This document shows, in pieces, positions 1 through 64,000 of a DNA stretch of 64,000 nt. The position numbers were made by a program, and so were the translations under genes. Position 1 is the first letter of the stretch, and every line of letters starts with the position of its first letter. The stretch lies in assembly GCF_963921235.1 (NCBI RefSeq), contig NC_086097.1, forward strand, positions 69,566,001-69,630,000. The letters run 5' to 3'. Below the pieces are notes generated by a model. That model was not told the origin of the DNA, searched no databases, and saw only the letters and a list, made by a program, of their open reading frames with translations. Source of the stretch: Mobula hypostoma. Its lineage: Eukaryota.

Positions 1-1500
1 TTCTGTTATTGTAGAGGATGACAAATCCGTTAAGTAGTTATTTCATGGAGATTGTCGGGTTGATTGTTGCAGAAGCGTTCATTTGTGCAAGTGGAGACAA
101 TGTTATCTCATTTCCAACTTGCACCTTGTAGGGTGGTGGAAAGTCAGGAACTAAGTCAACAGGATACCCACTTCTGCTTTGCTCTTGTGGTCAGAGTACT
201 TATGTAGCTGGTCCAGTTGGGTTTTGAGTTAATGGTCACTTTATATTCAAGGTGGTGATGGTGTGGAATTTAGCAGTGGATATGCTGTTATACGTAGGTG
301 GATATCTAGATCAGTGGTCTCCAACCACCGGGCCGCAAAGCATGTGCTACCGGGCCGCGAGGAAATGATATGATTTGGCGATATGAAACGATATGAGTCA
401 GCTGCACCTTTCCTCATTCCCTGTCACGCCCACTGTTGGAACTTGAACACACACGAGGTCATTACCCACGCCTCATCCATGTCAGCGCGGGAAGAAGATC
501 AACTCCTTGAGCTTGCAAATGACGGTGGGCTGAAAAGTACGTTTGACATAACATCTCTGCCGGCATTCTGGATCAAAGTCAAGGCTGAATATCCTGAGAT
601 AACCACGAAAGCACTGAAAAAGTTGCTTCCATTTCCAACACCATATCTCTGCGAAGCGGGCTTTTCTGCAATGAATGCAACGAAAACTAAGTTGCGGAAT
701 AGACTGGACACAAGGAACCCCCTTCGAGTATCGCTGTCTCCCATCACCCCTCGATGGGACAGTCTTGTTGCAGGGAAACAATCCCAGGGCTCGCACTGAT
801 TCAGCGATATTGGTGTGTTGCAATGATTTTATATGTTCATACAGGGAAAATGTGTGCCGTGTGTTTAATATTAAATTCATTAGATAAACCCTTTTAGAAA
901 TGAAATTGAGTGTGTTAGCCACTTATAAGTGACTTAACAGTTGACTTATCACCTATATTCCAGTCGTGATTAACACGCCGCCCCCCCACTGGTCGGCCGG
1001 TCCGCAAGAATATTGTCAATATTAAACTGGCCTGCGGTGCAAACAAGGTTGGGGACCCCTGGGCTAGATTATCTCTTTACAATGGTAATTGACTGCAACT
1101 TGTGTTAACAACATTAACGCCCTTGGTTTGAAAGCAATCCTGGTATTATGGCATGCAGGCCTTGTCTGTTATATTTTGAGCAGCTGTGAGTGGAACTGGT
1201 CATTGTGCAGTCACTTCTGATTTTACTAGTAGAAGGGATAAAGCAACTGATAATAGATAGGCTGAGGAACTTCTGGATAACACTGCTAGAATTCCAACTA
1301 CCCTCCTTTGTGGATGGTATGACGTCAGCCTGGGAGAGGTTTCCCCTTTCTTGCTGTTTGCTGGGGATCATTGATCCCACATTCTGTCATATGTCATCTT
1401 ATTGTCAAAAAACTGACATTTTGACCATGCCTCTTGGATGTGGTTTTGTTCAGAGGACTGTAGTGTGGTTAGCCACCACATGGTTCTGTTGAAATCCAAA
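1..1500 (-). mobile_element. Old degenerate non-LTR retrotransposon (LINE) RT/3' fragment, split by the hAT element at 312-1061
   Basis: The minus strand near 1180-1300 reads like a decayed RT segment (GIPAVLSRSSSAYLLS...FYP, resembling G.PQGS..GP.LF...NDL). It has many disablements, and the clade could not be assigned by eye. Confidence 0.4.
312..1061 (+). mobile_element. Non-autonomous hAT-Charlie/Buster DNA transposon (750 bp deletion derivative)
   Basis: TIRs CAGTGGTCTCCAACC (312) and GGTTGGGGACCCCTG (ends 1061), 13/15 match. Degenerate 8-bp TSD ATCTAGAT/GGCTAGAT. ORF 383-799 encodes the hAT C-terminal dimerization region (FWIKVKAEYPEI...LLPFPTPYLCEAGFSAM..TKTKLRNRL). Confidence 0.92.
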
Positions 1501-1569
1501 TTGAATCCATATGATTAGGCTGTGTTGCAAGGGCACTTGAAAGCCTACATTAGGAAGCCTTGTTTTGTA

Positions 1570-3000
1570 ATTCTATTATTGGCAACAGTCTCCAGTGGAT
1601 AAGGAGACAAAATTTAGTTTTTCAACGGAGCTCCACATGCCAAACTGTTAAATTTACAGCAATTCTGCTCAATGTTTTGAACTATATGTTATAATTATTG
1701 GTAGCAACAGTGAATAAACACTCACTATGATGGCTTAAGGAATAGGTGGTGCCTTTTGTGAGATTTTGTGGAGCAGTATGGTTTACTGAGAGCAACTTGA
1801 ATTTGCGCTTTTTTCGGTTGTTTTTAAGTCATCAAGATGGGATTACTGCATTTGGTACTTTTGGTTATTGAAAGAGTTAGATGGAAATCTAGCTTGAATA
1901 TTTGGAAAGGATGGAACATCATTGCTGTAAATAGCATCACATTGCTGTAAATAATATCATGGAAGTATTGCTCTCATCTGTAACTGACAAGACAAAGTGG
2001 AAAATATTTTGCTGGGCTCCTTGCAAACATTTGAAGAGTGAGTTAAATGTGTTGAACAGTACCCACATTCATCAGTACAAGCAATTAGAATCAAGATTCA
2101 CATGAAACTTGTGGATTTAGCGCTAGTTGCTGAATTTTGCAAGTATTGTGCAAGTGAGGAGAGGTTTTTAATATATTGGCCATGTGTGTACTCAAGGCAG
2201 GCTGCTTAGCAAGAAGTCTGATTTTCAAGCTGGTGTTTTATGTGGTTGTGGCAATGCAGCTTACTATCATACAAGCAAAAGTTTTGTACTGAAACCCGGA
2301 AAGATCAGTGTACTAACAATTTACAGTCTGGATCTATGGTATTATTGGGATAAAGGACAGAAATTAGTTGAGAGGTAGATGTTGCAGCAGGCAATGTTGA
2401 GCAATCTTGTTTACCATAATTGCAGTTTCAAAGGTTATGTCTGAATAGTTTGCACAAAGTTGCAGTGAAAACATGGCAAAATCTGGCAACCAAACATTGC
2501 AAAATGTCTTGCTAACAAAAGACATCATACACATGAACTAGGTCCAAAGAGCTAGTGAAGTTGAATAGATTGTATAGTTATCATGTCAGCTTAGAACATT
2601 TTTATGAGTGAGAAATTGTCTTCATGGAAATTTACACTGGTGCAGTATTGGTAATTTTATGAACAGGAATGAAAGTGTTATTGGCCAGGCAGTACGCTGA
2701 AACTTGACTCATCATTCACCATCTTTTATACCTACACTGGGAAAACAATCAAGCGATGAATGAAGTTCATGAGAAATGAAGCAAAGCTCCTGGTTGTGAT
2801 TGTTTTAGGGTAGCTCGAACTGGCTGACACTGGTGTAAGTTAATTAGGAGAGCCCAAGAGCGTCAGAAAATTGTTACAACATCTGTACCTGGCAAGCACC
2901 TCAGGGGATTTATGATGAACTTTGAAGAATTCGAGCCATGACAGCAAAAATTCACCTGAAGGAGAATGCCACATGTAATTTTAAAAAAATCAATGTATTG
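1570..3000 (+). mobile_element. Ancient Gypsy (Mag-like) LTR retrotransposon remnant, gag/protease region
   Basis: Scattered decayed motifs across frames: YLERMEH (~1900), VAEFCKY (~2130), a knuckle-like HNCSFKGYV..VC (~2420), YTYTGKTIK (~2730) and SNWL (~2815). No LTRs identified. Confidence 0.45.
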
Positions 3001-3439
3001 AGTGACTCAGCATCAGCATTTTTCTTTCTTGCACTCATCCATCTCCTATATAAAGTTCTTAAATGCAAATAACTACAATTAACAAACCAGTGCACAGCCA
3101 CATTTAATTCATTCAGTCTCTCTTGAACTGCATCCCATCACAGACATTCCCAATGTTCTCTCCACTCCTTTCCTCTTAAATTTGATTTCTAATTTGTACA
3201 AGTTCTGAAGGATCATAAACCTGAAATACCTGTTGCGTCCTGTTTGAGGTGACACTGGTGAAGCAAAGTGACTACTTGCTGGTAGCAAGCAAAATTATAA
3301 ATTACTGTATCTATTACACTTTTTCTTGGATACAATCACTGTAATCAGTAGCCTGTAACTTCCCTTTCAGAGTTGAGTTTTTGAACTGCCTGTATGACCT
3401 GGTATTTTTGCGCCGTGAACTGACATTTGAAGATGCAGG

Positions 3440-4143
3440 ACAGTTGAGGTGTGGTGTGTTCAGGCCAAATTGAGGCAGCAGGGTCTGGGCCCAGGAGTGG
3501 GGAATGAGACAACTTTTGGTCATTGCTGGCGAAGAGTTGGTGGTTATTCAATGTGGTAGAACCAAGGTGAGGCAATACAGAGTCAAGGCAGCAGAGCCCA
3601 GGCCTGAGAGCAAAGGACGACCCTTAGTTTGTTCGATTTAAGCAAAGGGATGAATTGAGGTGGCAGGACCCGGGCCCAAAAGTGTACCAAGGCAGAAATG
3701 GCTGGGCCCAAGAGTATAGCAAAGCAGCAGGGACTGGGTCCGAGAGCAAAGGAACGGCCCAAGGTTAGGACAATTTAAGCACCGGGCCAGATTGAAAAGG
3801 TCAATGTGTCGGGGCTGGAGGTGAGTGACGAGCTGGTTCAGCTGGCTACTCTGCAAAGTTTTACTCTTTTCTGCAATGAACTGAGGCTGTGGGCTGCAAC
3901 TAATGAGCTCCTTAATCAGCTGCAGTGATGACTGGTTTAGTGGATGTGGATTCACTTTTGCCAACTTCGGTTCTGAATGTTATTGACATGATTTGTGTTT
4001 CTTTTTCTGTACATTGGGTGTTTGACAGTCACTTTTTAATGGGTTCTTTTGGGTTTCTTTGTTTTGTGGCTGCCTGTAAGGAGATGAATCTCAAGGTTGT
4101 ATATAGTATACATACTTTGATAATACATGTACTGTGAACTTTG
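3440..4143 (+). mobile_element. Non-autonomous retroposon with ...ACATACTTTGATAATA(A/C)ATGTACT.TGAA(T)CTTTGA tail
   Basis: The 3' tail at ~4095-4143 matches the reverse complement of the tail at ~50221-50270. GC-rich body with internal GGGCCCAAG/GAGAGCAAAGGA repeats. Confidence 0.55.
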
Positions 4144-4339
4144 AGTATTTCTCATAGTTTGTGGGTTTTGTTGCTACACAGCTGTTCACAGCATGCCTAC
4201 ACCTTAACAAGCTGATAGGAAATGGGTATCAATGAACCAGTTAAGGTTTATAATGGGGCTACTCTTTTTTTTGTTTTAGAGGATATAGGAAGAAGAAAAC
4301 TAGGAATCAGGGGGAATCTGTGAAGATAATGAAACAGCA

Positions 4340-4850
4340 AGATGCTTCTACCAGAGGGATAGCATCTCTGGTCAAGGGGCTTGTTGTGTCCATTCTGGGG
4401 CAGCTCACTCAACTTTGGTCCCCACCGAAAATTCAGCTCTCACCTGTGGCTCCAGGTAGCTGTTTGCATGTGACAGTGGCCACACTGGGATATTCATTTC
4501 AACAGGCAGGCTAAACCAGGTGAGGGTAGCCAGCAGGCCTCGTACCCTGGTGAAATTGGGATATGCCTGTCCTAATATGTGAAGTCAGCTCTGGTGGATT
4601 GGGTGGATGAAATCTAACGGCGGTGAAAGCAGTTCTGTAATGCTTCGTGAAGAGTGGGAGGGCATGATAAGGCACAGAAGTCATGGTTATTCACTGTTAC
4701 CAAGGAAGCCCCCAGTTTGTGTCGACTACCCATACCACTGCATCCAGACTTGTGAGGTCAAAAGAGTGCAACTGTCCCAGTGTGACGGGTTTTCCACTTT
4801 TAAAACCTTTCACACAGTTTTACTGTCATTCGTCAGATATGACAACCAAC
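4340..4850 (+). mobile_element. Probable 5' UTR fragment of an RTE-type LINE
   Basis: GC-balanced structured segment with CTCTCACCTG...GCTAAACCAGGTGAGGGTAGCC that resembles RTE 5' ends. The assignment comes from recalled resemblance only. Confidence 0.35.
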
Positions 4851-5875
4851 ATGCTGCTGTGTTCTTTTAATTGACTGCAAATGAACAAAATTAGCATAGA
4901 CATCAGATACCGGACTGCTTTCATACAATGCTTTCAATGATTGCATCCTCCAAATCTTCATTTTCATTGTAACATTCAAGATGATTGTAAACACTTTCAA
5001 AATTCTTTGTTGTACCTATCTTGCTGAAGTAGTGAAATTGTTCATTTTTCACACCTGGCTGTTTCTGGCCTAAATGCCTGAAACTGCAGTGAACAAAACA
5101 GTTCTAAATTGTCTTGCTGCTCATTTCTTGCCAACTATCAGTGACAAAAATCACTGCCTTTTGAACACAAACACATGCAACTGAAGCTATTTAAAAACTG
5201 TTCGCTGTCAGTGTGCTGTAGCATCTAACGGCCACACAAATATGTGTGACTAATGCTAGTTAGAAACCATTCAAAAAGACTTTCTAACTGGATAGCTAAA
5301 CTGGAGAAAATTCTAACTGGTTGCATCACCTTCTGTTATGGAGGAGCCACTGCACAGGATCAGAAAACACAACAGAAAGTTGTAAACACAGTTTGCTCCA
5401 TCATAGGCACTATCCTCCCCAGGAGCCAGGACACTTTAAAAAGGCAGCATCTATCACTAAGGATCTCCACTACCCAGGACACATCCTCTCATTGCTACCT
5501 TCAAGAAGGAGGTACAGAAGCCTGAAGACACACACTCAATTCAGGAAAAGCTTCTTCCCCTCTGCCCTTAGATTTCTGAATGGACAATGAACCCATGAAC
5601 ACTTTCTTTTCCCTCCTCTCTTTTTGCACAACTTAATTAATTTATTGTAGTTTATTAGTATGGATTGCAATGTATTTCTGGTGCAAAACAAAATATTTCA
5701 TGACATATGTTGGTATATTAAACCTGTTTCTGATTCATTCTCCTTCTCCAGTTAAGTGGTACAGTGTCCTAAATAAATGGAGGGAATCCTGGCTATTTTC
5801 TTCATTAGTTTTTATTTGGTCCCAAATAAGCGGCTGCCCCGGTAAACTGATGGACTAATTAACCGGAATCCACTG
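4850..5875. mobile_element. Tigger/pogo-type non-autonomous DNA transposon (copy 1), interrupted by a Rex1 3' end
   Basis: Terminus AATTAACCGGAATCCACTG|TA at 5857-5877. The body is colinear with the copy at 45753-46612 (GACTG.AAATGAACAAAAT...CTCCAAATCTTCATT.TCATTGTAACATTCAA). Confidence 0.75.
5300..5735 (+). mobile_element. Rex1/Babar LINE 3' end
   Basis: Decayed ...ILTGCITFCYG.ATAQDQK..QKVV and HPGH.L.SLLPS.RRYRSLKT.T..FRKSFFPSA.R.LN C-terminus. Ends with ATTAAACCTG.TTCTGATTC, as does the copy ending near 52650. Confidence 0.75.
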
Positions 5876-5879
5876 TATA

Positions 5880-6660
5880 TGAAAAGGTTCAAAATAGTTG
5901 ATGATAAATAAGACTGGTTGCATCTGGTCCAAACAAATGCATCAAGATCATAAGGAAATTGTTGTGTCAACTGTAACTGACGAGTAACTATGATGAACTT
6001 TGAAGAATTTAAGCTATGACTCACCCTGAAGAATAATATCATATGTGACAAGCTTACTTGGAACTTCAATTATTAAAGAGGTTTCTCCCATTTTTAAGTA
6101 AAGTGTCAGGACTTCTGCATGAATAGTTGATTCACAAGACAAAGTGGAGATTCATGAATAAGAGTTGGAGTAATTTCTGCTGTTCTTGTTCATTATGCTG
6201 CAGTAAAGGGGTTACTGCAATTTTATGATGAATTGTCACCTGGTATTTCATTTGGTCTGATTGTATTGAGATAAACAGTTTTACATTAAAGTAATTTTTG
6301 AAAGCAGATCAAAATACTTACAAATATACAAGGTTTAGCTTCTATTTACAGTCTAATAATATTTACAAGTACCTCTATGACAAGAAAAGTGCATTTTTTT
6401 ATAACTCACAAACCTCTGGAGAATACTTTGTGCGACATCAAGAAGAACCTTGGACGACACCTGGAAGGAGTGCATATATGGGAATTAACATTGTCCATGT
6501 GCAAATACATTCAGGAATGTACAGGTGTCCAAACAGCATATGTTCATGCTAAGTCAACTGCCATTTGGTGAACCACTATGAGATATCAGTACTGATGAGA
6601 TGGTTTCATGGATACAATACATGACTTACACTTCAGCTATGAACCAACAAATTTCTCCCA
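5880..6660 (+). mobile_element. Ancient Gypsy pol remnant (RNase H-like segment)
   Basis: THKPLE...WELTLS..KY...MLSQLP across frames at ~6400-6565 resembles the Gypsy RNase H TDHKPL...RWAL.LS.Y.Y...ADALSRLP. Shares a short diverged duplicate with ~2910-2980. Confidence 0.45.
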
Positions 6661-6686
6661 TTACGTGATCAACCTCTTTCAAAAGT

Positions 6687-7330
6687 ACATAGAAATCTAC
6701 AGCACGTTATAGGCCCTTCGGCCCACAATGTTCTGCCGACCCTGTAATCTACTCTAGAAACTGCCTAGAATTTCCCTACTGTATAGCCCTCTATTTTCCT
6801 AAGCTCCATGTAGCTCTAAGAGTCTCTTAAAAGACCCTATTGTATCCACCCCTATCTCTCGCTGGCAGTGCATTCCATGCACCCACCACTTCCTGCGTGA
6901 AAAATTTACCTCTGACATCCCACTTGTACCTACTTCTAAGCATCTTAAAACTATGCCCCCTCATGTTAGTCATTTCAGCTCTGGGAAAAAGCCTCCAGTT
7001 ATCCACACGATCAATGCCTCTCATCATCTTATACACCTCTATCAAAATCTTTCAGCCTGTGAAAAATTAATTTCAGTCCTGAATAGATTGCCTCTTATTT
7101 TAAACAGTAACTCCTTGTTCTAAGTTCTTAACTAGGGGAAACATTCTCCCCAAGTCTAGCCCATGGAACCTTCTAAGAATTTTGTACATTCCAATGAAAT
7201 CACCTTTCATTCTTCCAAATTTTAGTGAACAAAAAAATAGTTTACTCGCTCTCTCCTCCTATGACATCCCAGAAACAAGTCTGATGCATCTTTGCTCTAA
7301 TCTTCTATAGCATTTTAAGGTCAGAAGACC
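6687..7330 (-). mobile_element. CR1 LINE 3' end fragments
   Basis: ORF 6827-7045(-) IEVYKMMRGIDRVD...LFP....RGHSFK.....DVRGKFFTQ.VV.AWNALP is the typical CR1 ORF2 C-terminus. An older CR1 piece follows to ~7330. Confidence 0.85.
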
Positions 7331-7648
7331 AAATGCTTCTCTTCTGTCTGTAACTATGCTGTGAATCGCAACAGCTATTCAGAGGCATATGAACATCTTT
7401 CAGCAATATGTACTTCCCTGCTTCTTAGCTCCACCTAAAGCCAAGATCCTTTCAGAACTCATATCATTCCTTACAAATACTGCCATCTGAGCTTTTGTTT
7501 TTTTTTGTTTGCCTCTCTAAGGACTCTGAATGAATTGATTCCCATCTAAGGTATCCCTGAAGCCACATCTTGTAACAGCAGTTAGATCTTAGTCCTTTCC
7601 CATCACCAATTTATCTCCCCTGCTGCAGATGCAAAGTGCGTTTAAATA

Positions 7649-8135
7649 CAGTGGATTCTGGTTAATTGGGACAACTGCTTATTTGGGACTCTTAAAGAAT
7701 AATAATCGAGAAAGTTGCCAGGATTCCCTTAGTTTACTGGGGACATTATGCTGCTAAAATTGGGGCAGGAGATTGCTGCCAAACAGTTTCTAACTAGTGT
7801 CAGTCGCATGCACTTGTGTGGCTGTTAAGACACTACACAGTGCTTAGAGCAAATTGTTTTCAAAAGCATCGGTTGCATACACTTATGTTCAAAAGGTAGT
7901 GATTTTTGTCACTGATAACTGGCGAGAAATAAGCATTAAGACAATTGAGAGCTGCTTTGCTCACTGTGGTTCAAGCATTCAGACTTGGAGGTGCCAGAAA
8001 TGGACCGGACAGAAAAATGAAACTATTTTGCTACTTCAACAAGTTAGAAACTATGAAGATAGAGACAATCATCTTGAATGTTGCAACAAAAATGAATTTA
8101 TGAAGATGGCTGATTTTGTTCATTTGTGGAACAAA
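7649..8135 (+). mobile_element. Tigger/pogo-type element (copy 2, truncated, inverted relative to copies 1 and 3)
   Basis: TA|CAGTGGATTCTGGTTAATTGGG terminus at 7647-7670. Encodes the Tigger C-terminal motif DNWREISIKTIESCFAHCG. Confidence 0.75.
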
Positions 8136-8429
8136 ATCAGTGGGATCCTAAATTCCTCTGCTTGGTGAAAGCCGAGAGGTAAACTCGTGTGAAATGGGAC
8201 AGATGCTGGTAAGTGCCAGAAGGGAAATGTTACAACAGCACTGATGTGATTAAAGGCGGCGTGAGAGCAGATGGGATGCAGACAGACGCTTGAAAAGAGA
8301 ATCATTTTCGCTGGAAGACGTATCGTATGGAGGTAATTATTCGTCTTATGGTTGAGGCCGGGTATTAACCTATCCAGTGGAATGGTGATCGAGAAAGGGA
8401 AAAGTGAGAAAACAGTTTTAAACACCTCA

Positions 8430-9130
8430 CGAAAAACGCACACTGTTTGACGCTTGAGGGCGACTGCGGCTATTTGCGACGCTCCCTGATCCGAGAGGAA
8501 GGAGCCGACACTGCGCCTCCGCCGCATTACGTGCCCGAGAGACCGGGGCCGGCCGCAGGATCGGACGCTGTTTCGGCCTCGTACGATTTATCCAATCCCT
8601 GGGACCCGGTGAGGAATAGCGTCAGGGGGGCTGCGGCGAGCTCCAGGCCGAGGATAAGACCATAGTTGGTCTGGACTCCGAGAGCCGGTGAGTGAAGTGG
8701 AAAATGGGGAAGGTGTCGGGCTCCCGGGGAGGGGAGGCCCGGTGCGACCCGCTGATTGCCCTTCACGTCCTCATCGCCTCTCCGGGGGCCTAGCGCGGCA
8801 GCGGCGGTCGGCAGTCAGGCCTCCTCGCCGGGAGTATCCCTTCTCGCCACCGGGTTGCGAACGACCTGGCCGATAAGCGGCCGCTCCGAGACCGCGGTGG
8901 CCGAGGCTCGTCCCGGACTCAGCTCTTTGTGTGTGGGGAAGGCGGCCGAGCCGCTGCTCGGTGACTCAGGTTTTTTCTTCCCTTAAGTCGAGAGGTCCAC
9001 CAGTTGGGCTGGCAGCGCGGTCACGACCTTCCGCCAGAGCTGCGGTGAGCATCCCGGAGGCCAGGCCTAGGCCTGTGTGTTTTTTCCGACGTTACTGGGC
9101 GGCCAGAGGTTAGGCTGAGCCTGGCTGTCC
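8430..9130 (+). promoter_or_regulatory. HECTD1: CpG island / HECTD1 promoter and probable non-coding first exon (donor CCG|GTGAGT at 8687/8688)
   Basis: Abrupt GC- and CpG-rich block in AT-rich DNA, 0.3-1 kb upstream of the start codon. Consensus donor at 8688; CCAAT at 8592-8596. The TSS cannot be located from sequence. Confidence 0.8.
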
Positions 9131-9459
9131 AATTAAAGTGACAGTGCAGTCGAATCCAGTCCTGAGCTGCCACTTCAATGGCGACTTGGACCTGAAGAGA
9201 GCTTGGGGGGAGGGGAGTGGTGCATCAATTTGGGGAGAAAATCACTTTCTGTTAACCTTTCATGTTAGCTGTTTAAAGCTGCAGCCAGTTGTACGTGAAT
9301 AGTTGAAGTTAACAATTAGTTTGCTATCGATCAGGTTTGTTTTCACTAACCGTGAATTTACGGTCATCTGTCTCTCTCCAGTGACTTTCTTATCTGCCTG
9401 TCCCTTTAACTCGAGAGAAGAACATTGGGAATACAATTACATATTGAAGCGGCCTCAGC

Positions 9460-9599
9460 ATGGCCGATGTGGATCCCGATACGTTGTTAGAATGGCTGCA
9501 GATGGGCCAGGGCGACGAAAGGGACATGCAGCTGATAGCATTGGAACAGCTGTGTATGCTCCTTCTTATGTCCGATAACGTGGACCGTTGTTTTGAAAC
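9460..9599 (+). CDS. HECTD1: HECTD1 coding exon 1 (exon probably starts 9382, with 5' UTR)
   Basis: CAGC-ATG-G; translates [46 protein letters not shown](T), the HECTD1 N-terminus. Donor AC|GTAAGT, phase 2. Upstream acceptor TCTCTCTCCAG (9381) with branch-like CACTAAC at 9344-9350. Confidence 0.98.
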
Positions 9600-10224
9600 G
9601 TAAGTAAAGCTGATAATTGCTGGTTTTGCTTTTAGTTCACTTTTACTGCCTACTAGATTTCAACATTTTTTTATTGCTCAATGGTGGTTTGTTTTTTCAA
9701 TCGCTTATTTGTGAGATTTATTTCAGAAGAGAGGTCAAGACTATTTAAGTACTCTGAATCCTAAAATTATTTCTGATTTACAATTCTATGTCAAAGGAAG
9801 TCCCTCAATGTTTTATGTTGAAAAGAAATGCATTATTTTGCAGGACTGGGGATGTTTAAAGCATTCTGAGTAGCAGAAGTACTGCAGACAGCATTGCCTG
9901 GAACTATGAATATTTCTGGCCTCATTTAAAAACTGGAAGTTGGAAGTTTATTTTTTTTGTGTAGGAACATTAAAAATACAACTCTTTGAAAGTCAGATGA
10001 TCTTGTTTTGAGCATGTCTTGCTTAAGATATTGGACTTCCTGCCAGTTGAGATATTCAAGAATGTAGCTTTAGACCTACATGCTTAGAGTAGAACTAGAT
10101 ATCATTTTTTATTATCTGAGCCAAATCCTGTAGTCCACTGGAAGGTTAAACAAAGCAAAATGAGTGTTCTCTTTCCAGATTGGCATCCCTAGCTTTGAGA
10201 TATTCATTGCACTCAGTCATCTTT

Positions 10225-10760
10225 CATCATCATCCGGGATGTAATGTTGAGACATTATAAAGCACTTGGAATATTGTGAGCAGTTTTGGGTCCCTTAGAA
10301 AGGATGTGCTGAAACTGGAGAGGCTTGTCACATGAAGAGCATTTGAGAGCTACGGGCTGGAATTCGCTTGAATTCAGAAGAATGAAAGGTGGCCTTATTG
10401 AAACCGATTGAATGGGGAAAGGGCCTTGATAGAGTGAGGGTGGAGAGGATGTTTCCTATGGTGAGAGTCTAGGACCAGAGGACACAGCCTCAGAATAGAG
10501 GGGTGTAATTTTAGAATAGAGATGAGGAGGACTATCTTTAACCAGGGAGTGGTAATCTGTGAAATTCTTTGCCATGGGCAGCAGCGGAGGCCAAGTCTTT
10601 ATATTTAAGGCAAAGGTTGATAGATTCTTGGTTAGTTAGGGCATGAGGAGATATGGGGAGATGGCAGGAGATTGGGGATGAGAGGAAAATTAGATCAGCC
10701 ATGATGAAGCAGACTCGATGGGCCAAATGGCCTAATTCTGCTCCTGTGTCTTATGGGTTT
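10225..10760 (+). mobile_element. CR1 LINE 3' end
   Basis: Decayed CR1 C-terminal coding and 3' UTR (...GGGCCAAATGGCCTAATTCTGCTCCTGTGTCTTATGG). Same family as the inverted copy at 55060-55700. Confidence 0.85.
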
Positions 10761-10964
10761 ACCTTTGTTGGCAGGCTACGCTGTTGTATGCATGATATTA
10801 TGTCTGCATGTTGGAAACATCTGCAGGTCAGGAAGCAACTGGTCCAAGACCCTTGTTGAAATTATTCATGATGGTGGGAATGTGAGGTGAAGGGAGGCCT
10901 GTATTCAAAAGAGATTTGGCAAATGAGAGGTCTCATTGAAATAGACAAAATACTGATGGGAAAG

Positions 10965-11115
10965 TAAAAATAAACTACAGATTCTGGAAATCTGAAATAA
11001 AAGCAGAAAATGCTGGATACCTCAACAGGTCAGGCAGCATTTGTGGAAATAGGGAGTTAAGTTAGGTGATAGATTTGAAAGAACTTCAGGTCAGAAATCT
11101 TTCATCAGAGCTGTT
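10965..11115 (-). mobile_element. Degenerate Penelope-associated terminal repeat
   Basis: CAGATTCTGGAAATCTG...AATGCTGGATACCTCAACAGGTCAGGCAGCAT...TTCATCAG is similar to the left arm of the 53737-53966 element. Confidence 0.55.
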
Positions 11116-14100
11116 CATCACATGGTTCATTCTTTTGCCCTTCAAGTGGATTTTAAGGATTTTGGTGAGTTTCAGTGATTGATTTTGTTGAAGAGTTTTT
11201 ATCGGGAAATAAAAATTCTGCTGTGCATTCTTCATATAAACATTATGGAATTGGTGCAATTAGTTGTCTTATTTTTCCAGCACCTATGAAAAGATACATA
11301 TCTATGTCAGAAAGTGGTAATTATGAAGATGGTGCACATTGTAGTTTTCATTATCAATGTGGCACTGTAGTTTTGTTCTGAGATATCACCGTGCAAATCA
11401 ACCGTGCCACTGAAGATCTCTTTAGTTCCCATAAAAAGTATTATGGTATAATACAATGTTTATTTGTCCATTAACCAAAATGAAAACCAAACTGAATAGT
11501 TACTCAGGTTTTTTTTAGATTACCTAAGTGCTTTGCTTTCCTGCCTAAGCTTTAAGGTAAAATATTCTGAGATCATCAAAGCTACTGCATAGACAGGAAG
11601 TTGTTCTTCCCATTTTTAAAAATTACAGATGGAAATATCTTGATACTTAGAAAATGGGTCACTAATGCCACCTTTTATATCTCCAGAGTTCAGGTTGGAG
11701 GGTGCAGGTTATTGGTTGTTGATGTCACAAATATTAATGAAATCTCATGCTCTTCTTATAAATCTCATGCATATTTTTTGTTCAATTGCAGCTGGATATT
11801 TACATGCTTTACTAATTGAGAGCTTCCCTTCCCATTCACACTCTACTTTGCTCTTCCTCTCTTTTTAAAGACTGTTTTGAAAAGTTCTTAGAATTTCTTT
11901 CTTAAGTCTGGACCTTTGAAGTGTATTGGGTACTGTTTGACATTTGAACATGGTGTTAGTCTTTGCACTTGAGGGTTTAAACAAAAATTCATCCATCTGC
12001 GAGTAGCTTCATTCATTTAGATCTCTGAATAATAATCAATATTGACTGATTATTCATTTTTGCTTGGTATTTTAACCAATCATTTAACAATACCTTAATA
12101 ACATTGACAATTGACTCAGTATTGTTAGTTCTGTCAAACCAGTTTTTAATTTTTTTCTTCTAAAAGAACAATGAAAGCCATATGGAAAACATTGCTATAG
12201 TTCATTTTATGCCCTGAAGGAAGAGTATATTTGTCTTTTGAATATGTCTCCCTGTTTATCTTCTTCAAAAATAGATGATTTGTTTCCTGAGAACTGGAGA
12301 AATATTTCTTGAGTTGACAGGAATGCAGCAAGTTGTGCTTTATGATTTGGAGTCCTTTGCAAAATATTTTTTTCAGTCTAAACTGGACTTGCATTACCAA
12401 AGAAGGATTTTGGTATGAAGCAAATGCAAGTTAACATTTATGTTTGATTAGTAAACTATTTCCTAGGCAAGCAGCACAATTTTACTACAGAATTTATACT
12501 CCCAAGCAAGATGCTGCAGGAACTACACATCTGGACTGAAAACCTAAAATACTGGAGACTCTGAACAGCTGAACAAATGTGAGAGAAGCCTTTAATTTGA
12601 ACTGTAAATGATAGAGTTGAAAAAATGTGAGGTCAGTCATGATTAATTGATTCAATATGAGTGCAAGATAAAAAGCAGGTGATACCAAAAGATGAGTTCA
12701 GAAATAGTAGAGTTAGTCTCAAAACAAAGTTGCAGCTCTTCAAAAGGTATAATTCAATTGCATTTGCTCCCATTTTATTAATGCATTGAGATGTGAGGAA
12801 GATGTTGAAAGCAATCACTGCAAACAACTGTTTGTACCTGAATGTACCTCTTCAGTTTTGCAGGATCGTTGGGTATTTGTATTCATGTAGAATGCTGTGA
12901 TTCCAAATTTAGTTTTCCAGTGGGTATACCTATTTTGTATAGCACCTTTCACAATCTCAAGATGCCTTCCAGCCAATGAAATGCTCTTGCTGTTATAAAC
13001 TGGAAAGTGCTGCATACTGTTCCCACGAGAAACAGTATAATGCTGATCATCCATGTTTTCTAAATGATGCTTGTTAAGGGACAGCATTGTAGACTTGCTT
13101 GTTCTTTTAAAAATCACTGTGGGATTGTTCATATTCTCCTGAGAGTGCAGGAAGAACTTTGGTTTAAATTCTTACCTGAAAGAAATCCCTTTGAGAAATC
13201 TATGTGTCATTGACTAGTTTATTGTATTGAAGTGGCTGCAGAATAATACAGAATTATATCATGGGGGAAAATCATGGTGTGGAATTTAGGCTTTATTACA
13301 ATGTACTGTAGGTGGATGATCATGTTTATATGAAATAATATTGTATGCAATTACTACGGAGACTATGAACACAAACGTTGTACAAACAAGTTGTGAGAGG
13401 TGAGTTGGATAAAAGCTTGGGCTTATTAAGGATCTCATGGGTTAATTGTGGATTTGACTGAAATATAAAATTGACAAATATAAAATGAATACTTTAGAAG
13501 AAAGCGGATGAATTGAGAGCTATATTGAAAGTGGAAATTATGGATAGGAGAGGAATTATGGATAGGAAAGATGTAATTTACACTTGATTTTACTTGTTCA
13601 GGCTTTGAGGCATTTTGATAGATATCAATAATTTACCTGAAGTCAAAGTCAGTATTTTCATGAACCTAGTGACTCTTTGAAGTACCAATGTTTTGAATCT
13701 TAGTTTCTGAGCTACTCGGTTTCAACTTTTTTTGTTTAAATGTGCTCATAATGCTGTCTCTGATTCCACAGGCAGTGATGAGCTCAAAGTAACTTTACTG
13801 CTTGGCCAGATTCCACTGATATTTTACTGGATTCGTTCTTTAATGTGCACACAGATTATTTTACATTTGGTCAAAGGTTATTGCAGCCAAACCTATTGAC
13901 TATTGTTCAGGTGTTAATTTACCACCAATGTTTGGTGGGTATAATTGGAATTGAAACTTCTGCGTTTTTGTCACTTATTTTTCCAGGTTATCTTCAAGTT
14001 ACCATGGAAATGCACCATAATGGCAAATTTACAATTCAAGTCATTAATTTACATTTTAAATAGAGTCAGAGTTAACCAACACAGAAATGGGAACCTATTG

Positions 14101-15879
14101 CCCAATTTGCCTATCCAACCAAGGAGCCTTTCTGAGCTAGCAGGGAAAACAAGCCTCGCCTATTTAGTGTCTCCTTATAACTGAATCATTCTGGTCCCAA
14201 AAAGATCCCTGTGCACCTTTTATGCACCCTCTCTAGCTGAAAACGCATCCTTCCTGCAGTATGCTGCCGGAACTACACATATTCCAAGTGCGGTTTTGCA
14301 ATGTCTTGTATAGCTACAACATTGGGACTTGCTGTACAAGCTGTTGTGGAACTTGGTGTCTTAACCCTTAACTCTTTCTATCTGTTTTCCAAATATATTT
14401 CGATTGTGATATATCCCATTAAATGTCTAACTCCCAGAACAAGCCTTCATTGTAACATTCCATCACTTTGCTGACACACTGTGTCCGTGTTTTCTGTGTT
14501 CTCATTCCTGTTGCCTAACATCCATAGTGCTGGAATGGTCCAATGACAAGTCGGGGTTCCATTATTTACGTTTCTTGTAATGAGGTAGGTAGTGCACTGA
14601 CCCTCTTCCTGGTTTCCTGTGGTTAGTAATGGATTGCTGCCGAGTGATCTAGCTCTGATCTAAACTGAAACTTCATTTTGCATTTCACCAGACATGTAAT
14701 GAACTTCAAGATTAGGATTGCAAGTGACAGAAATAGAACATGGAACAGTACAGCACAGTTCAGGCTCTTCGGCTGACAATGTGCCAACCCAAATCCTGGC
14801 TGCTCATTTACATTTTACACTGTAATTACTTCAAAAACAAGCTTTCCAGAAGAACCCTTAAAATTAATCAGTGCGTTGACAATAATCCTTTAGGGAGATC
14901 CTTTTTGTTCAGAAAAGCAACATTTAAGATTACTCCCCAAATATTCAAAGCTAGCTCCCAAAATACCGATTTCAAATTCTCAATTTGATAATATGCTAAT
15001 TATGAATTTCCTAAAATGTCAAGTTCTTTTAAACATGTGGAAATCTCATTTCTAGATGCTTTTACAGTTAGATACTTTTAGCTAGTGTGGAATCTGGGTA
15101 ACTCTTACTCTCAACTATATCAATTCTGAAGGAAAGAAAGAACACAATCTGAAAGCAAAAAGAAAATGAGAATTCTTCAATAGAACCTTTGCAAAAATGG
15201 AAAATAATTGGAATAAACAGTTGATTTCCTCATTTAAAAAACATTTTAACACAGATTCCGAATAAAAATTTAAAAAATGTATTGGTGGGACTCTCACACA
15301 GTCATGTAACTTCTTAAAGAGGCAAGGCTTGTTTGAATAGGAGGTCCTGCATGTTTATTTCATAGAAAATAACAGAATCTTCTAACTGGTCACATCCTAT
15401 TCCAGAGGTGACCATTCTCCGAATACAGATTTAACAAACATGGCTTTGTTCTCACTCTCTTATTCACTTCTCACTCTCACATTCCTTTTCTCTTTGTCCA
15501 AATCAAAATGAACTCTAGTTGCTGCACTTCAAGCAGCATTTTAAAACTCACAGACCATTCACACTTTAAACTATTTCAGAAAATTGCCAACTATTTAAGT
15601 ATTAAACATTTGTCAAAACAACTTGAGGTTGGTAGGTTAACTGGTCATTGTAAGTTGCCCTCTGATTAGGTTAAGTCAGGAGTTGCTAGGCGGTGCAGCT
15701 CGAAAGGTTGAAAGGGTCCAACATTTACAGAGCTTTCTTGTATTTCAATTGACAATATACAATAGGATTTTGATTGTTTGACTTGTTTGTCTTAGTTGAT
15801 GTGTCCTACTTTAGAACATTTAATACTCAACTTTCCAGGACTATCCTTTATTACAGACCTTTGCTTTCACCCATACCTG

Positions 15880-16290
15880 GGCTTTGAAGACATTGGTCAG
15901 AATACATTTGGAGTATGTGAGGATTTTGAGGTCCATATCTAAGGAAGGATGTGCTCGCATTGGAGAGGTTCAAGAGGAGGCTTGATTGATCCTGGGAATG
16001 GAAGGATTAACATATAAGAAGCGTTAAATGGCTCCGGACCTGTACTGGCTGGAGTTTAGAAGAGTGAGCAGGGATCTCATTAAAACCTATCAAATATTTA
16101 AAGGCCGAGATTGTGGACTTCGAGAGGATATTTCGTAAAGAGTCTAGGACCAGAGGCTGCAGCTTCAGAGTAGAAGGATGTCCCTTTGGCACAAATGAGA
16201 AGGAAGTTTAAGGCAGAGTGGTGAATCTGTGGAATTCACTGTACAGAGGGAAATAAATCAGCCATGATCTGCTCCTTTTCCTTATGTGTG
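15880..16290 (+). mobile_element. CR1 LINE 3' fragment
   Basis: CCATATCTAAGGAAGGATGTG...TTGGAGAGGTT.AAGAGGAGG...GAGTTTAGAAGA.TGAG.AGGGATCTCATT, a CR1 ORF2 C-terminal signature. Confidence 0.8.
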
Positions 16291-16469
16291 TCCTTAATTT
16301 CTGATCCTATTGAAAACATAGCTTCTTCATTGTTACGGTGTTCTCCAGGTACAGCACTGCAATATAAACTGAGAGTTCCATTTGTTGTACGTTGTGAAGT
16401 AAGGCAGACTTAAAAGTTGATAACAACAAATGCTTTTGAATCTAAATTGAACCCAGTTGCACTCACATC

Positions 16470-17095
16470 TACTGTAATGAAGTGCTCTGGGAGGCTGGTC
16501 ATAGCCAGAATCAACTACTGTCTAAGCAAGGACCAGGGCTTACTGCAATTTGCCTAACACAGTAGGTTTACAGTGGATGCAATCTCACTGGTTCTCCACT
16601 TGGCTTTGGATCACCTGGACAATAGCGATATCTACATCAGGCTGCTGTTGATTGATTACAGCTCAGTGTTCAACACAGTCATACCCCCAGGTACTAATCA
16701 GCAAGTTCCAAAACCTGGGCCTCTGTTCCATCCTCTGAAATTAGAACTTTGACTTCCTCATCGGGAGACCACAGTCAGTGCGATCAGAAATAACATTTCC
16801 TCCTTGTACCTCAAAGACACGTGCTCAGCCCACTGCTCTACTCTCTATGTACCTATGACTGTGTGGCTAGCCACAGCTCAAATGCCTTCTATAAATTTGC
16901 CATTGCCACAGCTATTGGCAGAATTTCAGATGGTGGCGAGGAGGCGCACAGCTGCTGAGCCGTGCTACAGCAACATCCTTGCACTGACGATAGTTGGCCC
17001 ACACACTACGCACAGCAATTCGTAGAAGGCTTGAGTGTTGCAACATGTTGCCGCAAAACAAACAAATTTCAGTGACATTAAACCTGATCCTGATT
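16470..17095 (+). mobile_element. Rex1/Babar LINE RT fragment (internally deleted)
   Basis: Decayed VMKC..RLV...LQFA...VDAISL.LH.ALDHLDN...[20 protein letters not shown] motifs. Ends in the ATTAAACCTGAT tail. Confidence 0.8.
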
Positions 17096-17503
17096 TACCT
17101 GTGTTTCTTTGGCTTACTGTGTCTTTGATTTTACTGAGGATAATATGTTCCAGGGACTTGGAGGCTATTCACAAGAATGAAATTGGCTTGGAACTTCATG
17201 GTCTGTAAATCGGGTTACCAGGTTTGATTGTGACACTGAATATTTACATCTTGATTCCATTGTATTGATGATGATTCTAACAATTGTTGGACCTTCTTGG
17301 TTTGATGAAGATGGTCATGAAAGCAAAGTGTTGAAACTTTTAAATGGGTCTGAGGATAGAAACAGTAAAATATTTTGAGTTAATTAGAACTGAGAAAAAG
17401 TTAAGTTAAAAAGAGTGGTGAAGCCTGATCTGTGATAAAGTGTAGGGCCAGAGAAATTGTATAACACAAATGATGATGGGGTCAGATGAAAGATGTGTTA
17501 AGC

Positions 17504-18801
17504 TGTAGCAATGTGCTACACACAGAGCTAGAGATAACGACACGCAGTCTGTAAGTCACACTCGAGACTTATTTATTCAAACTTCGCGGCACTGGCTTTT
17601 AAACAGTTCCCCTCCAGCCCTCTCCGGGTGGAACTGACGTCAGAGGTGCATTACAGAAGTTTCTCCCCGCGCGCGGGCTATTTTGTGAGCCTGTTCGCTT
17701 GTGTAAAAAGTGGGTCGCCACATAACCCCTCCCCCCCCCACCCCAGCGTCGGGGGTAAGACGCTGATCTCCGCTCCGGTGTCGACCAAGAAGTGGCGTCC
17801 CGACTGTTTGTCCCAGACGTACAGAAGGCTGTCCTAGTGGCCAGCCACCGTAGTCATTAGCGGCGGCTGGCCCTGGCGTTTCCCGGGACCTTGCAGGATG
17901 GGCAACAACGGCAGGCTTCTGTGCCCCACTGCTGGTGGTAGAAACACCACTGTTCATTGGCCTCCTCACTCCTGCCTCTGGGTTGTGTGCGCTCCGTTGC
18001 CGGGCCTGGTCTGGCCTGCTGTTGGGCGCGTGGCTTGGTAATCTGTCCGATGGACGCCCCGCTCTCCCTCTTGGCTTTCCACAGCATGTCTGCCCAGGCC
18101 GCCACCTTCTGGGGGTCACTGAAATCTGCGTCGGCCAGCAGCAGATGTATGTCCTCGGGCAGTTGTTCTAGGACCGCCTGCTCAAACATGAGGCAGGGCT
18201 TGTGTCCTTCAGCCAGGGCCAGCATCTCGTTCATTAATGCTGACGGCGGCCAGTCTCCCAAACCGTCCAGGTGAGGCAAACGGGCACCTCGCTTATGCCG
18301 TGAGAGGCCAAGGGTCTCTGTGAGCAATGCTTTGAATGCTGCATATTTGCCTTCTTCGGGGGGGGGTGACTGTATGAAATCCCCAACCCGTGCAGCTGTC
18401 TCCTGGTCAAGGGAGCTCACCACGTAATAGTAACGTGTGAAATCTGAAGATATCTGCCGAATCTGGAACTGGGCTTCTGCTTGGTCAAACCACACGCGTG
18501 GTCGCAGCGTCCAGAAAGTTGGCAGTTTTAGTGAAACTGCATGAACAGGTGAAGAGTCAATCGTCTTTGGTCCAAATTCCGTTTGCACCGCCGGGGTCAC
18601 CAATGTAGCAATGTGCTACACACAGAGCTAGAGATAACGACACGCAGTCTGTAAGTCACGCTCGAGACTCGTTTATTCAAACTTCGCGGCACTGGCTTTT
18701 AATCAGTTCCCCTCCAGCCCTCTCCGGGTGGAACTGGCGTCAGAGATGCATTACAAAAGTCTCTCCCCACAGTTTGCTTGTGTAGAAAGTGGGTCGCCAC
18801 A
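17504..18801 (-). mobile_element. Internally deleted Gypsy (Mag-like) LTR retrotransposon: LTR-PBS-gag-partial protease-PPT-LTR
   Basis: Direct repeats 17504-17722 and 18604-18801 with TG...CA ends. 4-bp TSD AAGC (17500-17503, 18802-18805). PBS TGGTGACCCCG on the minus strand next to the 5' LTR. PPT GGGGGGGGGAGGGG next to the 3' LTR. AATAAA in the LTR on the minus strand. Confidence 0.96.
17857..18603 (-). CDS. Uninterrupted gag reading frame of the Gypsy element (no in-frame ATG near the expected start)
   Basis: AVSLKLPTFW...P.VWF.QAEAQF..RQI....TRYYYVVSSL and the C-terminal WCFYHQQWG..A..C..SC zinc knuckle. 248 codons without a stop. The expected start position reads ACG. Confidence 0.8.
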   Translation of the reverse strand: MVTPAVQTEFGPKTIDSSPVHAVSLKLPTFWTLRPRVWFDQAEAQFQIRQISSDFTRYYYVVSSLDQETAARVGDFIQSPPPEEGKYAAFKALLTETLGLSRHKRGARLPHLDGLGDWPPSALMNEMLALAEGHKPCLMFEQAVLEQLPEDIHLLLADADFSDPQKVAAWADMLWKAKRESGASIGQITKPRAQQQARPGPATERTQPRGRSEEANEQWCFYHQQWGTEACRCCPSCKVPGNARASRR

Positions 18802-19719
18802 AAGCTATGTTTGGAGGAGGTAAAGATTGGGTAAGTGGAAGGAAGTCTGAAAGTTCCACAGAGAGGGAAAAAACTTGGTTAATGTGAGATATAAAGCTGA
18901 TTAATCTGGTATGCCACAAGTTCGATCCCCTGATTTATTGGATGCAAGCAGGGGTGGATGGAGGGGGCTTTGTCCTCGATCATAGCAAGGACTAGGCCTG
19001 AAGCCATGGTGTCGCATGTTCGGAGCTGCTCAGGGTGAGGCCTTGAAGTCATTGTGCTTCACCTGAGGCAGTGTGGCGTGGCTTCCAGACGAAGTCTGAG
19101 CTGCCCTCCCGGAGTTTCGCTTGCTGGAAGTCGAGCTCTGTTGTAGCTGACTGCAGATATTTTTAGCAGCACTCAGTGGACTTGGGCCTTGAGCTGCAGG
19201 GTCACTTGCTTTTCAGTTGCCGGAGGAGAGGTGTCCGAGCCATCGCACTCTACAGGGGGTGGTGTAGCACAGTTGTGACAACTGAAGATTTAAAATGGAC
19301 TGAGGGGTCTGAACTATATACATATGTATTTGTCTAGCTGTGTTTTTATTAATCTATATGTGCTTGTATATGGAAGGTCCGGGCCTCAAAGACATGGTGT
19401 TGCCTGGTAGGTGTCGGGGGCCAGTCAACAGATGATATTGGTGGGATGGGAGGTCTGGATTCTTGGAGAATGAACAAAGTCATTTCATTTTGCAAAATGA
19501 TTCTCCAGCTTTGACCAGAAATTCGCAAGTACACTCTGGAAGTACTGGTACTACTGCTTCAGCTATCAGAGAGGCTGTTTCGTATACCATAGGTGTTTAT
19601 TGAGCACGTAATGATAAGAAAGTAGCTTTAGTTATTAATATTGAATGGAACGATGCAGTGCATAATTAAGATGCAAAAGTGGACCCAAATACTTTGACAG
19701 AGAAGCTACATGAGCACTA

Positions 19720-21269
19720 CATGCCTTGGAAAAGTATTCAGCCCCCAACGCATTATTGAAATAAATATTCCAACCAAGGATTTTGGTCAATTTAACTGGG
19801 AGTTTTTAGTTGTGAAAAAAACGGAAAAAGCAGTAAAGCATGAAAATCTAAAAATTCAAAAATTGAAGTGTCAGCAGTTCAAAAGTATTCATTCCCCTTT
19901 GGTCAGTACTAAAACGAACCACCTCGTGCAGCTATTACAGCCAGTAGTCTTTTTGGATAAGTCTGTATTAGTTTGGCACAGCACGACAGAGCAGGATTTG
20001 CCCATTCTTCATTGCAAAATTACTCAAGCTGTGCCAGGTTATTTGGGGAGCGGTGGTGGACAGCAATCTTGAGATCTTGTCAGAGATGTTCGATTGGGTT
20101 AAGGTCAAGATTCTGACTGGGCCACTCGAGATCAATCTCCTTCATCTGAAGCCACTCCCTGGTTGCTCTGGCAATGTGCTTTGGATTGTTGTCCTGCTGG
20201 AAGACGAATTTCCTCCCCAGTTTAAGCTTTCTGGGAGCATGTAGTAGGTTTTTTAATCCAGGATCTCTCTGTTTTTAGCAGCATTCATCTTCCCAATTAT
20301 CCTGACCAGATTTCCTGTCCCTGCTGTGGAAAAGCATCCCCATAACATTATGCTACCTCCACCATGCTTTACAGTAGCAATGGTATTACCAGTCTGATGC
20401 ACAGTATTAGATTTACACCACAAGTACCATTTAGTGTTGAGGCCAAAAAGTTCCACTTCATATTCATCTGACCAGAAGATCTTCTTCCACATCTTTACAG
20501 TATCTTCTAAATGAAGCTTTGCAAAGTCTTGCTGGGCAAGGATTTTTTTTTTAGCCAGTGTTTCTTCCTTTCCACTCTTCCATAAACTCCCTTTTTTTGC
20601 AAGGGTTTAGAGATTGTAGAGCCATGAACTTCATCTCCATTTGCAGCCACTGACATCTGCAAATCGCTCAGAGCGACTGTTAGCGTTACAGTAGCCTCTC
20701 TTACAAGTACCATTCTTCTCCGGCGACTAAGTTTACAGGGACAGCCTGACTTAGGCAGGGTGGCTGTGGTTTAATACTTTTTCCACTTCTTCGCAATGAG
20801 CTACACTGAGCTCCGAGGTATGTTCAGTGCTTTTGAGAAGGTCTTGCACTCTTCTCCAGATTTGTGCTTCTCTATTATCATTTCCCTGACTCGTCTTGAA
20901 TGCTCTTTTGTCTTCATTTTGGTTTGGTCTGTTGAAAATCTACCATACTGTTGGACTTTACAGAGAGAGGGATATTTATTCAGGTGATCCTCCAATTTTC
21001 TACATCAATAAATTGAGTGTGTTGGTAAGGTAATATTGCACCTGAAGAAAGTTAGTACAGTAATTACAAAGGAGATGAATACTTTTTCAGCTTCACAATT
21101 GAGGGTTTTAAAATTTAGTAAATTGTTGACAGGATTTGGAATTTTCCTTTTGACTTGACATGATGTACAGTGTTTTCTAGATTAGCTCTAAAAATCATTC
21201 TTCAATGTATTTTAAGTTTAGAAAATGTGAAAATAGTTGTTTGGGCCTGAACCCTTTTTCAAGACACTG
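19720..21269 (-). mobile_element. Tc1 DNA transposon (IR/DR type), degenerate full length
   Basis: TIRs CA(-)TGCCTTGGAAAAGTATTCAGCCCC and GGGCCTGAACCCTTTTTCAAGACACTG, with inner repeats near 19880 and 21075. Frameshifted transposase pieces MKTKEHSRRVREMIIEKHKSG..., [14 protein letters not shown]...[16 protein letters not shown]. Confidence 0.93.
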
Positions 21270-21444
21270 TGTATTTGCCATTATGCCTGAAACATCAAGA
21301 AAATCCATTAAGTGAAGTAAAGCTATTGTCTCTCTGCCTACCAGGATCTCAACCACTTTGCTTCTTAAAGTTGCTAAAGGTTGCATGTGATTTGACTGCA
21401 GCCTCAATGCTAATGAAGCTTGGAAAACTGAATGGAGTTTCCAC

Positions 21445-21570
21445 GGGTCCAGATGAAGGTTCTCAGCCTGAAATGTCACCATTTCTCTCCATAGGTGCTG
21501 CTTGAGCTGCTCAATTCCTCCAGCGTGTTCATTGCTCCAGATTCCAGCATCTGCAGTCTCTTGTGTCTCC
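21445..21570 (+). mobile_element. Penelope-associated terminal repeat with decayed hammerhead core
   Basis: CCAGATGAAGGTTCTCAGCCTGAAATGTC...TGCTGCTTGAGCTGCTCAATTCCTCCAGC...CCAGCATCTGCAG is homologous to the right arm of 53737-53966. Confidence 0.65.
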
Positions 21571-22149
21571 AAGTGCAGATATTTGATGCACAAATGCAAA
21601 AATTAAAAATTCTGAAACACTTGACTGTAGTTGCCCAGGAACAACCCTGGAAACAAATGAAATGCAGGAATGCAATGGCAAAAGTTTATATGCAGTAAAA
21701 TGTTTTGAAGTTCAACTAAAATGTACACCGTCATCATGTCCATTAGGTGTAAGTTTTAATGAAATATTGGACTGACACCGTGAGGTGATATTAAGTTGTC
21801 AAATCTACTGAAAAGTAAACAGTCATCCCTGTCTGTTGCTCTGTGTTGAGGGGCAGTGGAGAGGCTGGGTGGGGAATTCAGAAGTTTCAATATGACTTTG
21901 TTGTGTAAATAAAGTTATTCATTTAGGTTGCTGAGATCAACTGACAGCAGAATGCAGGCACTGATTGTGATGGTAAATGGGACATTCTAAGTTTGGTTAG
22001 TCCAGCAATTGCCTTGCAGTTTCTGTTCAATTAATCAAGTAACAAGAAATTAATGAATGGTATTTCATAGTTTGTCTAATTCATTAATTGTATTCAGAAG
22101 CTGTCATTTTAGTTTCTGAAATTATATAGTTGTACTTCCTACTTTTTCC

Positions 22150-22992
22150 AAATCAAATCAAATCAAGTTTTAATTATCATTCAAACCATACGTGGATATA
22201 GTTGAATGAGATAGTATTCCTCTGGGACCAAGGTGCATAACATACATTCAAAATAGTGAGAGAAAAAATGCACACATTGTTAGGCGAGAAAACACATGTA
22301 TAGTCCAAGACCCTGAGCAGCATGCAAATTGATGGTACTGCTCCTGGCAATTCATCCTGTCATTCCACCAGTTGATCACTGGAGGGCAGCACCAACGGGA
22401 GAGGCTGCCCCCCCCCCCCGCCACCCGATCATGGGTGCTATACTACACTGGCGTCTCCTCACTTGGACTGCAGCAGCAGGCAAGCCCGCGGCTTTAAGCC
22501 TAGTCCTCGTTACAGCTGAGGCCACGCTGCTGCCTTGTTGCCTGTCTTGCCACCAAACAAGGGAAGCAGGCCTGTGGCATCTTATATTATCAATGTCCAA
22601 CAGGGACTTTTGATTGCAAGTGAAATGCCCAAGACAGTCACAGTTACACTGCACACTCCTTTTGCACACCAGCTCCTTTGCCTTCGAGTTGTAGACAGCA
22701 ACCAGGTCAGCTCCTCCGAACCCAATCCCACCAGTCCACCAGCTTCTCATTTTCCAGTCAATCTGCTGGCTACTCCTTTTCTGGCCTGACTGCTGGCTGC
22801 TCCTTTGAAATCACGGCTGGCTCCTCCAAACAACGAGCAGATCGCTGATGTGGTTGACCTGCTGTACACATAGCTTTTGGAGCCCAGTATAGTCTCACAA
22901 TCATAAATAATACATTTGAAAAAGAAAAGTGCACCTTTGACTTGCCCCCCGAGAGGTCGCTGTGTTTGAACTCGCCACCTTCTTACCGGAAA
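22150..22992 (-). mobile_element. Non-autonomous retroposon with (GATTT)n tail
   Basis: (AAATC)3 at 22150-22166, followed by TTTAAT. The distal end reads TTCCGGTAAGAAGGTGGCGAG on the minus strand. Family not assigned. Confidence 0.55.
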
Positions 22993-24584
22993 ATTCATTG
23001 AATCTACTTTCTGATTCATTGAATGTGTTCCTGTAGAGGTGTTTAAAATAGAGTTGACAGAGGTGCTTTGGCTTAGCATTGCAGATTTAACAACTGACAT
23101 TATGTACTGTTTTTTAAGATTTGTTGCTTTGTTTTTTTCTGACATCCTGCTTCTTTGCTAAGATGACGGTCTTTTGCTGTAGGGATTTGTTTTTATCCTC
23201 ATTGTTGAAACAGGAGGTAGCAATCATTTGTAACTGAAATGATCTGGGTGCAATCCTACTTAATTTTACTTGAATTGCCTCTGTTGACTGTTGTGCATAG
23301 CATTCAATTCTTTCAGTTTCTCACTATGTTAATTTGTTTGCTTCTCTGACAAGTGTACTGTTAATTTCAAACTTTCTTTTGAATGATCAGAATCAAGTTG
23401 TTCTCCAAATCCTAAGTCTAATGCCATTAGGCAACCCGATTTTAGGATGTTAATGCACACAAATAGAAGTGTGAGGAAACTTTGGCATTATCAGATAAGA
23501 TTGGGAATATTTGAGTATATAGCATTAGAGTAATATGAATTGAATGTTTTATGACAGATTGTCACTGTTTATGAAAATAAATATAAAAGATCTGTTTACA
23601 GAACAGCTAAGTTCTTATTTGGGCACACAAGGCCCATCCTAAATTCACAATTATACTTGTCACAACTCAAGCTAAAAATAATTCAGCAGTGTCAAATATT
23701 TATGCCCACAGTATTTGGGCATGAGCAGAGGAGAGGGGTGGTTCTACTTCATTATACACGTGATTAAAAAGCTGATTTCCTCAACTGGTGTTTTGATATG
23801 ACAGAAATGTTTTGGCTTGTGCTTATTAAGTATTCAGAGTTACTTGTGATACAAAGATGGAAAGAGTATGTTTTTGAATAACTAGCATATCAATTTTGGA
23901 AATTTGGTTTGTCCCACAGGACTTTTTTTTTAGTGCCTTTTGCCATCTGTTTATTTTCATTGAAAGAGAAATAATGCACTAGATATCTTCCTCTCCTTTT
24001 ATGCCCGTGTACTGCATTAAAAGCATACACGTTGCTTGCTTGCATGTCAGTTTTCCTTTCTGCAGATAAGGGAAATGGGGTTTAAGGTGTCAAAATTTTA
24101 TTGGTCTTGCTGATTAGTTTTCAAGGCGTAAAGGTCACTTCTTAAAAGTTTCACAATAACTAGAAATAAAATATAAACCAAGTCAAAAGAAAAATGTGGG
24201 GCTATGTGGGAGGAAGGGTTAGAATGATTGTGAAGTAGGTTAAAAAGTTGGCACAGTATCGTGGGCTGAAGGGCCTGTACTGTGCTGTAATGTTCTATCT
24301 TTGTGTAGGATTGAGTATATCCGTGGCACTATCTGAACCCATATTTTCTTTCTTTTAGAGAATATTGTGGGAGTATTGAATTACTGCAAGTGCTTGAAGC
24401 AGTAGTCTGGCACTTAAAATTAGAGTTGTGATCTAGACTAACAAGATTCCTCACATTTATTTCACACTTCATCCAAACTCTTGAAAGCTGTTTTGAGAGA
24501 GTGTTAGTGCAGATTTCAAATTTTTTTCTAAGATAGCTGTAGATAATTTTAAGTATGGGCCTTGCAGGAGATATTAAATTGGAA

Positions 24585-24700
24585 TAGTACCCCTTATCTG
24601 AAATGATTGGGGCAGGACGTGTTTCGGATTTTGGATTTTTTTGGATTTTGGGATATATAATGCAATAGCTTGGGATCACCATCATATCTGACTCTGAATT
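24585..24700. mobile_element. Tigger4/MER46-like MITE terminus
   Basis: GTACCCCTTATCTGAAATGATTGGGGCAGGACGTGTTTCGGATTTTGGATTTTTTTGGATTTTGG closely resembles the MER46/Tigger4 end. The partner terminus was not found. Confidence 0.65.
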
Positions 24701-26239
24701 TATGTGCTACGAGTAAGCAGTCTTGTTTGTTACACGTGTACTTAACAGCAAAAAATATAAATGGCACAAGGCTCTCGTACATGCTCACCAAGCTCTGTGC
24801 ATACATGACAGTCAAGACACGTGCATCGAGATGTGCAGTCTATATACACAGTGACTGATGCACGATGCGCTGAGAAAAGTCAAGGCTTGGAGACATACAG
24901 GTCGAGACAGATCCACCGTACATGTACGCATACATGCATGATGTACTGCATGCATGTCATGACATACATGCATGTGCGTGTATATATACCACTTGTCTCA
25001 TTCATGGCTCTTAGGTTAACTGTTGACAAGCATGACACAGACTTTAAGGATTATCGTAGCTCTGCAAAGCTTCATTCTCCACTGCCACTCAACCCCATAG
25101 TCTCTATGGCATAGCGGGAGGCAGATAGTGTTCTGAGGTCATCTCCTTGCCTCTATGTGCTGAGAATGTGACTGAGAATTGGGCAAGAGTGTGATCTGCC
25201 AAAGCGCGAAAAGTCACAACCAAGTTGCAAATGAACCTTACCATCTGTTCCAATTGCAAATTTATGCCTTGGGAATTTTGTCTTTAGGGTGGATAGATGT
25301 CGCTGGTCAGGCTGTTTAATTGCCATATCTGTGAATGATTGTTCCTATCCATTGAGGAATTGCATGCAAGATGCTAACTGTCGGTAGCAGGTTCTATAGG
25401 AGATGGATTAACACATTTAGTTTGTGCATCCTCCCTGCCATTTATCCAAGGAAGAACCATTTTGCAGGTGTATTTCAAAGAGGGGTGATTAACTTGTTCT
25501 GGGTGTCTTTGGTACAGTGTGGGGAGAATTTATTCTGCATCTAACCAGTGTTCTCTGTTCCACAAGAATGATGAAACAGTGTAGAGGGAGCTTAACTCTG
25601 TTTCTCACCCCGGGATTTACAGAAGGAGGAGGGAGGGATCAGAGGTGAGTCTGTGGTCAGGAAGAGTTCTCTGCCACCACTACCATGACCCAGTTACAAG
25701 GATGAAAGTAAAGAGGCAGCCATTAAAGATTGGCTCATGGAACTGCCAGTTTATTTAGGTGATGGAGACACAAAAGGGAGCGTTGTACATATTATGAAAC
25801 TGTATTTAAATTGCTCATAATAAGCAATGCACGATTTGAAACTTCATTTTCTGTTGTAAATCTGATAAATTTTCCCAAGACAAGCAGACAATGAGAAGAT
25901 GGGATGTAAAGCAGCACTTTTGCTGTGTCCTGTGCTCCTCCTCCACGGCTGCATAGATTGCTGTACAGGTTTTGCCTCTAGTAATACCAGTTTTCTGTGT
26001 CTGTTTTTTTTTGTTTACCCATCCCACACAAACCATCTCTCCAACACTTTTTTTGGTCCCTCATGTTTTGTATATGTTGTCTTGTGATTCATTAAAATAC
26101 CGCCAATGAAATTGAATCAAGTGGGACTTTTAATTCCGTATCCCAGAAGCAGATGTGAGTCTTGACGAAGAGTCTTGGGCCAAAATTAGGGGAGAAGGGA
26201 GGTGCTTGAAAAGTTCCTCTGTTAAGTATGATTATAGAG

Positions 26240-28940
26240 AATTCCTAGGTATTTTACAAGTACATCAAGAGCAAGAGGACAACAAGTGAGTGAGTAGTAC
26301 AACTCAAGAATAAAGGAGGGAACATGCGCTTGGAGACAAAGGAGGTGTGTGTCATCTTAAATGAGTATTTTGTGTCAGTATTTAAGAAAAAGAAGGAAGT
26401 GGAGGAAGGCGAGATCAATGTAGATTAGTATCAGTGATCAAACAGTGCTAATATAATATGGCATTTTGAGATAAAGAAGATATAGTGTTAGGTTTATGAA
26501 AGAACATTAAGATGCAGAAGTCTCCAGGGCCTGACAGGATATACCCAGGTTATTGAGGAACAAGCAATGAGTTTTCTGGAGCCTTAACCAATATTTTTGT
26601 GTATATCTCTCTCTATCAATGGAGGAGGTCCTGAAGGACTGATGAGTAGCTCATATTTTTCTTATTGAAGAAGGAAAATGGGGATGATCCTTGTGAGTCT
26701 CATGTCAGTGGTAGGGAAGTTACTGGAGAGGATTCTTGGGGATAGGATATGTGAGTCGTTTGAAGATACAAACAGCATGGCTTTTTGTGGGTCAGGTTGT
26801 GCATTATGAATTTAATTTAGTTTTTTGACCAGGTGACAAACATGAGTGATGCAGATCAAGCTGTGGATGTTGTTTCCATGGATCTTACTCCAGTGTTTAA
26901 CAAGGTCCTTCATTGGATGCTCATGCAAAGATTAAGATGCATGGGCTCTACAGTGAATTGCGGTTTGTATTCAGAATTGGCTTACTCATAAGATAGTGTT
27001 ATGGTCAGTGAGACTTATTCTGGCTGGAGGTCTGAGGCTAATGGTGTTCCACAAAGATCCATACTGGGACAATTGCACTTTGTGATTATATATAAATAAC
27101 CTGGATGAGAATGTAGATGGCTGAGTTGGTAAGTTTTCAGGTGATACAAAGATTGGTGGTGTTGATGGTGCAGAAGAGTGACAAAGGATACAGCAGTATA
27201 TAGCTCATTTATAAATATGAGGGGAGAAATGACAAATGGAGTTTAATCCAGCCATTGTGAGGTGTTGCATTTAGGGAGATTGAACATAAAGGGATGGTAC
27301 ACTGTTCATAGCAAGACTCTTAACATTGCTGATGTGCAGTGAGATATTGGAGTTCCAGTCCACAGCTCCCTGAAAGTGGTAAAGAAGGAATAAGGCATGT
27401 TTGTCTTTATTTGTTGAGGAATTGAGTTCAAGAATTGGGAAGTTATGTTGCAACTTTATAAAACTCTATTCAGGCTGCGTCTGGAGTATTGCATTCAGTT
27501 CTGGTTGCTGTATTTATCAAAAGGATGTTGGGGTTTTGGAGAGGTTGCCAAAGATGTTTGCCAGAAAACTGCCTGCATTAGGGGGCAAGTGCTATAAGGA
27601 GAGGTGGGGTTATTTTCTCTGTAGTGGCAGATGTTGAAATGAGATCTGTTAGAGCTTTATGAGATGAATAGATAAACAACTGTATCTTTTTCCCAGAGAT
27701 GGAATGTCCTGTACCAGAGGGCACACTTTTAAGGTGAGGTGATATGTAGAGTAATTTTTTTTTGTTACGCAGAGTGGTGGGATGGTGGTGGAGGCAGATA
27801 TAATAAGACCATAAGACATGGGAGCAGAATTAGGCCATTCAGCCCATTGAGTCCTCTCCTCCATTCCATCATGGCTGATTCTGGATCCCACTCAACCCCC
27901 TACATCTGCTGTTTCGCCATATCCTTTAATGTCCTGACCAATAAGGAAACTATCAACTTCCTCCTTAATTATACCAACAGACATGGCTTCCACTGAAGTC
28001 TCTTCCACAGATTCACTACTCTCTGGCTAAAAAGAAATTTCTCCTTACCTCTGTTCTCAAAGGTCACCCCTCCATTTTGAGGCAGTGCCCTGTAGTTCTG
28101 GATACCCCCACCATAGGAAACATCCTCTCTACATTCACGCTATCTAGTCCTTACAACATTTGGTAGGTTTCAATGAGATTCCCCCCCCCCCCCCCGCATT
28201 CTTCTAAATTCCAGTGAGTACAGCCCAAAAATGGCAAATACTCCTCATATGTTAATCTCTTATTCCCGGAATCATCCTTGTGAACCTCCTGTGGATTCTT
28301 TCCAATGACAAGACATCCTTTCTGAGATATGGGGCCCAAAACTGTTGACAATACTCCAGGTGCAGCCTGACTAATCTTAAAGGCTCAGCATTATCTCTTT
28401 GCTTTCATATTCTATTTCCCTTGAAATAAATACTAACATTGCATTTGCCTTTTTTACCACAGACTCAACCTGTAAATTAATCTTCTGGACGTCTTGCACG
28501 AGGACTCCTAAATCTCTCTGCACCTCTGATGCATGAACCTTCTCCCATTTAGATAATAGTCTGCGCTATTGTTCCTTTTACCAAAATGTATTATCGTATA
28601 TTTCCCTACACTATATTCCACCTGCCACTTTTTTGCCCGTTCTTCCAATTTGTCTAAGTTCTGCTGCAATTGCATAGCTTCCTCAGCACTACCTACCCCT
28701 CCACCTATCTTCATATCACCCATAAACTTTGCTACAAAGCCATCGATTCCATTATCCAATAATGGAATTGATAATAAGCATTCAAGATGCTCTTAGGCAC
28801 ATGAACGTGCAGGAAGTGGTGGAAGGATATGGATATTTTGCAGGCAGAAGGGATTAGTTTATTTGGGCAGTTGGTTACTGATTAGTTCAGCTCAAGTTTG
28901 TGAATCAAGGGTTGGTTCCTGTGATGTTGCATGTTCTACG
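26240..28940 (+). mobile_element. Old CR1 LINE ORF2 fragment, interrupted by an inverted younger CR1
   Basis: Decayed KSPGPD.IYPR.L..., SLMSVVGKLLERIL.D, QHGF, VD..MD, GVPQ.S.LG motifs from 26240 to 27800. The 3' UTR resumes at ~28770-28940. Confidence 0.85.
27803..28757 (-). mobile_element. CR1 LINE, 5'-truncated, inserted antisense into an older CR1
   Basis: (ATAAGACC)n tail at 27803. ORF 28508-28759(-) DNGIDGFVAKF.GDMKIGG...LQQNLDKL...AKKWQ.EY.VGK. Confidence 0.9.
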
Positions 28941-31762
28941 TTCTCTGATGTTACTATTCTTTCCTAAGTTCACATGCCTGCGCACACAAGTGTGCATAAC
29001 TTGCGTAAATCTGAGGTCCTCAGATGCTCAAGTGAGAAGTAAAATTGCATGAAGATATTGATACTGGGTTGTGTGGCTGCCTAGTTGTTTTAACAGAGAT
29101 TAATTCTATGAATTGAGTACAGATGGATATGTAATTTATTTATGGAGTTGGCAATCATTTTTTTCTGTATTGGAATCTCGCCTTGGATGCAAAACTACTT
29201 GCTAATTTGTAGTGTGGAACATAATGGGGAACAATTATTTTCTCCTTAATTGCTTAGATGTGTAGTATGTATCATGGATAGTTAGTGTTGGTTTGGCATT
29301 TGTTGTGCTTAAGTCTATTTCATGCTTTTTGGTAATCAGCGTCTCCTGTAGTTTTTTCTGTTTGTTCATTTTGGAGTAGGAAGTCTGTCTTTGTGTGGAT
29401 CTCTTTCACTGAAGACCTTGGGTACAGCTTCTAAGAGTTAGTATTTTGGAAGTAAGAAAACTACTGCAATTTTACAAGCTGCAGTAGTGTTGTATTCATC
29501 TGTCTATTGCCTTGAGTCTTGACGGTTTGTCTTTCTTCGGTTCTAACATGAACCTGGTTGGCAGGCTATTAAGAATTTTGGATTATCACGAACCTAAGCC
29601 TAAACAGGTTTAGTTATTTGCATACCTGTCTATTACAATGGGTTGATGTGGTTCCAGGTTTGTGTTTACCTTTTATTTTGCCCCATGCATTAGCACAACC
29701 ACCTAGACCAGGGGTCGGCAACCTTTTTGCCTCTGTGGGCCGGATCGCGTATAAATGAGCAGACGGTGGGCCAGATAAATGCCACAAAAAACATGCAATA
29801 TGGGAATTATCCATTTAAATACATCTGGTTATGTTTTGCCTCAAATTAATGAGTAACGCAAGCTAGAAAATCATTTGTGCTGAACCAAGGATGCCAATTA
29901 GTAATCAAAGATCTCAGTTTAGTTGCAATTTATTTCAATCAAGGCATCTTTTGAATCTATTAAATGGACACAAAGAATTTTTAAACATAAAACGTATGAA
30001 CATGATGCATTGAATGTTGGTAAATTAAGTATAATAAAAAAGAAAATTTTAATGCAAACAATGGATAAATCAATGTGAAACTTGATGCTGTTTGTTGCTT
30101 GAAAGCTTCTCAATATTGGGTGTCAGACTTGTTGATGCCAAGAGCAAGACGTTATCCAGATGGGCATCAGTCAATCTTGTTCTCAAATGGTTCTTGGTGT
30201 GCTTCATTTTTGAAAATAATTGCTCACAGAGGTAAGTGTTGCCAAAGAATGATGCCATTGTTTTTGCCTGGTCCACTAAGTTAGGGTACTTCCCACTTGG
30301 ATGAATATATTTTCTATAGAAGTCAAGCACTGACATATCTTCAGAATGAAATTTCGATCTCAATATGTCGTCACACTGCACCTCAATTAATTCCATTTGA
30401 AAAATTTCTGATGCAGTGTCCACTTCCACATCAAATGGAGTAGCAAACAGTTTGAACTCATTTGCATGCAAGCGAAATTCAGCAAAACGAGATGAAAACT
30501 CTTTTTTCAATTCTTGCACCATATTCACAAAAATTCTTGGATCTTGTGCTTTATGTTTTTGAAAAGTGGGAAAATGTGCACAATTTCCTTTTTGAAGCTG
30601 GTACTCCCACAATTGCAGTTTTCTTTCAAAGGCCACAATATGACCATACATCTCATGTATCAGCTGATTTTTTTTTCCCTTGAAGTTGTAAATCCAAGTT
30701 ATTTAAATGAGATGTAATGTCCACAAGAAATGCCAAGGTTGCAAGCCAATCAGGATCACGAAAATGTGAAGCATCCTGATTTTTGCTTTCAAGGAGTATT
30801 GCCACCTCTTCATGCAATGCAAGTACTCTTTCCAGCATTGACCCTCGGCTAAACCAGCGTACATTGCAGAAATAAGCCAGGTCCCCATATTCTGCCTCTG
30901 TATCCAACAAAAACTGCTGAAACTGGCGATGATTCAATCCACGAGATAGGATCAGATTCATTGCCCTCACAACAATGTCCATAACATCCTTTAATTTCAA
31001 AGACTTGACTCATAATGCCTCTTGATGGATAATGCAATGAATTTTAACCAGTTTCTGTGCAATTCCAAGGTTTTCCATTTGTCCTTGCAGCAATGCGTTG
31101 ATGCCTTTTTTCTGTCCCACCATTGCTGGTGCCCCATCAGTTGTGATGCCAATTAGGTTCAACACTTTAAGTTTCATTTCTGGCATCATTTTCAACAAAG
31201 CTTCAAAAATATCTGCTCCAGTAACCATTGTCCTTCATAGGAATTAATTGAATAAACTCTTCAAAATTTGAGAAGTTGAGGACACTCGTCGCATAAACAA
31301 TGCAAGTTGAGCAGTGTCTTGCAAGTCTGTGTTGTCATCAAGCGCAACTGAAAAAAATTGCAATTCGTTGCAGGCATCCCTTAAACAACTTCTAACATCT
31401 GCTGACATTTCTTCAACTCGCCTTGTGGTCGTTCTTGCTGACAGGCAAGATGCAAATAAAGATTTCTTTTCAGGACAAACAATATCCACCACCGTCAGTA
31501 AACATTCTTTCACAAACTCTCCATCTGTAAAAGGCTTCATCTTTTCTGCAATACATTTTGAGACTCTGTAGCTGGCATGGGTATTTCCTTCATTTCACTG
31601 CTTTTCTTGGCAAAAAATGACGTTTATTTTCCGAAATTAGCCTTCATTCGCTCAACTTCATCTTTCCTTGCTGCCCAGTAAACGTGTTAACATTTCCACT
31701 ACGGTGGGTCTCGTAATGTTGCCTGATATTTGCCAGCTTCTTCTCAGCAACATTTTCTAGGC

Positions 31763-34342
31763 TAGTGGTCACCAACCTCAGCCTTAGTGAAAGGCAAGAT
31801 CAACCTACAAAATCGTTCAAAGAAAAAACAGCTTAGATTGTACTTCCAACTTGAGGCCTTTTTTTTTGGCCTAATTGTATTTGAAATACATAAAATGCTT
31901 TTGTCAAACTTTCAAATTAATTCAACCAAGAAAACACTGTAACTAGCATATCAAACAGGCCATAGCTGTCTTTCTTTAAGAATATTACAATACTTCATAC
32001 CTTTTGTAGTACCTTCTACTTTGAAAAAGGACCACTCGACAACTTCATGTCCAAAGGAACAACTTTATCTGGGATGGCAAAACCAATGCGGCGGAGGGGT
32101 TTATACACACATGCGCAGAAAAGACTGCAAGTAAAACCCTGCAACCCCAGAAACAACCTCTGTTTACAAACAGCTTTCTGTAGCGGGAGTATTGCTATAT
32201 TACCATTATCCTAATTGGTATTATCTTTATAATGCTCACATTACAACATTTCTCCCCCTTTAAATTCCAACATTCCCCACACGGAGGAGGGAGGAGAAGA
32301 TGGCAGTGTGCGCGGCCATTCCGAATAATATCGTATGTGTAACTAGGGGCCGTGCACAAACCTGGTTTGATGGAGACAGCCGTGAGAAGCACAGAGGAAC
32401 ACCTGGAGAAACTTCGGAAATGCCCGCTTCGCTGCCGCTGCTACTGTGTGATTGAGAATCTCTGGAGGGGAAGGCCCCAAATCCTTGGCTTTGCCTATTG
32501 CCTGTTGCTGGGGCCAGGGTCGAAGCGCTCGGCAGAGATGGTGCTCGGTGTCGAAGAGCTGGTCAGAGGCTCGGAGTTTTCGGACAGACTTGGAGTCGAA
32601 CTGTGGTTGGATGCTTCCAAGATGCTGCATTGGCAAATTTGCGGCACTGGAGGTTCACCGTCTGTGTGAGATGATGGGACTTTCGAAGACTTTGAGACTT
32701 TTTACTGTGCCATGGTCTGTTCTTTATCAAATTACAGTATTGCTTTGCACTGTTGTAACTATATGTTATAATTATGTGGTTTTTGTCAGTTTTTCAGTCG
32801 GTTTGTCATGTGTTTCTGTGATATCGTTCTGGAGGAACATTGTATCATTTCTTAATGCATGCATTACTAAATGACAATAAAAGAGGACTGCGTTTCCTTA
32901 TAATCTAATCTAATCTAATATAAAAGAACTGGGAAACAAAAAACAGTGGTGTCATTAGCTTGCGTACCTCTGAAACTTATACAAGTGTCTCAGTAACAGT
33001 TTACCAATACAAGACACCTGAAATATGTGGCAGATTCAACATTCAGTCTGTCAGGAGGTTTGCGAGGGTTCTGTGCTGCAACGGTTTGTTGACTTGCTGT
33101 CTGAGATAAAGAAACGAGGAGCACGAGGAACTGTCAGATGATGCATGGCTACTGGATTTAGGGTTTCTGACAGACCCAATGGCTAAATTAAATGCACATA
33201 ACAACGAGCTCATGGGAAAAGACCGACACCTGCCCCACCTGATAAGCGCAGTAAATGCGTTTAAGGCCAAGCTTGGTGTTTGGATTTCAAATTTAAAGAA
33301 CGGGAGGCTGACACACTTTCCCAATTTGGAGAAACTGTTATAGGCCATCAAGGAAAAAAATGCTTTTCACCCCGAGCAGTACTGTGCTTACCAAGACAAA
33401 GTGGCAATGGAGTTCGATTGGCGTTTTGAGGAGTTAAACGTCATGAAAGATATTGCTTCATTTATTTCAAACCCATTTCTGCCGATCGATATAGAACAGA
33501 TAGCAGCCAAATTCCAGCAAGTATTTGGTGTGCCAAGTGATATTGAAATGCAAATAGTTGATTTGCAAAATGACATCGAGCTTAAAGCAAGATCAAGGGA
33601 CGGTGACTTTTGTGGGCTTGTCAGCAGGGAGAAGTTTCCTCATCTCACCACAAGTGCACTAAAAGTCAGTGCCTACTTCGGGTCAACTTATCTGTGTGAA
33701 ATTGCATTTTCATAGATGACAATTATTAAATCTAAGTGCAGGAGCTGTCTTACTGACAGACACCTGACAGACTGTCTCAGGCTGGCTGTCTGTAGTTATG
33801 AGCCAAATTTCAGGGAACTAGCAGAAAGTATTCAGCCCCAGTCATCACACTGAGTGCAACAGTCAATTTTTATTCATTCATTTTTTTTCATGTTGAAGTA
33901 ATATTAGAACTAAATAAACTTAGAATTAAAGGTGTTATAATGTGAGCATTATAAAGATAAGTTAATACTAATTAGGATAATAATAATATAGCAATACTCC
34001 TGCTACAGAAAGCTGTTTGTAAACAGAGGTTATTTCCAGCGTTGCGGGATTTTACTTTCGGTCTTTTCTGCATGTGTGTATAAACCCCTCCGCCGCATTG
34101 GTTTTGCCGTCTCAGATAAAGTTGTTCCTTTGGGCATGAAGTTGTCGAGTGATCCTTTTTCAAAGTAGAAGTTACCACATATGACTCACATATGTGCTCT
34201 AGGGGTAAAATTTGCTTTTCCATCAAAAGGTTTATCAGGAATAATGTATTTGTGTATTTATTTTTCTTTTTTTTTTCTGTATCTACTGGGAAAGTCTCAA
34301 AGATCGACCGGTCGATTGCGATCGATGGCTTGGCGGCCACTA
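31763..34342 (+). mobile_element. Second hAT-Charlie element nested in the first, opposite orientation
   Basis: TIRs TAGTGGTCACCAA and TTGGCGGCCACTA; perfect TSD TTCTAGGC (31755-31762, 34343-34350). Only the C-terminal transposase part remains at ~33040-33853 (W..DLGFLTD...LN..N.ELMGK, FGSTYLCE.AFS.M.IIKSK.RS.LTD.HL). Confidence 0.95.
32283..32919 (+). mobile_element. Non-autonomous retroposon with (TAATC)n tail inside the inner hAT
   Basis: CpG-rich 5' part starting GGAGGAGAAGATGGC, T-rich 3' part, AATAAA at ~32876 and a (TAATC)3 tail at 32901-32919. No TSD seen. Confidence 0.7.
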
Positions 34343-35847
34343 TTCTAGGCAAATGAGACAAACTGGTTTCCCAGCTTGCTCGATGAAGAAGTAATCTAGT
34401 GTTAAAGTGACTTGGAAATTTGGCACTCAGTGTCTGCCTTCCTGCATTTTGCATTCATTGCCATTGGAAATTTTTCTTTGATTTTATTTCAAAAAGCGAG
34501 TTATTCAACAAGTATCGTAGCACATGTAAATATCTGGATATTTAGCGTGGATTTCTTGTTAAAACACAGTAACGCTGTTTCTGTTTACAAATTTGAAGAA
34601 TCCCATCTGAAAACCTGCGCATGCACGGAGAGTATCTAATACATATTAATAAGGTAGTCTGCCTTCCCGTCATTTGTATATACCAGTGTTTGGTTTGGAA
34701 AAAAATGGAACGTGGGGCCAGTGTAACAAGAGGCCATGCATGTCCATCAGTGTGGTCGTGTGAAACACTCAGAATAAGGAAAATTCGCTCATGGGCCGGA
34801 TAAGCATAGTATCCCAATATACCTTTGCGGGCCATATCTGGCCCGCGGGCCATAGGTTGCCTACCCCTGACCTAGACCATAAAATGAAGCCTGATCATTG
34901 TAATTAAGATCTTCAAAGATTATACCTCAATGGCTTCAAATGAAGGAAAAACTGTAATTCATGGGCTTTTCTCCCCATCACTGAGGTCATCCATTGACCT
35001 GAGAGGGAAAAATACTTTTTTTTTTAATAATTCGAAACTGCACATAGGAACATGAATGGAAAGACTACTTACAAATTTGTGGACTAGCATAATGAAACAA
35101 CTTTGAGTGCTCTGGTTCATAATGGACAAATGTCAAGTGTTGTAAATATATTGGAAATATTATTACAGAAATCTGGAAAGAAAAATGATCTTTATTGAGG
35201 TTTTTCACTCATGTTTCTATCTTTAAAATTCGTTTTCAATTTTTTTTGAACCAATACCATTACATTTTTCATTGTGGTTAGATACATTCTAATCAAAGTA
35301 GGGTAGTTGTGATATATTTCTTTAACAGGGATTATGTTTTAAAATCCTCTAAATAGAAGACCATTACAGTTCAGTAATGCAGTATTCCACACATTGTTAA
35401 AATTGTCAATGTAGCTGTGTTTTTGGATGTTGTTCCCATTAACCTCTGTCACATTATGTTTTCTTTGGGCAGCCTTCTGATTTTTTTTTAATAGCTTGTT
35501 TCTGAATCTAACAAGGTTAACGTGTGGAGATGAAGGTTTGATGGTTGAATTGAAATTTTCCTTTTTACCTTTATACTTGTGCAATCGATGAAGTGGGCAG
35601 TTTTAGATATGTTGATCATTTAAAAAGATGCTTCATGAAGTCTTGCCTTGTATAGTATGAGTGCTGTGTACCAGCAGCCTTCTGTTGGCTTTTAAGCTGA
35701 AGTGCTTCCTTAATATAAGAGTAAGGTAATATTTTCCTATTGCCATCTTGAATTTTCCTGTTAATAATACAAAAAATGATTAAGTTTGTGACAGTATTTT
35801 CTAAGATATTAAATCCATTTAATTGTATTTTTGTTTGCTTTTTGTAG

Positions 35848-36082
35848 GTGCCCACCTCGTACTTTTCTACCAGCTCTATGCAAAATTTTTCTGGATGAAA
35901 GTGCTCCTGATAATGTGTTGGAAGTGACAGCCCGTGCCATTACATACTACTTGGATGTGTCTGCTGAGTGCACACGAAGGATTGTTGGAGTGGATGGAGC
36001 AATTAAAGCACTTTGTAATCGTTTGGTTGTAGTTGAGCTCAATAATAGGACTAGTAGAGATCTAGCTGAACAATGTGTAAAG
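35848..36082 (+). CDS. HECTD1: HECTD1 coding exon 2
   Basis: TTTTGTAG|G TGC CCA...; [87 protein letters not shown]; 235 nt. Confidence 0.98.
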
Positions 36083-36269
36083 GTAATAATTGTTTCTTCT
36101 AATTGTTTGACTGTGGCATTATTTATAAGGAACTGCTTTTGAGAAATGATGGGAAATTGCTTTCCATTTCTAAATTCTGGAGTCAGGTGTAATCCCAGTC
36201 TGATCTCCAAACTTCAGAAATACTTCAATGTCAGGAAATTTTAATTGTTAACTTAATCAAGAATTATTT

Positions 36270-36990
36270 AACCTGGTGGAGTGGAACCTGAGGCTTCTAT
36301 ACCTCCAACTTGATGGTAGTAGTGAGAAGCAAACATGGCCAGTATGGTGGAAGTCTTTGATGATGTTGCTTTCTGTAAATATGGGGAGGGCTTTGCCTGT
36401 GATGAACTCGGCTATATCCATCACATTCTGTAGCCTTTTCTAATCTTGGGTGTTTCTATACCAGGCTGTGATGAAACTAGTTAGGATACTCTACACTATT
36501 CATCTCTGGAAGTTTGTCAAAGATTTTGGTGACATGTCAAATCTATACAAACTTCTAAGGAAGTAGAGGTTCTGTCATACCTTCCTTGTGATGGCATTTA
36601 CATGCTGGGCACAGGACAGATCCTTTCATATATTGATGCCAAGGAAGTTAAAGCTACTGATCCTCTGCATCTCCATTCATCTAACAAGGACTGGCTCAGG
36701 GACCTCCAGCTTTCTTCTGTAATTGATAATCAGTTCTTTGGTTTTGAGTGTGAGTTGTTATTGGGCACCACCTAATCAGATTTTCAATCTCCTTCCTATA
36801 TGCTGATTTGTCACCACCTTTGATTTGGCCAACAACAGTAATGTTTCAACAAACTTAAATGCTACATTGTATAGTGTAATAAGTATTAAGTGAGTATGGT
36901 AGGGGGATCTAATGTACATAACTGTGTGGAGTACCTGTGCTGCTGGTGCGTGTGAAGGAGGAGGATGATTTGTGGATAACATCTCATTAG
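36270..36990 (-). mobile_element. Rex1/Babar LINE fragment
   Basis: Reverse complement of the RT C-terminal region seen at 48640-49040 and 51320-51760 (AAACTTCTAAGGAAGTAGAG...CCTTCCTTGTGAT). Confidence 0.7.
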
Positions 36991-37760
36991 AAATCTGATG
37001 ACATGCACATATGGTTTATTAGTTTAAGAAGCAAAGGTTGGTTCAAATAAAAAAAAATCCTGTGGCATTCAAGAATATTGATGTTGACAGTTACGTATGG
37101 TACCTTGATGTGAAGTATAGGTGACTGAATTGTAAACAAAAAGTACTCATTGTTTACATGTGAAATTAAAAAAGTGTGTTAAAGTCTTCCTGTAGTCTTT
37201 CACTAGTGTGGCTTGGTTTCTGAAACAATGGTTTGCACTTTTAGATGTTGATTGAAAATCGGTGCTGCATCATTCTGACATCTTTGATATAACATTAATT
37301 CTAACTTTTACAGTTTTCTTAGTTGAGTTCCAAAATAGTTCTTTTTATCAAAAACGAGAAAAGAGCATCAATCAGCACCAGGGTGGTACACCTCCTTTCA
37401 CTCAGATCACGGCAATCTATCTAAATAAGCTTTATATCCTGTGCTCTACGTTTTGTGTTATATTTCTTTTGGCGACAAACTACAGACAAGCATCGCATTG
37501 TTGGGAGTGGTTACATTCCTAGAAACCCAGTCATTATTACAGTTTTCCAGACACAAAGCTGCATCATCTGTACATGTATCAAAAAATGCAAGTTGGAAAA
37601 AAAAGTCTTCATGTTTTTAACATAGGATCGAATTTTTATTCTGTATCCCAGATATTTTTAGTAGTGATTTGTGAATTCCCTTGGGTCAGATTTCCAATAA
37701 CTGAATTGCCATAACTTGGGTTTCATTTTTAGTTATATTATCTCTGTTAGGAGTTACTTG

Positions 37761-39374
37761 TAGTTGCAAGAAAAAGTTTGAAAACCCCTTGCAGTTACCT
37801 GGTTTTCTGTATTAATTGCTCAGAAAATGTGGTCTGATCTTCATCTAAGTCACAATAATAGACAAACAGAATCTGCCTAAACTAATAACACACAAACAAT
37901 TGTACTTTTCGGTCTTTATTGAACACATTGTGACAGTCCAGGCTGGAAAAAGTATGTGAACCCTTGTATTTAGTAACTGACAGAACCTCCTTTAGCAGCA
38001 ATAACCTCCACCAAATTTCCTGTAGCTGCTGATCGGTCTTGCACAACGGCGAGGAGGAATTTTAGACCATTCCTCTATACAAAACTGTTTCAGTACATCA
38101 ACATTTCTGGGTTATTTTACATGAATAGCCCTCTTCAGGTCATGCCACAGCATCTCAATTGGGTTAAGGTCTGGACTCTGACCTGGCCAATCCAAACCAC
38201 AAATTTTCTTCTTTTTAAACTATTCTGTTGTTGATTTATGTATATTTCAGATTGTTGTCTTGTTGCATCATCCATCTTCTATTAAGCTTCAGGTGATGGA
38301 CCGCTACCCTGCCATTCTCCTGTAAGATGTCTTGATACAATTTTAAATTAATTGTTTCCTCAACAATTGCAAGTCGTCCAGGCCCTGAGGCAGCAAAGCA
38401 GCCCCAAACCATGATGCTCCTTCCACCTTGCTTCACAATTAGGATGAGGTTTTGCTGTTATCCTCCAAACATAGTAGTGTCTATTTCTGCCCAAAAGTTC
38501 AACTTTTGTCTCATTAGTCCACACAACATTGTCCCAGAGGCATTGTGGAATATCTAGATGGTCTTTTGCAAACTTGAGTCGTGCAACAGTGTTTTTTTGG
38601 AGAGCAGTGGTTTCCTCCGTCCGTGGTGTCCTACCATGAGCACCATTTTTGTTCAGGGTTTTTCTTATTGTGGACACATGAACAGAGATTTTAGCAAGTT
38701 CTCCAATCACAAACTGAGTTCTAGAGATTCCTGCAGGTCGTTTGTTGTTACTTGGGTTCTTTTTCACCTCTTTCAGTATTGCACGTAATGCTCTTAGTGC
38801 GATCTTTGCAGGACACCCACTCCTAGGGAGAGTAGTAACAGTACTGAATTTCCTCTACTTGGAGACAATTTCTCTTACTGTGGACTAATGAGCACTCAGG
38901 TCTTTAGAAATGCTTTTGTAGCCTTTTCCAGCTTCATGCATCTGTACAATTCTTCTTCTAAGACCCTCTGAAAGTTGTTTTGATGGAGGCATGGCGCACT
39001 TAAAGAGATCTTCTTGAGAAGAGCAGACTTTGTCAGTAAACCTGACTGTGTGTGTCTTTTTTTTATAGGGTAGGACAGCTCTACAGCCCAAACCTCCAAT
39101 CTCAACTCATTGATTGGAACACCTGACTCCAAATAGCTTTTGTCGAAGGCATTACCCCAGAGGCTCATATACTTTGTTGCACGTAGACTGTGATTGTTTA
39201 AATGGTGTACTCACTATTGATGAGAAGAAGTACAATTGTTTGTGTGTTATTAGTTCAGGCAGATTGTGTTTGTCTATTATTGTGACTTAGATGAAGATTA
39301 GACCACATTTTAAGAGTAATTAATGCAGAAAACCAGATAATTGCAAGGAGTTCACAGACATTTTCTTGCAACTG
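37761..39374 (-). mobile_element. Tc1 DNA transposon with ~200-bp TIRs, degenerate
   Basis: TIRs TAGTTGCAAGAAAAAGTTTG... and ...CATTTTCTTGCAACTG|TA. Transposase pieces MPPSKQLSEGLRRRIVQMHEAGKGYKSISK, WDNVVWTNETKVEL, KQGGRSIMVWGCFAASGPG, MQQDN. Confidence 0.94.
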
Positions 39375-39693
39375 TATGTCAATCATTGAAGGAACATGTT
39401 ACTGGCGTGCCCAGCAAATTACCCATCACCATAGCATTTGTAAAGTTGGTGGTTAACTGGAATTTTAGCAAACATTCCCACTTTGGAATATTAGAATGGC
39501 AAGAATTTGATATTTAGGCCTGGATGCTGCTTTGAGAATTTCTTGCATTGATGTCCTGGCACTGAGACAATGTGACCTTTTTAAAAAACCACAACTAGGG
39601 TCTGAACGAGTTGTGATGGTTTTTTTTTCTCTGTTTCATTTGTCGAGCATCTTTACAAAATTCACTATTGACATTTAGTATTTAATTTTACAG

Positions 39694-39921
39694 GTACTTG
39701 AACTTATATGTACTCGAGAATCAGGAGCAGTATTTGAAGCAGGAGGCTTAAATTGTGTGTTAACCTTTATCCGGGATAGTGGCCATCTTGTGCATAAAGA
39801 CACACTACATTCTGCAATGGCTGTAGTTTCCAGACTTTGTGGAAAAATGGAGCCTCAGGATTCATCACTTGAAACTTGTGTGGAGTCCTTATCTAGTCTA
39901 TTGAAACATGAAGATCCACAA
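39694..39921 (+). CDS. HECTD1: HECTD1 coding exon 3
   Basis: [101 protein letters not shown]; 228 nt. Confidence 0.98.
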
Positions 39922-40019
39922 GTAAGTAGAATAAAGAATCAAGCATTCACATTTATCTGATAATCTAGGTAGTAATCTTAAAAAAAAAATCTGGATTGAT
40001 TGTAGCAACTTTAATAGTT

Positions 40020-40625
40020 TTCTCATTCTCATTGAGCACCTTTGCTCCATCCGTTGCAAAAGACAGAATCTCCTGGTTTCAATTTGACTTCTTATTGCAA
40101 CGTATCTGTCCATGGCCTCTTCTATTGCCACAATGAAGCCACACTCAGATTCCATCTGAGTAGCTCTCAACCTTATATCATGAAGATTGATTTCTTTAAC
40201 TTGTGATAATCTATCCCCACTCTCCTTTTCCCTTCTATTTATCCATTGCCTATTCTGGTTCTCCCCTCACTCATCACCTCCTTATGATGCCCCTCCTTTC
40301 CTTTCTTCCATGGTCCACTGTACTCTCCTAATGGATTCCTCCTTCAACTCCTTACCTCTTTCACCTATCACCTCTCAACTTCTTATTTTATCTGCCATTC
40401 TTCCACCACCCAACTTTCTCTCACCTGGTTTGCCTTATCACATGCCAACTTGTACAGCTCCCCCTCCTACATTTTTTTTTCTGGTTTCTGCCCCTACCTT
40501 TCTAGTCCTGATGAGAGATCGCCGCCTGAAAAATCTCCATAGATACTACTGGACGTGCTGAGTTCCTCCAGCATTTTTTTGAGTTTTGCTCAAGATTTCC
40601 AGCATTGCAGGATCTTCTGTGTTTA
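40020..40625 (+). mobile_element. Penelope-like element 3' end (GIY-YIG C-terminal remnant, pyrimidine-rich spacer, terminal repeat with decayed hammerhead)
   Basis: Decayed EHL.SI..., SVHGL.YC..EAT, F.L.S.QP..M.IDF.N motifs at ~40030-40200. GTCCTGATGA at 40505 and TGCTGAGTTCCTCCAGCATTTT...CCAGCATTGCAG follow. Confidence 0.7.
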
Positions 40626-40918
40626 TTTCCATACTTCTTTTCAAAATGTGTTCTTGCTGGGCCAAGATCCTTTTCTTTCCTCTGAGGAATAAATGTTGGC
40701 CTGAAGTTGAGATAGTTTGATTTTATTATTGGGATGAACAGGAATCAATTTTAAACCAAAACTACTTTGTGCTTTCCAGAAAGATTCTTTAAGCCTTTAC
40801 TTGTGCGTGGTAATTCAGCAGCAGAAGATGGGATTTTACTTTGACTGCTATCTTTGTTTTTATTTTGAAGTCACATAAGTTTACTCCAAATAGCAGTTGT
40901 GTCCTTTCTCTATTTCAG

Positions 40919-41203
40919 GTGTCAGATGGAGCTTTGCGTTGCTTTGCTTCGTTGGCAGATCGATTTACTCGGCGTGGAGTTGATCCAGCTCCATTGGCAA
41001 AACATGGATTGACTGAAGAGCTTCTTTCTCGTATGGCAGCTGCAGGTGGTTTAGTGGCAGGAGGGTCCTCATCTGCTTGCAAGCCTGGCCGTTCTTCTAC
41101 AGGAGCGACTCCTAATGCAGCTGATTCTAAACTTAGTAATCAAGTATCAACAATTGTTAGTCTACTTTCAACACTTTGCAGAGGCTCTCCTGTTGTGACG
41201 CAT
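40919..41203 (+). CDS. HECTD1: HECTD1 coding exon 4
   Basis: [58 protein letters not shown]...[35 protein letters not shown]; 285 nt. Confidence 0.98.
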
Positions 41204-41793
41204 GTAAGGATTCAGCTGTTTTAACATCCTACTCAGCCATAGTTCTACAGTAATAAAAGAAAAGCAAGGGATGGTTGCAACAGATTTGCATATTATTTTG
41301 CTTTTTGGAAAAGAAGTCACAAAGCTATTGTTTCATATGCATTTTAATTGGAGAATGTTGCAGATGTTTCTAATTGGAGAATGTTGTAGTTATTTCTAAT
41401 ATAGATTATAAATGTAAACAGTACTTAATTCACAATCAGAATTCCATATTATAATTTGCAATTGTAAATTAATATAATTTATATTTCTGTGTCAATTATC
41501 TCAAAATTCTGATTGAACAATTTATATCCAACTAGTAACTTTAAAAAAACTTGTAAATTTACTGAAGTGAGATTTCAAGCCCAATATTCGCCAAAGTGGA
41601 GATATGCAAACAGAATGCTTTATCAACTTTGGTTTTATATAATATGTTTTTGTAATTCAAATTAAAGCAGTTACCTGTATTCTTGGGCCATAGAAAGCCA
41701 TGGTTAATGAGGTTTGTAAAGCTTATTGCCCTGTCCTCACATTTGTTGTTTGATTTCTTCATTAGCAGATATTAATAGACGTTTTCCCCTTAG

Positions 41794-42064
41794 GATTTAT
41801 TGAGATCTGTACTACCTGACTCGATAGAAAGTGCACTACAAGGTGATGAAAGATGTGTGCTTGACACGATGCGATTGGTGGATCTACTTCTGGTATTACT
41901 TTTTGAAGGACGTAAAGCTTTGCCAAAGTCTAGTGCTGGTTCCACGGGTAGGATCCCTGGCCTCAGGAGGTTGGACAGTTCTGGAGAGCGTTCTCATCGT
42001 CAGCTTATTGATTGCATTCGTAGTAAAGACACTGATGCATTAATAGATGCCATTGATACTGGAG
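41794..42064 (+). CDS. HECTD1: HECTD1 coding exon 5
   Basis: [44 protein letters not shown]...[22 protein letters not shown], phase 1; 271 nt. Confidence 0.98.
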
Positions 42065-42154
42065 GTAAAATAATGTTTGCTGAGAGGGAATTACTTTTGT
42101 TGTCAAGATTTTTTTTTCTCCCAATCTAATTTTTTTCCCTTTTTTTTGCATTAG

Positions 42155-42231
42155 CTTTTGAAGTGAACTTTATGGATGATGTGGGTCAAACCCTTTTGAA
42201 TTGGGCTTCAGCTTTTGGAACTCAAGAAATG
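42155..42231 (+). CDS. HECTD1: HECTD1 coding exon 6 (ankyrin repeat start)
   Basis: CATTAG|CT TTT GAA; (A)[34 protein letters not shown]; 77 nt. Not in the ORF track. Confidence 0.97.
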
Positions 42232-42421
42232 GTAAGCAAATCCTTCCATCCACTTTTGAAAGTCTGAGCTCCTATGTAATAAATATTTCATGTGAAGGAT
42301 AAAATTAATATCTAATACAGTACCTGTCATCCTTTTGGTCAAATTAGATACAAGCTAGGGACAAAAGTATAATGTTACACAAAGTATTGTGTAGGAATAT
42401 CTCATCAAACTATCTTTTCAG

Positions 42422-42520
42422 GTGGAATTTCTGTGTGAGAGAGGTGCTGATGTCAACAGGGGTCAGAGATCCTCATCTTTGCATTACGCAGCTTGTTTCG
42501 GAAGGCCACAGGTTGCAAAG
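42422..42520 (+). CDS. HECTD1: HECTD1 coding exon 7 (ankyrin repeat)
   Basis: [56 protein letters not shown]; 99 nt. Confidence 0.97.
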
Positions 42521-44175
42521 GTTTGATTGATTCTTCTCTTTGAGTTAATTGTTGTGAACAAGAGTTTAATTGATGGAGGAAAGACAATGTGATATGAAGT
42601 CTAGATACATTTCCTGATATGTTTATTCACATGTCGTTATGAAGCAAAAGTTTGACAAGAAAATGGGATGTAAAGAGGGCACTAGCAAAGGTCGAAATTA
42701 AGCAAGGGTTCTCTTCATTGCTGACTGTGGATTTCCATTGGAATTATGTTTGCGTGAATACTGTGTGAGAGTTCATTTAAATAGCTATGGTCTAGTTTCT
42801 CTATGAATTACATACTTGTCATCTATACAGATGTATTCCAGCAAAAGAGTTAAGGGACTATATGGGAAAAAGAACTGGAAGAATTTGGAGCAATTATTGA
42901 AGATTGTTAAATTGTATTATTATATTTTGCAATTGTGTTTAGGTTTTTCAAATTATTACATAACATGACAAGTGAAGGGATCATTTAGGTTGAGGTACTG
43001 TGGACCGATTTTCTAGTAAACTTTGAGGATGGATATTAGCTCTTTGAAGTGAAAGAATAATCAAAGATTACTGGTATGTTTAAAGAAACCTATTTGAGAA
43101 CTATAATCATATTTTTGATATGATGACTGAAAGGGTAGATAAAATAATAGATTTTTAAAAATGCTGAGTCTTACTATTTTTTCTGATAATGTGTTTCATT
43201 CTTTAAAAAATCACGTATTTATCATAGGATTAAAAAGTAGATTGGGTCATTAGTTTAGGGACAAAAAACTGCTCCAAAGAATAAGAATGGTTGGATGCTA
43301 CTTAGATCAGACGGGTACATAATATGATGCAATCCGGGGTCATTGTTGGTTCTCTCTGTTTGATGTGGATTAATAAGATATTCACATTTTATTTTGACAC
43401 AGAAGCAGGGGTTTAATGTGGCAATTCAGTTTTTGAGGGTAGCTTTTCAGATTGCAGAAGGTGCAATGATTATACATAATTGGAAAGAAACTTTGCTCTC
43501 CCCATCATATAGCCATAGATAGTGTATGGTTTGAACACATCAGGGTAGTACCAGATACTGGAAACCATGAATGAGAAGAAACGCAATATTTAGAATTTTC
43601 ACCCTTGCACACTGAAATGTTACTTAATGAACTGTTAAAATGAAAGTATCTTATTGTGGTACCCAAGTTGTGAAGTTGTTTTATTAGCACACTTTAATTA
43701 TCTTAAACCTATGCCCAATTTTAATTTTATAATCCATTCTAAGCGTTGAATTATGTTTCCTTCTATTCTGCCTTTCTGTATTTATTATCAATTGTAGAGC
43801 TGGGAACAATGCAGGAATAAGGAACATTTGAAAACCAGCCATAGATCTGTATAGCTACAGACAGGTCAACTTTTTGTTGTGGGCATTTGAAGGTGCTTGC
43901 TTGCCTTTATGTTTTCACTCCTGTGTAGATTTGTAAGTGGTCAGTTGTTGTACGATTACATGCTGATCAAATCAACTCTATTTTTCCCCCCACTGAGAAT
44001 TTAAAATTGTTCATTGATGGTTAATTTCCAAACAGGAATGTTTATTCAAGTGTATCAGACAAAATTTTGTGTATTTATTATTTATATTTGAAAAACATTT
44101 GTTTTGCATATTAGTCAATGGCAGGAGCTTTTAATTTATGAAATACTTAAAGGTTGCTGTTTTCATTTTTGCTAG

Positions 44176-44290
44176 ACTCTGTTAAGACATGGAGCAAATC
44201 CAGATCTCCGTGATGAAGATGGTAAAACCCCTCTGGATAAGGCACGAGAGAGAGGTCACAGTGAGGTTGTGGCCATATTGCAGTCTCCAG
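44176..44290 (+). CDS. HECTD1: HECTD1 coding exon 8 (ankyrin repeat)
   Basis: [59 protein letters not shown], phase 1; 115 nt. Confidence 0.97.
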
Positions 44291-44747
44291 GTTTGAAATC
44301 TTAGCAGATTAAAATCAAAATATTGATTATTTGAATTCATTTGAGATAATAATGATTTCTGCTTTGGAATTAATTGAATTTTGAAAATTAAAATTTATTG
44401 AATTGGTTACATGATAGGGTCACTTTTTTTTTAAGCTCCAAGGAACTTAAGCCTGTTGTTCTACTCAGCAACTTAACTTAAACAACTCTATCTGTTTGTG
44501 TAATAGCTTAAAATAGTAACACTTGCTAGAATCTCAGGAATATTTTTGAATAAAATCTGACACTGAACAGTGTAAGGAAATGTACAGGTAGAGCTTTTAA
44601 GGGGCATCTGAATCAAGGAAGGAACACTTTAGAGAGAAAGTTCCTGAGCCATGCCATTCTGTTCCTTGGCTTTAAAGTTTCTCCCAGTGGAAAAGCTTAC
44701 AAACTCTCTTAACAGAAAGAAACATGCATAAAATGTATTGGTTTCAG

Positions 44748-44922
44748 GAGACTGGATGTGTCCTGTAAATAAAGGAGAGGATAAGAAAAAGAAAGATGCT
44801 AACAGAGAGGATGAAGATGGAAATGAACCAAAAGGAGATCCTGAAATGGCCCCACTATACTTGAAAAGATTGTTGCCGGTTTTTGCACAGACATTTCAAC
44901 AGACAATGTTACCATCCATCAG
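44748..44922 (+). CDS. HECTD1: HECTD1 coding exon 9
   Basis: GTTTCAG|GA GAC TGG; (G)[57 protein letters not shown](R); AG|GTGTGT, phase 2; 175 nt. Confidence 0.97.
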
Positions 44923-45752
44923 GTGTGTATTTCTTAAAATCTCCATCCTCCTTTGGAAAGACTAAGAAAAAAAAATTAAAAGTTTTTAACATGCAAATCG
45001 ATCATTGTCTAATATGAAAGTGTAATCAATAATGAGACAATCACATGTACTTACTGAAGTTAGATACAACTGCAGGAACTGGTACATAAGCTTATTTAAG
45101 ATTGTATAATCTATTCATTTTAAATATAAGTGTGTTAGTTCATTCTCCAACTGTAGATTTATGATCAACCTAATATGAGTCTTCGCGAACCAACTGTGTA
45201 ACATACCAAGCCAGTCCCAAGGGAGTGTACCTTAAGTTAATAATGTTCATGTGGCATTCTGTTGTATATTTTTAATGCAACTTCATGTTGCTTGAAGTCC
45301 AAATAATTTTATGGATTTGATTAGTTTGTCTGAGGATTTGTTCCTCTGCTTCTGTCACTGATGGACATATTCTATTTATGTTTGCAAAGCATTGTAATTG
45401 TCCTTCTCCCGCTATGGGCAAGTCACTTGAGTGAAGTGTTGAAGACAGGAACATGTGCAGTTTTGTAAAATACAAACTAGTAATTGATCTTCATCATCGT
45501 TATATGAAAATTATATAACATTTTATTAAAAGCATTTCATATCACAAGCTGAAATTATACCTGCTGTGAAATTGGTCTTGGCACTTCCTATTAACATTAT
45601 TGTGCCTAACAATCTTTTTGGTATCAGATGTGCATCTAATGACATCACAATTGGTGCAATGTTTCATACATTCATATGTTGCACAGGACAGGAAAATGAG
45701 ATAAGGGGATAATGTAAGATTCTCATGTAGTGATTCCTCTCGAAAGCAAGTA

Positions 45753-46612
45753 CAATGGATACCAGTAAATTGGGACACACTGGGCCCACTACGCTTTAGC
45801 CCTATTAAGTGGCTGCCCCAATTAGCTAAAGTTTCAAAATACAAAAAAGACAAACTTGGTAACAAATTATGTATTTAAGTGAAATACAGAACAGATTAGA
45901 ACGCTATCAATACCACTACAATACTATAAAACAATGTATCAGTTTCCGATAGTTAACCAATAGAGGAATCTCCAGCATACACTGCAGTGTTCTTTTGATT
46001 GACTGTAAATGAACAAAATCAGCGAGACATCCAGTATAGATAATGGACTGTCTTCATGCAGTCCTTTCAATGATTGCATCCTCCAAATCTTCATTCTCAT
46101 TGTAACATTCAATATGATTGTCAATTCCTTCAGATTCTTCTTAGTTCCTAACTTGAAGTAGTGAAATCATTTTATTTTCACTCCTGGCTGTTTCTAGTAT
46201 CTCCAAGCCTGAATGGTTGGCATTGAGCAGAACAGTTCTGAATTGTCCTACTGCTTATTTCTCACCAACTATCAGTGATAGAAATCTCTGCTTTTTGATC
46301 ACAAACACACACAACTGAATCTACTTAAAAACTGTTCACTCTAAGCACTTGTAATGCTACTGTGACACTGTAATTTCTTTTGGGATCAATAAAATATCTG
46401 TCTATCTAGTGTCTAACGGCCACACAAGTGCATGCAACTAATGCCACTAAGGAACTGTTCAGCAACTGTCTCCTGTCTTAATTAAGTGGCATAGTGTCCC
46501 AAATGAGCAAAAATAATCTCAGCTATTTTCTTGATTATTGTTTGTTCTTTAAGAGTTGTCCTAAATAAGCAGCTGTCGATTAATGGATGGCCCAATTAAT
46601 CAGAATTCACTA
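45753..46612. mobile_element. Tigger/pogo-type non-autonomous element (copy 3, both ends present)
   Basis: TA|CAATGGATACCAGTAAATTGGG and CCCAATTAATCAGAATTCACTA ends. Body homologous to 4850-5875 and 7649-8135. Confidence 0.8.
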
Positions 46613-46717
46613 CATAGCATTTTGGATACTGTTGGTGGGATGACCATTCAGCAGTAGCCAGGACTGGCTCTGAGATTCAGTAGGGAAAGGGGAAGGCAGA
46701 AAGGACTGTAATTATTA

Positions 46718-47240
46718 TAGGAAAGATGTCAATAAAATTGAGAGAGGACAGAGGAGGTTTACTAAAATGTTGCCTGGGTTTCATCTCCTGGGTTACAGAG
46801 AAAAGTTGAACAAGTTAGGTCTTTATTCTTTGGAGCGTAGAAGGTTGAGAGGGGACTTGATAGAGGTGTTTAAAATTATGAGGGGGATTGATAGAGTTGA
46901 CGTGGATAGGCTTTTCCCATTGAGAGTGGGGGGGTGGGGAGATTCAAACAAGAGGACATGAGTTGAGAGTTAAAGGGCAAAAGTTTAGGGGTAACATGAA
47001 GGGGAACTTCTTTACTCAGAGAGTGGTGGCTGTGTGGAACGAACTTCCAGCAGAAGTGGTTGAGGCAGGTTTGATGTTGTCGTTTAAAGTTATATTGGAT
47101 AGATATATGGACAGGAAAGGAATGGAGGGTTATGGATCAAGTGCAGGTCGGTGGGACTAGGTGACAGTAGGAGTTTGGCACGGATTAGAAGGGCCGAGAT
47201 GGCCTGTTTCCATGCTGTAATTGTTATATGGTTATATATG
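46718..47240 (+). mobile_element. CR1 LINE 3' end with (GTTATATG)n tail, inserted in an older CR1 ORF1 fragment (~46620-47480)
   Basis: ERL.KLGLYSLERRRLRGDLIEVFKIMRGIDRVD...GNFFTQRVVAVWNELP. The flank at 47240-47420 reads like CR1 ORF1 esterase (VMIGDLIV.G...CCLLGAGVQDV). Confidence 0.88.
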
Positions 47241-47839
47241 GTAATGATAGGGGACTTAATAGTTGGGGGATGGGCAGGAGATTCTGTGGCAACAAAAGGG
47301 AATCTTGGATGGTTGTTGCCTACTTGGTGCTGGGGTTCAAGATGTCACAGAGTGGCTACAAAACATTCTTAATGAGGTGGGGGGGGGATGGTGGTGAGTT
47401 GCCAGAAGTTGTGCACATTGGCAGAAGTTACATATGTAGTGAAAGGGCTGCTCAAGAAGGAAGTTGGGAAATCAAAAGGGTGATATGAGATAACTTTGGC
47501 AGAGAAGTATAAAGAAGCTCCAAAAATACTTTATAAGAATATTAAGGGGAAAAAAGAGTACTCGAGATAGAATAGGGCCCCTTAAAGACCAAAGAGGACA
47601 CCTTTGGAGCCATAGAAGATGGGCAAGGTCTTTGCTTGATGGAGACTTGGCATACCTTATCTTACATTTCGGATGCAGCACTGCAGCCTGAGAACTTCAC
47701 CACCCATAACATAGGCAGAATCGTTGAGTTTCTTAAAGGTAAAGGAGTAGAATAAGGTTCACGATTAACTCGTTGTGGTACGTAGACGTTCTGATTCAGT
47801 CAAGCGACATTCATTTTATCTGCCAAGGGAGTTTTCTGC

Positions 47840-49045
47840 TGTCATCATGGTAGTAGTGTACATTCCACCCTGACCATCAGGCAGGCACTGGAGGAGCTGA
47901 GCACCACGATCAGCAGCCCCAAAACAACACACCTTGTTGCCTTCCTGATCATTGCAGGAGATTTCAACCAGGCCAGCTTGAAGTCTCTGACCAACTGCCA
48001 CCAACCAATCACCTGTGGAAACTGAAGAGCCAACCTCTTGACCAGAATTATACCACCATCAAGAATGCTTATCATGCCATTCCATGCCTGCACTTTGGCA
48101 AGTCCGATCACCTGGCTGTACTCTGCTCCCATCGTATAGGTAGAGACTGAAGACCGTAGCACCAGTAGTGAGGACCAAGAGAGGCGGAGAAGTACTTACA
48201 GGACTGCTTTGAATTGGTGGACTGGACAATATTCAGGGATTCATCTTTGAATCTGAATGAATATGGACATTTGTCACTGACTTCAAGACCTAAATGGATG
48301 AGTGTGTACCTTTGAGGATATACCCAAACCAAAGCCATGGATGAGCCATTAATTCACAATCTGCTGAGGACGAGGTCTGTGGTGTTCGACTGATCATCCA
48401 GAACTACACAAGAAGACCAGGTATCTACTGAAGGCTATTTTAAGAAGGGAAAAATCAATTCCGATTGAATTTAGAGATGGAGTTGATGCAAGTCAGCTCT
48501 GGCATGGTTTGCAGGACATTACTTTCTACAAAGTGAAATCTAACATCATGAATAGCTGTGACGTTTCACTCCCAGATGAGTTCAATGCTTGTTATGTACG
48601 CTTTGCAATGGAGAATAAATCTAATCCACAATAACAACCTTGCATTAAACATCAATAAGACCAAGGAATTGATTATAGACGTCAGGAATTGAGGGAACAC
48701 CCAGCAGTCCTCATGGAGGGATGGGCAGTTTAATGAGTGAGTAGTTTCAAGTTGCTGGGTGTCAACATCTCTGAAAATCTATCCTGTGCCAAGCATATTG
48801 ATGGAATTACAAAGAAGGCAGAACATCATCTATATTTCATTAGGAGTTTGAGAAGATTTGGTATGTTACCGAAGACTCGCAAATTTCTACAGGTATACCG
48901 TGGAGAGCGTTCTAACTGGTTGCATCACCATTTGGTATGTAAGGGTCACTGCGCTGGATCAGAAAAGCTGCAGAAGGTTGCAAACTCAGCCTGCTCCATC
49001 ATGGGCACTAGCCTCCCCAGCATCGAGGCCATCTTCAAAAGGCAC
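47840..49045 (+). mobile_element. Rex1/Babar LINE, internally deleted (endonuclease and C-terminal RT pieces)
   Basis: VVYIPP..., IAGDFNQA.LK, FGKSDHL.V.L.P, then SSFKLLGVNISENLS.AKHI..ITKKA..HLYFIRSLRRFG...FYR.TVESVLTGCITIWY. Confidence 0.85.
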
Positions 49046-49053
49046 ATAATAGG

Positions 49054-49286
49054 TGTGTGTAGAGAAATCCAGTCTGTAGAGAATTTAGAAATCCACTCAA
49101 CATGATAATGCCATGGAGCAGGTGGATGGAGTGGGGGAGTGGTGTGAAAGTTAAATTTCTCTACACACAAACACATTGTATGTAGAGAAATCTAGTCTGT
49201 AGACAAACCTAATTTTCACACCCCTCCCCCTCCCCACCTCACCCACCTGCTCTACAACATGATCATGTCGAGTGGATCTCTAAATT
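49054..49286. repeat. Imperfect foldback (inverted repeat) with an internal direct repeat
   Basis: 49082-49169 is complementary to 49177-49286 (AATTTAGAAATCCACTCAACATGAT / ATCATGTCGAGTGGATCTCTAAATT). TGT.TGTAGAGAAATC.AGTCTGTAGA occurs at 49054 and 49177. Confidence 0.8.
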
Positions 49287-50220
49287 GTTGTTTCCCTATC
49301 ATTTCAACTGTTGTGTGCTTTTCTACTGCCAGCCTATCATGAGGGTTTTCCTTTATTGCGTTGTTTTTCCTCTGCTATTGGTGCTCTGGAAAATGTGTGG
49401 TACACTGAAATATTGTTACACACTGTCTCATGTGGTATTGAAGTCATTAAGTTTCTAGATGAGAATCAGATGGTTGAACTAACACTCCAGAGACAGAAGT
49501 TGGAATTCACCAGAGCAGGTGTGGACTTTAAATTCAGTTGATCTGCAAGTTAGTAATAACAACAAAAAGTCAAGCTTTTAATAAAACATGCAGTAATGCC
49601 TTTTATGGAAGGAATTTTGTGAACTTCATTTGGTCTAGCAATTAATAAGCACAAGCCCACAGTGATGTGGTTGACTCTTAAATGCTTCTGAAGTAACCCA
49701 GCAAGCTACAAAGTTGTCTGAAATTGATATGTTACCTTCACCTAAAGATTTGTAATGATTTGGGTAAAATGATTCGCACTAGTTTATAATGGGCGCCTAA
49801 GGATATGCAATAAGTTCTGGCCTTTTCAACAAAACCCCATGAAAAAAAATGGTATTGGTATTTGTTAATTGTCACTTATGCCAAATTATATTGAAAAGTT
49901 TGACTTTCAAACAGTTCAAATAGATCAGATCATTACACAATGCACTGAGGTAGAACATGGTAAAACAATAATAATGCAGAATAGATTGCCACTGAGAGTG
50001 CAATGCAGATAAATTATAATTTCAAAGTCAAGTCCATCTTATTGTACAAGAGGTCTGTTCAAGAGTTTAATAACCCTGGGATAGAAGGCGTCCTTGAGCC
50101 TGGTGATACATGCTTTCAGACTTTTGTATCTCCTGCCCAATAGGAGAGGGGAAGATAAATATAGAGAAATTTAAATGGATAAATTTTTAAAAGTTTCTTT
50201 TTATTTCCAAACAAGCCACC

Positions 50221-50990
50221 TGATTCAAAGATTCAAAGTACATTTATTATCAAAGTATGTACGTGGTATATAACCCTGAGTCTTCGCACAGTCAACCATG
50301 AAACAGAAAAAACCATGGAACCCATTCAAACGAAAATATCAAACCTCTAATGTACAAAGAAAAAGGACAAATCATGCAAATAGCAAAAAAAAGTGAAAAA
50401 CAAAATATAAAACATCAAATCACTAAGTCGTCAAAACAGTCCAGGATTGTTCATTTTCAGCTGAGTTCAGTTAATCCTAGCGCTGTGTTGTCTGTTGACT
50501 GCAGGCCACAGAGCCATTCTGTCCCGATCAAAATTACACAAAATAGCAACAAAAAAAAAGAGCAACCAGAAACACATCATAACATGAACTACAGAGTCCT
50601 CTCCACAAACTGCTTTGGTTAAACCTTGCCCAAGACCCAGGACTTTGGCACCATCCTCCAGCAGCAGCAAGTGAGAAGGAGGGAGGGAGAGACTGATCAA
50701 ATCAGGCACTTTCCTCTGGAGGCAGGCAGGCAGATGAATCTGAACACCTGTTCACCTTCCATTTTCATTCTCGTTGATTTCAATCTTTTTTCGCACCTTT
50801 AATTGTCGAGAAATTGAGTCCAACACGGGCTCATGCTCCATCTTTGCTTCCTTGCCTCCAGGCCACACACCGTTCGAAACCTCACTGAACTCCCTTGGAG
50901 ACAGCAAAATACCACAGTACACAATCAGCTCAAAAACACCCCTATAGTAACTGAATCATATTTGAAAGAAGAAGAAGTGGTAAAGGAATA
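50221..50990 (-). mobile_element. Non-autonomous retroposon, (CTTTGAAT)n tail
   Basis: GATTCAAAGATTCAAAGTACATTTATTATCAAAGTATG is the reverse complement of the tail at ~4100-4143. The distal boundary is approximate. Confidence 0.55.
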
Positions 50991-51319
50991 AATAGAAGTT
51001 CAATTGCATTATGTTTTTTTTTTGGATTTCCGCATTGCTATGTAGTTTCTCTCCCCATACTGGGAAATACCCATAAAATACTGAAAATGTCAATTGATAC
51101 TCATAAAAAAAAAATGAAAAGGTTACTCACTTTTTGTTTTGAAACATTTTTTAAAAATACTTTTGAATGGAAGGAAATAATAGAAAATTGTAGCTTTATG
51201 TTTTGATTTCCAAATTGCTTGGCTTCCTGGGCTGATAATTTACATTTTTTAGTGAAAGGTAATATTGCAAATGAGCTTTAATAACATCTCCACCTTGCTG
51301 GTAATCGGCACTGGCGCAC

Positions 51320-52655
51320 CTCAAAGGGTGTGTGCTTAGCCACTGTTGTACTGTCTCTACGTCCATGACTGTGTGGCTAGGCACAGCCCAAATGCCATCT
51401 GTCAAATAGCTGTCAACACAACTATTGTTGGCAGAAAATCAAATGGTGATGAAAAGAAGGGAGATAGATCAGCTGGTTGAGTGCTGTTACACCAACAAAA
51501 CATTGCGCTTAGTTTCAGTAACACCAAAGAACTGATTGTGGACTTCAGAAGGGATAAGAACATGCACCGGTCCGCATAGAGGGATCGGAAGTGGAAAGGG
51601 TGAGCAATTTTGAGTTCCTGGGTGTTGTCATCTCTGAAGATCTATCCTGGCCCCAACATATTGATGTAGTTATAAAGAAGGCACAACAGCAGCTCTATTT
51701 CTTTAGAAGTTTGAGGAGATTTGGTATGTCACCAAAGACACTCTCAAATCTGTACAAATGTTTCAAAGGTACATTCAATGTCAGAGAAATGTATACAATA
51801 TACAGCCTGAAATACTTTTTCTTCACAACCATCCACGAAAACAGAGTGCCCCAAAGAATGAATGATAGTTAAATGTTAGAACCCCAACCCTGCCCAGCTC
51901 CCCCCACCCACGCATAAGCAGCAACAAAGCAACGATTCCCCTGTCCCCACCAGCAGCAATAGCCTCGGTGCCCCATCACCGAGCACTCGAGCATGCAACA
52001 AAGCATCATTTAAGACACAGACTTGCAGTACCCCAAAGACTGCTCATTCACCCGGTAATTTAACATACCACAGGCTCTCTCTCTCTCCCTAAGGAGGGAA
52101 AAAGAGTTGGCCCCATTTCACAGCAAGAGGGGAGACATAACAAACAACTCGCTGATTAAGTGGAGAACATTCTAACTGGCTGTATCACCATATGGTGTGA
52201 GGGTGGCACTGCATAGGATCAAAATAAGCAGCAGAAAATTGTGATCCCAGTCAGTTCCATCATGGGCACTAGCCTCCCCAGCATCCAGGTCATCTTCAAG
52301 GAGCGTTGCCTCAAAAAGGTGGCATCCATCATTAAGGACCCCCATCACTCGGGACATGTCCTCTTCTCGTTGCTACCATCAGGGAGGAGGTACAGGAACC
52401 TGAAGGCTCACACTCAACGATTCAGGAGCAGCTGCTTCTCCTTTGCCAGCAGATTTCTGAATGGACATTGAACCCATGAACACTACCTCATTACTTTTTT
52501 CCCCTCTCTTTTTGCACTACTTATTTAATGTAACTTTTCTTAGTTTCTATGTACTTAATTTTTGGTTTTTGTTAATATGTATTGCAATGTACTACTCCCG
52601 CTAACAGCAAATTTCATACACATGCCTGTGATATTAAACCTGACTCTGATTCAGA
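51320..52655 (+). mobile_element. Rex1/Babar LINE 3' portion, interrupted at ~51760-52158 by an antisense retroposon end
   Basis: PQ.CVLSP.LY.LY.HDC, TKELIVDFR, VERVSNFEFLGV.ISEDLSW, then ILTGCITIW...HSGHVLFSLLPSGRRYR. Confidence 0.87.
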
Positions 52656-53164
52656 ATTTTACTTTGTGTTTGTTTCAAGTACAGTCAATATAGTTTATAT
52701 TTTGTCATTAATTTTGAAACTGTGTACAATATTTAGAAATTCCTTTGGCCAAAAATATACAACTGCATTATTACCCAGCGAGTTGAAATTCCATGATTAC
52801 CAACAGCATTGTTATTGTCAAATTTCTCCTCCAGTTGTTTGCTTTTTTTCTTGGTTTCCTTCAGTACTTACCTGCAATGTAATTGAACTCAACTTTTCAA
52901 AATTACTGTTCGATAGTTTATAGTATGTACATTTTCCAATTTTTTTTATTGGCTGCAGTGCTGTTGACATGGCAAACGGTGGCAAGATATATTAAATTCT
53001 GTTTAGACGATATTTTACTGAAAATGTATTGAAATAGGCATGCCACTTTGTGAGATAATGATTGATAACGGTACTTTGAAATATAATTTTATTTGATTCT
53101 CAACAGTTATTCAATTTGTCTCTAATTTCATGTTACCAATATTTATTTTCCCTTGTGTTTCCAG

Positions 53165-53303
53165 GAAAGCAAGTCTTGCTCTTGTTCGAAAGATGGTACA
53201 TTATTGTTCTGAGGCACTTCTGAAGGAAGTGTGTGATTCAGATGCTGGCCACAACTTGCCTACAGTTTTGGTAGAAATTACAGCCACAGTCCTGGATCAA
53301 GAG
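53165..53303 (+). CDS. HECTD1: HECTD1 coding exon 10
   Basis: [69 protein letters not shown]; 139 nt. Confidence 0.97.
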
Positions 53304-53736
53304 GTCAGACTGTGTGTTTAAAAAATAAAATCTCATTTACAGCAGAGTTTAAATACTTTTATATACTGGATATCAATTAATATTAGTTTATCAGGTATCT
53401 TCTGGTGCCCATTTCAAAAGGTTAAATCTAAGACAAAAAGTTGAATTAAATTATTATTGTGGAAAAGCAAGATGGGTCACATAGGCCGATTAAATGTAAT
53501 ATGTTAAAATCGTCATTGCATATTTTAAGTATGTTTACTGAGCTGATAATCTCCATGAAGCAATGTGAATGTTAATGCTAAATCTTTATCTGTAAAGGGT
53601 AGGACATGGATTTCCCATGGATAACAATAAACAGAAATACCGCTGCGATGCTTTTCTTTGTGTCGAATGCACCCTTATAAACATAAGCCCTGTCATGTTC
53701 CATGAATATTAATACACCTTAATAAGTATATTCAAA

Positions 53737-53966
53737 ACACAAAATATTCTGCAGATGCTGGGGTCAAAGCAACACTGACAACATGCTGGAGGGACTCAGC
53801 AGGTCTGGCAGCATCCGTGGAAACGATCAGTCAACGTTTTGGGCCGGAACCCCTCATCGGGTCCTGCAGCAGTCCTGATGAAGGGTTCTGGCCCGAAACG
53901 TTGACTGATCGTTTCCAGGGATGCTGCCCGACCTGCTGAGTCCCTCCAGCATGTTGTGAGGGTTGC
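53737..53966. mobile_element. Palindromic Penelope-derived non-autonomous insertion (230 bp)
   Basis: Flanked by the direct repeat (T)AAGTATATTCAAA (53723-53736, 53967-53980). 94-bp inverted arms 53768-53861 and 53874-53967 with about 8 mismatches. Confidence 0.9.
53870..53907 (+). ncRNA. Minimal type I hammerhead ribozyme motif
   Basis: CAGTC-CTGATGA-A-GGGT-TCTG-GCCC-GAAA-CG-TT-GACTG: stem I CAGTC/GACTG, conserved CUGAUGA and GAAA boxes, stem II GGGU/GCCC, palindromic ACGU in place of stem III, NUH site GUU. Activity not demonstrated. Confidence 0.7.
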
Positions 53967-54029
53967 TAAGTATATTCAAATATTTAAGTACTTAAGAGTA
54001 AATGATCATGGACAACAAACATTCTCTTA

Positions 54030-54490
54030 TAAGACCATAAGACACAGGAGCAGAATTCGGCCATTCCATTATGGCTGATCCCGGATCCCACTCAACCCCA
54101 TACATCTGCCTTCTCGCCATATCCTTTGATGCCCTGACCAATCAGGAAACTGTCAACTTCTGCTATAAGTATACCCAGGGATTTGGCCTCCACCTCAGTC
54201 TGTAGCAGAGCATTCCACTGATGCACCACTCTCTGGCTAAAAAAAAAATCCTCCTTACCTCTGTTCTAAAAGGTTCCCCTCATTTTTGAGGCTGTGCCCT
54301 CTTGTTCTGGATACCCCCAGCATAGGAAACAGCCTCTCCACATCCACCTTATCTAGTTCTTTCAACATTAGGTTGGTTTTAATGAGATTTCTTTCACCCC
54401 ACCCCCAGCATTCTTCTAAATTCCAATGAGTACAGGCCTAAAGCTGCCAAATTCTCTTCATGTTAACCCCTTCATTCCTTGAAATCATTC
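54030..54490 (-). mobile_element. CR1 LINE 3' end
   Basis: (ATAAGACC)n tail; closely similar to 27803-28280. Confidence 0.88.
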
Positions 54491-55059
54491 CCTTGAAACC
54501 TGCAAGGAGGAATTGGTTCTGAAATCACAAGGTGGAAGTATATAAATAGGGAACGCTCCAAGATAGCACACAACAGGGAGCCATTTGACACAAACAGTCT
54601 GAAAGTAGATAAGCACACTTATACCATGATGGATTGCTCTTTGTATTCATAAAGGCTTGGGAAATTATTGAAACAATTGTTCTGAGGGACAGGATTAATC
54701 AATATTTGGAAAGCTAGGAATTGGTCATGGATAGTCAGGATGACTGTGGGTGGGTAATGCTTTCTGGCAATTGAAGCCTCTTAAAGAGGCAGCTAAATAA
54801 CTTTAGTAAGGAAATTGTAGTTGATGTGGCTTAAAAGGACAATGGAATTCTGGTCCAAAAATTTGGAGCCCATGGGATCCAAGGTAAGTCAGTGTAATGG
54901 TGGTTGGTGCTATTGCCAGTGATCAGTGTGCCACAGGGATCAGATCTGCCTCCTTGATGTTTTTTTAATAAATGTAACATTGTGAACATTGGATTAATAA
55001 GTTTCTCGATAACATGAAAAGTGGTAGCATTAATGGTGAGTAAAGTATACTAAAGTTTT

Positions 55060-57660
55060 TAAGACCATAAGATATAGGAGCAGAACTTGGTCATTTGGCC
55101 CATTGAGCCTGCTCCACTATTTCATCATAGCTGATCCATTTTTCCTCTGAGCCCCAACCTCCTGTCTTCTCCCCGTAACCCTTCATGTCCTGACCAATCA
55201 AGAATCTATTAATCTCTGCTTTAAATATACATAAAGACTTGGCCTCCACAGCTGCCTGTGGTAACGAATTCCACATATTCACCACTCCCTGGCTGAAGAA
55301 ATTCCTCCTCACCTCCAATCTAAAAGGATGCCCCTCTATTTTGAGTTTGTCCCTCTGGTCTTAGACCCTCCCACCAGGGAAAACATCCTTTCCACTTCCA
55401 CTCTATCAAGGCCTTTCACCATTCGATAGGTCTCAACGAGGTCACCGCTCATTCTTCTAAATTCCAGTGAATACAGGCCTAGAGCCTCCAAATGCTCTTC
55501 ATGTGATAAACCGTTTAATCCCGGAATGATTTTGGTGAACCTCCTTTGAACCCTCTTCAGTTTCAGCACATCCTAAGATGAGGAGACCAAAACTGCACAC
55601 AATACTCCAAGTGAGGCCTCACCACTGCTTTATAAAGTCTCAGGATTACATACTTGCTTTTATATTCTAGTCCCCTTGAAATGAATGATAACATTGCATT
55701 TGCCTTCCTCACCACAGACACAACCTACAAATTAGCCTTTAGAGAATCTTGCACAAGGACTCCAAATTCCTTTGTGCCTCAGATTTTTTTTTCAACAATA
55801 TTTTTATTGTTTTTTTAAATAAAGGGAGCATAGCATAAAGGAGATTTGGGCAGTGCCTCAGATTTTTGTATTTTCTTGCCATTTAGAAAATAGTCACTCC
55901 TTTCATTTCTTCTACAGAAGTGCATGACCATACACTTCCTTCCAAAGTGACCTCACATTTACCAACATTGTACTCCATCTGCCAGACCCTTGCCCACTCA
56001 CTTAACCTATCTTTATCTCTCTCCAAACTCTCTGTATCTTCTGCACAATTTGCTTATCCACTCAATTTAGTATCATCCGCAAACTTAGGTACACTGCACT
56101 CAGTCCCCCCTTCCAGATCGTTAATGTATATCGTGAACAGTTGCGGGCCCCTGTGGCACACCGCTCCATCTGCCACTTCTTTGCCCATTCTCCTCATCTA
56201 AGTATTTCTATAGCCTCCCTATTTCCTCAAAACTGCCTGCCCCTCCACTTGTCTTTGTATCAGCTGCAAACTTTGCATCAAAACCATCAATTCCATCATC
56301 CAAATCATTGCCACATAGCATAAAAAGAATTGGTCCTAACACAGACCCCTGAGGAACATGACAAGTCATTGGCCCCCAATCAGAGAAGGCTCCCTTTATT
56401 CCCACTCTTTGCCTCCTGCCAATCGGCCACTGCTTTATCCATGCTAGAATCTTCCCTGTAATACCATGGGCTTGTAGCTTGTTAAGCAGCCTCATTTGTG
56501 GCACTTAGTCAAGGTCTTCTGAAACTTCAAGTACACAACATCCACTGATTTTTCTTTGACTATCCTGCTTGTTATTTCTCAAAGAATTCCAACAGATTTG
56601 TCAGGCAAGAGGAAACCATGCTGCCTGTGGCCTATTTTATCAAGTGCCTCCAAGCACCCCAAAACCACATCCTTAACAACGACACCAACATCTTCCCAAC
56701 CACTGAAGTCAGACTATAATTTCCTTTCTTCTGCCTCTCTCCCTTCTTGAAGAGTGGAGTGACATTTGCTATTTTCCAGTTTTCTGGAACCGTTCCAGAA
56801 TCTAGTGATTCTTGAAAGATCATTGCTAATGCTTGTACAATCTCTTCAGCCTAGGTGGACACCATCTGGGCCAAGTGACTTATCTATCTTTTAGACCTTC
56901 CAGTTTCCCAAGAACCTTCTCTCCAGTCATGGTAAATTTGCACACTTCATGACCCCTGGCACCTGGAAATTCCTCCATACTGCTAGTGTTTTCTACAGTG
57001 AAGACTGATGCAAAATACTTATTTAATGTATCCATCATTTCTTTGTCCCCTGTTACTACCTCGCCAGCATCGTTTTCCAGTGGTCCGATTTCTTCTCTTG
57101 CCTCTCTTTTATACTTTATGTGCCTGAAGAAATTTTGGTATCCTCTGTAATATTACTAGCTAGCTTACTTCCATGTTCCATCTTTACTTTCTTAACGACT
57201 TTCTTAGTTGCCTTTTGTTGGTATTTAAAAACTTCCCAATCCTCTAACTTCCTACTAATTTTACTCAATGATGTGCCCTTTCTTTGGCTTTTATGTTGGC
57301 TTTGGGTTCTCCTCTTAGCCATGGTTGTGTCAGCTTGCCTTTGGAATACTTCTTCCTCTTTAGGATTTATAGATCCTGTGCCTTCCGAATTGTTTCCAGA
57401 AATTCCAGCCGTTGCTGCTCTGCCATCATTCCTGCCAGTGTCCTTTTCTAATCAATTCTGGCTCACTCTTCTGTAATTTCCTTTACTCCACTGTAACACT
57501 GATACATCTGACAAACTTCTGTTTCTCAAATTTCAGAGTGAATTTGATCATGTTATAATCACTTGCCCCTCAGGGTTCTTTTACTTTAAGCTCTGGTTCA
57601 ATTCTGGTTCATTGCACAACATCCAATCCAAAATGGTGGGCTGAGCCACGAGCTGCTCAT
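55060..57660 (-). mobile_element. CR1 LINE, long ORF2 fragment
   Basis: ORF pieces LKLKRVQRRFTKIIPGL, RLLNKLQAHGITGKILAWIKQW..GRRQRV.I.G..S.W......VPQGSVLGPILF....NDLD......AKFAADTK, IFQESLDSG.VPENWKIANVTPLFKKG. Confidence 0.92.
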
Positions 57661-58005
57661 GTAGTATCTTGGTGTCTCCAATGGAATATCTTAGGAAATT
57701 TTACTGCCTACATCACTATATAAATTCAAGGCATTAGAATTAAAAATTAATATAGCTGAGTATTACACCACATTTTTATACCTTTAATTGAACTTTGATA
57801 TTCAATACAGAACTAGATTTGTATTCTAAGGCTATGCTAGTTTTTTAAGTGTTAAAGTTGGGTACTTATCTTCAGTGGCTGAACAATCAGTGATTTTATT
57901 GTGTCATGTCCTATTGTGGAAAAATATAAGTGTAAACATAAAAACTAAGCTCTTGAGAATAAAGCTTAATTTATATTGCAGCAGTGTGATTTTCTTTGGT
58001 TATAG

Positions 58006-58176
58006 GACGACGATGATGGCCATTTACTAGCTCTGCAGATCATTAGAGATCTTGTAGATAAAGGAGGTGACCTATTTCTGGATCAACTTGCGAGGCTTGG
58101 GGTAATCAATAAAGTATCCACTTTGGCAGGACCATCTTCAGATGATGAGAATGAAGAGGACTGCAAGCCTGATAAG
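58006..58176 (+). CDS. HECTD1: HECTD1 coding exon 11
   Basis: [78 protein letters not shown]; 171 nt. Not in the ORF track. Confidence 0.97.
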
Positions 58177-58833
58177 GTGATAATATTTTATTTAATGTTA
58201 TGAATTTTCAGACAGAAAATCATCTTACAATTGCAGTTTTACAATTCCTAACAAACATTTGGAATTACTGTGATAATAGAAACATAAAATGAAGCCTTGA
58301 ATTCAGCTCACCATACATCAAGAGGTGTAATTGTTCTCTACAGATTATTTGTATCTTTTTATCCTGCAGATCTTTTTATTTTGCTATATATTGTGACTTT
58401 CAGATACTGTTTCTATCTGGAACAGATACAGTCCTGTGGAAAATGAAGCTTCTATTCTTAAAGTGAAATTTATTTACTGTCCTAGAGTTGATTTCAAAAC
58501 TCTACTTCAAAAATCAGTGCATCTGGCATCCCTCAGCTGGAGGACATTTTTTTTCCCGAATTTTTAAATGATAAGGCATGAAATAAATGAAAGCTTCATC
58601 TGTGACATTTGGTATTGAGCAAAATATGGCAGAAATAATTAGTTGTCTGTAGTTATTCATAATTTTTTAACCTGAAATTGCACAAGTCATTTGTACTGGA
58701 TAATTTAAAGCCCATTTTAGCAATTGATGGGAAAGATATGGACTACATTTATGTAGTACAAGAGCTATTAAAGCTTTATCTGTGAACTTCTATTGCATTT
58801 CATCTGCTAGATTCCAGCCTAATGGCAGTATTT

Positions 58834-59119
58834 TTATTTATTTATTTTGGTGCGTGCGTGTCTGTGTGTCTGCGTGTGCATGCGTCCGTGATGATGTCCT
58901 TTACAGGGCGCGGAGCGAGAGAGAGACGGTGTGACACACCACTCCTCACACAGACATTTTCACAGTATTTTTCCCTTCAGTTTACGAGGTCGAGTTGCGA
59001 TCTCGGCACTCACCCTGGCACGAATGGAAAGTGTACTCGGGAGCAGACCCAACTGGTTTCGAACCCGGGAACCTCCGCTCCCGGGTCCGGCGCCAATGTC
59101 ATTGCGCCACCAGCTGGCC
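58834..59119 (-). mobile_element. Young tRNA-derived SINE
   Basis: 16-bp TSD CCTAATGGCAGTATTT (58818-58833, 59120-59135). Minus strand A box TGGCGCAATGA and B box GGTTCGAAACC (59055-59065). (TAAA)n tail; CpGs retained. Confidence 0.92.
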
Positions 59120-59449
59120 CCTAATGGCAGTATTTAGTAATCAAATGCTGTACAACAAATATTTCTCATTATGAAGATGGCACGAAGTTTAAAAAAAAAG
59201 AACTGGATTCACAGAGTACCTGTGTCCGCATTGGCCACCCCAAATTCCCAATTATAAGTCATTTCAGTTCTCCTTCGCACTTCTGCACCTACCTATATTT
59301 CATGTCTTCCCCACTGCCGGTTTCAGATCCAATACAAACTAGAGCAACACCTGATTCTATATCTGTAGTAACCCTTAACTGTGGTTTCCTTTGGCTCCTG
59401 CACTCTCCCTTCAGGTCCTCCTATTTCTGTTGCCTTTCTGGTACTGAGC

Positions 59450-62430
59450 GTATACTTTCTATCCCTCCAACCCTATCCTTACCACCGCGTCGACCTGCAA
59501 GTGAACCTTCAGGAAATCATGTACAAGGACTCTCCTTTGCATTTCTGATTTTGAATTTTCTCCACGTTTAGAAAATAGACATGCCATTATTCCTTCTGCC
59601 AAAGTGCAAGACCATACATTTCCCTCCACTGCATTCTGCCACTTCTTTGCCCAATCTCCCAATCTATCCTGCAGACTCTCTGCTTCTTCAACACTACTTG
59701 CCTCTCCACTTATCTTTATCATCTGCGAACTTGGCCACAAAGCCAAAAATTCCGTTATCAAAATCGTTGATGTATAATGTGAACAGAAGCATTCCCAATA
59801 CCAACTCCTGCGGAACACCACTAGACACCAGCAGCCAACCAGAATAGACCACCTTTATTCTGACTCTTTGCCTCCTGCCGATCAGCTAATCTTCTCTGTG
59901 TGCTAGTAACTTTCCTGTATTACCATGGACTCTAACCTTGTTAAGCAGCCTCATGTGCAGCACCTTGTCAAGGCTTCCTGAAAATCCAAGTAAACAACAG
60001 CCATTGACTCTCCTTGGTCTATCCTGCCTGTTACTTACTCAAAGAATTCCAACAGAGTTGTTATGTAAAATTTCTCCTTAAGGAATGCATGCTTACTCTA
60101 GCATGATAAAGCCTTCTTTATCATGCACCTCTAAGTACCCTGAAACCTCATTCTTAATAATGGATTCCAAAATCTTCCCAACCACTGAAGTCAGACTAAC
60201 TGGCCTATAATTTCCTTTTGTCTGTGGAGTGGCATTTGCAGTTTTCCTGTCCTCTGGAACCATTCCAGAATCTAGTGATACTTGAAAGATCATTACTAAT
60301 GCTGCCACAGTCTTTTCAGATATGAACCCGGGAGTGTAGTCTATCTGGTCCTGTTGACTTATCTACCTTCATACCTTTCAGCTCCATAAGCACCTTCTCA
60401 TTAGTAAAGCAACTACATTCACATCTGCCCCTGACGCTCTGAAATTTCTGGCATACTGCTGGTATCTTCCACAGTGAAGACTGATGCAAAATACTTATTA
60501 AATTTGTCTGCCATTTCTTTGTCCCCCATTACAACCTCTCCAGCATCATTTTGCAGCAGTCCAATCAATGTCCACTCTGGCCTCTCTTTTACTGTTTATA
60601 TACCTGAAAAAAACTTTGGTTATCTTCTTTGATATTTTTGGCTAGCTTATTTTCATATTTCATCCTTTCTCTCCTTATGTTTTTTTTTAGTTTCTTTCTG
60701 TTGGTTTTTAAAAGCTTTCCAATCCTCTAACTTCCCTCTGTTTTTGCTTTACCATATGCTCTTTCTTTTGCTTTTATGCTGCCTTTAACTTCTCTTGTCA
60801 CACATGGTTGCCTCATCCACTTCTTAGAATACTTCTTCATCTTTGAGGTTCATCTATCCTGCACCTTCTGAATTGCTGCCAGAAACTTCAGCATTTGCTG
60901 TCATCCCTGATGGTGCCCCCATCCAACCAGCTTTGGCCAGCTGCTCTGTCGTATATCTGTAATTCCTTTTACTCCAAAAATACTGATACATCTGACTTTT
61001 GCTTCTCTCTCTCAAACTGCAGGGTGAATGAGATCATATTCTGATCACTATCTCCCAAAGATTTCTCTACCTTAAGTGCCTTAATCAAAACTGGTTCATT
61101 ACACAACACCCAATCCCGAATAGCTGATCCCCTAGTGGGCTCAAGCACAAGCTGCTTTAAAAATTCATCTCATAGGCATTCTACAACTTCCCTCTCTTCG
61201 GATCCAGCACCAACTTGATTTTCCTAGTCTACCTTCATATTGAAAATCCCCCATGACTTTCGCAACATTACCCTTTTGACATGCGTTTTCTGTCTCCTGT
61301 TGTTATTTATATGTAACAACCTGGCTATTGTTGTATATAACTCCCATCAGGGTCTTTTTACCTTATTCCGTGTACTGCATGCATTCAAATATAACACCTT
61401 TAGTCCTATATTCATCACCCTTTTTGATTTTTGCCCTCCTGTTATACTTCAATTCATCCACTGACTGCAATTTTGCTCTATCATCTGCCTGTCCATCCTC
61501 ACACTCTACACATTGTATCAAGATGTATACCAATGGTCCTGTCCTCAGTCATATCACTCCAATTTCCAGCCCCCTGCCAATTTTGTTTAAACGCTCCCAA
61601 CAGCTCCAGTTAACCTGCCTACAACGATATTGGTCCCCCTTGGGTTCAGGTGTAACCTGTCCTTTTTGTTTAGGTCATACTTTCCACAGAAGAGATCCTA
61701 ATGATGAAGAAATCTGAAACCCTGCACCACTTCCTGGGCCATTCATTAATCTGTACCATTATCCTTTTCCTGCCCTGACTAGCACCTGGCAAAGTAGTAA
61801 CCCAGAGATGACTATCGTGGAAATCCTGTTCTTCAGCCTTTTCCCTATCTCCCTGTACTCACTGTGCAGGACTTCTTCTCCCTTTCTACTTGTGTCATTG
61901 ACGCTAGTTTTTCACCACGACCTGTGACTGCTGATCCTCCCTCTTGAGAAACTTCTGCAGCTGCTCTAAGACATCCTGGACCCTAGCACTTGGGAGGCAA
62001 CACACAATTTTTGTTTCTCTTTTGCAGCCATAGAATCTCTTATCCGTCATCCCTAACTATCAAGTTTCCTATCACTACCACTCTGCCTGACTTCACCCTT
62101 CCCTGCTGAGCCTCAGAACCTGCTACAGTGCCACTGGCCTGGCTGCTGCTGCTGCTAAGCTCTGATAGGTCAAACCCCCAGCAGTATCCAAATAGGTTTA
62201 CTAGTTGTGGAGGGGAATGGCCACAGCGGAAACCTGTACTGACTGCTTACTCCCCTTATTTCTCTTAGCTGTCACCCATCTACTATCTGAAACCTGCACT
62301 CTGGGTGTGACCACCTCAGTAAAAGACACGTATATGAAGCTTTCAGCCTCCTGGATGGTTGTGAGTGCATCCAGCTCCAGTTCCTTGACATTTGTCAGTC
62401 AGAAGCTGAAGTTGGGTGCACTTCCTGCAG
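59450..62430 (-). mobile_element. CR1 LINE, long degenerate fragment(s) from RT through endonuclease to ORF1 esterase
   Basis: IFQVSLDSGMVPED.KTANATP...GNYRPVSLTSVVGKILESII (60093-60308). ORF1 motifs RVVVIGNLIVR and IVCCLPSARVQDV at ~61970-62085. May be a composite of more than one copy. Confidence 0.85.
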
Positions 62431-62871
62431 ACAGTAGTCATCAGGGAGACTGTTAGGTACCCTGAAATCACATATCTCGCAGGAGGAGCATTCCACTACC
62501 TTAACTACCATCCTGCCTACACTTTTCATGCTTCTAACTTCTCGGATTTAAGGTCTAATCTGTGCCTGCTGAGCTTAAACTTGACCACTCTAACACTAGC
62601 CACATTAGGCCAAAGCCTGATCACTGACACAATGGCTGGCTCAATAATAGCCGCTTGGCATCAGCAGGATGACAGCTTAAGGACACTTGAGCTGATGGCA
62701 TTCTCCACAAGAGTCCAGTGATTCAGCGTTAAATTCTTGAGAGCTTGTACGAAGTGTAATTAATGTAAGTACAGTAAATCATTTGTGAATGGGAGAACAA
62801 CTGCTTATTGAAAGGTAAGTAAAATATATTTGATTTAATTTAGTTTAAAAATTTGTGTGGATGGGAGGGAT

Positions 62872-63131
62872 TCATTTCATTTATTTAGTTATTTAGAGGT
62901 ACAGCACATTAACAGGCCCGTCTGGCGCAATGAGCCCGCCCTGTTACACCCATGTGACTAATTAACCACTATCCCATACGGCTTTGGAATGTGGAAGGAA
63001 ACCAGAGCACCTGGAGGAAACCCACATGGTCAGGGGAAATGTACAAACTCCTTACTGACAGTGGTGGGAATTGAGCCTAGGTCACTTGTGCTGTAATAGT
63101 GTTGTGCTAATCACTACGCTATGATGCTGCC
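62872..63131 (-). mobile_element. V-SINE (HE1-like)
   Basis: V-domain GGAATGTGG.AGGAAACCAGAGCACCTGGAGGAAACCCAC..GGTCA.GGG...TGTACAAACTCC in reverse, tRNA-like head near 63060-63131, (ATTT)n tail. Confidence 0.85.
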
Positions 63132-63399
63132 TATAATTTTTATCTTTTAAAAAAAGATCCTAAGTAATTTCCAATATTCGAATGTCGAAAATGTCTCAAA
63201 TTTCAGTGTGATTGTGTGTCTTATGAGTTGTTAAAGGTCATTTTGTCAGTTGCACCAGTGTTAGGGGCTTGGAGAAGCACTGAACCTTGCTGATGAGTTG
63301 GGATCTGGACTCCCAGTGAAAGTTTGGATCTGGTACCATAGTAAAAGAGGTCTCTGATCTCAGGGCAGGAGGTTTTAATTGTCTGTGTTTCCTGTTTAG

Positions 63400-63622
63400 G
63401 ATGATGAGCCTCAAGAAGATGCTAAAGAAATTCAGCAGGGTAGGCCATACCATTGGAGGGATTGGTCTATCATTCGTGGAAGAGATTGTTTATACATCTG
63501 GAGTGATGCAGCAGCCTTAGAGTTGTCAAATGGGAGTAATGGATGGTTTCGATTCATTTTGGATGGGAAATTAGCTACAATGTATTCTAGTGGAAGCCCA
63601 GAAGGTGGCTCTGACAGTTCAG
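63400..63622 (+). CDS. HECTD1: HECTD1 coding exon 12 (gene continues beyond window)
   Basis: [95 protein letters not shown]; 223 nt. Confidence 0.98.
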
Positions 63623-64000
63623 GTAATGTATACTTGTCCACTAAGTTAAAAATGTGCAGATGTCAAGATGACTCAATGTGCAGGTGCATCATATGTAATG
63701 GTGCTGATCTATGTCTGTCAAGAAAGTGTAAACCAGACCTTGTTCCTCTTTTTGATTTCAGCATTGGGATGTATGTTAACTTAGTTCAACAGAGTGTAGA
63801 ATTAGAACATAGAACAGTCCAGCACAGGAACAGGTCCTCCAGCCTACTATGTTGTGACGAATTAATTTAATTTAGTAATCAAATGCAATGTAAAACAACT
63901 CCTTTTCACCTGTACAATGTCCATATCCTTCCGTTTTCTGCACATTCATTCAATTGATACTCTCTACTGAATTTGTTCTACCTCTACCTCTCTCAGTGCA

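Follow-up and report, generated by a model that had tools for sequence, protein, structure and literature searches.

The stretch of DNA analysed here (the window: 64,000 nt of Mobula hypostoma, contig NC_086097.1, positions 69,566,001 to 69,630,000 of the forward strand) carries exons of the host gene HECTD1, which runs on the + strand. One of the introns holds a 230-bp insert (53737–53966) enclosed by two copies of a short direct repeat and built from two inverted arms, a spacer between them and a 31-nt tail on one arm only. A hammerhead ribozyme motif in the second arm begins 566 nt past the end of the preceding coding exon, which agrees with the position given in an earlier sequence-only reading of the locus (about 570 nt 3' of coding exon 10, on the sense strand); this exon is the tenth coding exon provided that a ~90-nt gap within 41794–42234 is an intron. 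Searches of the PDB with the HECTD1 exons returned no matches. The features of the locus are:

53165–53304, + strand: HECTD1 coding exon upstream of the insert, which sets the pre-mRNA strand
53723–53736, + strand: left TSD, 14 nt, A/T at 12 of 14 positions; its final two A's also match the family 3' end
53737–53767, − strand: 31-nt tail, the family 3'-terminal sequence, on the inverted arm only
53768–53861, − strand: inverted 5'-truncated pLTR-like arm with a broken hammerhead
53862–53869, no strand: junction spacer, near single-copy, with the 6-nt palindrome CTGCAG at 53864–53869
53870–53967, + strand: direct 5'-truncated pLTR-like arm, ending without a tail
53870–53907, + strand: minimal type I hammerhead; core intact, cleavage predicted after 53902
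53967–53980, + strand: right TSD; its first T is common to arm and TSD

The TSD copies are an identical 14-nt direct repeat at an A/T-rich site; 14-mers repeated at a distance of 300 nt or less number 8 of 63,439 in the window. Contigs from four of 24 listed sequencing runs (X1, X5 and X9, from organisms A, B and C respectively, and X12, which looks RNA-like, its RNA nature being a guess) were compared with positions 53100–54060 at 80% likeness. In organism C the empty site is precise: one X9 contig (record 26) fuses 53722 to 53967 with a single copy of the 14-mer, and over 735 bases of flank there are 29 differences (~4%) from the window. In organisms A and B, single-copy contigs enter the element from both flanks, with independent contigs at both outer junctions; they carry no differences in A, and 4 in 659 and 0 in 124 in B. 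The empty site in C together with the flank-to-element contigs in A and B shows that the TSD is genuine and that the insertion is common to A and B. The non-coding insertion with a 13–14-bp TSD recognised from the letters is thereby borne out. In X12, depth is absent on the unique intron flank 53364–53693, and record 9 covers 53162–53304, the upstream exon, with 0 differences.

The inverted repeat consists of 53768–53861 and 53874–53967, 94 nt each, with 8 mismatches and a 12-nt gap. The insert folds at −188.6 kcal/mol (z −23.7; none of 200 shuffles was equally stable) into a hairpin of 105 pairs, with a longest uninterrupted helix of 35. The two arms have diverged by 8.5%, and four of the eight changes are at CpG. 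The two arms have one minority letter of the family in common (C at 53942, where the family has T at 95% of depth, and G at 53793 in the other arm, where it has A at 81%), as expected if they were copied from a single template.

The inverted repeat does not reach the left terminus, where 31 nt lie beyond it, and the termini of the insert are thus asymmetric. The earlier description of the insert as almost entirely a 94-bp inverted repeat holds for the arms but not for 53737–53767, which is family sequence outside the repeat. Family depth is high over these 31 nt, and loose contig ends lie at 53735, where 202 contigs of X1 and 189 of X5 diverge into unrelated AT-rich flanks, which marks this point as the family 3' end. 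Three older copies in the window, each a single arm (at 40.6 kb, 21.5 kb and 11 kb), have 3' ends that align to the same 31 nt, so that the inverted arm reaches the family 3' end and the direct arm stops 31 nt short of it. This one-sided tail, overlooked by the sequence-only reading, is the diagnostic part of the structure.

What kind of event leaves such an insert? Penelope-like element (PLE) insertions with adjacent inverted pLTRs, joined head-to-head with palindromes at the junction, an optional 31-bp tail on one inverted pLTR and TSDs of 8–10 bp, are described in PMC3846280, and the same insertion scheme, with a tail of 30–40 bp, in PMC8557442. In vitro, the tail corresponds to the sequence between two internal reverse transcriptase start sites, and the targets are AT-rich (PMC11167929). 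In the insertions of EN+ PLEs that these sources present (Adineta Pen2a/Pen2, PMC3846280; the general scheme, PMC8557442; Anolis Poseidon PAc, PMC11167929), a head-to-head inverted, 5'-truncated terminal copy is shared with our locus, as are the 31-nt tail on one arm, an AT-rich TSD, a palindrome at the junction and a hammerhead in the terminal repeat. The present insert differs in having no ORF or internal part within its 230 bp, and its TSD is 14 bp rather than the 8–10 bp of the rotifer PLEs (PMC3846280). Since a tail on one arm only matches the tail of Penelope, the insert corresponds to the published product of head-to-head pLTRs, tail and TSD in a minimal form. As support for joining of the PLE type, the 6-nt junction palindrome is weak when taken alone.

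We conclude, with a probability of about 0.8, that the insert arose from one aborted retrotransposition event of a PLE with a very high copy number; that it works like a PLE stub can be said with high confidence. Of the two origins offered by the sequence-only reading, it is thus the second, an extreme 5'-truncated and inverted Penelope insertion, that fits the TSD, the one-sided tail, the variable joints and the non-palindromic family (see below). The enzymology can be modelled on PMC3846280 and PMC11167929, whereas the TSD, the empty site, the asymmetric ends and the variable junctions are observed. The element's GIY-YIG endonuclease would have made a staggered cut at the AT-rich intronic site, leaving the observed 14-bp TSD. 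Two short cDNAs (or one self-primed fold-back) would then have been copied from a single template, beginning near its 3' end: one from an outer initiation site, including the 31-nt tail and laid down inverted, the other from an inner site, tail-less and laid down direct. Both would have halted after ~100–125 nt, on reaching the hammerhead's 5' edge, before being joined head-to-head at the short palindromic spacer. The copy would since have decayed neutrally in organisms A and B, with the hammerhead as a passenger of the pLTR. Against a PLE stub stand the length of the TSD and the divergence of the arms, since 8.5% exceeds the expectation from the ~4% flank difference between A and C, and changes at CpG explain only part of the excess.

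The searches tied no reverse transcriptase (RT) or GIY-YIG ORF to the family, so that the label "Penelope" rests on anatomy, on the hammerhead and on resemblance. A degenerate frame at 40036–40203, upstream of an older copy of the family, has what we take to be a likeness to the C-terminus of a PLE endonuclease; searches with this frame gave no RT or GIY-YIG match, and the three matches that it did produce are unrelated repeat proteins. None of the window ORFs scanned (21 of 36 listed) has an RT or GIY-YIG domain.

The family itself is extremely abundant. In X1, the unique flank has a summed depth of 22.2, against 382,251 at 53902 (~17,000 times the flank) and more than one million on parts of the arms; at 53864, in the centre of the insert, the depth drops to 98.6. 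These depths are sums over contigs rather than copy number, from assemblers that can break at hairpin tips. The ratio of centre to flank is 4.4 in X1 (A), 9.1 in X5 (B) and 1.6 in X9 (C), where the insertion is absent, and that of centre to arm is 2.6e-4 in X1 and 3.8e-4 in X5, a contrast of four orders of magnitude. No X1 contig crosses the centre among the 32 of 56,631 matches listed. Loose ends before 53870, in 365, 312, 232 and 51 contigs, share a pyrimidine-rich consensus, showing that the family extends upstream and is not palindromic; the older copy at 40.3–40.6 kb is likewise preceded by pyrimidine-rich sequence. Where a contig passes from the left arm into the right arm without changing strand, no two joints have the same breakpoints (12 of 12 distinct joints, at depths of 6.7–52, among the 15 of 121 and 12 of 35 joint matches listed, the others of which run into the repeat from 54027 onward, switch to the opposite strand or step backward and were left uncounted). 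They are scattered over 53872–53965, and two of the 12 head-to-head joints are common to more than one organism. One X5 contig (record 22) spans a similar centre with 12 other letters and 7 gaps, so that junctions close to 53862–53869 do recur.

These data bear most directly on the headline of the sequence-only reading, an independent palindromic element of 230 bp carrying only a ribozyme, which could have spread as RNA with the help of proteins from PLEs, or as a DNA hairpin in the manner of MITEs. The tidy anatomy with its TSD would suit such a unit, as would a centre at 4.4 and 9.1 times single-copy depth and the X5 contig with a similar centre. However, the depth of the centre is a minute fraction of that of the arms, it has a background of 1.6 even in the organism without the insertion, the tail on one side makes the ends unlike terminal inverted repeats, and all 12 of the other joints listed differ. 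It had been proposed that genomic copies be compared for shared ends; with the contigs of the four runs as a proxy, what they show is breakpoints that vary, the outcome which the sequence-only reading had itself set as the refutation of an independent unit, and a centre near single-copy. The independent palindromic unit is thus largely refuted, and we regard it as very improbable. MITEs and foldback DNA elements are also short, non-coding, hairpin-forming and flanked by TSDs, as the insert is, but its asymmetric ends, a centre not common to copies and arms derived from the 3' terminus of a longer, retroelement-like family set it apart from them. With the non-LTR retrozymes (PMC7229834; bioRxiv 10.64898/2026.07.22.740005) it shares a non-coding nature, a type I hammerhead and an origin from PLE pLTRs. 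In retrozymes, at least two intact ribozymes stand in head-to-tail tandem, whereas the insert is a lone inverted pair in which a single motif is intact, and it was therefore not classed among them.

The reading that we consider unlikely, yet the most deserving of attention among the alternatives, leaves the insertion event as set out above and changes the template alone: the arms would come from a short, non-autonomous, single-arm unit of ~130 nt, running from the 5' edge of the hammerhead to the tail and mobilised in trans by a PLE, and the locus would be a one-off inverted dimer of it. Both arms end within 4 nt of 53871, and in X5, among the matches listed, 138 contigs leave the reference just before 53871, their loose ends having a median length of 225 nt, an agreement of 0.34 and an A/T-rich consensus; the values at the family 3' end are similar (189 contigs, 255 nt and an agreement of 0.37). 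Non-autonomous derivatives of PLEs have been described (PMC8557442; bioRxiv 10.64898/2026.07.22.740005). These loose ends may indicate that family copies preferentially begin at the edge of the ribozyme, or they may be an effect of the reference, which leaves the family at 53870/53871 and so makes loose ends pile up there. Moreover, 53871 appears in only one of the four runs among the 24 of 1,093 matches listed, the larger contig groups run on into the pyrimidine tract, and the 12 remaining inverted joints are spread out rather than gathered at this point. The least probable account is that of two adjacent, independent insertions of the family, or of a fold-back artefact of assembly. The abundance of the family and the 8.5% between the arms could be cited for it, but a single TSD encloses both arms at a site that is precisely empty in C (which speaks against tandem insertion), a minority letter is common to both arms, independent contigs from both A and B contain the outer junctions, and an artefact would be expected to give identical arms. 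No allele with one arm and its own TSD was seen in the contigs of the four runs.

The ribozyme motif deserves separate consideration. That of the right arm has a stem I of 5 bp, CUGAUGA, a bulged A, a stem II of 4 bp, GAAA, the palindrome ACGU and U17 at 53902. It fits the consensus that PMC4209133 (Fig. S3) gives for minimal type I hammerheads from metazoan PLEs (CUGANGA-H, G10.1–C11.1, GAAA-N-palindrome-NU-H), where its row form "C G U U" recurs across many species; the family is also U-rich upstream. Its short stem II and its position next to its own antisense set it apart, and the alignment given there is without cartilaginous fish. A descriptor modelled on the published consensus, although composed with the motif at 53870–53907 already known, matches the window there alone and has no match in 100 resampled windows. 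The complete sense-strand hammerhead seen in the sequence-only reading is thus upheld by consensus and descriptor, but the covariance-model search that it proposed was negative: no hammerhead family is among the three Rfam matches at E ≤ 10, and at the gathering score the window has none. The three matches are to unrelated hairpin models, every one under its gathering score. Presumably, the Rfam hammerhead models miss motifs that have no stem III. Pattern scans gave no matches in viral contigs and none in metagenomes, and the six loci from a metagenome scan with a shorter pattern were all chance matches of 20–22 nt.

On the minus strand, the left-arm motif is indeed mutated, as had been noted: U4 is C (53859), G12 is A (53840), the bulged A is G and stem I lacks its 5' strand, so that the conserved core is broken. 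At 53853 and 53859, where the family letter is readable, the defects are private changes. Two back-to-back copies of the core are therefore present, as the sequence-only reading held, but as a mere by-product of the inversion. Nor does the intact core in the right arm call for selection, since the chance that three private changes would spare 15 core positions is p = 0.59 (with the polarity inferred for two of the three).

Would the ribozyme be active in the HECTD1 pre-mRNA? Taken in isolation, the 38-mer is predicted to form stems I and II with pair probabilities of 0.90–1.0. In all five folds of the nascent transcript from 53700, both hammerhead stems have a probability of 0.0, and forcing them costs 48.6 kcal/mol; they are disfavoured because the antisense arm is transcribed first. 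As far as folding goes, this agrees with the earlier suggestion that the hairpin sequesters the ribozyme, which in the pre-mRNA is probably locked by its own hairpin; paired with an antisense arm that is transcribed before it, the hammerhead would not be expected to cut. Nor do the computed energies favour dimers: one formed through the ACGU palindrome has −19.3 kcal/mol, whereas two monomers reach −21.0 and the best cofold −27.1. The other strand has a mutated motif; the hairpin aside, the locus is most likely inert. This intronic hairpin of ~100 bp is a plausible substrate for ADAR, which could edit it.

Inertness of this kind would be at odds with a co-opted copy, serving HECTD1 regulation as a switchable intronic ribozyme or an edited hairpin, which we rate as even less probable than the independent unit. 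The sense-strand core is intact and the insertion is present in two organisms, but its absence from organism C makes it young, the intact core is expected by chance and the predicted fold is sequestered. In addition, monomers of minimal PLE hammerheads are described as inactive and their dimers as low in activity (PMC4209133), and in PMC11167929 cleavage was seen only when the PLE protein was present and RNA-seq gave no ends at the cleavage site.

In its present form, then, the insert is a tidy instance of a published Penelope insertion structure, and its significance is limited; with odds that match those of the main reading, a known kind of event, the minimal inverted PLE insertion, explains it and no new mobile unit is called for. 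Nevertheless, it is a minimal case that can be dated (filled in A and B, empty in C) with tail, TSD and junction intact; it may serve as a retroposon marker and adds one case to the data on the mechanism of PLE integration. No description of the family's hammerhead or of inverted stubs in cartilaginous fishes was found in the open-licence literature. Its importance would be greater if the hotspot of 5' ends at the ribozyme proved to define a short mobile unit. In that case, which we hold to be doubtful, a non-autonomous PLE derivative of ~130 nt, ribozyme plus tail, would exist in thousands of copies, with its 5' end at the first base pair of the hammerhead directly behind a pyrimidine tract and a splice-acceptor-like CAG, and its inverted dimers would seed ribozyme hairpins in introns. 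Its natural copies, in the thousands, would then be a record of how PLEs initiate at two sites and join the products head-to-head.

The pyrimidine tract of the family, followed by CAG directly before stem I, resembles a 3' splice site, and a pyrimidine tract with AG directly before stem I is also seen at 40470–40506. In the Penelope of D. virilis, the end of an intron has been placed at helix I (PMC4209133). The best handle on the parent element is an older, longer single-arm copy at 40025–40624 (+), in the intron after coding exon 3, which has the degenerate frame, a pyrimidine-rich stretch, a decayed hammerhead and the full tail. Older fragments of the family are found at 21447–21566 (+), ~10966–11110 (−) and 21240–21265 (−), 72–81% alike to the insert over the matched parts, and the two longer ones retain the tail.

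Several other repeats occupy the window. Just behind the insert, at 54035–54495, is a very high-copy interspersed repeat, which we presume to be a SINE and which recurs at 27804–28530, 10322–10756 and 55060–55784. The region 17504–18768 is a small, young LTR-like element, in which direct repeats of 165 bp, 95% alike, flank a minus-strand frame with DUF7041 (PF23055, E 4.9e-22). At 37762–39373, inverted repeats of 146 bp, 90% alike, flank the remnant of a Tc1/Tc3-type transposase (PF01498, E 1.2e-8). Another pair of inverted repeats (249 bp, 90% alike) lies at 32005–32248 and 33933–34179, ~1.7 kb apart, and three frames tested between them have no Pfam match. A weak match to the hAT dimerisation domain, under the curated cut-off, is seen at 30070–30702 (−). 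Finally, direct copies of 1.5 kb at 56169–57629 and 59635–61116, 71% alike, flank a HECTD1 exon and are probably LINE fragments.
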